Assembly: GCF_000006765.1 (NCBI RefSeq)
Contig: NC_002516.2
Reading direction: 5' to 3' (one strand)
From: Pseudomonas aeruginosa PAO1
GTDB lineage: Bacteria; Pseudomonadota; Gammaproteobacteria; Pseudomonadales; Pseudomonadaceae
DNA: 64,000 nt
The notes beneath the pieces were generated by a model, which worked only from the letters and a program-made list of their open reading frames with translations, did no database searches and was not told where the DNA came from. Positions within the stretch are counted from its first letter, which is position 1; every line of letters starts with the position of its first letter. Below are positions 1-64,000 of this stretch, one piece after another. The translations under genes and the position numbers were made by a program.

Positions 1-947
1 ACCCCGCGCTCCAGCGGCACCGGCGGCCGGCGCGGCTCGCGGAACTCGAAGGTCTCGGTGGCGGACTTCAGGGCGTCCGGCTCGGCGGCCAGGCGGAATT
101 CTAGGTTGGCGGTCTTGCCGAGGATCCGCTTGGCTTCCGCGGTGTCCTGCACGCCCGGCAGCTCGACCACGATGCGATTGGCGCCCTGGCGCTGCACCAG
201 CGGCTCGGATACGCCCAGCTCGTTGACCCGGTTGCGGACGGTGGTGAGGTTCTGCTTGATGGAGTATTCGCGGATTTCCGCCAGTTTGGCCTGGGTCAGG
301 GCGACGCGCAGGACCTGCAGGCCGTTGCGCTCTTCGGGCACGACCTCGAAATCGCGGAAGTCCTTGGCGATCAGGCTGCGCGCCTTGTCCAGGGATTCGC
401 TGTCGGTGAAACCGAGCTGGATCGCGCGATCCTGGATCGGCAGGCTGCGGTAGCGCACGCGCTCCTTGCGCAGCAGGCTCTTCACTTCGCTTTCATAGAC
501 CTTCAGGCGGGCATCGACCGCCTTGTCCATGTCCACTTCCAGCAGGAAGTGCACACCGCCGGACAGATCCAGGCCGAGCTTCATCGGGCTGCCGCCCAGC
601 TTGCGCAGCCACTCGGGAGTGGTCTGGGCCAGGTTCAGCGCCACCACGTAGTCGTCGCCCAGGGTCCGGCGCACCACTTCCTTGGCGGGAAGCTGGTCGT
701 CCTGCTTGACCAGGCGGATCAGGCCGCCCTTCTTCGACAGGCTGTCGGCCTTCACCGCGATACCGGCGTCGGTCAGCGCCTTGGCAGCGCGGTCGACATC
801 GGCCTGGGTGACCTGCAGCGCCGTGCTGGCGCCGCTGATCTGCACCGCCGGGTCGTCCGGGTAGAGGTTGGGTGCGGAATAGATGAACCCGACGGCGAGG
901 ACCGCCAGGATCAGCAGATATTTCCACAGAGGATACTTGTTGAGCAT
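1..947 (-). CDS. secD: Protein translocase subunit SecD (5' part; runs off the window start)
   Basis: ATG at 947 reads MLNKYPLWKYLLILAVLAVGFIYSAPNLY..., followed by the PMKLGLDLSGGVHFLLEVD and RNRVNELGVSEP motifs; lies downstream of yajC. Confidence 0.95.
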   Translation of the reverse strand, partial: MLNKYPLWKYLLILAVLAVGFIYSAPNLYPDDPAVQISGASTALQVTQADVDRAAKALTDAGIAVKADSLSKKGGLIRLVKQDDQLPAKEVVRRTLGDDYVVALNLAQTTPEWLRKLGGSPMKLGLDLSGGVHFLLEVDMDKAVDARLKVYESEVKSLLRKERVRYRSLPIQDRAIQLGFTDSESLDKARSLIAKDFRDFEVVPEERNGLQVLRVALTQAKLAEIREYSIKQNLTTVRNRVNELGVSEPLVQRQGANRIVVELPGVQDTAEAKRILGKTANLEFRLAAEPDALKSATETFEFREPRRPPVPLERG

Positions 948-1006
948 GACACCGCCCGTTATGACGCGGGGCGCCTTGCGCGCCCCGTCATGTGTTTAGG
1001 TGAAAA

Positions 1007-1345
1007 TCAGATCGCTTTCAGGGTGCCTTTCGGCAGGGTCGCGGCAATCGCGGCCTTCTGGAACTTCAGCTCGACGTTGTCGGAAACCTCGACGACGACG
1101 AAATCGTCGGCGACCTTGGTCACCTTGCCGGCGATACCGCCGGAAGTGACGACTTCGTCACCTTTTTGCAGGTTGCCCAGCAGGTTCTTGTGTTCCTTGG
1201 CGCGCTTGGCCTGGGGACGCCAGATCATCAGGTAGAAGATGACCAGGAAACCAACCAGGAAGACCCACTCGAAACCGGTGCCGGCCGGGCCAGCGGCTGC
1301 CGGAGCGGCTGCGTCGGCGTAGGCAGCGGGAATTAGAAAGCTCAT
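1007..1345 (-). CDS. yajC: Preprotein translocase subunit YajC
   Basis: 112 aa; FYLMIWRPQAKRAKEH and LQKGDEVVTSGGI motifs; tgt-yajC-secD synteny. Confidence 0.96.
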   Translation of the reverse strand: MSFLIPAAYADAAAPAAAGPAGTGFEWVFLVGFLVIFYLMIWRPQAKRAKEHKNLLGNLQKGDEVVTSGGIAGKVTKVADDFVVVEVSDNVELKFQKAAIAATLPKGTLKAI

Positions 1346-1388
1346 GTAGCACTCCTGTCACAAAGCAATAGAGTTGGATAAAGGAAAG

Positions 1389-2519
<1,131 letters not shown>

Positions 2520-3563
2520 TCAGTCCTCGGGTCCGCGGGGCGCGGGATTGCGGGTGATGAACATGGCATCACCGTAACTGAAGAAGCGATAGCCCTGCGC
2601 CACCGCCGCGGCGTAGGCGGCCATGGTCTCCGGGTAGCCGGCGAAGGCCGAGACCAGCATCAGCAGGGTGGATTCGGGCAGGTGGAAGTTGGTGACCAGG
2701 GCATCGACCACATGGAACGGCCGGCCCGGGTAGATGAAGATGTCGGTGTCGCCGCTGAAGGGCTTCAGCTCACCGTCGCGTGCCGCGCTTTCCAGCGAGC
2801 GCACGCTGGTGGTGCCGACGGCGACTACCCGGCCGCCGCGGGCCCGGCAGACGGAAACCGCGTCCACCACGTCCTGGCCGACCTCCAGCCATTCGCGGTG
2901 CATCACATGGTCCTCGATACGCTCGACACGCACCGGCTGGAAGGTACCGGCGCCGACATGCAGGGTAACGAAGGCGGTATCCACCCCCTTCGCGCGGATC
3001 GCCTCGAGCAGCGCCTCATCGAAGTGCAGGCCGGCGGTCGGGGCCGCCACCGCACCGGCGCGCTGGGCGTAGACGGTCTGGTAGCGCTCGCGGTCGGCCG
3101 CATCGTCCGGTCGGTCGATATAGGGAGGCAACGGCATGTGCCCGACCCGCTCCAGCAAAGGCAGCACGGGTTCGGCGAACGCGAGTTCGAACAGGGCGTC
3201 GTGGCGTTGCAGCATCTCCGCGCTGCCACCGCCTTCGACGAGGATCCGCGTGCCGGGCTTGGGCGCCTTGCTGGCGCGTATGTGGGCAAGCACCCGGTGC
3301 TGGTCGAGCACGCGCTCGACCAGGACTTCCAGCTTGCCGCCGGATTCCTTCTGGCCGAACAGGCGCGCCGGGATTACCCGGGTATTGTTGAACACCATCA
3401 GGTCGCCCGGACGCAGGTAGTCCAGGAGATCGGCGAATTGTCTGTGGGCGAGGGTTCCCGTCGGGCCATCCAGCGCCAACAGGCGGCTTGCGCGGCGTTC
3501 AGGCAGGGGATGACGGGCGATCAGGGCCTCGGGCAAGTCGAAATGAAAATCGGCGACACGCAT
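2520..3563 (-). CDS. queA: S-adenosylmethionine:tRNA ribosyltransferase-isomerase
   Basis: [35 protein letters not shown] and [10 protein letters not shown] motifs. Confidence 0.97.
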
Positions 3564-3665
3564 GGGGAGACTCTCGAAAGGCCGCGTAGCTTACCGGAAA
3601 TGTGTTTCCCCCGCCACGAACCCGATTGACCAACGGTAGGCGCCTCCCTATACTGCGCCGCCATT

Positions 3666-3752
3666 GCCTCGGTGGCGGAATCGGTAGACGCGGCGGATTC
3701 AAAATCCGTTTCTGGCGACAGAGTGAGAGTTCGAGTCTCTCCCGAGGCACCA
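3666..3752 (+). tRNA. tRNA-Leu (anticodon CAA)
   Basis: Acceptor stem GCCTCGG/CCGAGGC plus ACCA; D-arm TGGCGGAATCGGTAGACGC; anticodon arm GCGGA-TTCAAAA-TCCGT; long variable arm; T-loop GTTCGAGT. Confidence 0.97.
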
Positions 3753-3796
3753 TCCTGACTTCCCAAGCGTTTCCAGGGGAGCCCAGGACAGCAGGG

Positions 3797-3821
3797 AAAC
3801 CGGCCTTCGCGCCGGTTTTTT
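3797..3821 (+). terminator. Intrinsic terminator after tRNA-Leu
   Basis: AAACCGGC-CTTCGC-GCCGGTTT followed by T run. Confidence 0.75.
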
Positions 3822-4077
3822 GTTGTCCGCGATCTGGCTGATCCGGCCTGCAAATAAAAAAAGGCAGCGCTGGAGTCGAGACGCTGCCTTTTACCCGAGC
3901 TGCTGTCTTCCCAGCTCGGCGAAAAAAAATCTACCACAGCCGACGCCAAAAAGAAGCCCCGCGGATGCGGGCTTCTTGTCGCGCCAGGGGCGGTTTGCAC
4001 CTGTTCGGTCTGCGAGTCTTTTGCTCATCCGTGACGAATAAGCTGGCAGCTCGCCCCTGGCGCGGGACTTTTAGCCG

Positions 4078-5658
4078 CTAGCCTCGGTCCGCCGGAAGTG
4101 CGACGACGGAAGCCCCCTGCCCTTCCTGCACAGTCAGGCTGGAAAGCAGACTCTCCAGCGGCATCGGCCGGCCGATCAGGTAGCCCTGCAGGTAATCCAC
4201 CCCGCGGGCGGCCAGGTAGTCACGCTGCTCGGGGGTCTCCACGCCTTCGGCGACGATATCCAGGTCGAGCTTGGCGGACAGCTCGACGATGCTGTCGAGA
4301 ATATGCCCGGAAAGAGTATCGATGCCGATGCGGGCGACGAAGCTCTGGTCGATCTTCAGGCAGTCCACCTGGAACTTGCGCAGGTAGGCCAGGCTGGAAT
4401 GTCCAGTGCCGAAATCGTCGATAGCGATCTTCACTCCCAGGGCATGCAATTCGTCGAACAGACGGTCGGTGACTTCGCTCGACTCGATCAGCTCGCGCTC
4501 GGTCAGTTCCAGGACCAGGGTGATGTGCCCGGGCGGAAACGCCGCCAACAGCTCGCGACAGTCGTCCACCAAGGCCAGTTCGTGGCAATGGGTGGCACTG
4601 ATGTTGAAACCGATGTGGAAGCCTGGCTCCAGCTTCCCGGCATGCCCGCCCAGGTCTTCCGCGACCTGGCGCATCAGCGCGCGCGTCATCGGTACGATCA
4701 GTCCCGAGCGCTCGGCGAAAGGTATGAACAGGTCGGGCCGGATCAGTCCCTCGCGCGGATGACGCCAGCGCATGAGCACCTCGACGCCTATCCAGCGTCC
4801 GCCCTGGCCGGGACTCAGCGGCTGGTAGTAGGGAATGAACTCGTTGGCCTCCAGGGCCCGGCGCAGTTCGCTGCTGGGCGAGGCGACCCGCCTGGATAGC
4901 CAGTAGCACAGAGTGCCGGCCAGCAGTCCGAAGAACAGTAGCAGGCCGAACATCGCCGGGTTCTGCGAGCGAATCGATCGCCACTCCTCACCCTCGGGGA
5001 AGCCCGACAGCACACGCAACGGATAACGCTGCGAAGCGAGCGATACGGCGGCGACCTCATAGGTAGGCGGCGCGTCGCGGTGGGTGCGGCCCTCGGCATC
5101 CAGCCAATTGGGACCGACCACCAGCACCTGGCGGCTACGTCGGTCGACGAGGTCTAGCACGTAGCTCAAGTAGCGCCCGTCGATCGCCGCCAATACCCCG
5201 CGCTTGCCGTCGAAGTCCCGCAGGACCAGCAGCGCGGCGTCCGGCGTGACTTGGTTGCCGGGCATCAGCAAGAGGCGTCCGTCGACATAGTTCTCGATCC
5301 GCACCGGCTCGTCGAAGCCGCCGAACAACGACGTGCAATAGATCGTATTGTCGCGCGTCAAATTGACCGAGCGTACGAACGGCATGATCGCCACTTGCTC
5401 GCGCAGCGCCAGTTCGGCCTCGGGACAGGGGCGCCCCGCCACCGGCATGACCTTGCGCGCCGCCAACGCAGCGTTGTCGAGCATCCGTTCGAACTGCCGC
5501 ACCGCATTCCCGGCTGCCTGCTCGGACGTCTCCTGGAGGCTTCGCTCGGCCTGCCAGTAGAGGATGAGCAGCCCCAGGACGATCGGCATCACCCCGACCA
5601 GCACGGACAACGACAGCCGGAGCGCCTTTCTCCTAGCTCGCTTCACCGGAATCGGCAT
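4078..5658 (-). CDS. CSS-motif EAL-domain cyclic-di-GMP phosphodiesterase
   Basis: N-terminal TM helix, periplasmic IYCTSLFG (CSS-like), second TM, EAL domain with EVLMRW, DDFGTGHS and EGVET. Confidence 0.9.
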   Translation of the reverse strand: MPIPVKRARRKALRLSLSVLVGVMPIVLGLLILYWQAERSLQETSEQAAGNAVRQFERMLDNAALAARKVMPVAGRPCPEAELALREQVAIMPFVRSVNLTRDNTIYCTSLFGGFDEPVRIENYVDGRLLLMPGNQVTPDAALLVLRDFDGKRGVLAAIDGRYLSYVLDLVDRRSRQVLVVGPNWLDAEGRTHRDAPPTYEVAAVSLASQRYPLRVLSGFPEGEEWRSIRSQNPAMFGLLLFFGLLAGTLCYWLSRRVASPSSELRRALEANEFIPYYQPLSPGQGGRWIGVEVLMRWRHPREGLIRPDLFIPFAERSGLIVPMTRALMRQVAEDLGGHAGKLEPGFHIGFNISATHCHELALVDDCRELLAAFPPGHITLVLELTERELIESSEVTDRLFDELHALGVKIAIDDFGTGHSSLAYLRKFQVDCLKIDQSFVARIGIDTLSGHILDSIVELSAKLDLDIVAEGVETPEQRDYLAARGVDYLQGYLIGRPMPLESLLSSLTVQEGQGASVVALPADRG

Positions 5659-5787
5659 AGAAAAGACTCGTAATGATTGGGGTCTGCGCAAAGACTAGAA
5701 CAGCCGGGGAAAAGCGTTGCCCGGGTGGGCGGCGCAAGCTGCGGATGGACGTATAATCCCCGGCTTTGCCCCGCACGGAACACGCCG

Positions 5788-6285
5788 ATGCCGAAACACA
5801 TGCTTTCTCCCCAGGGCGACTATGCCCCTGCCGGTCTGATCCGCCGCCTGGCGGCGATGTTCTATGACTTCCTGCTCTGCGTGGCGCTGATGATGGTGGT
5901 CACCCTGGTCTACCAGCAAGGCATCCTTCGACTGATCTACGGCAGCGACCATCTGCGCGAACTGGCCGACCGCGGCGCGCTGATCGGCGACCCGCTGCTC
6001 TCGACCTTGCTGGTGTTCGCCCTGTTCGGCTTCTTCGCCAAATTCTGGACCCACAACGGCCAGACCCTGGGCATGCAGGTCTGGGGACTGCGCGTGCAGA
6101 ACCGCGACGGCAGCGCCATCAGCCTGCTCCAGGCGCTGCTGCGCTTCATGATCGCCATCGCCTCCTGGCTGTGCCTCGGCCTCGGCTTCCTCTGGATGCT
6201 CTGGGACAAGGACAAGCGTACGTGGCACGACCGCTATTCGGAGAGCCAGGTGGTCAGGCTGCCGAAGAACACTCACAAGAAGTGA
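5788..6285 (+). CDS. RDD family membrane protein
   Basis: RRLAAMFYD and GQTLGMQVWGLRV...WHDR motifs. Confidence 0.85.
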   Translation: MPKHMLSPQGDYAPAGLIRRLAAMFYDFLLCVALMMVVTLVYQQGILRLIYGSDHLRELADRGALIGDPLLSTLLVFALFGFFAKFWTHNGQTLGMQVWGLRVQNRDGSAISLLQALLRFMIAIASWLCLGLGFLWMLWDKDKRTWHDRYSESQVVRLPKNTHKK

Positions 6286-6367
6286 GCGAAACAGGTCCGC
6301 AGAACGCGCTGTTTTGGCCTTTGTCGCGCCGGCGGCCAGGCTCCAGCCCGACGCGACAAGGAAGCAC

Positions 6368-6394
6368 AAAGGCCACCCGTGGGTGGCCTTTTTT
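6368..6394. terminator. Bidirectional intrinsic terminator between RDD gene and lptG
   Basis: AAAGGCCACCC-GT-GGGTGGCCTTTTTT between convergent genes. Confidence 0.75.
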
Positions 6395-6416
6395 CATACC
6401 CGGCCTGCCGGGCCTG

Positions 6417-7484
6417 TCAGCCCGCCCGGCGTAGCAGCCAGACACCCGCCAGTGCGCAGATCGAGGCGGGGATCACCACCGCCAGCAGCGGCGGGAAGTC
6501 GAACACCAGGCTGGAGGGTCCGAGCAGGTCCTGGGCGATGCGGAAGACGAAGCCCACCAGCACGCCGGTGAAGATCCGCTGGCCCAGGGTCACCGAGCGC
6601 AACGGACCGAAGATGAAGGAAATCGCCATCAGCACCAGCGCGGCGGTCACCAGCGGTTGCAGGACCTTGGTCCAGAACGCCAGCCAGTAGCGGTTGTTGT
6701 TCAGGCCCTGGTCGGCGAGATAGTGGATGTACTGCCAGAGACCGCTGATAGACAGCGCCTCGGGCTCCATCACCACAGTGTTCAGCAGTTGCGGGCTGAG
6801 CTGGGCATCCCAGCGTTCGGTCGGTAGCTTGACCACCTCGGAACGCTTTTCCCTCGGATGCAGCAAGGTGGTGGTGACCTCTTCCAGTTGCCAGTGATCG
6901 GTCTCGAAGCGCGCGCGCTTGGCGAAACTGGCCGATTCCAGGCCACGCTGCTCGTCGAAGCGGTAGCGGGTCACGCCGTACAGCACGCCATTGGGCTGCA
7001 CCGCGTTGATGTGGATGTACTCGCGCCCCTGGCGATGCCACAGACCGCGCTTGGAGCTTTGCGAATCGCCGCCGCCCTGGGCCAGGGCGCGGCCGCTCTG
7101 GGCGATGTTCTCGGTCCAGGGCGCGACGTACTCGCCAACCAGGATGCCGGCCAGCATCAGCACCAGCATCGGTTTCATCACCGCCCAGACGATCCGCGAC
7201 AGGGATACCCCGGCCGCGCGCATGATGGTCAGTTCGCTGTTGCTGGCCAGGGTGCCGAGGCCGACCAGGCAGCCGATCAGCGCCGCCATCGGCAGCATGT
7301 CGTAGGCGCGCCGTGGCGCGGTGAGGAAGATGAAGCGCAGGGCGTCGCCGATGCCGTAGCTGGCGCTGATGTCGTTGAGTTCGTCGATGAAGGCGAACAG
7401 CAGCGCCAGGCCAAGGATCACCCCGAGCACCGCGAGGATCGCGACGAAGACGGTGACACCGATGTAACGATCGAGCTTAACCAT
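6417..7484 (-). CDS. lptG: LPS export ABC permease LptG
   Basis: MVKLDRYIG start; SELTIMRAAGVS motif; YjgP/Q topology; overlaps lptF stop. Confidence 0.93.
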   Translation of the reverse strand: MVKLDRYIGVTVFVAILAVLGVILGLALLFAFIDELNDISASYGIGDALRFIFLTAPRRAYDMLPMAALIGCLVGLGTLASNSELTIMRAAGVSLSRIVWAVMKPMLVLMLAGILVGEYVAPWTENIAQSGRALAQGGGDSQSSKRGLWHRQGREYIHINAVQPNGVLYGVTRYRFDEQRGLESASFAKRARFETDHWQLEEVTTTLLHPREKRSEVVKLPTERWDAQLSPQLLNTVVMEPEALSISGLWQYIHYLADQGLNNNRYWLAFWTKVLQPLVTAALVLMAISFIFGPLRSVTLGQRIFTGVLVGFVFRIAQDLLGPSSLVFDFPPLLAVVIPASICALAGVWLLRRAG

Positions 7485-8595
7485 GCGCCACCTCGCGACC
7501 GGCACGGGAGGACGCCAGCTTCAGGCGCAAGGGTTCCCAATAGAACAGAAGAAGACCGATCGCCAGGAATAGTCCGTGGACCCACCACAGGCCGATGGCC
7601 ATGGGGATCTTGCCTTTGTCCAGTTGGCCACGGACAGCGATCAGCAGGGCCAGGTAGCCCATATAAAGGAGGATCGCCGGCAGCAGCTTGAGGAAGCGCC
7701 CCTGGCGTGGGTTGACCCGCGACAGCGGCACCGCCAGCAGGGTCACCACGAACACCAGCAGCGGTGTCGACAGGCGCCACTGCAATTCGGCCTGGTAGCG
7801 TGGGTTGTCGCTGCCGAACAGGTCGGCGGTGGGCACCGCGTCACGCTCGCTCACCTCGCTGCTGGCCTCGGGCTTGGGCAGCATCACGCCATAGGTGTCG
7901 TACTGGATCGCCCGGTAGTTGGCCTGCCCGGGATTGCCGTCGTAGCGGTAGCCGTTGTGCAGGATCAGGTAACGGCTGCCATCCGCCTGGATGTTCTGGG
8001 TGCCCTTCTCCGCCACCAGGATGGAGATGCCGCGTTCCTGGTTGCTGCTGTTGAGGTCCTTCTGCGAAATGAAGATGCCGGCCAGTTCGCCGCGATCCTT
8101 CGACAGTTCCTCGGTATAGGTCACCCGGGTACCGTCGCGCATTGCCTGGAAACGGCCCGGGACCAGGGTGTCGAACTCGGTCAGGGTATCCTGCTTGTTC
8201 AACAGCAGGGCGAACTGGTTGATGCCCTGGGGCGCCAGGAACAGGCTCAGCCAGGCCACCAGGATCGCCACCAGCAGCGCCGGGGCCATGGTATAGCCGA
8301 GCAGGCGCTTCTGGCTCATGCCGGTCGCCGAGAGCACGGTCATCTCGCTTTCCAGATAGAGTCGCCCGTAGGCCAGCAGGATGCCGAGGAACAGGCCAAG
8401 CGGCAGGATCAGCTGCAGGAAGCCGGGAATCCGGAACGCCATGATCAGGAACAGCGAACCGGGGTCGAGCAACCCCTGCGCCGCTTGCGCCAGGTACTTG
8501 ATGAAACGGCCACTCATGATGATCACCAGCAGCACGGCGCTGACGGCGCTCATGGTGACCAGCACTTCACGGGACAAATAACGGAAAACGATCAA
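7477..8595 (-). CDS. lptF: LPS export ABC permease LptF
   Basis: (M)IVFRYLSRE with TTG start 8 nt after AGGAG; GRLYLESEM and VNPRQGRF motifs. Confidence 0.93.
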   Translation of the reverse strand: MIVFRYLSREVLVTMSAVSAVLLVIIMSGRFIKYLAQAAQGLLDPGSLFLIMAFRIPGFLQLILPLGLFLGILLAYGRLYLESEMTVLSATGMSQKRLLGYTMAPALLVAILVAWLSLFLAPQGINQFALLLNKQDTLTEFDTLVPGRFQAMRDGTRVTYTEELSKDRGELAGIFISQKDLNSSNQERGISILVAEKGTQNIQADGSRYLILHNGYRYDGNPGQANYRAIQYDTYGVMLPKPEASSEVSERDAVPTADLFGSDNPRYQAELQWRLSTPLLVFVVTLLAVPLSRVNPRQGRFLKLLPAILLYMGYLALLIAVRGQLDKGKIPMAIGLWWVHGLFLAIGLLLFYWEPLRLKLASSRAGREVAHG

Positions 8596-8786
8596 TCCGG
8601 ACACTCCTGGGTTGCCAGGCTCTGACGGGGCCCGTCGGCCCCGTCATCACGCGTTTCCGGCCATGGCGGCATGGCGCGGAGAAAATAGCCGGCATTATCC
8701 TGCGATTCGGCGGGCCTGTCACTGCGCAGGCCGAACCAAGAGCCCGATAGACCGTCGAGGCGAACGCTCGTTCAGCGCTTGCCGAT

Positions 8787-9710
8787 TTATTCGACGACTG
8801 TCGCTGGCTGCTCGCCGCCCTCTCCGAGATGACGGACGAACCAGTCTGCCGCAGCCTGGCTGGTGGCGTCGAAATGCTCGATGTACGGCGTGAAATGGCC
8901 GCCGGCGAGCATCAGCAGCCGCTTGGGCGGCAACGCCCGCTGGTAGGCCTCCAGGCAAAGGTCCGTGGGCGTAAGCAGGTCCCGGTCGGCGACGATCATC
9001 AGCAGCGGCGTGGGGCTGATCCGCCCAATGTGAATGCCCGGCTCGTTCTCTCGCGCCAGCTCGGCGCTACGCAGGGTCACCCGGTTGCACCAGTTCGGTG
9101 CCAGCGCCGCGCTGTCGGTGAAGAACCGGTGGGCGTCCGCGCCGGCCATCGCGCAAGGCTCGTCGGGACTCGCGGCGACCGCCGGCAACAGCGCCGGCGG
9201 CAAGCCCTCGAAGCGCCGCTGGCGGTCCGCGTCGAAGCTTGCCAGCAATGCCGGCAACTGCTCGGCGCGGGTCCGGCGCAACGCCGAGGCATGGCCGCTG
9301 ACGGTCGGCACCTGCGCCACCACGCATTTCACCCGCCGATCCAGTGCGGCCACTTCCAGCACATGTCCGCCGCTGTAGCTGGTTCCCCAGATGCCGATGC
9401 GGCTGGCGTCGACCCGGGCCTGGGCGCCCAACCAGGTGATCGCGTCGCGATAGCCGCGACGCTGCATCACCGGATCGATTTCCTGGCGCGGCTCGCCGTC
9501 GCTGTCGCCGAAGTTCGGATGATCGTAGAGGAGCACGACGAAGCCGGCGGCGGCGAATACCTCGGCGTAACGGTCCAGGTACTGCTCCTTCACCCCGGAA
9601 AAACCGTGCGTCATGACGATCGCCGGCCGCTCGGCACGCGCCTCCGGCAAATACAGCCAGCCGCGCAGGGCGACACCCTCGGAGCGGAATTCCACGTTCA
9701 GTCGTTGCAT
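8787..9710 (-). CDS. Alpha/beta hydrolase
   Basis: ATG at 9710 (MQRLNVEFRSEG); HGFSGVKE and nucleophile elbow GTSYSGG; C-terminal GGHF. Confidence 0.85.
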   Translation of the reverse strand: MQRLNVEFRSEGVALRGWLYLPEARAERPAIVMTHGFSGVKEQYLDRYAEVFAAAGFVVLLYDHPNFGDSDGEPRQEIDPVMQRRGYRDAITWLGAQARVDASRIGIWGTSYSGGHVLEVAALDRRVKCVVAQVPTVSGHASALRRTRAEQLPALLASFDADRQRRFEGLPPALLPAVAASPDEPCAMAGADAHRFFTDSAALAPNWCNRVTLRSAELARENEPGIHIGRISPTPLLMIVADRDLLTPTDLCLEAYQRALPPKRLLMLAGGHFTPYIEHFDATSQAAADWFVRHLGEGGEQPATVVE

Positions 9711-9793
9711 GCTTGCCTCCCGGGGCGGTCGTCTGGAAACGGGCCCAGCATAGGAATCCTGCCGCGTCGGCGCCGTCCGCCAACGGACGAAGG

Positions 9794-10606
9794 CTACGCC
9801 GAATCGGACAAGGCGAAGTAGCGGCTCGGCGTGCTCCCGGTCAGGCGTCGGAACATGGCACTGAATGCGCTGGGCGTCTGGTAGCCGAGATCCACGGCGA
9901 TCCGCGCCACCGCTTCGCCAGCCGCCAGGCGTGGCAGGGCGGCGGCCAGGCGCACCTGGTGGCGCCAATGGACGAAGGTCACTCCCAGTTCGGAGAGAAA
10001 CAGCCGTGCCAGGGTCCGCGAGGACGCCCCCACGTAGCGCGCCCACTCCTCCAGCCCGCGAGGGTCGGCCGGGTTCTCCAGCAGCGCCTGGCAGACTCTT
10101 CCCAGGCGTCGGTCCGCGGGGTCGGGCAAGGCCAGGGGCTGTTCCCGCGACCACTCCAGTTCGTCCAGCAGCACCGCCATCAACCGCCCCTCCCGGCCGC
10201 GCTCGTCGTACAACAACGGCAGGCCGGCGGCGCGCACGATCAACTCGCGCAACAATGGGCTGACCATCACTCCGCGCGGCACCCGGGGGAATTCCGGCGG
10301 GCAGGACTGCGGCCGGACATAGACGGTGTGCAAGCGGACCTCGCCGCGCGCCAGCATCGCGTGCGCCATCCCCGCCGGCATCCATACCGCGCGCTGCGGC
10401 GGGACCAGCCATAGCGTGCGACCGACATGCAGTTCGATCACGCCCGACAGGGCATGGATCAACTGCGCCCGCTCGTGCCGGTGCTCGGCGACCACGAAAC
10501 CCGCCGGGAAGGTCTTGGCCATGACCCCGAGCGGCCGGCCGACTCGCTGGTAATCGCGTGGGTCGGTACTCCGGGCGGGATCCGCGACTGGTTTGCTGGC
10601 GGGCAC
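9794..10606 (-). CDS. AraC-family transcriptional regulator (cupin + HTH)
   Basis: GTG start after AGGAG; HRHERAQL cupin motif; C-terminal LGYQTPSAFSAMFRR. Confidence 0.88.
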   Translation of the reverse strand: MPASKPVADPARSTDPRDYQRVGRPLGVMAKTFPAGFVVAEHRHERAQLIHALSGVIELHVGRTLWLVPPQRAVWMPAGMAHAMLARGEVRLHTVYVRPQSCPPEFPRVPRGVMVSPLLRELIVRAAGLPLLYDERGREGRLMAVLLDELEWSREQPLALPDPADRRLGRVCQALLENPADPRGLEEWARYVGASSRTLARLFLSELGVTFVHWRHQVRLAAALPRLAAGEAVARIAVDLGYQTPSAFSAMFRRLTGSTPSRYFALSDSA

Positions 10607-10891
10607 GGTGCGACTCCTGCGGAACGAAACGTTCATTATAGGGACGCGGCATGGCCGCGGGTTCCCATGCGTACACAGTCGTGCCAGACACGCCGCAGTT
10701 GTGCGACCATGTGCGGCAACGGCCGGGAAGCACCGCCAACCCGGCTCCGGCGCTGTAGAACCTCGGTTGCCATCCTCGGCATGGAACGACCCCCGCCGCA
10801 ACGACTAAGCTGTCGCTGCCTGCGTCACCGCCCCGGCGGCGACCGTCAGTCCTCGGGACGAATCGTGCTCGGAACAATCGCTTACCGCTAA

Positions 10892-12855
<1,964 letters not shown>

Positions 12856-12866
12856 AGTGCACGACC

Positions 12867-13235
12867 ATGGACAGCCACAAACCGACACAACCCCCGGAGC
12901 AGTTGCTCGATGACCTGGAGTCGATCCACGACCTGCTCTACGAACGGAACGAGCCGCCCTTGCTGACCGAATCCTTCGAGCCGGACAACATTCCCCTGCT
13001 CTCCGACGTCGTCTCCCCCGGTACCGCCCCGCGCGCGCCAGAGCCGCAGACCGCGGCAGCCACCACGGCAGGGCTGGCGCCCGCCGAACAGGAGCGCCTG
13101 GACGACGAGTTGCGAGCGTCCGCCGAACTGATCCTGCAGGAAGTCATCGACGACTTCGCCCCGCAGATCGAAGCCGAACTGCGCCGCCGCCTGCAAGCCC
13201 GCCTGGGTCGCCTGCTCGGCCAACGCAACGGCTGA
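12867..13235 (+). CDS. Hypothetical acidic protein between holC and valS
   Basis: 122-aa ORF with host codon usage; IPLLSDVV and LILQEVIDDFAPQIE motifs. Confidence 0.7.
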   Translation: MDSHKPTQPPEQLLDDLESIHDLLYERNEPPLLTESFEPDNIPLLSDVVSPGTAPRAPEPQTAAATTAGLAPAEQERLDDELRASAELILQEVIDDFAPQIEAELRRRLQARLGRLLGQRNG

Positions 13236-13355
13236 TCCGGACGCGGCGGGCGCCCGCCGCGGCCCGCGGCCTTACCCCCGGGCCGCCATCCCCGCTATAC
13301 TCCCGGACTTTCTTCGCATTTTCCCCAGCCATATTCAGCTTTGGTCCCCTTTCGC

Positions 13356-16208
<2,853 letters not shown>

Positions 16209-16219
16209 GCACTCTCGCC

Positions 16220-16247
16220 AAGGTACGGGGCTGCGGCCTCGTACCTT
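16220..16247. terminator. Hairpin between convergent valS and small secreted protein gene
   Basis: AAGGTACGGGGC-TGCG-GCCTCGTACCTT, 12-bp stem with one G-U pair. Confidence 0.6.
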
Positions 16248-16254
16248 TCTCCCC

Positions 16255-16605
16255 TCAGGCGCCGCTGTCTATCTGCGCCGAAGTGATCTGGCATACCGCG
16301 TTCACCGTGGCGCTGGCCGAATAGGCGATCTCCGGCAGTTTGTTCTGTGTGGCCTGGGCGCTCAGCATCAGCGACAGCATGGCCTTGCCGGCATCGGTAT
16401 TCATCGGCGGCAGGCGCATCAGGCCAAAGCCGCAATCCGCCGCTCCCGGCTTGCTGACGATGAAGCCCCAGCCTCCACCCGGAGAATTCGCGTCCACCAT
16501 AAAGCCCACACGCATGATGGTGACGTTGTTGACTTTTTTATCGATGGCGTGGGCTGACATTGATGTGAATAGCAGCCATAGCAATACAACCACTCTCTTG
16601 CCCAT
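16255..16605 (-). CDS. Small secreted protein (signal peptide, two Cys), function unknown
   Basis: AGGAGG RBS before ATG 16605; MGKRVVVLLWLLFTSMSAHA signal peptide; 116 aa. Confidence 0.8.
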   Translation of the reverse strand: MGKRVVVLLWLLFTSMSAHAIDKKVNNVTIMRVGFMVDANSPGGGWGFIVSKPGAADCGFGLMRLPPMNTDAGKAMLSLMLSAQATQNKLPEIAYSASATVNAVCQITSAQIDSGA

Positions 16606-16844
16606 ATAACCTCCTAAATGCCATTTTTTAACGATATACAAAGCATTTCTTCACCACCCCACAAAAAAAATCAGTACTCTGGCCATAGAAACCGTCTTAA
16701 ATCTAGAAACAGAAAACACCAACAAAAAATTTCAAACCAGCCATAACAAAAAAAACACAACAACACTCGCTGCAAAAACTTCAAAACCCGCTCTATCAAC
16801 CAACTAAAGCAACTATGCTTTTAGAAAAACCAATATCCAAGTAG

Positions 16845-17231
16845 TTACCCACCTATTTTTCTCAATACTGAAAAAGCTTTATGCCTGTTTTTTTGATTGG
16901 CGCTCCGCCCCTCAACCACCCCCTTCAAGCGTGCTAGTAGTAGATCACTGGCTTCTGCTCCTCCTTGCTCTATCCAAGAAAGTGCCAAACCAATCCAGTA
17001 GTCAGACTCACTAGCTAGTCCCGCCAAAACAACATTTAAGTAACAAAATCCCCCCCCAAGCTTTTCCCTAACCTCTTCGTAAGGTTTCTCCAATAAAACC
17101 AGAACCCTCCAAAAACTCTCTTCCTCCTGGAGAAAAAAAACCTGATCCCCCACGGACAAATACCACAACCCTTCTGAATTACACCGTAGCGCCATATCAC
17201 CTTTAATATAATATTCAAAATCAGCCATCAC
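16845..17231 (-). CDS. AT-rich hypothetical protein, candidate orphan immunity protein
   Basis: 128-aa ORF with GGAGAGG-like RBS, co-oriented in a toxin/immunity-like array; function inferred from context only. Confidence 0.6.
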   Translation of the reverse strand: MMADFEYYIKGDMALRCNSEGLWYLSVGDQVFFLQEEESFWRVLVLLEKPYEEVREKLGGGFCYLNVVLAGLASESDYWIGLALSWIEQGGAEASDLLLARLKGVVEGRSANQKNRHKAFSVLRKIGG

Positions 17232-17432
17232 ATCCCTCTCCGGTGCTCAACCTTCACGTCATACTTCCTGACTGAACCAAAAAAACTTATGCTTTTTCTG
17301 ACCGACCTCCCCATAACCTTCCAGCCCCTCATTGACAAAGAACCCTAGCTTGGCCCTTAAAGCCTGAAAAACTTTCAGAAGAATCTTATCAATAGGTTGG
17401 AACAGACCTAATAACCGCAAGACTCGATAAAT

Positions 17433-17876
17433 CTAAAAATGGCCAGCCACAAGCCCCACATATACCTCCTGGGCTTTATAGCCAACTTCCAAATCAACAG
17501 CCATCACCGCCTCCGAATACATCTGTGGAGGGCAATAATCATGCTCTTCAATATAATGAAGTATCAACGAAGGAGATGCAAAATATGCTCCTTTCTCAAC
17601 TCCAGGAATCCATATTTCAGAAAAACCCAAACCAACATCTCCCACGAACAAATCCCGACATCCAGCGACCACACACTCATGTGCGCTCATTACTCTATTA
17701 ACGTGGAAATCAACCGCCCCCTCCGACATAATTATCAACTTCAATTTATCAAGCAATCCAGAACTTACCCGCCCCCTGGAGTACTGCTGCCCTCTTCCTA
17801 ACCAACCTATGTTTCTTACACTACCTAACGGCCTCAAAAGAAAATACGAATAAAAAGACATGTCTGGGAAATACAT
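17433..17876 (-). CDS. Candidate immunity protein for the upstream Rhs toxin tip
   Basis: 147 aa starting 7 bp after the toxin-tip stop; YFPDMSFY, NIGWL, HEC and SPSLILHYIEEHDYCPP pattern recalled from proteins downstream of Rhs C-termini. Confidence 0.65.
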   Translation of the reverse strand: MYFPDMSFYSYFLLRPLGSVRNIGWLGRGQQYSRGRVSSGLLDKLKLIIMSEGAVDFHVNRVMSAHECVVAGCRDLFVGDVGLGFSEIWIPGVEKGAYFASPSLILHYIEEHDYCPPQMYSEAVMAVDLEVGYKAQEVYVGLVAGHF

Positions 17877-17883
17877 AAATCAC

Positions 17884-18420
17884 CTACCTCGCAAATGTTG
17901 CACAAGCAGCCCACTGCACGCATCCCATCCCAAGCTGTAATAGTTTTTCCAAGGGGGTACTGAACTCAACAGTCGTTGAGTTTCCATCGATATGCAATGC
18001 TGGACCTCTAGCAGCTGGAGCACTTAGAGTATAGTTAGGAATCTCAGCACGCGGCAAATAAGTAGCCATGCCTTCAATATCACCTGCAAGTCTCGGATTA
18101 ATTTTTGCAGCCTGCGCCAAGCCAGCCCAATCACCCAATTCAATAAATCGACCGGTTTCATCCAGAATATTAATTCCAGGCCTTGGAAGAGTTATGTACG
18201 TCCCATCAGGCACCCAAAAATCCCCGCTACCGAAAACATATTTACCGTGCCCTGCGAACGCTTTCCCACTACCCCCAGAAAGTATACCAGCAGCATATTT
18301 ATGGCCACCACGCCCTCCTAGACCGCGCTCCGCTCCCGAGACGGCCCCGAACATAAAGTCAAAACCTACAGAAACTATTGCGCGCCCGACAGGAAGAAAG
18401 ACACTGCCAACATCAAACAA
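17884..18420 (-). pseudogene. Detached Rhs C-terminal toxin-like domain (resembles Stv-type putative adhesin tips)
   Basis: FAGHG...VPDGT...PNYTL...L..LL....G.V.WAAC pattern; out of frame with the upstream Rhs motif. Confidence 0.55.
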
Positions 18421-18472
18421 GCCACCGCCAGCACTGATCGATATTTTTATAAGATATTAACTCACTAAACCC

Positions 18473-18881
18473 TTAACCCCAAATAGCTTGAGAAGCCCAG
18501 TTATTCGAAAGATATTGAACACCTCCGACAACTGGATTGACCCATGACATAGACTGAGAAAAGGATAGCCCTCCTTTTAAAATGCCAAGGCTAAATTCGA
18601 AGCCACTTTCCGGACCATTCCCCATCCACAAGTTGCTCAAGAACAACCAACTATTATCAATAACTGGCGAGTACCAACTTTTGGACGAAGAAATCTCCTC
18701 CAACGCATACCCTGTCGGATCCACACTGGCGATCGGATTATTCCAGCCATAGGAGTAACGGTTGTAGGCCTGCGCCGCTATAGACACGGAAGTTTGCCGA
18801 ACGCCAGCCAGCGGCGGTCGCGTCCCCGACCATGAGACAGATCGCCACGGCGACGATCCACGCACTCCAACGCCCCACCAT
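18473..18881 (-). pseudogene. Collapsed Rhs gene remnant: signal-peptide N-terminus joined to the Rhs-associated core end motif
   Basis: AQAYNRYSYGWNNPIASVDPTGY at about 18707-18775 matches the NxYxY..NNP...DPxG Rhs signature; the upstream frame from ATG 18881 encodes MVGRWSAWIVAVAICLMVGDATAA. Confidence 0.7.
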
Positions 18882-19249
18882 GCATCCCCCAGAGCCCACC
18901 CCCATGGCAGGCACGCAGACCGGGCGCAAAGCACCGCTCCCAGGCAGGCGGTGCGGTACGCGTCCTTGCAACTCGGGAGACGTGTACCACAAGGCCATCA
19001 ATTGGCCACATATCTTTGGTTGGGCTCGAAACCGATGACCTTCTGTTCGGAGGCCACGCGGGCCCTCATCGAATTTTCGCAAAGGCAGGCACTCCCCCTT
19101 GCCCCCCCAGCGGTAATCCCACCGCAAGAAAAAACATCAAACCTGCTGACGACTTGCGCGAAAAATGCGATGTTTCGGCCACGCTGTACCCGCACCGCCC
19201 AATCAGAACAATTCGCTACAGCGCGCCAATACAATCAGGAGATCGCCGC

Positions 19250-20227
19250 ATGATGCAGGCCTATAAGAATAAATGGTTGCCCCTCAGTGCCCTGGCCCTT
19301 GGCATGGCCCTGTCCTTCGGCGCCAACGCCGAAGAGCAGAAGTCGGTGGCCGTGACCGCCATCGTCGAGCACCCGGCGCTGGACGCCGCTCGCGACGGGG
19401 TCAAGGAGGCCCTCCAGGAGGCCGGCTACGAAGACGGCAAGAACCTCAAGTGGCAGTACCAGAGCGCCCAGGGCAACACCGGCACCGCCGCGCAGATCGC
19501 CCGCAAGTTCATCGGCGACAAGCCCGACGTGATCGTCGGCATCGCCACTCCGTCGGCCCAGGCGCTGGTGGCCGCGACCAAGAGCATCCCGATCGTCTTC
19601 AGCACCGTCACCGACCCGGTCGGCGCGCACCTGACGCCGAGCTGGGAAGCCTCCGGCACCAACGTCACCGGGGTTTCCGACATGCTCGCGCTGGACAAGC
19701 AGATCGAGCTGATCAAGAAAGTGGTGCCGGGCGCCAAGCGCATCGGCATGGTCTACAACCCGGGCGAAGCCAACTCCGTGGTGGTGGTCAAGGAGCTGAA
19801 GGAACTGCTGCCGAAGATGGGCCTGAGCCTGGTCGAAGCCTCGGCACCGCGTTCGGTGGACGTCAGCTCGGCGGCGCGCAGCCTGGTCGGCAAGGTCGAC
19901 GCGATCTACACCAACACCGACAACAACGTGGTGTCCGCCTACGAGGCGCTGGTCAAGGTCGGCAACGACGCGAAGATCCCGCTGATCGCCTCCGACACCG
20001 ACAGCGTCAAGCGCGGCGCCATCGCCGCCCTCGGCATCAACTACAAGGAGATGGGCAAGCAGACCGGCCGCATGGTGGTGCGCATCCTCAAGGGCGAGAA
20101 GCCGGGCGAGATCAAGCCGGAGACCAGCGACAACCTGCAGCTGTTCGTCAATCCCGGGGCCGCGCAGAAGCAAGGCGTGACCCTGTCCGACGAACTGCTC
20201 AAGTCGGCCGCGGAAGTCATCAAGTAA
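19250..20227 (+). CDS. ABC transporter substrate-binding protein (ABC_sub_bind, aromatic amino acid type)
   Basis: Signal peptide; IVEHPALDAARDG, SAQG and NVTGVSD motifs. Confidence 0.88.
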   Translation: MMQAYKNKWLPLSALALGMALSFGANAEEQKSVAVTAIVEHPALDAARDGVKEALQEAGYEDGKNLKWQYQSAQGNTGTAAQIARKFIGDKPDVIVGIATPSAQALVAATKSIPIVFSTVTDPVGAHLTPSWEASGTNVTGVSDMLALDKQIELIKKVVPGAKRIGMVYNPGEANSVVVVKELKELLPKMGLSLVEASAPRSVDVSSAARSLVGKVDAIYTNTDNNVVSAYEALVKVGNDAKIPLIASDTDSVKRGAIAALGINYKEMGKQTGRMVVRILKGEKPGEIKPETSDNLQLFVNPGAAQKQGVTLSDELLKSAAEVIK

Positions 20228-20310
20228 AAAAAGCGGCCGCCGGCCGCGGGCGTCCCGCCCGTGGCCGGACGGCACGATAATCCTGCCTTCACGCACTCGG
20301 TTACGAAGTC

Positions 20311-21201
20311 ATGTCTCTGTTTTCCCTGTTCGGTGCCCTGGAGATCGGCCTGATCTTCAGCCTCGTGGCACTCGGCGTATTCATCTCCTTCCGCCTGCTG
20401 CGCTTCCCCGACCTCACGGTGGACGGCAGCTTCCCGCTCGGCGGCGCGGTCTGCGCGACCCTCATCGCCCTCGGCTGGGACCCGTACAGCGCGACCCTGG
20501 CGGCCACCGCAGCCGGCGCACTGGCCGGGCTGGCCACCGGCCTGCTCAACGTCAAGCTGAAGATCATGGACCTGCTCGCCAGCATCCTGATGATGATCGC
20601 ACTCTACTCGATCAACCTGCGCATCATGGGCAAGCCCAACGTACCGCTGATCGCCGAGCCGACATTGTTCACCCTGCTGCAGCCGGAATGGCTCAGCGAC
20701 TACGTGTTCCGGCCGCTGCTGCTGGTGTTCATCGTGATCGCCGCGAAGCTGCTGCTGGACTGGTTCTTCACCACCCAGAAAGGCCTGGCGATCCGCGCCA
20801 CCGGCTCCAACCCGCGGATGGCCCGTGCCCAGGGGGTCAACACCGGCGGCATGATCCTGCTCGGCATGGCCATCTCCAACGCGCTGGTGGCGTTGGCCGG
20901 CGCGCTGTTCGCGCAGACCCAGGGCGGCGCCGATATCTCCATGGGTATCGGCACCATCGTCATCGGCCTGGCCGCGGTGATCGTCGGCGAGAGCATCCTG
21001 CCCTCGCGCCGGCTGATCCTGGCGACCCTCGCGGTGATCCTCGGTGCCATCGTCTACCGCTTCTTCATCGCCCTGGCGCTGAACAGCGATTTCATCGGCT
21101 TGCAGGCCCAGGACCTGAACCTGGTCACCGCGGTGCTGGTCACCGTCGCCCTGGTGATTCCGATGATGAAGAAACGCCTGCTCGGCAAGAAGGGAGCCTG
21201 A
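20311..21201 (+). CDS. ABC transporter permease
   Basis: FPDLTVDGSFPLGG and GLAIRATGSN motifs; multiple TM segments. Confidence 0.9.
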   Translation: MSLFSLFGALEIGLIFSLVALGVFISFRLLRFPDLTVDGSFPLGGAVCATLIALGWDPYSATLAATAAGALAGLATGLLNVKLKIMDLLASILMMIALYSINLRIMGKPNVPLIAEPTLFTLLQPEWLSDYVFRPLLLVFIVIAAKLLLDWFFTTQKGLAIRATGSNPRMARAQGVNTGGMILLGMAISNALVALAGALFAQTQGGADISMGIGTIVIGLAAVIVGESILPSRRLILATLAVILGAIVYRFFIALALNSDFIGLQAQDLNLVTAVLVTVALVIPMMKKRLLGKKGA

Positions 21202-21203
21202 CC

Positions 21204-21998
21204 ATGCTCAGCGCGAAGAACCTGAAGATCACCTTCAACCCCGGCACCCCCATCGAGACCCGCGCCCTGCGCGGCCTGTCGCTGGACATCCCGGCCGGCC
21301 AGTTCGTCACCGTGATCGGCTCCAACGGCGCCGGCAAGTCGACCTTCCTCAACGCAGTCTCCGGCGACCTGCCGATCGACAGCGGACAGATCCTGATCGA
21401 CGACGAAGACGTCACCCGCAAGCCGGTCTGGGCCCGCGCCAACCGCGTCGCGCGGGTGTTCCAGGACCCCATGGCGGGTACCTGCGAGGACCTCACCATC
21501 GAGGAGAACATGGCCCTGGCGCAACGTCGCGGTGCCGGGCGCGGCCTCGGCAGGGCGGTGCAGGCATCGATGCGCGACGGTTTCCGGGAAAGCCTGGCGA
21601 CCCTCGGCCTCGGCCTGGAGAACCGCCTCGGCGACCGCATCGGCCTGCTCTCCGGCGGCCAGCGCCAGGCCGTCAGCCTGCTGATGGCGGCGCTGCAGCC
21701 GTCGCGTATCCTGTTGCTCGACGAACACACCGCGGCGCTCGACCCGCGCACCGCCGACTTCGTCCTGCATCTCACCGCACGGATCGTCGCCGAGAAGAAA
21801 CTCACCACCATGATGGTCACCCACAGCATGCGCCAGGCGCTGGACGTGGGCGAGCGCACGGTGATGCTGCACCAGGGCCAGGTGGTGCTGGACGTCTCCG
21901 GCGAGCAACGCAAGGGCCTCGACGTACCGGACCTGCTGGCGATGTTCGAGAAGGTGCGCGGCGAGAAGCTCGCCGACGACGCCCTCCTCCTCGGCTGA
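21204..21998 (+). CDS. ABC transporter ATP-binding protein
   Basis: Walker [29 protein letters not shown]. Confidence 0.92.
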
Positions 21999-22116
21999 CA
22001 GGGCCGCGGCGCCTCTCCGCGGCGAAGCGGGGAGGCGCCGTCGACCTGCAGCAGATCAAGGCGCGATCCGCGTCCGTCTGCCACACTCGCAGGCATCCTC
22101 CCGCTCAGATGCCCGC

Positions 22117-23949
22117 ATGAACCTCGAACTGCTCTGGGTGGTCGGCCTGCTCGCCACCACCGTCGCCCTCTTCATCCACAACCGCCTGCGCCTGGACGTG
22201 ATCGCCCTGCTGGTGATCATGGCCTTCAGCGTCAGCGGAACCCTTACCCTCAACGAAGCCCTGGCCGGCTTCAGCGATCCCAGCGTGATACTGATCGCCG
22301 CGCTGTTCGTGATCGGCGAAGGCCTGGTGCGTACCGGGGTGGCCTACCAGGTCGGCGACTGGCTGATCGCCCGCGCCGGCAGCAGCGAAGCGCGCCTGCT
22401 GGTACTGCTGATGCTGGCGGTGGCCGGGTTGGGCTCGGTGATGAGTTCCACCGGGGTGGTGGCGATCTTCATCCCGGTGGTCCTGAGCATCGCCGCCAAG
22501 CTGAAGATCCCTCCGGGCCGGCTGATGATGCCGCTGGCCTTCGCCGGACTGATCAGCGGCATGATGACCCTGGTCGCCACGCCACCGAACATGGTGGTCA
22601 ACAGCGAGCTGGCGCGCGAGGGTCATGCCGGCTTCGGCTTCTTCGCCTTCACCCCGATAGGCCTCATGGTGCTCGCCATCGGCGTGGCCTACATGCTGCT
22701 CACGCGCAACTGGCTGAACGCCGCCAGCCCGGCGGAAGTCGGCGCGCCGAAGGCACGGCGGACCCTGCGCGACCTGATCCGCGACTATCGCCTGGCCGGC
22801 CGCGAACGGCGCCTGCAGGTCCAGCTCGGCTCGCCGTTGATCGGCAGCACCCTGGAAGAACTGCAACTGCGCACCCGCCTGGGCGCCAACGTGGTCGGCC
22901 TGGAGCGGGTACGCAAGTTCCACAGCGAGGTGGTCAAGGTCGGCGGCAGCACCGAGCTGAAGGCGGGCGACGTGTTGCTGCTGGACGTCTTCGCCCCTCC
23001 GGAGGACATGGACCGGCGCTGCGCCGAGCTGAACCTGGTGCGCCTGCCGTTCCGCGCCAGCTACTTCATCGACCAGTCGCGGGAGGTCGGCATGGCCGAG
23101 GTGACTCTGCCGCCGGACTCCACCCTGCTCGGCAAGAGCGTCCTGGAACTGGGCTTCCGTTCGCAGTACGGGCTCAACGTGGTCGGCCTGCGTCGCGACC
23201 ACGAAGCGCTCACCGACGGCATGCTGGAAGAGAAGCTGCGCCTGGGCGATACCCTGCTGGTGATCGGCGCCTGGAAGGCGATCCGCCAGTTGCAGGGACG
23301 CAACCGCGATTTCCTGGTGCTCAGCCTGCCGGCGGAGATCGACGAGGTGGCGCCGGCCCTGAGCAAGGCGCCGCACGCCCTGCTCAGCCTGGCCGTGATG
23401 GTGGCGCTGATGGTCAGCGGGGTGGTGCCCAACGTGGTCGCGGCACTGGTCGGCTGCCTGTTGATGGGCCTGTTCCGTTGCATCGACATGGACGGCGCCT
23501 ACCGCGCCATCCATTGGCAAAGCCTGGTCCTGATCGTCGGCATGCTGCCCTTCGCCCTGGCCCTGCAGAAGACCGACGGTATCGACCTGGTGGTCTCGCT
23601 GCTGGTCGACGCCCTCGGCGACGCCGGCCCGCGCGTGCTGCTGGCCAGCCTGTTCCTGCTCACCGCGGCCATCGGCCTGTTCATCTCCAACACCGCTACC
23701 GCGGTGCTGATGGCGCCGATCGCCATCGCCACCGCCAAGCAGATCGGCGCCTCGCCCTACCCCTTCGCCATGGTGGTGGCGGTGGCGGCCTCGGCAGCCT
23801 TCATGACGCCGATTTCCTCGCCGGTGAACACCCTGGTGCTGGGCCCTGGCCAATACCGCTTCGGCGACTTCGTCCGGATCGGCGTGCCATTTACCCTGCT
23901 GGTGATGTTCGTCTGCGTGCTGGTGATTCCGTGGCTGTTTCCATTGTGA
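22117..23949 (+). CDS. SLC13/CitMHS-like transporter with TrkA-C domains
   Basis: [11 protein letters not shown] and FISNTATAV...TPISSPVN motifs; central soluble repeats. Confidence 0.87.
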
Positions 23950-24040
23950 CCGGGCCAGGAGCGCGCCGCTCGGCAGAAACACTGGCCAGCCTCCGGCGGA
24001 TGTGAATAATGCCCGCCTCGCCGTCACGGAAACCGAGAAC

Positions 24041-25051
24041 ATGCCCCGCCCGACCAGCCCGCATCCCGACGCCGAGCGCAAGAGCGCCAGCCCGCTGCAC
24101 CCGCGCAATCGCCACCTGGGACGCTACGACTTTCCGCGCCTGATCGCCGGCAGCCCGGAACTGGAGCGCTTCGTCATCCTCAATCCGTACGGCAGGCAGA
24201 GCATCGACTTCGCCGATCCGGCGGCGGTGAAAGCCTTCAACCGCGCGCTGCTGCAACAGTTCTACGACGTACGCGAGTGGGATATACCCGATGGTTACCT
24301 GTGCCCGCCCATCCCCGGTCGCGCCGACTACCTGCACTACCTGGCCGACCTGCTCGGCGCCAGCCACGATGGCCTGATTCCACGCGGTCCCGGCCTGCGT
24401 GCGCTGGACGTCGGAACCGGAGCCAACTGCATCTACCCGCTGCTCGGCCACCACGAATACGGCTGGCGCTTCGTCGGCGCCGACATCGACCCGCAATCGC
24501 TGGCCTCGGCCGCTGCGATCCTCGCCGCCAACCCACGCTTCGCCGCTGCCATCGAGTTGCGCCGGCAGCCTGATCGCAGGCAGATATTCCAGGGCCTGAT
24601 CGGCGTCGATGAGCGCTTCGACATGACCCTCTGCAACCCGCCCTTCCACGCCTCGCTGGACGAAGCCACGCGCGGCAGCCGGCGCAAGTGGAAGAACCTC
24701 GGCAAGCTCGACCCGACCCGTACCCTGCCGCTACTGAACTTTGGCGGCCAGGGCGCCGAGCTGTACTGCGAGGGCGGCGAAGCGGCCTTCCTGGCCGGCA
24801 TGGCCGAGGAAAGCCGGGCGTTCGCCACGCAGGTGTTCTGGTTCACCACCCTGGTATCCAAGGCGAGCAACCTGCCGAACCTCCAGGAGCGCCTGAAGAC
24901 GTTGGGCGCCAGCGATATCCGCGTGGTGGACATGGCCCAGGGACAGAAGCAGAGCCGTTTCGTCGCCTGGACCTACCTCGACAAGAAGCAGCGCCGGGCC
25001 TGGCGCAAGGAGCGCTGGACAGCAGCCCTCCTGGAACCACTGGGCGAATAG
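24041..25051 (+). CDS. rlmF: 23S rRNA m6A1618 methyltransferase
   Basis: [32 protein letters not shown] and CNPPF motifs. Confidence 0.92.
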
Positions 25052-25140
25052 CCAGCACGCCTCTCCACCCGGATCCGCTGCCGAGCCAAGAATCGGACAC
25101 CCCAAGGTGTCCGTTCGTGACGTCTTTCTTTTACGACCGG

Positions 25141-26502
25141 TCAGGCCAGATCAAGGCCGCGCATCCTCAGGCGTACATCCTGTTCCTGGACCTCGCCTGA
25201 ACGTTCCGGTTTGCTTGCCAGGTCGAGAGCATCGAGCAGTCCCTGGCTATGGCCACTCTGCTCCCCCAGGGCCGCCTCTTCGAGGACCCGGCGGGTCACT
25301 CCCTGCTCATCGCTGGCGCTCAGCAGCACGCGCATGTCGGTCTCTTTGTTATAGAGAATCTCTTTTTCATTCTTGTAGTTCGATATCCCGCTGACATCGA
25401 TTCCGGACCTGCCGAACACGGTGGATATCGTGCCCTGCCCGAAGCTCCTCGCGACACCGGGGTTCAGGGAGGTGGAGAGATAGCCGTCGTCGTGGCCAAC
25501 CTTGCCCTCTTCCACGGCGTTGAAGGCATCCCCGCCACGGGTGCCACGGAAAGTCTTCACTACCTGTTCAGCCTGTCCGCTCTTCTCGAAGGCCGCGGAC
25601 ATACCTTGGTCGATCAGCTTTTGTCCCGCATCCAGCTCCTGCCCCTGACGCAGAGCGCGATTCAGGTCCGCGTAGTGAATGCCGGTGTAGAGACCAAGCG
25701 CCATCACTTCGGCGTCACTGTGGATGCCACCAGGCTGTCTGCCCAGGTACTTTTCCGCATCCGCCCCGAACCGCTTCACCAGGCCATCCGCCAGCGCCTT
25801 GTCGGCCGATACTCTGCTGACCTCGCTCTCTACCGCTTGGCGCAACAGTGCGACCTCGCTCATTACCTGATGCAACTGGTCGGTGATTTCGCGCCGCAGT
25901 TCCGGGCTTGCGTCGAGCACCAGTTGACTCGCGGCACCGCCGGTGGTGCCCCACTGCTGCAGCGCGATCCCGCCGATGCTCCGTTCGAGCAGGCGGCCAG
26001 CCTGGATACGGGACTCCTCGACCTGGCTGCCGGCACGAATGCCGGCCAAGGCGGTGCTCAGCGAACGCAGCGCCCCATCTCCGCTGGCCAGGCGGGAGTG
26101 CTCCCGGGCCAGTCCTTCCGGTGTCAGGGTCGCCAGCTCGCTCGCCTTGTCGAGTCCCTTCAAGGTCATGGGCAATGCCTGCTGCAGCACCATCTGCTTG
26201 AACACGACGGCCGAGGACATGACCGCAGGCTGCGCGTCCTGACTGGGCTGCGGGCCGGTGCGGGCGTGGGAGCCCAACAGCTTGCCCAGCCAGTCCATGA
26301 TCGCCACGAAGGGACGCACGAGTGCCGCACCCAAGCGAGCGAGCAGCCCCTCACCCTTCGGCGCGTCCTGGCGCTGGGCCAACTGCTGCGCTTCACTGGG
26401 GGTGGCGACCTGGCGGGCCTCAATCTGTCCCAAACGCCCACTGGCGGCCTGGTGCAATTCGACGGCGAAAGACGGACTCTGCTGAAGCGATTGAATATGC
26501 AT
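25141..26502 (-). CDS. exoS: Type III effector exoenzyme S (RhoGAP + ADP-ribosyltransferase)
   Basis: MHIQSLQQSPSFAVELHQAASG start; GDGALRSL GAP motif; NEKEILY; 14-3-3 site LLDALDLA; 453 aa. Confidence 0.97.
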   Translation of the reverse strand: MHIQSLQQSPSFAVELHQAASGRLGQIEARQVATPSEAQQLAQRQDAPKGEGLLARLGAALVRPFVAIMDWLGKLLGSHARTGPQPSQDAQPAVMSSAVVFKQMVLQQALPMTLKGLDKASELATLTPEGLAREHSRLASGDGALRSLSTALAGIRAGSQVEESRIQAGRLLERSIGGIALQQWGTTGGAASQLVLDASPELRREITDQLHQVMSEVALLRQAVESEVSRVSADKALADGLVKRFGADAEKYLGRQPGGIHSDAEVMALGLYTGIHYADLNRALRQGQELDAGQKLIDQGMSAAFEKSGQAEQVVKTFRGTRGGDAFNAVEEGKVGHDDGYLSTSLNPGVARSFGQGTISTVFGRSGIDVSGISNYKNEKEILYNKETDMRVLLSASDEQGVTRRVLEEAALGEQSGHSQGLLDALDLASKPERSGEVQEQDVRLRMRGLDLA

Positions 26503-26533
26503 GATGGTTGCCTTCTCCTGATGTTTCTCCGCC

Positions 26534-26584
26534 AGTCTAGGAACGGGAAACCCCATCGCCTATCAGGATTGGCCGCCGTTTTTT
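26534..26584 (-). promoter_or_regulatory. Probable ExsA-dependent exoS promoter
   Basis: Minus strand AAAAAACGGCGGCCAATCCTGATA...TAGACT: A-tract, -35-like TGATA and -10-like element, matching the ExsA consensus layout. Confidence 0.65.
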
Positions 26585-26689
26585 CACTGGAATCGGCAGC
26601 GGCAAAACCTAAAAAAAGAGAACCACGATTAACAGTCTCTCCGGGCTGGCACTGCTCTAATGGCTGCCTCCAGTGACTCGGAACACGCC

Positions 26690-27040
26690 ATGAATCCACT
26701 CTACCGCGCCGCCATCCACCAGCTTTTTCTCGCTCTCGATCTCCCGACGCCCAACGACGAGGAGAGCGTACTCAGCCTGCAGGTGGGCCCGCATCTCTGC
26801 CATCTGGCAGAACATCCGACCGATCACCTGTTGATGTTCACCCGCCTGGAAGGACAAGGAGACGCTACGGCCAACGAGCAGAACCTGTTCAGCCAGGACC
26901 CTTGCAAGCCGATCCTGGGCCGTGACCCCGAAAGCGGCGAACGGCTGCTCTGGAACCGCCAGCCCTTGCAGTTGCTGGACAGGGCCCAGATCCACCATCA
27001 ACTCGAACAACTGGTCGCCGCCGCCGAAGAGCTACGCTGA
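26690..27040 (+). CDS. spcS: ExoS/ExoT type III secretion chaperone
   Basis: 116-aa SycE-like protein (MNPLYRAAIHQLFLALDLP) divergent from exoS. Confidence 0.93.
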   Translation: MNPLYRAAIHQLFLALDLPTPNDEESVLSLQVGPHLCHLAEHPTDHLLMFTRLEGQGDATANEQNLFSQDPCKPILGRDPESGERLLWNRQPLQLLDRAQIHHQLEQLVAAAEELR

Positions 27041-27329
27041 GCCCAGTCGGGCGAAAGGAGCCGATGCCGCAGGTTCTGCTTTCCTCGAAGCCCCCGGGGC
27101 TTAACTCCATTGACCATGCCGAGCCAGCCGGAGCACCTGCCCTCGAGGCAGCCGGCTGCCACTGCCCGGGGGCAGTTCCAACTGCGTCAGCCCATGCAGC
27201 GCGTGCGAACAGAGGGGAGCCGAGGGATCGGGTGGCAGGAGCGAGATGCGACTTCGCGCTATCGACGGGCGTCCGGCTCGCTCCACTGTCGCCGTCCTCG
27301 CGTCCTGCTCCTCGTACCGGCAGTCCCCA

Positions 27330-27644
27330 TCAGTTCCAGCGGACGTTGAGCACGAAGAAGTTCGCCAGCACCCAGACCACCAGCAGCAGGTGGGTCAGTT
27401 GCAATCCCTCCTGGCGGATCCAGTAGCCGAACCAGAGCCCGCCCAGCAGCATGCCGAAGAGCAAGCCGAGGGCCGCGCTCAGGACCAGGCTGAGCCAGGG
27501 CCAGGCCTCCTCCAGGCCGGCGCCGAACAGCAGTTCGCAACAACCGGTCCGGGCCGTGACGACGGCAGCGACCTGCAGCGAACCGAGGCCGGGCGCAGGC
27601 GGAGTCGAGCCGTTCGAGGGGCGCCAGCCTGGCGCCTCGCGGGC
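27330..27644 (-). pseudogene. 5'-truncated membrane-protein frame
   Basis: Open frame directly after the GST stop, lacking a suitable start; ends ...WPWLSLVLSAALGLLFGMLLGGLWFGYWIRQEGLQLTHLLLVVWVLANFFVLNVRWN*. Confidence 0.4.
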
Positions 27645-28256
27645 TCAGACCGGCGGCGTCTCGAGGAACACCGGCAACCCCTCCGCATAATCCGAATAGC
27701 TTGCCAGTTCCGGGTATTCGCTGGCGGCGACCCGCTCCGCGACCACCAGTTGGCTGAAGCGCCAGGCCACCGCGACGGTCACCCCGACCAGTTCGATGCC
27801 ACCGTCGCGTGCCAGCGGCTCCTGGCGCAGCGCTGCCTCCAGCCAGTCGTAGGCCGCCAGCAACTGCCCCTCCACCCGCTCCAGCCAGGGGCCGTGGCGG
27901 CGTTCCTCGGGACGCAGGTTCAGTTCGTAGTAGATCTGCACGGATTTCTCGCAGGCCACCAGCGCCGCGCCGATCAGACTCAACGCCCGTGCACGGGCCT
28001 GCGGCCGTTGCGGCAGCAGACTGCGTTCGCGGCCGGCCAGGCACTCCAGGTAATCGAGGATCAGGCTGGAGTCCATCAGCACGGTGCCATCGTCCAGCAC
28101 CAGCGTGGGCGCCTTGACCATCGGGTTGAACAGGCTGAACGCCTGGAAATTGCGGAACACCGACAGCGGCCGGTGCTCGTAGGGCAGGTCCAGCAGGCGC
28201 AGGGCGATGGCGACCCGGCGCACAAAAGGCGAATCCAGCATACCGATCAGTTGCAT
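27645..28256 (-). CDS. Glutathione S-transferase family protein
   Basis: MQLIGMLDSPFVRRV, NPMVKAPTL and DSSLILDYL motifs. Confidence 0.9.
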   Translation of the reverse strand: MQLIGMLDSPFVRRVAIALRLLDLPYEHRPLSVFRNFQAFSLFNPMVKAPTLVLDDGTVLMDSSLILDYLECLAGRERSLLPQRPQARARALSLIGAALVACEKSVQIYYELNLRPEERRHGPWLERVEGQLLAAYDWLEAALRQEPLARDGGIELVGVTVAVAWRFSQLVVAERVAASEYPELASYSDYAEGLPVFLETPPV

Positions 28257-28379
28257 CGCGGCATCCTTTGTCGATGATTAAGCGCCGCTAAGAGGGCGAC
28301 GCCTGGGAAAATCACTCTAGTCGTTGCACAACGCGAAAAATATCGAGATAAATTCAGCGAATCCTTTAGAAAAACTTAC

Positions 28380-29276
28380 ATGAGCGACCTCCCTCCCCTC
28401 ACCGCCCTGCGCAGCTTCGAAGCGGTCGCCCGGCTCGGCAGCATCAGCCAGGCCGCCAGCGAGCTGCACGTCACCCACTCAGCGATCAGCCAGCAGATCA
28501 AGCTGCTGGAAAACCTCCTCGGCCTGGCCCTGTTCGTCCGCGAGGGGCGCGGCCTGCGCCTGAGCGAGAACGGCCGGTTCTACGCCCTGCAGGTACGCGC
28601 CTCGCTGGGCGAGATCGCCGACGCCACGCGGGTGGTGCGGGCGCGTCCACGGGAGGGTGAGCTGGTGGTCACGGTGATGCCGTCCTTCGGCCTGAACTGG
28701 CTGCTGCCGCGCCTGCCGCGCTTTCGCAAGCGCCATCCGCACTGTCGCGTGCGGCTGGTGGCCAGTCTTGACGTGCAGAACCTGCGCCAGGGCCTGGCCG
28801 ACCTCGGCGTACGCATCGGCAAGGGCGACTGGGAAGGGGTCGGTCGGGAACGCCTGTTCGACGACGAGTTGCTGATGGTCGCCGCGCCCGACTTCAACGG
28901 CGGCCGCCTGCCGCGCACGCCGAGCGAGATCGTCGCCTGCCCTACACTGCGCTCCACCGAATCCTGGGCGCTCTGGTGCCAGCGCGCCGGCGTGGCGGAA
29001 CCGCAGCACGGACTGCTGATCAATGACTCGAACCTGCTGCTGGAAGCCGTGCGCCTGGGCCAGGGCATCGCCCTGGAGCGTCGCAGCCTGGTCGCCGGCG
29101 CCCTCGCCGAGGGCCGCCTGGTGCAACTGGGCGACATCCGCGTGCCCTACCCCTATCCCTACTGGCTGGTCTGGCCGCAGCGCGAGCCGCCGAGCGACCG
29201 CCACCAGGCCTTCGCCGACTGGCTGCGCGAGGAGGCCCGGCGCTACCAGGCCGAGCAACCGCCGCTCAGCGAATGA
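28380..29276 (+). CDS. LysR-family regulator (GcvA-like)
   Basis: LPPLTALRSFEAVARLGS HTH and WLLPRLPRF. Confidence 0.92.
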   Translation: MSDLPPLTALRSFEAVARLGSISQAASELHVTHSAISQQIKLLENLLGLALFVREGRGLRLSENGRFYALQVRASLGEIADATRVVRARPREGELVVTVMPSFGLNWLLPRLPRFRKRHPHCRVRLVASLDVQNLRQGLADLGVRIGKGDWEGVGRERLFDDELLMVAAPDFNGGRLPRTPSEIVACPTLRSTESWALWCQRAGVAEPQHGLLINDSNLLLEAVRLGQGIALERRSLVAGALAEGRLVQLGDIRVPYPYPYWLVWPQREPPSDRHQAFADWLREEARRYQAEQPPLSE

Positions 29277-29808
29277 AGTTGCGGCTGATCTCGCGGAAGC
29301 GGTCGCTGCCGGCGCGTTCCATCCATTCGAAGGCGACCATCTCCCGCGACACGATCATCGCCCCGGCCTGGCGCATCCGCTCCACGGCCAGCGCCTTGTC
29401 GCTCGGCCGCCGCGAGCCGATCGCCTCCTCCACGACGAACACTTCGCGACCACGGCCAAGCAGGTCGAGCACGGTCTGCAGCACGCAGACGTGCGCCTCG
29501 CTGCCGCAAACCACGAACTGCCGGCGGTCGCCGCCGGGCGCGCGCAGCAGGGCGCCGTCGGCGGCGGCCGAGAAGTCCAGCTTCTCGAGGATCTGCGTGG
29601 GCTCCAGCTCATCGCGCAGGGCCGCCACCGTCGGCCCCAGGCCCTTGCTGTACTGCTCGCTGGCCAGCACCGGCACGTCCAGTGCGCGGGCCACGCGCAA
29701 CAACCACTGGCTGTACTCGACCAGCGCCGGACCGTCGTCGATGGCCGGCAGCAGGCGTTCCTGGATATCGACCACCAGCAGGGTCGAGGTTGCGGCGCGG
29801 ATCAGCAT
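29266..29808 (-). CDS. Isochorismatase-family hydrolase
   Basis: VDIQERL, SEQYSKGLG and EAHVCVLQT motifs. Confidence 0.88.
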   Translation of the reverse strand: MLIRAATSTLLVVDIQERLLPAIDDGPALVEYSQWLLRVARALDVPVLASEQYSKGLGPTVAALRDELEPTQILEKLDFSAAADGALLRAPGGDRRQFVVCGSEAHVCVLQTVLDLLGRGREVFVVEEAIGSRRPSDKALAVERMRQAGAMIVSREMVAFEWMERAGSDRFREISRNFIR

Positions 29809-29911
29809 GGCGTCCTCCTTCGGTTCGACGTCTCGGTTCGTCTGGCTTAGGCTTGCACGGCACGGGCGCCATGGACAGCGCGTCCTCCCACAACCCTAGC
29901 AGGAGCCTGCG

Positions 29912-30382
29912 ATGAATATCAGCCTGCATTTCGAATCGCGCCTGCAGGCCAGCCCCGAACAGCTCTGGCGGTGGATCACCTCGGTGGACGGGATACTCCG
30001 CGAGATACGCCCGTTGCTGAGCATGAGCGTACCGCCCGGTATCCGCAGCCTCGAAGACCTGGAGGTAGTGCCCCGGCGCCCGCTGTTCCGCAGCCACATG
30101 CGCCTGTTCGGCTTGCTGCCGCTGGGCACTTCGCAACTGACCCTGCTGGAGCTGACGCCCGGCCACGGCTTCATCGAACAGTCGCCGATGACCGGCATGC
30201 GCCTCTGGCGCCACGAGCGACGCATCCTGCCGACACCGGGCGAGGCCGGGGAATGCCTGCTGGTCGACCAGTTGACCGTGCGCCCGCTATTCGCCGCCGG
30301 ACTGGTACGCTGGTTCCTCACCCGCATCTTCCGGCATCGCCACCGGGTGCTCTGCCGGCAGTTCCGCACGGACCGCCGGTGA
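29912..30382 (+). CDS. Hypothetical SRPBCC/START-like protein
   Basis: 156-aa ORF; F.EQSPMTGMRLWRHER pattern. Confidence 0.6.
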   Translation: MNISLHFESRLQASPEQLWRWITSVDGILREIRPLLSMSVPPGIRSLEDLEVVPRRPLFRSHMRLFGLLPLGTSQLTLLELTPGHGFIEQSPMTGMRLWRHERRILPTPGEAGECLLVDQLTVRPLFAAGLVRWFLTRIFRHRHRVLCRQFRTDRR

Positions 30383-30455
30383 CCCTCGACTACGCTGAGG
30401 AGTGCGCCCGCCCGCATCCGTCATACCCTTCTGGAGAGCAGCACAAGGACCGCTC

Positions 30456-31811
30456 ATGAATCGCATCAAGCACCTGCTCAAGGACCTCGCCATCCTGATC
30501 CGCGCCAACCTCTGGCTGATCCCGGTGATCGCCGCCCTGGTCGCCGCGGTGTTCTATTTCGTCGCCCCGCCGCCGCCGATGAGCGCGACCATGGCCACCG
30601 GCGCCGAGGGCGGCGGCTACGCCGTGTTCGCCGGCAAGCTCCGGGAAAAGCTCAAGGAGCAGGGCTTCGAACTGAAGCTGGTGCCCAGCGCCGGCTCGCG
30701 CGACAACCTGGAGCGCCTGCTCGGCACCGGCGAGGTCGACATCGCCCTGGTCCAGAGCGGCCAGGAGCGCCAGCTCGAAGCCGGGCAGGCGCGCCAGTTG
30801 CAGACCCTCGGCGCGGTCTACCAGGAACCGCTCTGGCTGTTCCACCGCAGCAACGTGCACATCGACCAGCTCAGCGACCTGCTGCACCTGCGCCTGGCCA
30901 TCGGCAGCGACGGCAGCGGCACCCGCGCCGCCACCGAGGCGATCCTGCAGGCCAACGACATCGCCCCGGGACACTATCCGATCACCTGGGAAGCCCGCGG
31001 CGGCAACGCGGTGGTCGACGACCTGCTGGCCGGCAAGCTGGACGCGGCGTTCATCGTCGGCCCGGCGGAGAACCCGGCGATCCAGAAATTGGCCGACAAC
31101 GACCAGCTTCGCCTGGTCAACTTCCGCCGCAGCGCCGCCTACGAGGCGCGCCTGCCGTTCCTCAAGCGGGTCGAGGTCGGCGAGGGCCTGCTCAACCTGC
31201 CGCGCAACGTGCCGGAACGAAACATCAGCACCCTGTCGCCGGTGGCCACCCTGGTGATCAACGAACGCTTCCACCCGGCGCTGATCCCACTGGTGCTGGA
31301 AGCCGCGCGCGAGGTGATGAAGGACGGCAGCCTGCTCGACAAGCCCGGCGCCTTCCCCAGCGCCGAGCCGCGCACCCTGCGCCTGCACGAGGACGCCGAG
31401 CGCTACTACAAGAGCGGCCTGCCGCTGCTGCAGCGCTACCTGCCGTTCCGCATCGCCTCCCTGGCGGACCGCTACATCATCCTGCTGATCCCGTTCATCG
31501 CCATCCTCATCCCGCTGATGAAGTCCATCGGCCCGCTGTATCGCTGGCGCATCCGCGCGCGCATCTACCGCTGGTACCGCTACATCCGCGACATCGACCG
31601 CAAGCTCGACAGCGGTACCGACGCCGAGCAACTGAGAAGCGAGATCGAGCGGCTGGAGAAACTGGAGAGCGAGCTGAACACCGTGGAGGTGCCGCTCTCC
31701 TACTACCACGAGCTGTACGAGCTGCACCTGCACCTGAACTTCGTGATCAAGCGCCTGCACGGTCTGCAGGAACGCCAGGCGACGCAGGCAGAAGCCGGCA
31801 ACCTCGGGTAA
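30456..31811 (+). CDS. TAXI-family TRAP solute receptor-like membrane protein
   Basis: ATGAEGGGY, SAGSRDNL and IGSDGSGT motifs, with N- and C-terminal TM segments. Confidence 0.75.
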   Translation: MNRIKHLLKDLAILIRANLWLIPVIAALVAAVFYFVAPPPPMSATMATGAEGGGYAVFAGKLREKLKEQGFELKLVPSAGSRDNLERLLGTGEVDIALVQSGQERQLEAGQARQLQTLGAVYQEPLWLFHRSNVHIDQLSDLLHLRLAIGSDGSGTRAATEAILQANDIAPGHYPITWEARGGNAVVDDLLAGKLDAAFIVGPAENPAIQKLADNDQLRLVNFRRSAAYEARLPFLKRVEVGEGLLNLPRNVPERNISTLSPVATLVINERFHPALIPLVLEAAREVMKDGSLLDKPGAFPSAEPRTLRLHEDAERYYKSGLPLLQRYLPFRIASLADRYIILLIPFIAILIPLMKSIGPLYRWRIRARIYRWYRYIRDIDRKLDSGTDAEQLRSEIERLEKLESELNTVEVPLSYYHELYELHLHLNFVIKRLHGLQERQATQAEAGNLG

Positions 31812-31903
31812 ACTGGCCGATCCGCGGGCGCGCCAGCGGCGTGTCCCGCAGCGTCGCGGAAACCTGCGCGGCGCCGCCGATTACCTGAAAGGTCGAACCT
31901 GAC

Positions 31904-32908
31904 ATGCCGATCCATCACGCCATCGTCCACCTGATCGAGAAGAAGCCCGACGGCACCCCGGCCGTGCTCCACGCGCGCGACGCCGAGTTGGGCGACTCCC
32001 AGGCCATCGAGAACCTGCTGGCCGACCTCAACGAAAGCTACAACGCCAAGAACAAGGCCTGGGGCTTCTTCCAGGGCGAGTCCGGGGCCTACCCGTTCAG
32101 CGGCTGGCTCGGTGAGTACCTGGAGGGCGATCGCGACTTCGTCGGCTTCAGCCGCGAAGCGGTCGAACACCTGCAGAAGCTGATGGAGGAGTCCAATCTC
32201 TCCACCGGCGGCCACATCCTGTTCGCCCACTACCAGCAAGGCATGACCGACTACCTGGCGATCGCCCTGCTGCACCACAGCGAAGGCGTGGCGGTGAACG
32301 AGTCGCTGGAGGTCACCCCGTCGCGCCACCTGGACCTCGGCCAGTTGCACCTGGCCGCGCGGATCAATATCTCCGAATGGCGCAACAACAAGCAGTCGAA
32401 GCAGTACATCTCGTTCATCAAGGGCAAGGGCGGGAAGAAGGTCTCCGACTATTTCCGCGACTTCATCGGCTGCCAGGAAGGGGTGGATTCGCCGAGCGAG
32501 ACGCGCACCCTGCTGAAAGCCTTCAGCGATTTCGTGGAAAGCGAGGACATGGCCGAGGAACAGGCCCGCGAGAAGACCGAGACGCTGGTCGACTACGCCA
32601 CCTCCCAGGCGCGCATCGGCGAGCCGATGACCCTCGACGCGCTTTCGGAACTGATGGACGACCAGCAACCGCGGGCGTTCTACGACTACATCCGTAACAA
32701 GGACTACGGCCTGTCGCCGGAAATCCCGGCGGACAAGCGCACCCTCAACCAGTTCCGCCGCTTCACCGGCCGCGCCGAAGGCCTGTCGATCAGCTTCGAG
32801 GCGCACCTGCTGGGCTCCAAGGTGGAATACGACGAAGAGCGCGACATGCTGATCATCCGCCAGTTGCCGACCCAGTTGAAGGACCAGCTCAAGCGGCGCA
32901 AGGACTGA
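31904..32908 (+). CDS. ndpA: Nucleoid-associated protein NdpA/YejK
   Basis: [25 protein letters not shown] and PADKRTL motifs. Confidence 0.88.
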
Positions 32909-32950
32909 CCCGCGCCGCCCCGGAGCGCCGCCGGCGCTCCCTTTCCCTCC

Positions 32951-33862
32951 TCAGCCGCAGGCCCAGTCGAAGCGCATGTCGCGGAAATCGAGCTGGGCGT
33001 TGCCGCCGCCGAAGTTGTAGCCGCCCAGGTATTCCTCGAACTCTACGTAGAAGGGACTCATCTCCGGTACGCCCTGCACCGGACGCATGGTGCCGCCGAT
33101 ATGGTTCGGCAGGTGCCCTTCCACCCAGGGATGCTCGCGGTAGTTGTCGCGCTCGATCTTGCCGTCCAGCCAGTAGTGCGGCAGCTGGTAGCCGCCGTCG
33201 CCGTATTCGCTGGGCACCACCCCGGCGTTGGGGTCTTGCGCCCGCGCCGTCCAGCGCAGGGGGTAGCGCTGCTGGTGGCCGGCCGCCGGGCGGCCACCGA
33301 GGGCGCGCAGCAGGTAGTAGTCGTCCTCCGCCCAGTCCGGCACGAAGCTGGCCGCCGAACCAGCCTCCAGCCACTGCGGCGGCTCGGTCTGCGCCAACAG
33401 CGGGTTGCCCGCCGGCAGCGCCCGCGGCTGGCAGGGCGCGCCGCTGAATTCAGCGGCGTCGAGCAGGATCAACGCATAGGCGCCGCCGAGGATGTCCTCC
33501 ATCCGATGCAGACGCGGATGGCTATTGCGCCCGGCCTCCCAGAACGGCCGCAGCTCCGCTTCGGCCGGCGGTTGCGCGGGCGGATCGATGAGCATCTCGC
33601 GAATGCCGTCGACGCTGGTCGGTCCACCGTCGTTCTGGTCCGGGGCGAGGGAGAAGAAGCTCAGCGCGACGATCTCCGGGCCATGCACCCGGTAGTCCTC
33701 CGGCAGCAGCAGGGTGAAGCCGTGCATCAGCGGATAGCCGGTGTCCGGATCCAGCGGCCACTGCTCCGGACGGATGCCCGGCGGCAGGCCGAAGCACCAG
33801 CCGTGGTTGGCTTCGCCGGCGTGCGCGGCGTCGTTGACGATTTCGATGTCGTAGGCTTTCAT
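32951..33862 (-). CDS. Hypothetical protein
   Basis: 303-aa ORF with host codon bias; no motif recognised. Confidence 0.65.
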   Translation of the reverse strand: MKAYDIEIVNDAAHAGEANHGWCFGLPPGIRPEQWPLDPDTGYPLMHGFTLLLPEDYRVHGPEIVALSFFSLAPDQNDGGPTSVDGIREMLIDPPAQPPAEAELRPFWEAGRNSHPRLHRMEDILGGAYALILLDAAEFSGAPCQPRALPAGNPLLAQTEPPQWLEAGSAASFVPDWAEDDYYLLRALGGRPAAGHQQRYPLRWTARAQDPNAGVVPSEYGDGGYQLPHYWLDGKIERDNYREHPWVEGHLPNHIGGTMRPVQGVPEMSPFYVEFEEYLGGYNFGGGNAQLDFRDMRFDWACG

Positions 33863-33950
33863 GGCCACTCCCTGGTCGGTTTTTCCTGTTCCCGGCCACG
33901 CCGGCCGGGTGTCTCAGTGTAAAACGGAGTCCCCGGCAGGCGAAGGACTT

Positions 33951-34703
33951 TCAGCCCAGGCCCACGCCGAGCGCGGTGCCCAACCCATAGGTGAAGGCCG
34001 CGGCAAGGGTACCGACCAGCACCTGGCGCAACGCCGAGAACGCCAGCGGCCGCCCGGTGAAACGGGCGGTGACCGCGCCGCTGAACAGCAGCGCAAGCAG
34101 GCTGGACAGCAGGCTTGCGACCAGCGCCGCGGCACCGTCGAGGAACAGGAACGGCGCCACCGGCACCAGGGCGCCAAGGGAAAACAGCAGGAACGACGTG
34201 CCCGCCGCGTTCCACGGGTTGCCGCCCAACTCCGTCGGATCGATGCCGAGGGCCTCGCGGGACAAGGTGTCCAGCGCGCCACGACCGTCGTTCATCAGTT
34301 GCAGGGCCACGCGCCGGGCGGACACCTCGCTCAGCCCCTTGGCGGTGAAGATATCGATCAGTTCCTGGGTCTCGGTGTTCGGGCAGAGCCTGAGCAGGCG
34401 TTCTTCCTCGGCGATGCGCTTGCTCGCCATCTCGCGGGCGTTGGTCACCGACAGCCACTCGCCGAGGGCCATCGAACAGGCCCCGGACACCAGTCCGGCC
34501 ATCCCGGTGAGGACGATGGACGAATGCGCCATGCTCGCACCCGCCACGCCCATCACCAGGCACAGGTTCGACACCAGGCCATCGTTGGCACCGAGCACCG
34601 CGGCGCGCAGCTTGGTGCTGGCGTCGCGGTCCGGCCTCGCCTCGGGCAACGCGCACTGCGGCGGATCGGCGTCCGGCCGCAGCGGCGGGGTCTCCGCCGG
34701 CAT
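33951..34703 (-). CDS. VIT1/CCC1 family Fe/Mn transporter
   Basis: LRAAVLGANDGLVS and SMALGEWLS motifs. Confidence 0.88.
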   Translation of the reverse strand: MPAETPPLRPDADPPQCALPEARPDRDASTKLRAAVLGANDGLVSNLCLVMGVAGASMAHSSIVLTGMAGLVSGACSMALGEWLSVTNAREMASKRIAEEERLLRLCPNTETQELIDIFTAKGLSEVSARRVALQLMNDGRGALDTLSREALGIDPTELGGNPWNAAGTSFLLFSLGALVPVAPFLFLDGAAALVASLLSSLLALLFSGAVTARFTGRPLAFSALRQVLVGTLAAAFTYGLGTALGVGLG

Positions 34704-34706
34704 GCC

Positions 34707-35642
34707 TCAACGCGCCTCGATGCGAAAGCCCAGGCGCGGGAAATGCACATGCACGGTACCCGCCCGCGGGTCTTCGCGGCGCAGGATGAGTTCCTCGCTG
34801 CCGGCGAAGAGCAGTTCGCCCTGTACCGCGTCGACACCGTAGTCGGTGGCGGCGATGGCGACCGCCTGGCCGGGCAGGAAACCGTTGGGGTCGCTGAAGG
34901 ATTCGTCCGGCAATGCCGCGGGCTGGCTGCCGCGAGCCACCTCCAGGGCTTCCTCCGCACTCATCTCGGCTGGCGCGCCATGGCCGAAGCCGAGCACCCG
35001 TCCCAACCAGGCCTGCACCTGCGGGTAATCGTCGACCAGCGGCGCGGTGACCGGCGTGCCCTTGAGGAACCACAGGCAGTGCGCCACGGCGAAGTCGGCG
35101 ACGGACGCTTCGCCGAACAGGAAATCGCCGTCCTCGCGCGACAACTGGCGCTCCAGTCGCGCCATGAATGCCGGCCACTGGTGGCGCGCCTGTTCCAGCG
35201 GCAGGCGGCCGGCGCTGCCGCCGCTGAATAGCTGGCTGCGATCGGCCATGAAGGCCTTGAGGAATTCCGGCGGCAGCTTGCCGAAACGCACGGCGATGGA
35301 CTCCGGGGCGAACGCCAGGCTTACCGCGTGCTGGAACAGCACCGCGTCGGCCCACTGGGCGAAGCTCGCGGCAACCATCTCCTGGCCTTCGGGAAACAGC
35401 GCCGGAACCGCCTTTTCCTGCTCCAGGCGACGGGCGATCAACGCGGTATCGCAATACACATCGGCGCCGACCTGCAACACCGGGGTCTTCCGATAGCCGC
35501 CGGTCAGCGCCACCAGGTCCGGCTTGGGCATCACCGGCGGAATCATCACCGAACGCCAGGACAGTTGCTTGAAACCGAGCAGCAGGCGCGCCTTCTCGGC
35601 GAAGGGCGAAGTGGGATAGTGATGCAGGATCAGCTCTGACAT
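34707..35642 (-). CDS. Glutathione S-transferase family protein
   Basis: HHYPTSPFAEK, GGYRKTPVLQ and CDTALIAR motifs. Confidence 0.88.
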   Translation of the reverse strand: MSELILHHYPTSPFAEKARLLLGFKQLSWRSVMIPPVMPKPDLVALTGGYRKTPVLQVGADVYCDTALIARRLEQEKAVPALFPEGQEMVAASFAQWADAVLFQHAVSLAFAPESIAVRFGKLPPEFLKAFMADRSQLFSGGSAGRLPLEQARHQWPAFMARLERQLSREDGDFLFGEASVADFAVAHCLWFLKGTPVTAPLVDDYPQVQAWLGRVLGFGHGAPAEMSAEEALEVARGSQPAALPDESFSDPNGFLPGQAVAIAATDYGVDAVQGELLFAGSEELILRREDPRAGTVHVHFPRLGFRIEAR

Positions 35643-35762
35643 GGGCGCCTCCGGGCGGATGTGAGGCACCAGCTTAGCGCGGCTGGGAAAACACGCCTAT
35701 GACAATCCGGGACATGAAGGGCGCCCCATCGCCTGGCCCGATGGGCCTGGCGATGGGCGCGC

Positions 35763-36452
35763 TCAATCCAGCCGGCACCCCTGGCGGGTGATGGTCATCC
35801 GCCGGTACGCCGCACGCGGCGCCTCGCGCGCCTCCAGGGCGGCGAGGAACTCCCGGGGTCGGTCCAGCGGCAGGCCGGTGAGGAAGGCGCTATCCAGCTC
35901 CCACCAGCGTGAGGCGAGCAGGCCCTCGATGATCTCCGGCGGATGCCGGTAGCGGATCACCTGCGCCGGAGTCCCGGCGACGATGGCATAGGGCGGCACG
36001 TCGCGAGTGACCACGGCGCGCGTGGCGATGATCGCCCCAGTCCCGACCTTGACACCTTCCATCACCATCGCGCTGTGCCCGATCCAGACGTCGTGGCCGA
36101 TTTCCGCGTAGCTCAGCGCCGGCTCGTAGCGCAGCGCGGTGCCGGTGTGCTGGAAGGGGTGGCTGCTCACCCAGTCGCTGGGATGGGTGTGCTTTTCCTG
36201 GCCGATGAAACAGTCCGAGCCGATCGAGCAGAAACGCCCGATGGACGCCACCAGGGACAGGTCGGTGCCGCTGCGCACATAGCTGTAGGCGCCGATCTCC
36301 AGCCTCGGCGGGACGATGCGCAGGTGGCCGAGTTCGACCCGCTCCTCGAGCACCAGCGTGGTGCGCTTGCCGACACTGGCCGGGCCGCCGGCCAGCTTGC
36401 AGCCGCGGCGGCGGATCCAGCGTTTCCACCAATGATTCTTCAGGTAACCCAC
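35763..36452 (-). CDS. CatB/Vat-like hexapeptide-repeat acetyltransferase
   Basis: IGRFCSIG, IGHDVWIG and DVPPYAIVAGTPA motifs. Confidence 0.85.
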   Translation of the reverse strand: MGYLKNHWWKRWIRRRGCKLAGGPASVGKRTTLVLEERVELGHLRIVPPRLEIGAYSYVRSGTDLSLVASIGRFCSIGSDCFIGQEKHTHPSDWVSSHPFQHTGTALRYEPALSYAEIGHDVWIGHSAMVMEGVKVGTGAIIATRAVVTRDVPPYAIVAGTPAQVIRYRHPPEIIEGLLASRWWELDSAFLTGLPLDRPREFLAALEAREAPRAAYRRMTITRQGCRLD

Positions 36453-36480
36453 GAATACCCCATGACCGCAGATGAACGTC

Positions 36481-36795
36481 CTAGATTGCCGGCTCGCCGA
36501 CCTCGCGCAACACCGGTACGCCGACCAACAGGCGCTCCTTGGCGCGCTTGCTCAGGGCCTTGATCGCCCGCTCGCGGCGCAGGGCGTCGCCCTTGCTGGC
36601 GCAGGCCTCGACGTAGACCAGCGCGCGGGCGGGGCTGGAATGGAAGAACCGCGCGCCCTTGCCGCTGCAATGAGTGTCGAAGCGGCGCAGCGGATCGTCG
36701 CTGATGCCGCAGTACAACGCGCCGTTTTCCGCCCTCACCAGGTAGACCGACCAACACTTCCCGATCGCCGCCGTGGCGGCCGTCGCCTCACTCAC
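36481..36795 (-). CDS. GIY-YIG nuclease family protein
   Basis: WSVYLV...[20 protein letters not shown]; GTG start overlaps upstream stop. Confidence 0.85.
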
Positions 36796-37489
36796 TCCAG
36801 ACCCGCTCCCGCATCCGCTCGCAATACGCCACCAGGCGCGGATAGCCTCGCGCCACATGGCTGAGTGGGGTATCCAGGGTCGCCTCGATGAGGTTGGCGA
36901 GGATACCGTAAGCGGCGGCATCGGCGCTGCACGGATGTTCGCCGCCGTAGTACGGGACCTGGCCAAGCAGGCCGTCGAGGGCATCGAGGTCGTCGCGGGC
37001 GAAGGCCAGCAGTTCGTCCCTGCCATGGACCCCGAGTCCCTGCGCCCTGAGGGTAGCGCGGACCTTGCGGCGCATGGCCCAGGCCACCGCGTCGCGCACG
37101 CCGAATGGCAGCGAGCCGAAGAATACCGGCTTGAGCACGCGCCAGCTGTCCTCGTCGAACCAGCGGAAATACAGCATCAGGTAGTACAGGTGTTCGTCGC
37201 ACAGGCGCGTGATCGCCCGTGCCCAACCCTTGCCCCGGGCATCCAGGCCTGCGTCGAGAGTGACCCCGTAGCGCTCGCCGAGGGTACGGATGACGATCTC
37301 GCTGTCACCGATCGCCTCGCCCTCGATACGCACGTAGGGCAGCTTGCCCTTGGGCGCCTTGCGCGGGTCGCTGACGACCTTCACCTGATACTCCAGGCCG
37401 GCCAGGCGCAACCAGGTTTCCAGTTTCAGGCAGTAGGGACTGGCATTGGGTACGTTGAATGCGGCGGGAAACTGGAAGAGCGTGATCAT
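36788..37489 (-). CDS. Glutathione S-transferase / metaxin-like protein
   Basis: [19 protein letters not shown] and DSEIVI motifs. Confidence 0.87.
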
Positions 37490-37555
37490 CGCGGCGTCCT
37501 GCGGGTTGTCCGCGGCGAGCTTAGGAGATTATCCGCGCTTCGGCCACCGACAGCC

Positions 37556-38038
37556 TCAGCCGGCCGCCGGATGGGCAGCCTGGTAGGCGGCCAGGCCCTT
37601 GCGCGCCTGCCCGCGGATCGCCCGCTGCACCGGCGGCGCCCAGCCCAGCAGCAGGCCCTTGGCGCCAAGCGCCTGGCGGCTCCAGCGCCACAGGTCGAAC
37701 TGGTCGCGATGCTCGACGATCAAACCGTCGGCGAAGCGGAAACGGGCCTCGATGCGATTCTCCACCCTGCGCCCGGTCTGGGTGAACAGGTAGTGGGCCA
37801 CCCATTGCGCACGCCCCTCGTTCTCGTCGGCGCGGACGTTCGCGTAGTCCAGGCGGAAGTCCCGCGCCCGGCTGGTCAGCAGGCGCCACATGTCGCCCAC
37901 CTCGCGCCCGCGCAGTTCGCCGAAGGCCGGGTCGTGGAAGGTCGCCTGGGGAGCGTAGCAGGCCGCCATGGCCTCGCCGTCGAGGCGCTGGAAGGCCTGG
38001 TAGAAGCGCTCGATCAGTTCGGCGTTGGGGTGGGCCAT
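37556..38038 (-). CDS. SnoaL/NTF2-like protein
   Basis: FYQAF..LDGEAMAACY...FHDPAF and EHRDQFD motifs. Confidence 0.8.
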   Translation of the reverse strand: MAHPNAELIERFYQAFQRLDGEAMAACYAPQATFHDPAFGELRGREVGDMWRLLTSRARDFRLDYANVRADENEGRAQWVAHYLFTQTGRRVENRIEARFRFADGLIVEHRDQFDLWRWSRQALGAKGLLLGWAPPVQRAIRGQARKGLAAYQAAHPAAG

Positions 38039-38108
38039 GCGGGGTTCCTTGCGATGATAGGGACTTGCCAGGCGTCCCCAGGCGGGAACGCCGTCGTGCC
38101 GGGTCGTT

Positions 38109-38825
38109 TCAGCCGAACCACTCGCGGGCGCTGCGCCAGAGGCAGATACCGACGAAATAGGCCGAGGCGGCGAACCACAGGCCGAGCAGGATCGGCAGGT
38201 CGGCCGGCTGCTGGACGATCAGCAGACCGCTGCTGATCAGCCAGACGAAAGTCACGGCGATGTTCAGCGGCATGAACTGGCGCACGCGGAACGGGTGGAG
38301 GAACTTCATCCGGGTCAGGGTCAGGGCAGCCAGCACCAGCACCGTGGCGAGGTTGACCCAGGGGTGCAGGTCGAGCACGTAGAAGTACACCGCCACCACG
38401 TTCCAGGCGGCCGGGAAGCCGACGAAGTAGTTATCGGTGCTCTTCATGTTGACGTTGCAGAAGCAGAACAGCGATGAAACCAGGATCACGCCCACCGCCA
38501 GCAGCTCGAAATGCTCCGGCAGGGGGATGTAGCGGTAGATGAAGATGGCCGGGATGAACACGTAGGTCAGGTAGTCGATCACCAGGTCGAGCACCGAGCC
38601 GTCGAAATGCGGCAGCATTTCCTTGACTTCGTACTTGCGCGCCAGGGTGCCGTCGAGGCCGTCCACCAGCAGGGCCAGGCCGAGCCAGAGCAGGCAGGCC
38701 TGGGGTTTGTTGTCGACCAGCGCGAGCAGGGCCAGCAAGGCCAGGATCACGCCGCTGGCGGTGACGGCGTGGACGCCCCAGGCCTTGGCTTTGTTGATGG
38801 GAGTCATCGATAGGTTCACGGGCAT
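38109..38825 (-). CDS. pcs: Phosphatidylcholine synthase
   Basis: CDP-alcohol phosphotransferase motif DGLDGTLAR...DGSVLDLVIDYLTY; YFVGFPAAWN. Confidence 0.9.
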   Translation of the reverse strand: MPVNLSMTPINKAKAWGVHAVTASGVILALLALLALVDNKPQACLLWLGLALLVDGLDGTLARKYEVKEMLPHFDGSVLDLVIDYLTYVFIPAIFIYRYIPLPEHFELLAVGVILVSSLFCFCNVNMKSTDNYFVGFPAAWNVVAVYFYVLDLHPWVNLATVLVLAALTLTRMKFLHPFRVRQFMPLNIAVTFVWLISSGLLIVQQPADLPILLGLWFAASAYFVGICLWRSAREWFG

Positions 38826-38936
38826 TTCTCTTGTTCGGTGTTCGGCATGACGCGTCGCTCTATAGTGCACCGGCACCGGTGCGTCTGTCTGTTATCGGAT
38901 TGTCGGTGCTGGCGAGAGTTCAGCCAGCCCCGCCGG

Positions 38937-39962
38937 TCAGCGAATCGGCGGCGCATAGTGCAGGCCGCCGAGATTCCATTGCGCGTTGAGGCCGCGCGGC
39001 ATCTTCAGCGGGCTGCCGTCGCCGACGTTGCGGGCGAAGATCTCGCCATAGTTGCCGACCTGGCGCACCATCTGCACCACCCAGTCGCGCGGCAGTTGCA
39101 AGTCCTTGCCGGCGTCGCCCTCGCTGCCGAGCAGGCGGGCGACGTCCGGGTTGCGGCTGTCCCTGGCCTGGCGCTCGACGTTGCTCGAGGTGACCCCCAG
39201 CTCCTCCGCGTTGAGCAGGCCGTACAGGGTCCAGCGGACGATGTTGAACCAGGCTTCGTCGCCCTGCCGCACGGCCGGGCCGAGCGGCTCCTTGGAGATC
39301 ACTTCCGGCAGCACCACGTACTGCTCCGGCTTGGCCAGCTTCAGGCGCTGGGCGTAGAGCTGCGACTGGTCGGAGCTGAGCACGTCGCACTGCCCCGCCT
39401 CCAGGGCACGGGCGCTCTTCTCGTAGCTGTCGTCGAGCACCGCCTTGTAGCGGATGCCGTGGGCCCGGAAGTAGTCCGCCACGTTCAGCTCGTTGGTGGT
39501 GCCGGACTGGATGCACACCGTCGCGTCCTTCAGTTCGCGGGCGCTGGACACGCCGAGCTTGCGATTGACCAGGAAGCCCTGGCCGTCGAAATAGGTGACG
39601 CCGGTGAAGTGGATGCCCAGCGCGGTATCCCGCGAGCTGGTCCATGAGGTGTTGCGCGACAGCAGGTCGACCGTGCCGGACTGCAACGCCGAAAACCGCT
39701 CGGTGGCGGACAGCGGGGTGAAGCGCACCTTCTCGGCATCGCCGAACAGCGCGGCGGCCAGCGCCCGGCAGATGTCGACGTCGAGCCCCTTGAAACGGCC
39801 CTTGGCGTCGGCGTAGGAGAACCCCGGCAGGCCGTCGCTGACGCCGCACTGCACGTAGCCCTTGCGCTTCACCGCATCCAGCGTCGCACCGGCCTCGGCC
39901 GTGGCGCTGGCGCCGAGGCAGACAGCGGCCAGCAGCAGCCAGGTACCTTTCATTATTGTCAT
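38937..39962 (-). CDS. General L-amino acid ABC substrate-binding protein (AapJ-like)
   Basis: GLDVDICRA, RFSALQSG and ISKEPLGP motifs; no adjacent permease. Confidence 0.87.
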   Translation of the reverse strand: MTIMKGTWLLLAAVCLGASATAEAGATLDAVKRKGYVQCGVSDGLPGFSYADAKGRFKGLDVDICRALAAALFGDAEKVRFTPLSATERFSALQSGTVDLLSRNTSWTSSRDTALGIHFTGVTYFDGQGFLVNRKLGVSSARELKDATVCIQSGTTNELNVADYFRAHGIRYKAVLDDSYEKSARALEAGQCDVLSSDQSQLYAQRLKLAKPEQYVVLPEVISKEPLGPAVRQGDEAWFNIVRWTLYGLLNAEELGVTSSNVERQARDSRNPDVARLLGSEGDAGKDLQLPRDWVVQMVRQVGNYGEIFARNVGDGSPLKMPRGLNAQWNLGGLHYAPPIR

Positions 39963-40153
39963 CTGTTCGCCACTCCCTTCGCCGCCCCTGGGTGAACCGC
40001 CGGCCCCGCGCCGGTCGCTTCCCGGGCCGGTCGCCGCACTGTAACCGCAAGCGCCGCGGCACCGGCAGAGGCAGCCGGCGGCGCGACCGCGGCGGGCGAC
40101 GAACGGCGTACCCGGCGCACTTCCCTTAGCAAAGCGCATCCGCGGGAAATTAG

Positions 40154-40906
<753 letters not shown>

Positions 40907-40921
40907 CGCCCGGAGCTTCTC

Positions 40922-42820
40922 TCAGACGGCGTGCAGCCGGTAGTTCAGCGCGTAGCCGCCGAGCAGCTCTTCCAGCGCCGCCTGGCGTCTTTCGTCAAGC
41001 GCGGGAACGTGCAGGTGGGCGAGCTGGCCGTGGCGCTCGTCGGCGACCACCTCCACGCGGATATCCTCGGCGATCCTCCGGCTTTCCTCCTCCAGCACCC
41101 GGCGGATCGCGTCCAGGCGCAGCGCCGGCTTGAAGGTCTTGCCCACCGCGGTGACCGGCATGCTCTCGATCAGCCAGATATCCTTGGGCACCGCCGCGCG
41201 CTCCGGTACGTGGCGGCTGGCGTGCTCCAGCAGCTCTTCCTCGCTGGCGCTGGCGCCGGGCTTGAGCTGGATATACGCCACCGGCAGCTCGCCGGCCTTG
41301 GCGTCCGGCTTGCCCACCGCCGCCGCCAGGGCCACGGCCGGATGCCGGTGCAGCGCTTCTTCGATCATCTGTGGGTCGATGTTGTGGCCACCGCGAATGA
41401 TCAGGTCCTTGCTGCGCCCGGTGAGCCAGATGTAGCCGTCCTCGTCGATACGACCGAGGTCGCCGGTATTGAACCAGCCATCGCCGATCCAGATATCGCG
41501 GTTCCGGTCCTGTTGCAGGTAGCCCTTGAACACCGTCGGGCCCTTCAGGCAGAGGTTGCCCACCTCGTTCGGCGCGGCATCGCGCAGGTAATTGCCCTCG
41601 CCGTCGAGCACCGCGACCTTCACCTGGCAGTACGGCAGGCGCAGGCCGATCGAACCCGGCCGGCGCTCGCCGCCACGCGGGTTGCAACTGGTGCCGCAGG
41701 TACCTTCGGTGAGGCCGTAGCCCTCGATCACCTTGAGCCCGGTACGCGCCTCGAACTGGCGGATCAGCTCCACCGGCATCGGCGCCGCGCCGCACAGGGC
41801 GAAACGCAGGCTGGACAGGTCGCGGCCATCGCTGGGGACCTGCAGCAACGCCGCGTAGATGGTCGGCACGCCACTGAAGCTGGTGACCCGGTAGCGTTCC
41901 ACCAGCTTCCAGAAGTCCTGGATCAGGGTCGGATTGCGGTAGCCCTGGGGCCCGGCCAGGAGCACCTGGGCGCCGCGATGGAAGGGCGCCAGGCCGGTAA
42001 CCATCACGCCGTTGACGTGGAACAGCGGCAGGCCGCAGAGCAGCACGTCGTCCACCCCGTAGTCGGCGTTCAGGCCCATGATCTCGGCCATCGCCACCTC
42101 GTTGAAGTGGCTGTGCGGCGCCAGCTTCGGCGTGCCGGTGGTGCCGCCGGTGTGGAAATAGGAAGCGACGTCGTCCGGATGGATCGCCCGTCCGCTCTCC
42201 AGGCGGTCTGCCGGGCAGTCGGCGATCAGCGTATCGAAGTCCAGCACGCCCTCCGGCAGCGGCCCGCGCTGGGCCTTGAGCGCCTCGCGCTGCGGCGCCG
42301 GCAACAGGTTGGCCGGATCGACCACGACGATCGCATACAGCTCCGGCAACTGTGCGCGCAGGCCGGCGACCTTCTGCCACAGGTCGGTGCCGGGGAACGG
42401 CGCCAGGGTCACCAGCACCCGGGTGTTGGAGGCGCGGATCAGCTCGGCGATGTGCTCCGGCTCCAGCAGCGGGTTGATCGCATTGACGATCCCGGCGGCC
42501 TCGCCGCCCCAGATCACGTAGTGGGTCTGCGGCAGGTTGGGCAGCAGGAAGGACACCGCCTGGTGGCTTTCCAGGCCCAGCCGGTGCAAGGCGTTGGCGG
42601 TCTGGGTGACGCGGGCGAACAGCTCGGCATAGCTGATCCGCAACGGTTCTTCGGCGGCGCTGCCATGCAGCAGGCAGCTCAGGGCGATACGCTGGCCGTG
42701 GCGCCGGGCCGAGCGTTGCAACAGTTCGTAGGTGCTGGACGGCAGGTCGCGCTGTTCCAGCGGCACGCGTTCCAGGGCTTCGATATCGCTCAGCCCGGCG
42801 ATCGATGGGGACGGATTCAT
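40922..42820 (-). CDS. AMP-binding acyl-CoA synthetase
   Basis: YFHTGGTTGTPK, EGYGLTE and TGDLG motifs. Confidence 0.92.
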   Translation of the reverse strand: MNPSPSIAGLSDIEALERVPLEQRDLPSSTYELLQRSARRHGQRIALSCLLHGSAAEEPLRISYAELFARVTQTANALHRLGLESHQAVSFLLPNLPQTHYVIWGGEAAGIVNAINPLLEPEHIAELIRASNTRVLVTLAPFPGTDLWQKVAGLRAQLPELYAIVVVDPANLLPAPQREALKAQRGPLPEGVLDFDTLIADCPADRLESGRAIHPDDVASYFHTGGTTGTPKLAPHSHFNEVAMAEIMGLNADYGVDDVLLCGLPLFHVNGVMVTGLAPFHRGAQVLLAGPQGYRNPTLIQDFWKLVERYRVTSFSGVPTIYAALLQVPSDGRDLSSLRFALCGAAPMPVELIRQFEARTGLKVIEGYGLTEGTCGTSCNPRGGERRPGSIGLRLPYCQVKVAVLDGEGNYLRDAAPNEVGNLCLKGPTVFKGYLQQDRNRDIWIGDGWFNTGDLGRIDEDGYIWLTGRSKDLIIRGGHNIDPQMIEEALHRHPAVALAAAVGKPDAKAGELPVAYIQLKPGASASEEELLEHASRHVPERAAVPKDIWLIESMPVTAVGKTFKPALRLDAIRRVLEEESRRIAEDIRVEVVADERHGQLAHLHVPALDERRQAALEELLGGYALNYRLHAV

Positions 42821-43103
42821 GGTTTTCTTGTTCTTCCGTTGGTGAGTGGGCGGACACTCGCCGGATCGCTCCGGCACCATCCCGAAGATGCCACCCCCGT
42901 CGTCGCCCTACCGTTGTCTTTTTGTAGCGCGCCGCCGGTCCCGCGCACGAACCCTCCCGGAGGCTCTCCCGGGAACTTCGCGCAGCCCCCTCCAGGCCCC
43001 GTCCGGCCAGGCCTGGAGGTGCCCGACCAAGCATGGATTTCTCCCCGCTGGCAACATGCTTTACACTGGCGCCCGTTCATTCCTTAACCACTACGAGATC
43101 GCC

Positions 43104-44627
43104 GTGCTCAAAGCACTCAAGAAAATCTTCGGCAAGGCCGACGGAACCCAGCCGCAGAGCGGTTCCTCCCCGGTCCCGCAAGGCCCTGCCGGCGCTACCG
43201 CGAAAGGTACCGCCCCCACCGGCGAAAAGCCGACCGAGAAACGCCCACGCAAACCGCGCCCCCCGCGCGCCGACAACGAGTCCGGCGCCCCGCGCGCCGC
43301 TGAAAAGGCCGAGAAAGCCGAAAAGCCCGCCAAACCCGCCGGCAAAGAAGGCCGGGACGCCAAGCCGCGCACCGACAAGCCGCGCCGCGAACGCAAGCCG
43401 AAGCCGGTGGACAACTGGAAGCTGGAAGACTTCGTGGTCGAACCGCAGGAAGGCAAGACCCGCTTCCACGACTTCAACCTCGCCCCGAGCCTGATGCACG
43501 CCATCCATGACCTCGGCTTCCCCTACTGCACGCCGATCCAGGCGCAAGTACTGGGCTTCACCCTGCGCGGCCAGGACGCCATCGGCCGCGCCCAGACCGG
43601 CACCGGCAAGACCGCCGCGTTCCTCATCTCGATCATCACCCAGTTGCTGCAGACCCCGCCGCCGAAAGAGCGCTACATGGGCGAGCCGCGCGCGCTGATC
43701 ATCGCCCCGACCCGCGAACTGGTGGTACAGATCGCCAAGGACGCCGCGGCGCTGACCAAGTACACCGGGCTGAACGTGATGACCTTCGTCGGCGGCATGG
43801 ACTTCGACAAGCAACTCAAGCAGCTGGAAGCGCGCTTCTGCGACATCCTGGTAGCCACTCCAGGCCGTCTGCTGGACTTCAACCAGCGCGGCGAGGTGCA
43901 CCTGGACATGGTCGAGGTGATGGTCCTCGACGAAGCCGACCGCATGCTCGACATGGGCTTCATCCCGCAGGTCCGGCAGATCATCCGGCAGACCCCGCAC
44001 AAGGGCGAACGCCAGACCCTGCTGTTCTCGGCGACCTTCACCGACGACGTGATGAACCTCGCCAAGCAGTGGACCGTCGATCCGGCGATCGTCGAGATCG
44101 AGCCGGAGAACGTCGCCAGCGACACCGTCGAGCAGCATGTCTACGCCGTGGCCGGCAGCGACAAGTACAAGCTGCTGTACAACCTGGTGGCGCAGAACAA
44201 CTGGGAACGGGTGATGGTCTTCGCCAACCGCAAGGACGAAGTCCGCCGCATCGAGGAACGCCTGACCAAGGACGGCATCAGCGCCGCCCAGATGTCCGGC
44301 GACGTGCCGCAGCACAAGCGCATCCGCACCCTGGAAGGCTTCCGCGAAGGCAAGATCCGCGTCCTGGTGGCAACCGACGTGGCCGGCCGCGGCATCCACA
44401 TCGACGGCATCAGCCATGTGATCAACTTCACCCTGCCGGAAGACCCGGACGACTACGTGCACCGTATCGGTCGTACCGGCCGCGCCGGCGCCTCGGGCAC
44501 CTCGATCAGCTTCGCCGGCGAGGACGATGCCTTCGCCCTGCCGCCGATCGAAGAACTGCTGGGCCGCAAGATCACCTGCGAGATGCCGCCGGCCGAACTG
44601 CTCAAGCCGGTACCGCGCAAGCACTGA
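43104..44627 (+). CDS. rhlB: DEAD-box RNA helicase RhlB with N-terminal low-complexity extension
   Basis: Q motif, [20 protein letters not shown] and HRIGRTGR motifs; GTG start. Confidence 0.92.
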
Positions 44628-44641
44628 ACGCAGGCATGGAG

Positions 44642-44674
44642 AAAAAAGGCGAAGCCATCCGGCTTCGCCTTTTT
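44642..44674 (+). terminator. Intrinsic terminator after rhlB
   Basis: AAAAAAGGCGAAGCC-ATCC-GGCTTCGCCTTTTT. Confidence 0.8.
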
Positions 44675-44745
44675 CGTTTCTGCGACACGCAGGTGCCGCC
44701 GTCGGTCATCGAGGCAGGTCGGCGCTTGCCCGGCAATACCTTAAA

Positions 44746-44758
44746 GTCCAGAATGGAC
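44746..44758. promoter_or_regulatory. Palindromic operator upstream of dauB (probable DauR site)
   Basis: GTCCA-GAA-TGGAC; the same GTCCA-N3-TGGAC occurs at 48472-48484. Confidence 0.55.
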
Positions 44759-44787
44759 AAATTGTTTACATCCATTCCGGAGATCGC

Positions 44788-46885
<2,098 letters not shown>

Positions 46886-46947
46886 TGACCCGGCGGCGGG
46901 TTTGCGGCACACTCGCCTCGCCCGTCGTCCCACGAGAGTTCCTGCGC

Positions 46948-47580
46948 ATGAGCCCGAGCCAAGACCCCAGCCTGGAGAACTACCGGGCGATCGCCGACGG
47001 CATCGCCACCCTGTTCTTCCCCCACGCCGAAGTGGTCCTGCACGACCTGCGCAGCCAGCGGGTCGACTACATCGCCAACAACCTGTCCAAGCGCGAGGTC
47101 GGCGACGACTCGGCGCTGGAAGACATGCTCGAAGGCGATAGCGACGAGCGCAACATCGGTCCCTACGAGAAGCTCAACTGGGACGGGCAGAAGATCCGCT
47201 CGGTCAGCACCGTGCTGCGCGACTCCGCCGGCCAGCCGCTGGCGGTGCTGTGCATCAACCTGAACATCAGCCTGTTCGAGAGCGCCAAGGCGGCACTCGA
47301 CCTGTTCCTCTCGCCGAGCAAGCTGATTCCGCAACCGGACGCGCTGTTCCGCGACGACTGGCAGGAGCGCATCAACACCTTCCTGCACGGCTGGCTGCGG
47401 CAGCGCCAGCTCGGCTTGAACCTGCTGACCCGCGAGCACAAGCGCGAACTGGTCCTGGCCCTGCACGCCGAGGGCGCGTTCAAGGGCAAGAGCGCGGCCA
47501 ACTATGTGGCCAACGTGCTGAACATGGGCCGGGCGACGGTCTACAAGCACCTCAAGGAGCTGAAGGAAGGCGGCGACTGA
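46948..47580 (+). CDS. dauR: YheO/PAS-HTH transcriptional regulator DauR
   Basis: EVVLHDL PAS-like N-terminus; C-terminal HTH ...MGRATVYKHL. Confidence 0.9.
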   Translation: MSPSQDPSLENYRAIADGIATLFFPHAEVVLHDLRSQRVDYIANNLSKREVGDDSALEDMLEGDSDERNIGPYEKLNWDGQKIRSVSTVLRDSAGQPLAVLCINLNISLFESAKAALDLFLSPSKLIPQPDALFRDDWQERINTFLHGWLRQRQLGLNLLTREHKRELVLALHAEGAFKGKSAANYVANVLNMGRATVYKHLKELKEGGD

Positions 47581-47603
47581 CGGCAACCGCCGCCGGCGAG
47601 CGG

Positions 47604-48395
47604 TCAGTCGCCGTAGATGTCGCTCTTGAAGTACTTGCCCTCGATGCGCTTGTAGGTCCCGTCGGCACGAATCGCGTCGATCGCCGCGTTGAGCTTGCCG
47701 ACCAGCTCGGCGTCCCCCTTGCGCACCGCGATCCCGGCGCCCTCGCCGAAGTATTTCGGGTCCTTGAACTCCGGCCCGGCGAAGGCGTAGCCCTTGCCGC
47801 GCGGGGTATCGAGGAAGCCGGTCTGCAGCGGGATGGAGTCGGCGAAGGTGGCGTCGAGGCGGCCGGCCACCAGGTCCAGGTAGATCTCGTCCTGGCTGGT
47901 GTAGCGCACCACTTCGGCACCGGCCTTGGCCAGCACCGCACTGGCGAAGCGGTCGGCGGTAGCGCCGCGCTGCACGCCGATGCGCTTGCCGGCCAACTGG
48001 CTGAAGCTGTCGTCGAGCTGGGCGCCTTCCTTCATCACCAGGCGGCCCGGCGTGAAGTAGTACTTGTGGGTGAAGTCCACCGAGCGCCGGCGTTCCTCGG
48101 TGATGGTGATGGAGGACAGCGCGGCGTCTATCTTGCGAACTTTCAGCGAGGGAATCAGGCCATCGTACTCCTGCTCGATCCACTGGCACTTCACCTGCAT
48201 CTGCGCGCACAGCGCGTTGCCGATGTCGTAGTCGAAGCCGGCCAGTTCGCCTTCGGCGGTCTTGAAGGAAAACGGCGGGTAGGCGGCCTCGATGCCGATC
48301 CGCAGGTTGCCATCGGCGGCGACGGCGGATCCGCTGGCGAGCACGCCGAGCAGCAGGCCTCCCAGCAGGTTCTTGGTGTTCAGCGACTTGATCAT
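47604..48395 (-). CDS. Basic amino acid ABC substrate-binding protein (HisJ/ArgT-like)
   Basis: [16 protein letters not shown] and IGVQRG motifs. Confidence 0.88.
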
Positions 48396-48471
48396 GGACG
48401 ACTCCAGGGGTGACGAAGGTGCGCCCGCGGCCCGGGCGGGAAACAGACGGTGATCTGTCCTTATACTTTTC

Positions 48472-48484
48472 GTCCAATCTGGAC
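48472..48484. promoter_or_regulatory. Palindromic operator upstream of the amino-acid binding protein gene
   Basis: TACTTTTC-GTCCA-ATC-TGGAC-CAAAAAGTA. Confidence 0.55.
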
Positions 48485-48674
48485 CAAAAAGTACACACCG
48501 TCAATCGCCGTCCCTCCTCCGCTACCCCTCCTTACCTCCTTCGAGGAATAGGCCCGCCGGCCCGCGGGACTTAGTCTTGAGCCATACACAGCCACCCCGC
48601 GAGGTGTTCCGCTACGCAGACATCACCCCTTGCTCCATTTCAGCTATCACGGTTAAGGCTCTATTTACGCCTGG

Positions 48675-48709
48675 ATCCCCGCGTCACGCTCATGCCGCGG
48701 GGATTTTTT
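48675..48709 (+). terminator. Orphan intrinsic terminator
   Basis: ATCCCCGCG-N12-CGCGGGGAT followed by TTTTT. Confidence 0.6.
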
Positions 48710-48789
48710 CGTTTCGTCAACGCCCTTGAAAGGCTTCGCTACCCGTCGCAAGCCGCGCTCCGCCAGCTAGCGCGTCCAGGTCGGCGCCG

Positions 48790-48877
48790 AGCGCGAGTAC
48801 CGAAGGGTGCCTGAGCGACGTACGGGACTAGGCCGGGCTGGACATGCCCGGCCACCCGGACGCGCGGCGCAGCTATG
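48790..48877 (+). pseudogene. 5' fragment of molybdopterin-oxidoreductase-like gene interrupted by the transposon
   Basis: Reads ...LSDVRD*AGLDMPGHPDARRSY and continues in frame into 55214 onward once the element is removed. Confidence 0.5.
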
Positions 48878-49061
48878 TGTAGCGGCTTGCAATCGAAAAC
48901 CGTCGGGCTCGCAATCAGCGCGATTTTGGGCTCAGATTATCTGTGACTGACGGTGGGGGCGGGCTCACATTAATTGCGAGCGAGCTTGCAATCCATGCGG
49001 TGGGCTTGCAGTCCATTACCGCGGGCTCACGCTCTTTGCGACTGACGCTCATACCGGTAAT
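48878..49061 (+). repeat. Left terminal inverted repeat (184 bp)
   Basis: Reverse complement of 55024-55207 with 10 mismatches by manual alignment. Confidence 0.95.
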
Positions 49062-49282
49062 ACGCCGATCCCGATGAAGCAGATGACCTTTGCCGACGCC
49101 GAGTACGCCGGCAAGCGCAAGCAGAGGCGCGTCTGTAATGGGGGAAGGCTGCTGCGAGGTGCTCGCGGCGGCTAAAAACACAGAAATGAGCGGGTGATCG
49201 GATCGTTTTTAATCGATTCTCCGCTTTCAAATTCGCCGGGGGCTGAAGTCGGCCAGAAAGACATGGCTACTTCAGACCATCC
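49062..49282 (+). mobile_element. Internally deleted IS5-family remnant
   Basis: ATG 49074 gives MKQMTFADAEYAGKRKQ (IS5-type transposase N-terminus) fused to E-A-R-L-stop; ends ACTTCAGACCATCC followed by CTAA. Confidence 0.7.
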
Positions 49283-49358
49283 CTAAGGGGGCTGAGCCTA
49301 TATTGTTTGTAGTCCATGCAAGGGATTGCAAGCCAACTCAGCCCCAAGGTTTCCACCT

Positions 49359-49697
49359 TTATTTTCTGGAGGCAATTGTTACAATAAAAGCATCATGCCC
49401 AAGAGAAGCATCTTCCTCTGTACTCTCTTTCGCTCTAGCGTTATTATTATTGACAACATCAGGCACTTTTACTGGATTGACAAGCCCTTCAAATATGGCA
49501 TCAAGTCTTGCCTCGAACCTCCCTACATCCTTATGCCAGATGAATCCCTCAATTTTTGAAATTGCCAACCCTTTTTTAGTTGCCAAAGATACGACTTCCA
49601 GAGTTGCCTTCGTAGTTAGCCACATCTTCCCATTGCCTTCTTTTGAAAAAAAATCTAGGCCATTGTCAACTATTTCGACAGAGTTAGGATTGATCAT
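49359..49697 (-). CDS. Pyocin immunity protein (ImmE5-like)
   Basis: 112 aa; ATG overlaps the pyocin stop (TAATG); L..KA.LEV...A.KKGL and AFIVT patterns as in colicin E5 immunity protein. Confidence 0.85.
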   Translation of the reverse strand: MINPNSVEIVDNGLDFFSKEGNGKMWLTTKATLEVVSLATKKGLAISKIEGFIWHKDVGRFEARLDAIFEGLVNPVKVPDVVNNNNARAKESTEEDASLGHDAFIVTIASRK

Positions 49698-51991
49698 TAC
49701 TTATTTCTCCAGATGATTCGCCCGTCAACCGCCCATGCGGAATCGTTCCGATCTGCAATTTGAATAATTTCACCTGTCCTATCGTTCACAACTATATATC
49801 CATTAGGAGGACTTCCATATACTGTTGCAGAGTCATTCCGCCCCAGCCCATCTATCGTCTTATTAGGCCGACGCTTATCTGAAGAACTACCTGTTGCACC
49901 TTTTCCGATAACATCTCTAACTTCAACCTCAGTCCACCCTCTAATTGGAATTTGCTCTCTGATCTTATCATCAATAACAACATCATGAGGGTTATGATTG
50001 AACATTATATAGATTGGCTTAACCCCCGAGCCCACCGGGAAGATCACGATCAGATCGTCCAGATCTAACGGCACTCCCGGATAGGACTCCGGCTCGGCCT
50101 GTACTGGGGTGATCGTTGCTCCCTCATACACCGGAACCGGCTGCGGTACGACCGGAGTGGTGCTTGAGGGGTTCTGGCTTCCTGGAGGGGTGGCAGGGGT
50201 CCAGGTCAAGATCAGCGGTGGTGTATTCGGCACGGTGGACTTTGCGGGAACCGTCACCTCATACCGGCCCGTCGCAGCATTGAGGGTCGCGGCGCGAACA
50301 GGCACGCCCTTGGGGACAGTTGCACCGTTGGTCAACATCGCGGCAATCTGCGATTTACCACTCGGGCTCTCTTGTGCAGCACTCGTGAGTCGTACCGGCA
50401 TATCAACCGTGCCACCTGCCTTGGCGACGCTTTGCAAATCAGCCGTGCCAGGAAGCCCCAGAGCGGACGCCTCCAGTGCCAATGCATTGCGAACGCCGGC
50501 AGGAACCTTGTCACTGTCTTTACCAGCCTGGTCGGAATACAGCGACAGCACCGCGAAGGTGGCAACGTATGCGCCGGGTCCACTACCAGCAATCTGAACC
50601 AGGCGATTGACAGCATTCGTTAGGGAAGCCGCCAGGCGAGCCGTCTCCACTGCCGCACTACCAAACCCGGCCACCGAAACCAGCGGCGTAGAGGTAGCCG
50701 GCATCGCCAAGGTGTTCGCAGCCTGGATGATCTGACCTGGTACTACATCGGCTGTTTTTTGCAAATCGTTGGTCGCCGCACGCTGTGCCTCGGCTACCGC
50801 TGCCGAAACCTCCTTGGCTTTGGCCTGCAGCTCTGCTTCGGTCTGCTGGGCATAGGTGTTCACCTTGGCATAGGTGCTTTCAGTGAATTGTCGAAGGGTT
50901 GCTTGTGCAGCTTGCGAAGCCGCCTTGGTGGGGCTTGCCTTGACCTGGGCGGTTAGCCTGTTGACCTCGGTTTCGACCTCGGCGGCCGCATTGGCAGCAA
51001 ACTGAGCCAGCGCTTGTTTTCGTGCTGTCGAAAACGCCGTGGCTTCGTTGACGATCTGCTTGACTTGGGTGTTGAAAGCCGTGACCTGGGCTTCTCCACT
51101 GGCCTGTGCTGCCAAGGCAATCTGATTCCGAAATGCCGCGCTGATCAGGTTCTGGCTGGACGAAATCTGGCTGTTGGCTTGTTGCTGGGCTTGCGCTGTC
51201 TTGACCTGCACCGCCTGGGTTGCCGAGGCGACTGCACCACTGACCTGGGTGGAAACCTGAGACAGACTAGCATCCACTGCTTTCACACGTTGCTGGACCT
51301 TGGTGGCGGTCGGAGTGGTGATCGCGTTGAAGTCGGCACCGAGCTGTTGAGTGACCTGCTGGGCTTGCGCCTCCATTGACCGGGCTTTACTCTCCAGTTC
51401 TTGAGACGTTTGTTTCAAGATAGCGATTTGCGCCTTATAGATATCAGCGCTGTACGCTTTGGCCAGCTCACTCATATGTCGATCAAGGAACTCTCCATAG
51501 AACTTTCGACTGGCTAGCAACTGATTCTGGTACATCGCCTCTGACTTCTGAGGAAAGTCTGAAGCCGTATAAAGATTGGCCGGGCGATCCTCAATGGCCT
51601 TTAGCGATTTTGCTTTGGCATCCATGAGTGCATCAACGATACTCTTTTCATCGCGGATGTCATTGGCACTGACCGCTTTAACTGGCAACCCCGCTTCACT
51701 CTTGAGTTCATCTACCTCCTTCAAGGTTTTATTCTTCAGGTTTTTCTTGAGTTCTGAATTGGACTTATCAAGAGTATCTCTTAGCCTCCTGTACTCTTGC
51801 ATTCCAGGGCCAACATACGGGCTTGGTCCTGGCGGGACAAATGGTGGAGTACCGTAGCTTGAGCGACCTGGAATGTACTGGATTATGTCTAGCCCACTAG
51901 CCTGTACATGCGTAATAACCATCGACCCAGGCTCGTAACCATTATCATTTCCTCTGGTCACGACAAGTGGTGGCGCACTATTATTTGTCAT
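49697..51991 (-). CDS. S-type pyocin with colicin E5-like tRNase domain (pyocin S4 type), 764 aa
   Basis: N-terminus close to pyocin S2 domain I (YEPGSMVITHVQ...SSYGTPPFVPPGPSPYVG); Pyocin_S domain ending DDLIVIFP..SG.KPIYIMF; C-terminal IDDKIREQIPIRGWT...RNDSATVYGS...VVNDRTGE matches colicin E5 RNase. Confidence 0.92.
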   Translation of the reverse strand: MTNNSAPPLVVTRGNDNGYEPGSMVITHVQASGLDIIQYIPGRSSYGTPPFVPPGPSPYVGPGMQEYRRLRDTLDKSNSELKKNLKNKTLKEVDELKSEAGLPVKAVSANDIRDEKSIVDALMDAKAKSLKAIEDRPANLYTASDFPQKSEAMYQNQLLASRKFYGEFLDRHMSELAKAYSADIYKAQIAILKQTSQELESKARSMEAQAQQVTQQLGADFNAITTPTATKVQQRVKAVDASLSQVSTQVSGAVASATQAVQVKTAQAQQQANSQISSSQNLISAAFRNQIALAAQASGEAQVTAFNTQVKQIVNEATAFSTARKQALAQFAANAAAEVETEVNRLTAQVKASPTKAASQAAQATLRQFTESTYAKVNTYAQQTEAELQAKAKEVSAAVAEAQRAATNDLQKTADVVPGQIIQAANTLAMPATSTPLVSVAGFGSAAVETARLAASLTNAVNRLVQIAGSGPGAYVATFAVLSLYSDQAGKDSDKVPAGVRNALALEASALGLPGTADLQSVAKAGGTVDMPVRLTSAAQESPSGKSQIAAMLTNGATVPKGVPVRAATLNAATGRYEVTVPAKSTVPNTPPLILTWTPATPPGSQNPSSTTPVVPQPVPVYEGATITPVQAEPESYPGVPLDLDDLIVIFPVGSGVKPIYIMFNHNPHDVVIDDKIREQIPIRGWTEVEVRDVIGKGATGSSSDKRRPNKTIDGLGRNDSATVYGSPPNGYIVVNDRTGEIIQIADRNDSAWAVDGRIIWRNK

Positions 51992-52069
51992 GAATGGCTT
52001 TCCTATCGAAAGAGTTGAACCAATATATTTACAGAACCTTCTTGAGCGATGCAGTAGTGGGTAGAAAAT

Positions 52070-52110
52070 GCACGGCAATAGGCCGGCCAGATGCGGCAAT
52101 CAACTGCAAT
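52070..52110 (-). promoter_or_regulatory. P-box (PrtN-responsive) repeat array
   Basis: Minus strand ATTGCAGTTG ATTGCCGCAT CTGGCCGGCCT ATTGCCGTGC: 10-11-bp units fitting ATTGnnGTnn, about 80-120 bp upstream of the pyocin ATG. Confidence 0.65.
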
Positions 52111-52179
52111 ATCTCAGTTTGAAGCTCTACGATGGTTGCACTCCATTCTTCCCTTTGCGGTATCGCTCCGTTCGTGGAA

Positions 52180-52209
52180 GCGTCCATCAGACGACCGTTT
52201 TCTGGACGC
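52180..52209. promoter_or_regulatory. Candidate res subsite
   Basis: GCGTCCA-N16-TGGACGC, 30 bp, upstream of the resolvase. Confidence 0.45.
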
Positions 52210-52320
52210 CAGCCTCGTTCCCCTTGGCCGCCCCCAGAAGCCGCGTACTTTTAGTCCAGTAACGATTTCTCGCTTTCAAAATTCACCTATGCTGCCTTTC
52301 GCGCATTTCTGAACGAAATC

Positions 52321-52896
52321 ATGCTGATTGGGTACGTGCGCATTTCCACCGACGATCAACTACTGGACCTGCAACGCGATGCGATGGCCAAGGCGGGTTG
52401 CGAGCGAGTGTTCGAAGACACTGCCAGCGGCGCCAAGGCCGATCGAATCGGCCTGGCCGCGCTTCTCGCCAATCTAAGGCGGGGCGACACGGTGGTGGTC
52501 TGGCGGCTGGACCGGCTTGGCCGCTCGATCAAGGACCTGATCTACCTGGTCGAGCAATTGGAGGATGCCGGCGTGGGTCTGAAGAGCCTCCAGGAGAACA
52601 TCGACACCACATCCACCGGAGGGCGTTTGGTTTTCCACCTCTTTGCCGCGCTAGCCGAGTTCGAGCGCAACCTGATCCGTGAATGCACCCATGCGAGACT
52701 ATCTGCAGCACGTGCTCGCGGTCGGCTGGGTGGCCGCAAGAAACGCCTGGATCCCGCCAAGCGCAAAGTCGCCCTGAAGCTCTATCACGAGCGCCAATAC
52801 ACCGTGGTGGAGATCTGTCGGATGATGGGAATCGGCCGCTCGACGCTCTACAACTACATCACCGAGGCAGAACGGAATGCCCACCAGCAGGCGTAA
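52321..52896 (+). CDS. Serine recombinase (resolvase/invertase)
   Basis: MLIGYVRIST catalytic Ser, VVWRLDRLGRS, AEFERNLI and C-terminal HTH. Confidence 0.92.
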   Translation: MLIGYVRISTDDQLLDLQRDAMAKAGCERVFEDTASGAKADRIGLAALLANLRRGDTVVVWRLDRLGRSIKDLIYLVEQLEDAGVGLKSLQENIDTTSTGGRLVFHLFAALAEFERNLIRECTHARLSAARARGRLGGRKKRLDPAKRKVALKLYHERQYTVVEICRMMGIGRSTLYNYITEAERNAHQQA

Positions 52897-54462
52897 GGCC
52901 ATTCCCGTCGATTCGCTGCTGCAACGGAGGCAGCGCCTGGATCACTTGCCGAAGAAGAGCCCGGAGCGGGCCCGTCAGGTGGCCCTTGTAGCTGAACTGT
53001 ACGGCGTTTCCTCCAGTACGGTCTATCGCGCCCTGGTCCTTCTGCACAGGCCTAGGCAGCCCACCGCTCCGACCAGGGCAAGCCCCGCGTCCTGCCCCAG
53101 GCGGAACTGGAGCGCTACTGCGAACTGATTGCGGCGTTGAAGCTGCGCACCACCAACAAGCAGGGGCGGCATCTATCTACACACCACGCCATTGAGCTGC
53201 TGGAAGAGTACGGTGTAGAAACTGACCGGGGCCTCATTGTTGCCCCAAGAGGCGTACTCCACAGACCCACCGTCAACCGATATCTATCACATTGGCGATT
53301 AAGGCCTGCTCAACTGTCCCGGGAGCCAGGCGCAACTCGGTTCCAGGCTGAGCACAGCAACGATTGTTGGCAGTTCGACATGTCGCCGTCGGACCTCAAG
53401 CATATTGAGCATCCGCGGTGGATCGATCCCGCCAAGGGCGAACCCACCCTGATGCTGTTCAGCGTGGTGGATGACCGCAGCGGTGTGGCCTACCAGGAAT
53501 ACCACTGCGTTTATGGTGAGGATGCGGAGACGGCACTTCGTTTTCTGTTCAACTCGATGGCGCCGAAAGCGGACCCGAGTTTTCCCTTTCAGGGCCGGCC
53601 CAAGCTGATCTATCTGGACAACGGTCCGGTGGCCAAGCGTCGCGTTTTCCAGAGCGTCATGCGGGCGCTGGGCATCGAGTGGCAGACACACATCCCTGCC
53701 AGCAAGGATGGAACGCGCACCACGGCCCGCTCGAAAGGCAAGGTCGAACGTCCTTTCCGCACAGTGAAGGAAGCCCACGAGACCCTGTACCACTTCCACA
53801 AGCCGGAAACCGAAGCCCAGGCCAACGAGTGGCTGTTGCGCTACCTAGTGCGCACCTACAACCAGCAGACACATCGTGCCGAACCCCTTTCACGGATCGA
53901 GGACTGGATCACCCATGTGCCAACAGAGGGGATCCGTGAAATGTGCTCATGGGATCAGTTCTGCCGCTTTGCTCGGGAGCCCGAGCGGCGCAAAGTCGGG
54001 CCTGATGCCCGAATCACCACCGACGGTACCGCGTACGAGCTTGAGCCAGAGATGGCCGGCGACTACGTCGTGCTGCTCTGGGGGCTGTTCGACGATGAGC
54101 TGCATGCCGAGTTCGATGGCGAGCGGTTCGGTCCTCACTACCCGGTGTCCGGCCCCATTCCGCAGCACCGCTACCGGGCTTTCAAGCGCAGCAAGGCAGA
54201 CGAGCGCTCAGCTCGTATCCGATCTCTCGCGGACCAGTTGGGGCTGCCGATCGCGGCGCTTTCCGGGGAAGATGTACGACTAGAGCCCGGTTCTGCTGAC
54301 TCGACGCTCCCCATCCAGCCCTTCGTTTTCGAGCCCCAGGAATCCCGCATTGCGGCCAAGCTGGCTATCGCCGAGGAACTGGCAATGCCGCTGGCCAAGC
54401 TTTCAATGGATGACCGCGCCTTCATCGACCAGGTGCTGAGCGAGACCCTGGCTACGGACTGA
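52877..54462 (+). pseudogene. DDE transposase (Mu/rve-type), frameshifted and 3'-truncated
   Basis: Frameshift near 53051-53062; WQFD, VVDDRSG, YLDNG and KGKVER catalytic-core motifs. Confidence 0.85.
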
Positions 54463-55023
54463 GCCCCCCTTGAATCAGGCGGGCTATTTCGAAACCACCC
54501 ATCATCAGCAGTTGATGAGAGACATCCGCGGCGCCATCTTCGAAGGCCGGCTGATCGCCCTGTGTGGTGTGATCGGCAGCGGCAAGACGGTGATGCTGCG
54601 TCGTTTGTAGCACCTGCTGGAAGAGGAAAAGAAAGTCACGGAGTCCAGATCGATGGCCATCGAGAAGCACAACATCAAGCTGGCCACCTTCATCGCCGCG
54701 CTCTTCTATGACCTTTCCACCCAGAAACAGGTACGCATTCCCACCCAGATCGAAAAACGGGATCGCGAACTGTACGAACTGGTAAAGAAGAGCAAGCGCC
54801 CCGTGGCCCTGCTCGTTGATGAAACCCATGATCTCAATGGTCATACCTTGACCGGTCTGAAGCGACTGCTCGAACTGGCCGAAGACGACAGCGGCCGGCG
54901 ACGCTTGTCCATTGTCCTGGCTGGCCATCCCAAGCTGTGTAACGATCTGCGCCGCCCCACGATGGAAGAAATTGGTTACCGCACCGACATTTTCGAGTTG
55001 CAGGAAAAGATGCAAAGTGCCGG
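54453..55023 (+). pseudogene. Transposon AAA+ ATPase (ExeA/TniB-like), disrupted
   Basis: Walker A GVIGSGKT, in-frame TAG at 54608-54610, Walker B LLVDET; 5' end lost; cut off at the right IR. Confidence 0.82.
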
Positions 55024-55207
55024 ATTACCGGTATGAGCGTCAGTCGCAAAGAGCCTGAGCCCGCGGTAACGGATTGCAAGCCCGGCGCACGGATTGCAAG
55101 CTCGCTCGCAATTAATGTGAGCCCGCCTCCACCGTCAGTCGCAGATAATCTGAGCCCAAAATCGCGCTGATTGCGAGCCCGCCGGTTTTCGACTGCAAGC
55201 CGCTACA
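55024..55207 (-). repeat. Right terminal inverted repeat (184 bp)
   Basis: Ends ...GCAAGCCGCTACA; matches the left IR. Confidence 0.95.
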
Positions 55208-55335
55208 GCTATGTGATCGCGCGCAGCTCCAGCGACGGTTATGCCGTGATGTTTTCCTGGGGTGAGCTGTACAGCAGCGAGACCCTGCTGGCCTACCAGA
55301 AGAGCGGCCTCGCCCTGGCCGCTGGCGAAGGCCCG
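55208..55335 (+). pseudogene. 3' fragment of the interrupted molybdopterin-oxidoreductase-like gene
   Basis: YVIARSSSDGYAVMFSWGELY...LLAYQKSG.ALAAGEGPL. Confidence 0.55.
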
Positions 55336-55356
55336 CTGGAGGCGCCCCGAGTCGCC

Positions 55357-56346
55357 TCAGCCGCCGCTCATGTTCATGAAGCGCAGCACCTGCACCTCGC
55401 CGGCGGCGCTGAATTCATGGCGCGCCGGCTTGCGCTGGAGCGCCTCGCCGATCGCTTCCAGCAACGGTCCGTCGTGCAGTGGGTGGCGGCGCAGCAGCGC
55501 GCGCAGGTCGAGCGAATGCTCGTGGCCGAGGCACAGCAGCAGGCGGCCCTCGACGGTCAGGCGCAGGCGGTTGCAGGTGGCGCAGAAGTTGTGCGAGTGC
55601 GGCGAGATGAAGCCGATACGTGTCTGCGGATGCTCGACCAGGCGCACGTAGCGCGCCGGCCCGCCGCTCTGCTCGGCGCTGTCGAGCAAGGCGTGGCGCT
55701 GGGCGATCAGCGCGCGTACTTCGTCGCTGGAGCAGAAGCTCTCGCCACGTTCGCGGCCGACCTGGCCAAGCGGCATCTCCTCGATGAAGCTGATATCCAG
55801 GCCGCGGGCGATGGCGAAGTCCACCAGCGCCGGCACCTCATCGGCGTTGCGCCCCTTCATCACCACCGCGTTCAGCTTGATCCGGCGGAAACCGGCGGCC
55901 TGGGCGGCGTCGATGCCGGCCAGCACCTTGTCCAGCTCGCCGTTGCGGGTGATCGCCCGGAAGCGCAGCGGATCGAGGGTATCGAGGCTGATGTTGAGAC
56001 GCGACAGGCCGGCGTCGTACAACGGCCGGGCGTAGCGCACCAGTTGCGAGCCGTTGCTGGTCATGCACAGTTCGCGCAACCCCGGCAGTGCCGCCAGGCG
56101 CTCGCACAGGCCGACGATGCCGGGCCGCACCAGCGGCTCGCCGCCGGTCAGGCGCAGCTTGCGCACACCGCCGGCGACGAACAGCCGGGCGACCCGCTCG
56201 ATCTCCTCCAGGGTCAGCACCTGCTGGCGCGGCAGGAAGCGCATGTCCTCGGCCATGCAGTAGACACAGCGGAAGTCGCAACGGTCGGTGACCGACAGGC
56301 GCAGGTAGTCGATCTGTCGGCCTTGGCCATCGATCCAGTCGGTCAT
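55357..56346 (-). CDS. moaA: GTP 3',8-cyclase MoaA
   Basis: [17 protein letters not shown] radical-SAM motif, CATCNRLR and C-terminal GG. Confidence 0.95.
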
Positions 56347-56402
56347 GTCCTGGGTACTCCGTTTGATCTTCGGGAGGGAGAGGGAAACATCGGCGCCGAA
56401 GG

Positions 56403-57221
56403 CTATTGCACCAGCGCCCCATCCGCGCCCTCGAAGGCGAAGCCCTCGATGCAGGCGTCTCCCGCCAGCACGCCGATGTACTGTCCCACCGCTCGCTGCA
56501 ACACCTGCGCTTGCAGGTGCGCGGCGATCTGTGCGCGGGCCGCGTCGAAGTCGAGCGGCTCGCCGCCTTCGCGCGCCAGCAGTTCCACCACATGCAGGCC
56601 ATAGCGGCTTTCCAGCGGATGCTCGAGCAGCCCGGGCGCGCGGCGCAGCAGGCGCTTCTCGAATTCGGGGACGGTCTGCCCCGGCTCGATCCAGCCAAGG
56701 TCGCCACCCGACTCCTTCGACGGGCAGGCGGAGAAACGCCGGGCCAGGTCGACGAAGCGCTCGGGATGCCCGCGCAACTCGTCGAGCAGCTCCGCGGCCT
56801 GCTTGCGCGCCGTCTCGCGGCCTTCCAGGTCGTCCGGCGCGCAGGCCAGCAGCACATGGCGCAATTGCAGGCGCCAGGGGCCGAGCAGGCGCCCCGGATT
56901 GGCCGCGTACCAGGTCCGGCAGGCGTCTTCGTCGGCTTCCGGGACCTGCACCTCTTCCTCCAGCAATTGGCGGATGCGCGCTTCCTCCGGCGTCTCGCCG
57001 TCTTCGCAGCGGGCCTCGATGCCCAGCGCGTCGGCCCGTTGCAGGAGCAACTGGCGGACGATCAGCGCACGGCAGGCGGCCTCCAGCGCCAGCGCATAGC
57101 TGTCCGCCGGGTGGTATTGCAGTTCGCGGGCCAGCAGGTCTTCGCCGATGGCCATGCCGTTGACCTTCAGTTGCGGCAGTTCGACCTTCTCGACGCGTTC
57201 TTCGTAGTGGGAGCAACTCAT
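56403..57221 (-). CDS. Parvulin-type peptidyl-prolyl isomerase (NifM-like) in the nar operon
   Basis: [19 protein letters not shown] and ESRYGLHVV motifs. Confidence 0.88.
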
Positions 57222-57275
57222 GATCGATCACCTCGGTTCGGCGGGCCGGCGCCGGATGCGCCGGCCGCCCAGGGT

Positions 57276-57959
57276 TCAGGCAGGACGTTTCTGACGCACG
57301 ATCTGGTAGCGCCGGCCCAGGTACCACACCGGCGCGCTGACGATGTGCACCAGGCGGGTGAAGGGGAACAGCACGAACAGGGTAAGGCCCAGGCCGACGT
57401 GCAGCTTGTAGACCAGGCCCACCGGCGCGATGGCCTCGGCCGCCGCCAGCGGACGCAGGGTGACGATGGCCTGGGCCCATTCGGCGAGCATCACCATCAC
57501 CGAGCCATCCATGTGATGGGTCGAGGCGACGATGGTGGAGAGGCCGAGGATCAGCTGGGCGTAGAGCACCAGCAGGATCATCAGGTCGGAGGCGTTGCCG
57601 GTGGCGCGCACCCGTGCGTCGGTCAGGCGGCGCAGGATCAGTCCGCTCAGGCCGATGAAGCAGAGCACGCCGAAGAAGCCGCCGGAGACCATCGCCAGCA
57701 GTTGCTTGTTCTCGGTGCTGATCAGGTGGTGGTAGACCGAGGCCGGGGTCAGCAGGCCGACGAAGTGGCCGGCGAGGATGAACAGCACGCCGACGTGGAA
57801 TAGGTTGCTGTATACCCGCATGCCCTTCTTGCTGAGCATCTGGCTGGAACCGGCCTTCCAGGTGTACTGCGAGAGGTCGAAGCGCGCCCAGCTGCCGACC
57901 AGGCAGATCAGCAGCGCGACATAGGGATAGATCCCGAAGAACAGAAGATTGGTCGACAT
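57276..57959 (-). CDS. narI: Respiratory nitrate reductase gamma subunit
   Basis: [16 protein letters not shown] and FPFTRLVH motifs. Confidence 0.95.
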
Positions 57960-57961
57960 GC

Positions 57962-58702
57962 TCAGACTCCTTCGCGGGCCGCTCGATACTGCATCTGCGG
58001 TACCGGCTGGGCGACCCATTGCAATGGTTGTTCGGTGGACGCCGTTGGACGGCGGCCGCTGCTCGACGGGCAACCGCCGGCGGGGTCGGTGAAGCTCACC
58101 GGGGTTTCCTCCCAGGCCCGGTCGATGGCCTCCAGGCTGTCGTCGCGCTGTTCCTGGGCCTGGTCGCGACGCAACGCGCCGAGGTCCGGGCGCTCGCCGC
58201 CGAGTTCCAGCAACGCCTCGAAAATCGCCGCGTAGGCGCTGCCGCGTTCCTCCAGGCGCAGCGCCAGCAGGCCGAGGATGTGCGCCACTTCGGCGAGCCC
58301 TTCGCTGGCCGCCGCGAACGGCAGCAGCGACAGGTATTCGAGGTACAGCGGCAGGTAGTCCGGCAGCTCCGGTACGTCGATCTGCAGGCCGGCCCCGGTA
58401 TAGCGGTCGAGCAGGTCGACCATCGCCTGGCCACGGTCGCGGCTCTCGCCGTGGACGTGCTCGAAGAGCAGCAGCGAGACCGAGCGGCCGCGCTCGAAGA
58501 GACCGTCGTAGCGCGCCTGGACGTCCAGCAGGTCGCCCTGGCAGAGCTCGTTGAGCAGCGCCGCGAGGCCGTCGCGCAGCGCTTCCGGCAGTTCGCAGGT
58601 GCGGATCAGCGCATGCAGGCCGAGGCTCTCCTCGCGCAGCTCGGCGCGTGGATAGTCGAGTAGCAGGGCGAGCAGGCGGAACAGTTGGCTGTGATCGTTC
58701 AT
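57962..58702 (-). CDS. narJ: Nitrate reductase molybdenum cofactor assembly chaperone
   Basis: [22 protein letters not shown] and [12 protein letters not shown] motifs. Confidence 0.95.
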
Positions 58703-58707
58703 GGCGC

Positions 58708-60249
58708 TCACTCCTGGATCTGCACGACCTGGATCACGTCGCGGCGGTTGGTCGGCTTGCCGCCGAACAGGTTGACGGCGGAGTTGCTGCCGCCGGAACA
58801 GCCGTTGCCGAAGCTGAAGCCACAGCCGGAACGCTCGGCGAAGGCATCGGAAAGCGCTTCCTCGCGGTGCGCGCTGGGGATCACGAAGCGATCCTCGTAG
58901 TTGGCGATGGCCAGGTAGCGGTACATCTCCTCCACCTGCTCCACGCTCAACCCGACCTTGGCCAGCACCTCCAGGTCCTGGCGGCCTTCGACGTGCTCGG
59001 CGCGCTTGTAGGCGCGCATCGCCAGCAGGCGCTTGAGCGCCAGCAGCACCGGCGCGGTGTCGCCGGCGGTGAGCAGGTTGGCCAGGTACTGCACGGGGAT
59101 GCGCAGCGACTCGACGTCCGGGATCACCCCGTCGCTGCCGATGTGCCCCTCGGCGGCGGCGTTCTGGATCGGCGACAGCGGCGGCACGTACCAGACCATC
59201 GGCAGCGTGCGGTATTCCGGGTGCAGCGGCAGGGCCAGCTTCCAGTCCATCGCCAGCTTGTACACCGGCGACTTCTGCGCCGCCTCGATGACGCTGTCGG
59301 CCACCCCATCCTTGCGCGCCTGGGCGATCACCGCCGGGTCGAACGGATCGAGGAAGATCTCCAGTTGCTTCTCGTACAGCTCGCGCTCGTTCTCGCAACT
59401 GGCCACTTCGTGGATACGGTCGGCGTCGTAGAGCAGCACGCCGAGGTAGCGGATGCGCCCGACGCAGGTCTCCGAGCAGACGGTGGGCTGGCCGGCCTCG
59501 ATGCGCGGGTAGCAGAAGATGCACTTCTCGGACTTGCCGCTCTTCCAGTTGAAGTAGATCTTCTTGTACGGGCAGCCGGAGATGCACATCCGCCAGCCGC
59601 GGCACTTGTCCTGGTCGATCAGGACGATGCCGTCCTCCTCGCGCTTGTAGATCGCCCCGCTCGGGCAGGACGCCACGCACGCCGGGTTCAGGCAGTGCTC
59701 GCAGAGGCGCGGCAGGTACATCATGAAGGTGTTCTCGTACTCACCGTAGATGTCCGCCTGGACCTGGTCGAAGTTCTTGTCCTTGCGCCGCTTGGCGAAC
59801 TCGGTGCCGAGGATCTCCTCCCAGTTCGGGCCCCACTCGATCTTCTCCATGCGCTGCCCGGAGACCAGCGAGCGCGGGCGCGCCACCGGCTGGTGCTCGG
59901 CCTTGGGCGCGGTATGCAGGTGCTGGTAGTCGAAGTCGAACGGTTCGTAGTAGTCGTCGATCTCGGGCAGGTCCGGGTTGGCGAAGATGTTCGCCAGCAC
60001 GCGGAACTTGCCGCCGATGCGCGGGCGGATCGAACCGTCTGCCGCGCGCACCCAGCCGCCCTTCCACTTCTCCTGGTTTTCCCATTCCTTCGGGTAGCCG
60101 ATCCCGGGCTTGGTCTCGACGTTGTTGAACCAGGCGTACTCCATGCCTTCGCGGCTGGTCCAGACGTTCTTGCAGGTGATCGAGCAGGTGTGGCAACCGA
60201 TGCATTTGTCGAGGTTCAGCACCATGCCGACTTGCGAACGAATTTTCAT
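58708..60249 (-). CDS. narH: Respiratory nitrate reductase beta subunit
   Basis: LDKCIGCHTCS, CEHCLNPAC and CIFCYPRIE Fe-S motifs. Confidence 0.97.
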   Translation of the reverse strand: MKIRSQVGMVLNLDKCIGCHTCSITCKNVWTSREGMEYAWFNNVETKPGIGYPKEWENQEKWKGGWVRAADGSIRPRIGGKFRVLANIFANPDLPEIDDYYEPFDFDYQHLHTAPKAEHQPVARPRSLVSGQRMEKIEWGPNWEEILGTEFAKRRKDKNFDQVQADIYGEYENTFMMYLPRLCEHCLNPACVASCPSGAIYKREEDGIVLIDQDKCRGWRMCISGCPYKKIYFNWKSGKSEKCIFCYPRIEAGQPTVCSETCVGRIRYLGVLLYDADRIHEVASCENERELYEKQLEIFLDPFDPAVIAQARKDGVADSVIEAAQKSPVYKLAMDWKLALPLHPEYRTLPMVWYVPPLSPIQNAAAEGHIGSDGVIPDVESLRIPVQYLANLLTAGDTAPVLLALKRLLAMRAYKRAEHVEGRQDLEVLAKVGLSVEQVEEMYRYLAIANYEDRFVIPSAHREEALSDAFAERSGCGFSFGNGCSGGSNSAVNLFGGKPTNRRDVIQVVQIQE

Positions 60250-60260
60250 GGCGTCTCTCC

Positions 60261-63200
60261 TCAAATGTCCTGGGGCAGCGGTTGCGGCAGGGCGTCGCCG
60301 CCGAGTCCGCCGTGGCGGGGTTCGTCCAGCCAGTCGACCTTGCTCATCTTGCGCACCACGACGAACTCGTCGCGGTTGCAGCCGACCGTGCCGTAGTAGT
60401 TGAAGCCCCAGGCCTGCTGGGCGTAGCCGCCGATCATGTGGGTCGGCTTGAGCACCACGCGGGTCACCGAGTTGTGGTGGCCGCCACGGGTGCCGGTGGT
60501 CTCGCTGCCGGGTACGTTCACGATGCGTTCCTGGGCGTGGTACATCATCACCATGCCGTCCTTGACCCGCTGGCTGACCACCGCGCGGCAGGTCGCCGCG
60601 CCGTTGGCGTTGAACACCTCGACCCAGTCGTTATCGACGATCCCGGCCTTGGCCGCGTCGTGCTCGCTGAGCCAGATGATCGGACCGCCGCGCGACAGGG
60701 TGAGCATCAGCAGGTTGTCGCTGTAGGTGGAGTGGATGCCCCATTTCTGGTGCGGGGTGATCCAGTTCAGGGTGATCTCCGGGTTGCCGTTGGGCTTCCT
60801 GTTCAACAGTTTCTCGGTGGTCCGGGTGTTGACCGGCGGCCGGTAGCTGACGAAGCCTTCGCCGAACGCCTGCATCCACGGGTGGTCCTGGTAGAACTGC
60901 TGGCGACCGGTGATGGTGCGCCACGGGATCAGCTCGTGGACGTTGGTGTAGCCGGCGTTGTAGCTGACGTGCTCGTCCTCGAGGCCGGACCAGGTCGGGC
61001 TGGAGATGATCTTGCGCGGCTGCACCTGGATGTCGCGGAAGCGGATCTTCTCGTCTTCCTTGGGCAGCGCCAGGTGGGCGTGCTCGCGGCCGGTGATCTT
61101 CGACAGCGCTTCCCAGGCCTTGACCGCGACCTGGCCGTTGGTTTCCGGAGCCAGGGCGAGGACCACCTCGGCGGCGTCGATGGCGCTGTCGATACGCGGC
61201 CGGCCCTGGCTGACGCCGCTCTCGACCACGCGATGGTTGAGGTCGCCGACCAGCTTCACTTCCTTCTCGGTGTTCCAGCCGATGCCCTTGCCGCCGTTGC
61301 CCAGCTTGTCCAGCAGCGGACCGAGCGAGGTGAACTTGCGGTAGACGTTCGGGTAGTCGCGCTCGACCAGGTGCAGCGTCGGCAGGTTGCGTCCCGGCAC
61401 CGGCTCGCACTCGCCCTTCTTCCAGTCATGGCCGTCGCCGCCGAACGGCTGCGCCAGCTCGGTGGGGGTGTCATGCAGCAGCGGCACCGTGACCAGGTCC
61501 TGCTCCACGCCGAGGTGGCCTTCGGCGACGGCGGAGAACTTCTTGGCGATGGCCTTGTAGATCTCCCAGTCGCTCTTGGCTTCCCAGGCCGGATCGGTGG
61601 CCGCCGACAGCGGATGGATGAAGGGGTGCATGTCGGAGGTGTTGAGGTCGTCCTTCTCGTACCAGGTAGCGGTCGGCAGGACGATGTCCGAGTACATGCA
61701 GGTGGAGGACATGCGGAAGTCCAGGGTGGTGACCAGGTCGAGCTTGCCCTCGGCACCGTCGTCGACCCAGTCGACCTCGGTGGGACGCGGACCGCCGGCC
61801 TTGCCGAGGTCATCGTTCATCACCCCGTTCTTCGCCCCGAGCAGGTACTTGAGCATGTACTCGTGCCCCTTGCCGGAGGAGCCCAGCAGGTTGGAGCGCC
61901 AGATGAACATGTTGCGCGGGAAGTTCTGCGGATCGTCCGGCGATTCGCTGGCGAAGCGCAGGCCGCCGCTCTTCAGTTCACGCACCACATAGTCGGCGAC
62001 CGGCAGGCCGGCGGCCTCGGCCTCGGCGGCGATGCGCAGCGGGTTGCGGTTCAGTTGCGGCGCCGACGGCAGCCAGCCGAGGCGTTCGGCCTGGATGTTG
62101 TAGTCCAGGGCGTGTTCGGCGAAGCGGCTGGCGTCGGCCAGCGGCGACAGCACCTCGTGCATCGACAGCTTCTCGTGGCGCCATTGCGAGCTGTGCAGGT
62201 AGAAGAAGCTGGTGCCGTTCATCTGCCGCGGCGGCCGGCTCCAGTCCAGGCCGAAGGCCAGCGGCGCCCAGCCGGTCTGCGGGCGCAGCTTCTCCTGGCC
62301 GACATAGTGCGCCCAGCCGCCGCCGCTTTGGCCGATGCAGCCGCACATCATCAGCATGTTGATGACCGCGCGGTAGTTCATGTCCATGTGGTACCAGTGG
62401 TTCATCGCCGCGCCGATGATCACCATCGCCTTGCCGCGGGTCTTGTCGGCGCTGTCGGCGAACTCGCGGGCGACCTGCGTCGCGCGCGCCGCCGGGACGC
62501 CGGTGATGCGCTCCTGCCAGGCCGGGGTATAGGGCGTGTCGGCGTCCTCGTAGGAGGTCGCCACGTTGTCGCCGCCCAGGCCGCGGTCGATGCTGTAGTT
62601 GGCCATCTGCAGGTCATAGACGGTGGCCACCCGCAGGCGCTTGCCGTCCGCCGCGACGATCTCGCGGAACGGCACCCGGCGCAGCAGTACCTCGTCGTTG
62701 GCGACGCCCTTGAAGTGCGGGTGCTCCTGCCCGGCGAAGTACGGGAAGGCCACCTCGCAGGCATGTTCCGGGCCATCGAGCAGCGACAGTTGCAGGCGCG
62801 TCTGGTCACCGCTCCTGCCGTCCAGCTCGGCGATGTTCCACTTGCCAGACTCGCCCCAGCGGTAGCCGATGGCGCCGGTGGGCGAGACCAGCCCGCCGCT
62901 GCGCTCGTCGTAGGCGATGGTCTTCCACTCGGGGTTGTTGTCCTGGCCGAGGTTGTCCGCCAGGTCGGCGGCGCGCAGGTAGCGGGTCGGCTTGAACGCG
63001 CCGCCGGCGTGTTCTTCCAGCAACACCAGCATCGGCATGTCGGTGTACTGGCGGCAGTAGTCGACGAAGTAGGCGCTCGGCCGGTCGAGGTGGAACTCCT
63101 TCAGGATCACGTGACCGAAGGCCATGCCCAGCGCGGCGTCGGTGCCCTGCTTGGGGTTGAGCCAGAGGTCGGTGAGCTTGGCCACCTCGGAATAGTCCGG

Positions 63201-64000
63201 GGTGATGGAGACGGTCTTGGTGCCCTTGTAGCGCACCTCGGTGAAGAAGTGCGCGTCCGGGGTCCGCGTCTGCGGCACGTTGGAGCCCCAGGCGATGATG
63301 TAGCTGGAGTTGTACCAGTCGGCCGACTCCGGCACGTCGGTCTGCTCGCCCCAGATCTGCGGGCTGGCCGGCGGCAGGTCGCAGTACCAGTCGTAGAAGC
63401 TCAGGCAGACCCCGCCGATCAGCGACAGGTAGCGGGCGCCGGCGGCGTAGCTGACCATCGACATGGCCGGGATCGGCGAGAAGCCGATCACCCGGTCCGG
63501 ACCGTAGGTCTTGGCGGTGTAGACGTTGGCCGCGGCGATGATCTCGGTGACCTCGTCCCAGCTGGAACGGACGAAGCCACCCAGGCCGCGCTGGCTCTTG
63601 TAGCTCTTCGCCTTGGCGGCGTCCTCGACGATGCTGGCCCAGGCGTTCACCGGGTCGCCGTGCTGCGCCCGCGCCTCGCGCCAGAGCTTGAGCAACGGCT
63701 TGCGCACCTTCGGGTACTTCAGGCGGTTGGCGCTGTAGATGTACCAGGAATAGCTGGCCCCGCGCGGGCAGCCGCGCGGCTCGTGGTTGGGCAGGTCCGG
63801 ACGGGTGCGCGGGTAGTCGGTCTGCTGGGTTTCCCAGGTGATCAGGCCGTTCTTCACGTAGATCTTCCAGGAGCAGGAGCCGGTGCAGTTCACCCCGTGG
63901 GTGGAGCGCACGATCTTGTCGTGCTGCCAGCGCTGCCGGTAGGCACCTTCCCAGGCGCGGCTCTCGTTGCTGGTCTCGCCGTGGCCATCGGCGAATTCGC
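60261..64000 (-). CDS. narG: Respiratory nitrate reductase alpha subunit (5' end outside the window)
   Basis: RSTHGVNCTGSCSW and HEPRGCPRG motifs; 1200+ aa frame. Confidence 0.97.
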   Translation of the reverse strand, partial: EFADGHGETSNESRAWEGAYRQRWQHDKIVRSTHGVNCTGSCSWKIYVKNGLITWETQQTDYPRTRPDLPNHEPRGCPRGASYSWYIYSANRLKYPKVRKPLLKLWREARAQHGDPVNAWASIVEDAAKAKSYKSQRGLGGFVRSSWDEVTEIIAAANVYTAKTYGPDRVIGFSPIPAMSMVSYAAGARYLSLIGGVCLSFYDWYCDLPPASPQIWGEQTDVPESADWYNSSYIIAWGSNVPQTRTPDAHFFTEVRYKGTKTVSITPDYSEVAKLTDLWLNPKQGTDAALGMAFGHVILKEFHLDRPSAYFVDYCRQYTDMPMLVLLEEHAGGAFKPTRYLRAADLADNLGQDNNPEWKTIAYDERSGGLVSPTGAIGYRWGESGKWNIAELDGRSGDQTRLQLSLLDGPEHACEVAFPYFAGQEHPHFKGVANDEVLLRRVPFREIVAADGKRLRVATVYDLQMANYSIDRGLGGDNVATSYEDADTPYTPAWQERITGVPAARATQVAREFADSADKTRGKAMVIIGAAMNHWYHMDMNYRAVINMLMMCGCIGQSGGGWAHYVGQEKLRPQTGWAPLAFGLDWSRPPRQMNGTSFFYLHSSQWRHEKLSMHEVLSPLADASRFAEHALDYNIQAERLGWLPSAPQLNRNPLRIAAEAEAAGLPVADYVVRELKSGGLRFASESPDDPQNFPRNMFIWRSNLLGSSGKGHEYMLKYLLGAKNGVMNDDLGKAGGPRPTEVDWVDDGAEGKLDLVTTLDFRMSSTCMYSDIVLPTATWYEKDDLNTSDMHPFIHPLSAATDPAWEAKSDWEIYKAIAKKFSAVAEGHLGVEQDLVTVPLLHDTPTELAQPFGGDGHDWKKGECEPVPGRNLPTLHLVERDYPNVYRKFTSLGPLLDKLGNGGKGIGWNTEKEVKLVGDLNHRVVESGVSQGRPRIDSAIDAAEVVLALAPETNGQVAVKAWEALSKITGREHAHLALPKEDEKIRFRDIQVQPRKIISSPTWSGLEDEHVSYNAGYTNVHELIPWRTITGRQQFYQDHPWMQAFGEGFVSYRPPVNTRTTEKLLNRKPNGNPEITLNWITPHQKWGIHSTYSDNLLMLTLSRGGPIIWLSEHDAAKAGIVDNDWVEVFNANGAATCRAVVSQRVKDGMVMMYHAQERIVNVPGSETTGTRGGHHNSVTRVVLKPTHMIGGYAQQAWGFNYYGTVGCNRDEFVVVRKMSKVDWLDEPRHGGLGGDALPQPLPQDI

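Follow-up and report, generated by a model that had tools for sequence, protein, structure and literature searches.

The pyocin S4 operon of Pseudomonas aeruginosa PAO1 as the probable cargo of a decayed Tn552-like transposon

The carriage of S-type pyocin operons on mobile elements has precedents in Pseudomonas aeruginosa. The pyocin AP41 operon was reportedly placed on a 'transposon-like structure' by Sano and Kageyama in 1993, which is said to be the earliest such report for an S-type pyocin operon, and Tn6350, reportedly described by Turano and colleagues in 2017, is the pyocin S8 transposon of P. aeruginosa. Given the Tn6350 precedent, pyocin carriage by a transposon is an established idea and the advance presented here is modest. 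A literature search returned no paper linking pyocin S4, PA3867-PA3869 or Tn552 to a bounded pyocin transposon.

Several described transposon groups offer points of comparison. Tn552, for which pMW2 and pN315 of Staphylococcus aureus provided the reference copies, is composed of an end, a cargo (blaZ-blaR1-blaI), a res site, the BinL resolvase, the p480 transposase, the p271 ATPase, and a second end. Members of the Tn5053/Tn402 family generate a 5-bp duplication. IS481 elements are single-gene elements of about 1 kb without an ATPase, a resolvase, a res site, or long multi-site ends. A 6-bp duplication and the consensus target NCTAGN have been described for IS481 (PMC3053399).

The DNA examined here is a stretch of 64,000 nucleotides from P. 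aeruginosa PAO1, referred to as the window. In the preferred reading, to which a probability of about 0.87 is assigned, positions 48878-55207 represent a non-autonomous, decayed member of a Tn552-like family that carries the pyocin S4 operon together with its own PrtN-type P-box promoter.

Bounds, empty alleles, and gene content

A repeat search of the window yielded a single outstanding inverted pair, 48878-49064 and 55021-55207, with arms of 187 nt each that are 94% complementary and separated by 5956 nt. Alignment of the two arms gave 10 mismatches with similarity ending sharply on both sides, and several copies of a sub-repeat of approximately 22 nt (TCGCAATTAATGTGAGCCCGCC-like) were detected in each arm. 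The outer tips read TGTAGCGG...CCGCTACA, i.e. TGT...ACA, and the hexamer GCTATG abuts both arms on the outside. Furthermore, the 25-nt terminal sequence was found at two sites in the 64-kb window, both of which are the element tips, compared with zero expected from shuffled sequences. A preliminary description of the locus had reported inverted arms with the same tips, flanking hexamers, and number of mismatches, all of which were recovered here, but its arm length of 184 nt is corrected to 187 nt.

Look-ups of the flanking genes moaA1 and PA3865 yielded 10 occupied and seven empty loci. In the seven P. aeruginosa genomes with empty alleles, the moaA1 to PA3865 spacing is 637 bp and the predicted junction reads ...CGCGCGGCGCA-GCTAGG-TGATCGCACGCAG..., with one copy of the hexamer. 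Element-less genomes hold a single hexamer where the occupied allele holds a flanking GCTATG pair, and therefore the 6330 bp from 48878 to 55207 arrived as a single insertion that duplicated 6 bp of target. This one entry into the spacer between moaA1 and PA3865 took place at a hexamer with TA in its centre. An empty site with a single GCTATG had been anticipated in the preliminary description; the single hexamer is present at the junction, although it reads GCTAGG. Because the empty hexamer differs from the occupied GCTATG by one SNP, and further SNPs in the adjacent flanks separate the empty alleles from the occupied one, the exact recipient haplotype is not among the seven empty alleles sampled. 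The outcome of the look-ups differed by query, with all 26 contigs retrieved by an identical PA3865 protein being occupied and the more conserved moaA1 protein returning both alleles.

These alleles also bear on the reading that each 187-nt arm is a solo end or MITE-like relic in its own right, the two merely happening to bracket a pyocin locus that never formed one mobile unit. Family ends that are solo or unpaired occur at other loci (e.g. at L029, L033, L073, and L088), and many plasmids show odd match counts. However, one hexamer is duplicated across 6330 bp, the empty alleles lack both arms as well as the interior and retain a single hexamer, and the arms are inverted and 94% identical, leaving this reading with a vanishingly small likelihood.

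The genes named in the preliminary description were all recovered (Table 1), i.e. an ImmE5 immunity gene, a pyocin with Pyocin_S and Colicin_E5 domains, a Resolvase, an rve-type DDE protein, an AAA_22 ATPase, and an IS5-family remnant. The repeats upstream of the pyocin gene are P-box-like, the P-box consensus reportedly being that of Matsui and colleagues from 1993. The pyocin was identified as S4 from its Pyocin_S domain and Colicin_E5 nuclease domain with an ImmE5 gene directly downstream, and the immunity gene has the same length as the published S4 immunity interval (PAO1 4327359-4327697; PMC3496971). Truncated pyocin genes annotated in several strains were dismissed as gene-calling differences, as loci identical to the window are called unequally (559 and 234 aa in L102 and L106, the full 764 aa in L105).

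Table 1. Features of the pyocin S4 element and its flanks, in window coordinates.
Feature	Position	Strand	Description and basis
Left target-site duplication, GCTATG	48872..48877		Single hexamer GCTAGG at the same point in empty alleles
Left terminal inverted repeat, 187 nt	48878..49064	+	Starts TGTAGCGG; ~22-nt sub-repeats inside; family end profile E 4e-49
IS5-family insertion sequence remnant	49069..49285		Two matched pieces including transposase ORF start; 78-88% identity to annotated plasmid IS5-family transposase elements
Pyocin S4 immunity gene, 112 aa, ImmE5 family	49359..49697	-	Domain match
Pyocin S4 (PA3866), 764 aa	49697..51991	-	S-type translocation domain and colicin E5-type tRNase domain; Pyocin_S 3e-36, Colicin_E5 3.6e-37
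P-box-like promoter repeats, upstream of pyocin gene	52060..52112	-	ATTGcaGTtg ATTGccGC ... ATTGccGTgc ATTT; read from sequence
Putative res site	52175..52320	+	GTCCA-N16-TGGAC dyad plus additional GTCCA/TGGAC half-sites; retained ahead of the resolvase gene in 10 aligned members of the family
Serine resolvase (PA3867), 191 aa, intact	52321..52896	+	98% identical to S8-element resolvase; 49% to Tn552 BinL
DDE transposase pseudogene	52901..54453	+	Residues 1-52 in one frame, 53-522 in another (1-nt deletion near 53054); last 23 codons gone
AAA (AAA_22/ExeA-like) ATPase pseudogene	54467..55036	+	First 13 codons gone (85-bp deletion); in-frame stop 54608-54610; ~380-bp internal deletion after 54994
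Right terminal inverted repeat, 187 nt	55021..55207	-	Ends CCGCTACA; overlaps 3' end of ATPase reading frame
Right target-site duplication, GCTATG	55208..55213		Sequence and empty-allele comparison

Decay of the transposition module and distribution of the insertion

Intact family relatives encode a transposase of 545 aa, followed by the gene for an AAA_22/ExeA-like ATPase of 323-325 aa. Both genes are pseudogenes in the window copy (Table 1), with only the last ~11 codons of the ATPase remaining past its ~380-bp deletion. The preliminary description did not mention this pseudogene status. The transposase frameshift and C-terminal deletion, in combination with the loss of the ATPase start, the gained stop, and the ~380-bp loss, show damage acquired after insertion and predict a non-autonomous copy, unable to move by itself. 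Neither gene is intact in the window copy, and the same lesions were found in 19 other genomes.

All 53 S4-bearing contigs obtained by PA3865 and resolvase look-ups carry the element at one and the same site. The 20 copies that were compared (the window and 19 other genomes) have both the site and the lesions in common, with 0-49 differences among them and a 16-bp indel polymorphism at 49068 among strains. The same lesions at the same site in every compared copy suggest that the present distribution within P. aeruginosa arose by descent and homologous recombination of the flanks, not by ongoing transposition. The S4 element thus appears to be one old, immobile insertion and not an active route of spread. 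Mobility of the cargo-bearing S4 unit as a whole would follow from the duplication and the empty site at this single locus. In the preliminary description, the pyocin was proposed to have arrived as a transposon passenger, offering a route for horizontal spread; past transposition is indeed documented by the duplication and the empty site, but a defective copy at one site provides no working route.

Mobilization in trans by intact family members, which would make the element an active vehicle for pyocin S4, is compatible with the intact state of both ends, the putative res site, and the resolvase, and with the intact relatives located on plasmids and islands within P. aeruginosa. The occurrence of the element at one site in 53 of 53 contigs speaks against such movement, as does the low identity (~58%) of the S4 ends to the ends of the intact P. 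aeruginosa relatives examined, and mobilization of this kind is considered very improbable.

Mosaic structure and the wider family

A Tn6350-type sibling carrying pyocin S8 was identified on pBJ86 and in chromosomes. This element is 7403 bp in length, bounded by TGT...ACA, and flanked by the duplication CTTAGT, and its pyocin (772 + 85 aa) matches PDB 6W0V with 276 bits. In the pBJ86 copy the cargo side is interrupted by a Tn21-like mer/integron transposon, owing to which its left end was not found within 36 kb, and complete S8 copies were taken from chromosomes. A Tn402-like integron element is present in the res region of the S8 sibling.

The S4 and S8 elements share the arrangement of an end, an S-type pyocin operon (immunity, pyocin, P-box) between that end and res, the resolvase, the DDE transposase, the AAA ATPase, and the other end, in addition to TGT...ACA tips and a 6-bp central-TA duplication. 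Their resolvases are 98% identical at the protein level, and the res-to-ATPase block has 95-99% nucleotide identity over 52350-54990, with the exception of a ~70% patch at 53158-53400. Homology between the two elements starts at 52094, inside the P-box, and the cargo to the left is unrelated, with an HNH DNase pyocin, an immunity protein of the Colicin_Pyocin type, and two additional small ORFs in the S8 element versus an E5-type tRNase and ImmE5 in the S4 element. The two pyocins have 33% identity, confined to the translocation domain. Furthermore, the S8 copy encodes intact 545-aa and 325-aa transposition proteins in an island or megaplasmid context, whereas in the S4 copy both genes are pseudogenes and the context is the core chromosome.

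The ends follow a different pattern. Identity of the S4 ends to the S8 right end is 57-58%. A member located on a P. putida plasmid has ends that are closer, at 74-76%, although its genes are only 77% identical. At the sequence level, a shared block of 95-99% identity with ends of only 58% identity shows the S4 element to be a mosaic, its res-resolvase-transposase-5' ATPase block being near the S8 type and both its ends coming from a different family lineage. Because of this 58% identity to the S8 ends, the resident transposase may never have matched the S4 ends.

A mosaic of two lineages is also compatible with a sequence of events in which a cargo-less transposon first inserted at GCTATG and the S4 cassette, which would then not have come as a passenger, was gained afterwards at the site itself, through recombination or an exchange of cassettes in the interval from the left end to res. 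The sharp S4/S8 junction in the P-box at 52094 with unrelated cargo leftward, the IS5 remnant adjoining the left end, and the commonness of cargo-less family members are all consistent with such a gain. However, none of the 20 occupied alleles is a cargo-free intermediate, and family cargo is regularly found at the same position in elements with their own duplications elsewhere, including the S8 sibling, so that later gain of the cassette is judged unlikely. In the preferred reading, an element with the order left end, cargo, res, serine resolvase, DDE transposase, AAA ATPase, and right end would have inserted through transposition catalysed by the DDE enzyme, with the ATPase aiding target capture, and any cointegrates would have been resolved by the resolvase at the putative res site. 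The frameshift and C-terminal deletion of the transposase, and the lost start, gained stop, and ~380-bp loss of the ATPase, followed later.

A total of 202 relatives were detected in species-representative genomes, and an end profile located paired ends at about 45 loci. Each of the 17 independent perfect duplications (the window and 16 further elements) spans 6 bp around a central TA, with S-C-T-A-G-S as the symmetrised target consensus. Cargo-less members of approximately 3.66-3.7 kb were found at L074, L060, and L065, and the intact ~3.7-kb copies are apparently autonomous. In other members the region between the left end and res is occupied by cargo such as a histidine kinase, a WD40 protein, an MFS or CDF transporter, a multicopper oxidase, or MerA. 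No pyocin cargo was found in other species among 80 species-representative loci. Intact relatives within P. aeruginosa reside on plasmids and islands, and family members are present on many plasmids, including a Salmonella virulence plasmid. The preliminary description had pointed to other cargo between the same ends and to intact autonomous copies as tests of the transposon; related ends flank perfect 6-bp duplications in the 16 further independent elements, one sibling carries pyocin S8, and apparently autonomous ~3.7-kb copies exist. On these features, the S4 element is a member of a widespread proteobacterial family with a Tn552-like architecture.

These findings provide an origin for a well-studied reference-strain gene, PA3866 (pyocin S4), and account for the annotation of PA3867-PA3869 as an 'invertase' and hypothetical proteins, which correspond to a resolvase, a wrecked transposase, and a wrecked ATPase. 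The clean presence/absence polymorphism of the accessory S4 locus is likewise explained. The presence of the S4 tRNase and the S8 DNase on almost the same module is in favour of transposon backbones having contributed to the bacteriocin diversity of P. aeruginosa. More tentatively, and with considerable doubt, the unnamed and very widespread Tn552-related family, which combines a res site, a DDE transposase, and an ExeA-like ATPase with multi-site ends of ~170 nt and a 6-bp target in which a central TA is obligatory, may provide P. aeruginosa with a platform for swapping S-type pyocin modules at a fixed res/PrtN P-box junction, with backbones and ends reshuffled between lineages and an intact PA3867 kept after decay. 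Annotation of mobile elements may benefit from the strict 6-bp NNTANN target, the minimal element of ~3.7 kb, the putative res site conserved in the family, and the plasmid members, since PGAP labels many family transposases 'IS481 family transposase'.

Comparison with known systems

Pyocin AP41 and pyocin S8 have an overall identity of 89%. A single AP41-bearing genome was examined (P0046 = 4UHP; L121), and no family ends, transposition genes, or convincing flanking repeats were found at the AP41 operon. That genome thus gives no support for adding AP41 to the pyocins carried by this backbone.

The IS481 target NCTAGN is near the N-C-T-A-G-N-like preference of the S4 family, and the best NCBIfam model for the family transposase is that of IS481. 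Membership was rejected on a score of 79.4 bits against a cutoff of 224; moreover, Tn552 p480 scores higher with this model (104 bits), which makes the label non-discriminating. Tn5053/Tn402 (TniABQ-R) was likewise rejected, as there is no TniQ-like gene and the match of the ATPase to TniB was not significant; the duplication of the S4 element is 6 bp, and an hhalign comparison of the family transposase with Tn402 TniA was weak, covering only 71 columns at 41%.

With respect to Tn552, the order of parts is shared, including the position of the cargo on pMW2, and BinL is 49% identical to the resolvase of the S4 element. In both, the terminal inverted repeats are long and imperfect and have TGT...ACA at their tips; they measure approximately 115 nt on pMW2 (TGTCAC...GTGACA) versus 187 nt in the S4 element. 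The duplication on pMW2 is 7 bp (TAATTGT), in contrast to the strict 6 bp with central TA of the S4 family. Comparison of the ATPase with p271 of pMW2 by hhalign was not significant (probability 1.5%, E 0.035), with likeness detected only at the P-loop. The p480 transposase passes the Pfam rve and Mu-transpos_C thresholds (the latter with 62.7 bits), whereas the family transposase scores below threshold for both and has a faint Mu-transpos_C_2 match (E 0.084). Its profile gave weak retroviral-integrase core matches in the PDB and none for MuA or TnsB, and an AlphaFold2 model (17-sequence alignment) was of low confidence (mean pLDDT 60, pTM 0.27), including a strand-rich stretch at 371-413. BLASTP of the transposase against p480 of pN315 gave 24% identity over 197 aa (E 5e-9), and hhalign of the family profile gave a probability of 94% (E 1e-7) over 324 columns with 27% identity, from the HTH to beyond the DDE core and into the Mu-transposase C-terminal part of p480. 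The family transposase is a distant homologue of Tn552 p480. The assignment to Tn552 made in the preliminary description, which does not extend to demonstrable ATPase-p271 homology or to the length of the duplication (6 versus 7 bp), is upheld in the architecture, the resolvase, and the distant homology of the transposase.

Boundaries of the pyocin S4 element and the empty site

A repeat search placed the inverted arms at 48878-49064 and 55021-55207 (187 nt, 94% complementary, 5956 nt apart), the single dominant inverted pair within 47.5-56.5 kb, and pairwise alignment of the arms yielded 10 mismatches with similarity stopping abruptly on either side. The element tips are TGTAGCGG...CCGCTACA with GCTATG directly outside both, confirming the inverted arms and flanking hexamers reported in the preliminary description. 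The 25-nt terminal sequence was present at two sites in the window, both element tips, with 0 expected by chance. Furthermore, the repeat search revealed a ~22-nt motif in several copies within each arm, which transposon ends with several binding sites for the transposase would be expected to show.

Contigs encoding an identical moaA1 protein, found by look-up, included both alleles. The moaA1-PA3865 distance was 637 bp in seven genomes, and the full insert was present in three, with six more identified via PA3865. With the flanks anchored, empty alleles read ...CGCGCGGCGCA GCTAGG TGATCGCACGCAG..., containing a single hexamer, and occupied alleles contain GCTATG, 6330 bp, and GCTATG at the same point. 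The insertion is precise, and the single-hexamer empty site that had been proposed as a check was recovered in all seven genomes as one GCTAGG at the exact junction. The two hexamers are 1 SNP apart and a few linked SNPs occur in the adjoining flank, so the sampled empty haplotypes are not the recipient haplotype. An open frame with the appearance of a coding remnant (...YVIARSSSDGYAVMFSWGELYSS...) spans the empty site when 48807-48877 is joined to 55214-55350; no gene is called there in the empty-site genomes. The moaA1-PA3865 spacer may hold a relic gene, or the frame may be an artefact of GC-rich sequence.

Cargo, decay and chromosomal location

In length, the immunity gene matches PAO1 interval 4327359-4327697, to which Elfarash et al. 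assigned the pyocin S4 immunity gene (PMC3496971), and the locus neighbours are nar genes, moaA1, and PA3865, identifying it as the PAO1-type pyocin S4 (PA3866) region. The IS5 fragment described previously indeed matched IS5-family elements. Beside this remnant, just inside the left repeat, a 16-bp indel polymorphism was observed at 49068, with TCCCGTTGCCCGAGTT present in five of the loci fetched for comparison (L015, L016, L104, L107, and L111).

Features of the pyocin S4 element (window positions)
Feature	Position	Strand	State
ImmE5 immunity protein, 112 aa	49359-49697	minus	
S-type pyocin with colicin E5 nuclease domain, 764 aa	51991 to 49697	minus	
Serine resolvase (PA3867), 191 aa	52321-52896		
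DDE protein, rve-type			broken into pieces
AAA_22 ATPase			one piece remains
IS5-family match	49069-49285		two pieces

Decay was judged against the intact relative on plasmid pBJ86, which encodes a resolvase of 191 aa, a transposase of 545 aa, and an ATPase of 325 aa. The transposase gene has lost its end, and the ATPase gene its start, to one 85-bp deletion; a further ~380 bp is missing from within the ATPase gene. Transposase residues 1-52 and 53-522 were found by tblastn in separate frames because of a 1-nt deletion near 53054, and a stop codon lies within the ATPase frame (54608-54610). The resolvase gene is undamaged, and its product is 98% identical to that of pBJ86. Elements in 19 other S4-bearing genomes (6325-6347 bp) contained the identical set of lesions with 0-49 point differences, and the element occupied one site in 26 of 26 contigs read via PA3865 and 27 of 27 read via the resolvase. 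The ends, putative res site, and resolvase are intact, the transposase and ATPase are broken, and a single site is occupied in all genomes read; the S4 element is an old, immobile, non-autonomous insertion.

The PA3867 resolvase was intact in nearly all copies despite its decayed neighbours. Transposon mutants of PA3867 are reported to show altered sensitivity to two phages (2025 preprint, 10.1101/2025.04.03.646983); the resolvase may have kept a function, or the mutations may act polarly on the pyocin operon.

The transposon family and its target preference

When one genome per bacterial species was scanned with a transposase alignment, 202 relatives were found, in Pseudomonas, Burkholderiales, Enterobacterales, Acidithiobacillus, Geobacterales, and others. 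A profile of the ~170-nt end detected paired inverted ends at roughly 45 of the 80 retrieved loci, bearing out the earlier suggestion to look for related ends with other cargo. The smallest elements (3.66-3.7 kb; L074, L060, and L065) carry nothing besides res, resolvase, transposase, and ATPase, and larger elements contain cargo between the left end and res, e.g. a hybrid histidine kinase, WD40 protein, AAA_15 ATPase, MFS transporter, CDF transporter, multicopper oxidase, or MerA.

Perfect 6-bp duplications flank 16 independent elements (L024, L028, L029, L032, L040, L047, L051, L060, L063, L070, L072, L074, L078, L083, L097, and L112) in addition to that of the window, with TA at positions 3-4 in 17 of 17, often as CTAG. 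The symmetrised target preference of these hexamers is S-C-T-A-G-S, and the central TA was also present in 35 of 36 unmatched flanks. GCTATG obeys this strict central-TA rule, providing independent support for a true duplication. In front of the resolvase gene, a stretch of ~150 bp is conserved family-wide, including a GTCCA-N16-TGGAC dyad and further half-sites; this is the expected, putative res site. The S4 element is an insertion with defined boundaries at a target typical of the family, which it duplicated over 6 bp; its cargo lies between the left end and res.

Based on the families involved, the S4 element would have inserted by DDE transposition with ATPase-assisted target capture, the resolvase would resolve cointegrates at res, and the cargo would be expressed from its own PrtN-dependent P-box.

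One member lies just upstream of spvR on a Salmonella Typhimurium virulence plasmid (L122, 9001-13600; such plasmids are ~94 kb) and has carbonic anhydrase as cargo alongside an end, a recombinase, an ExeA-family ATPase, and a protein labelled "IS481 family transposase"; the end sequence matched 427 Salmonella plasmids. Extra or unpaired ends were observed at L029 (9128-14071), where the duplication pairs the left end with a second, outer right end, and at L033, L073, and L088, suggesting nested or tandem insertions and solo-end relics within the family.

Comparison with pyocin S8, pyocin AP41 and Tn552

The pBJ86 relative adjoins a 772-aa Pyocin_S and HNH DNase protein and an 85-aa Colicin_Pyocin immunity protein, the published sizes of pyocin S8, and the DNase domain matched PDB 6W0V "Pyocin S8" with 276 bits, well above S2 and AP41. 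Chromosomal S8 elements are complete (7403 bp, TGTAGCGACC...GGTCGCTACA, duplication CTTAGT) and contain the ATPase, transposase, resolvase, res, P-box, S8, immunity gene, and two small ORFs. Turano et al. 2017 gave this structure the name Tn6350. On pBJ86 (L020) the left end of the pyocin transposon was sought and not found; a Tn21-like mercury and multi-resistance integron transposon of ~27 kb directly adjoins the S8 cargo (7500-35000). In two P. aeruginosa chromosomes (L114 and L119, 2057-8732) a Tn402-like element encoding TniA, TniB, TniQ, a resolvase, an acetyltransferase cassette, and an integron integrase is inserted in the res region of the S8 transposon, accompanied by a 226-bp deletion that removed the resolvase 5' end. 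The Tn402 family habitually targets res sites, which this insert fits.

The S4 and S8 elements are one backbone with two unrelated killing modules. The pyocins share only 33% identity, confined to the translocation domain. Nucleotide homology between the elements begins at 52094, inside P-box-like repeats upstream of the pyocin gene, and continues at 95-99% identity up to 54990 except for a ~70% patch at 53158-53400 (compared with L112). The terminal repeats are only 57-58% identical between the two; the S4 ends are closer, at 74-76%, to the ends of a member from a P. putida plasmid, which has genes only 77% identical. This near-identical S8 backbone with divergent ends marks the S4 element as a recombinant of two lineages, with one breakpoint in the P-box and the other, on the right, coinciding with the ~380-bp ATPase deletion. 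It is improbable that the pyocin cassette was swapped in after insertion instead of being on board when the element inserted. The passenger route envisaged in the preliminary description is upheld as a precise insertion with cargo inside, but not as a present means of spread: this copy is broken and at one site, and its present-day spread would be through inheritance and homologous recombination, not transposition.

Pyocin AP41 genes were reportedly found in a transposon context in 1993, as reportedly was pyocin S8 (Tn6350) by Turano et al. in 2017. The AP41 operon of one genome (L121, 8844-11646) is flanked by a TatD-like gene and a LysR regulator, and a search there revealed no family ends or transposition genes, so the 1993 case may be unrelated to the family. 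Its similarity to the S8 element is limited to the pyocin gene with ~150 bp of upstream and ~100 bp of downstream sequence. In the literature library searched, no description of the S4 locus as a bounded transposon was found. Pyocin transposons were already known, and the S4 element is a well-supported new defective member; the family-wide target rule and mosaic structure are modest additions.

Tn552 itself, examined on pMW2 and pN315, is 6546 bp with ~115-nt imperfect inverted repeats, tips TGTCAC...GTGACA, and a 7-bp duplication, TAATTGT. Its order (end, blaZ/blaR1/blaI, BinL, p480, p271, end) is the same architecture as that of the S4 element. The family resolvase is 49% identical to BinL, and the family transposase is distantly homologous to p480 (24% identity, E 5e-9 by BLASTP; hhalign probability 94% over 324 columns, versus 41% over 71 columns for Tn402 TniA). 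The ATPase is AAA_22/ExeA-like, with no demonstrable homology to p271 or TniB when compared. The best NCBIfam model for the transposase was IS481, far below cutoff, and the PGAP label "IS481 family transposase" is uninformative as a classifier since p480 scores higher on that model. The family target preference is similar to that of IS481 (NCTAGN, 6-bp duplication; PMC3053399). The Tn552-like label originally applied holds for organisation and for p480 as the nearest characterised transposase, but the family is distinct from Tn552.
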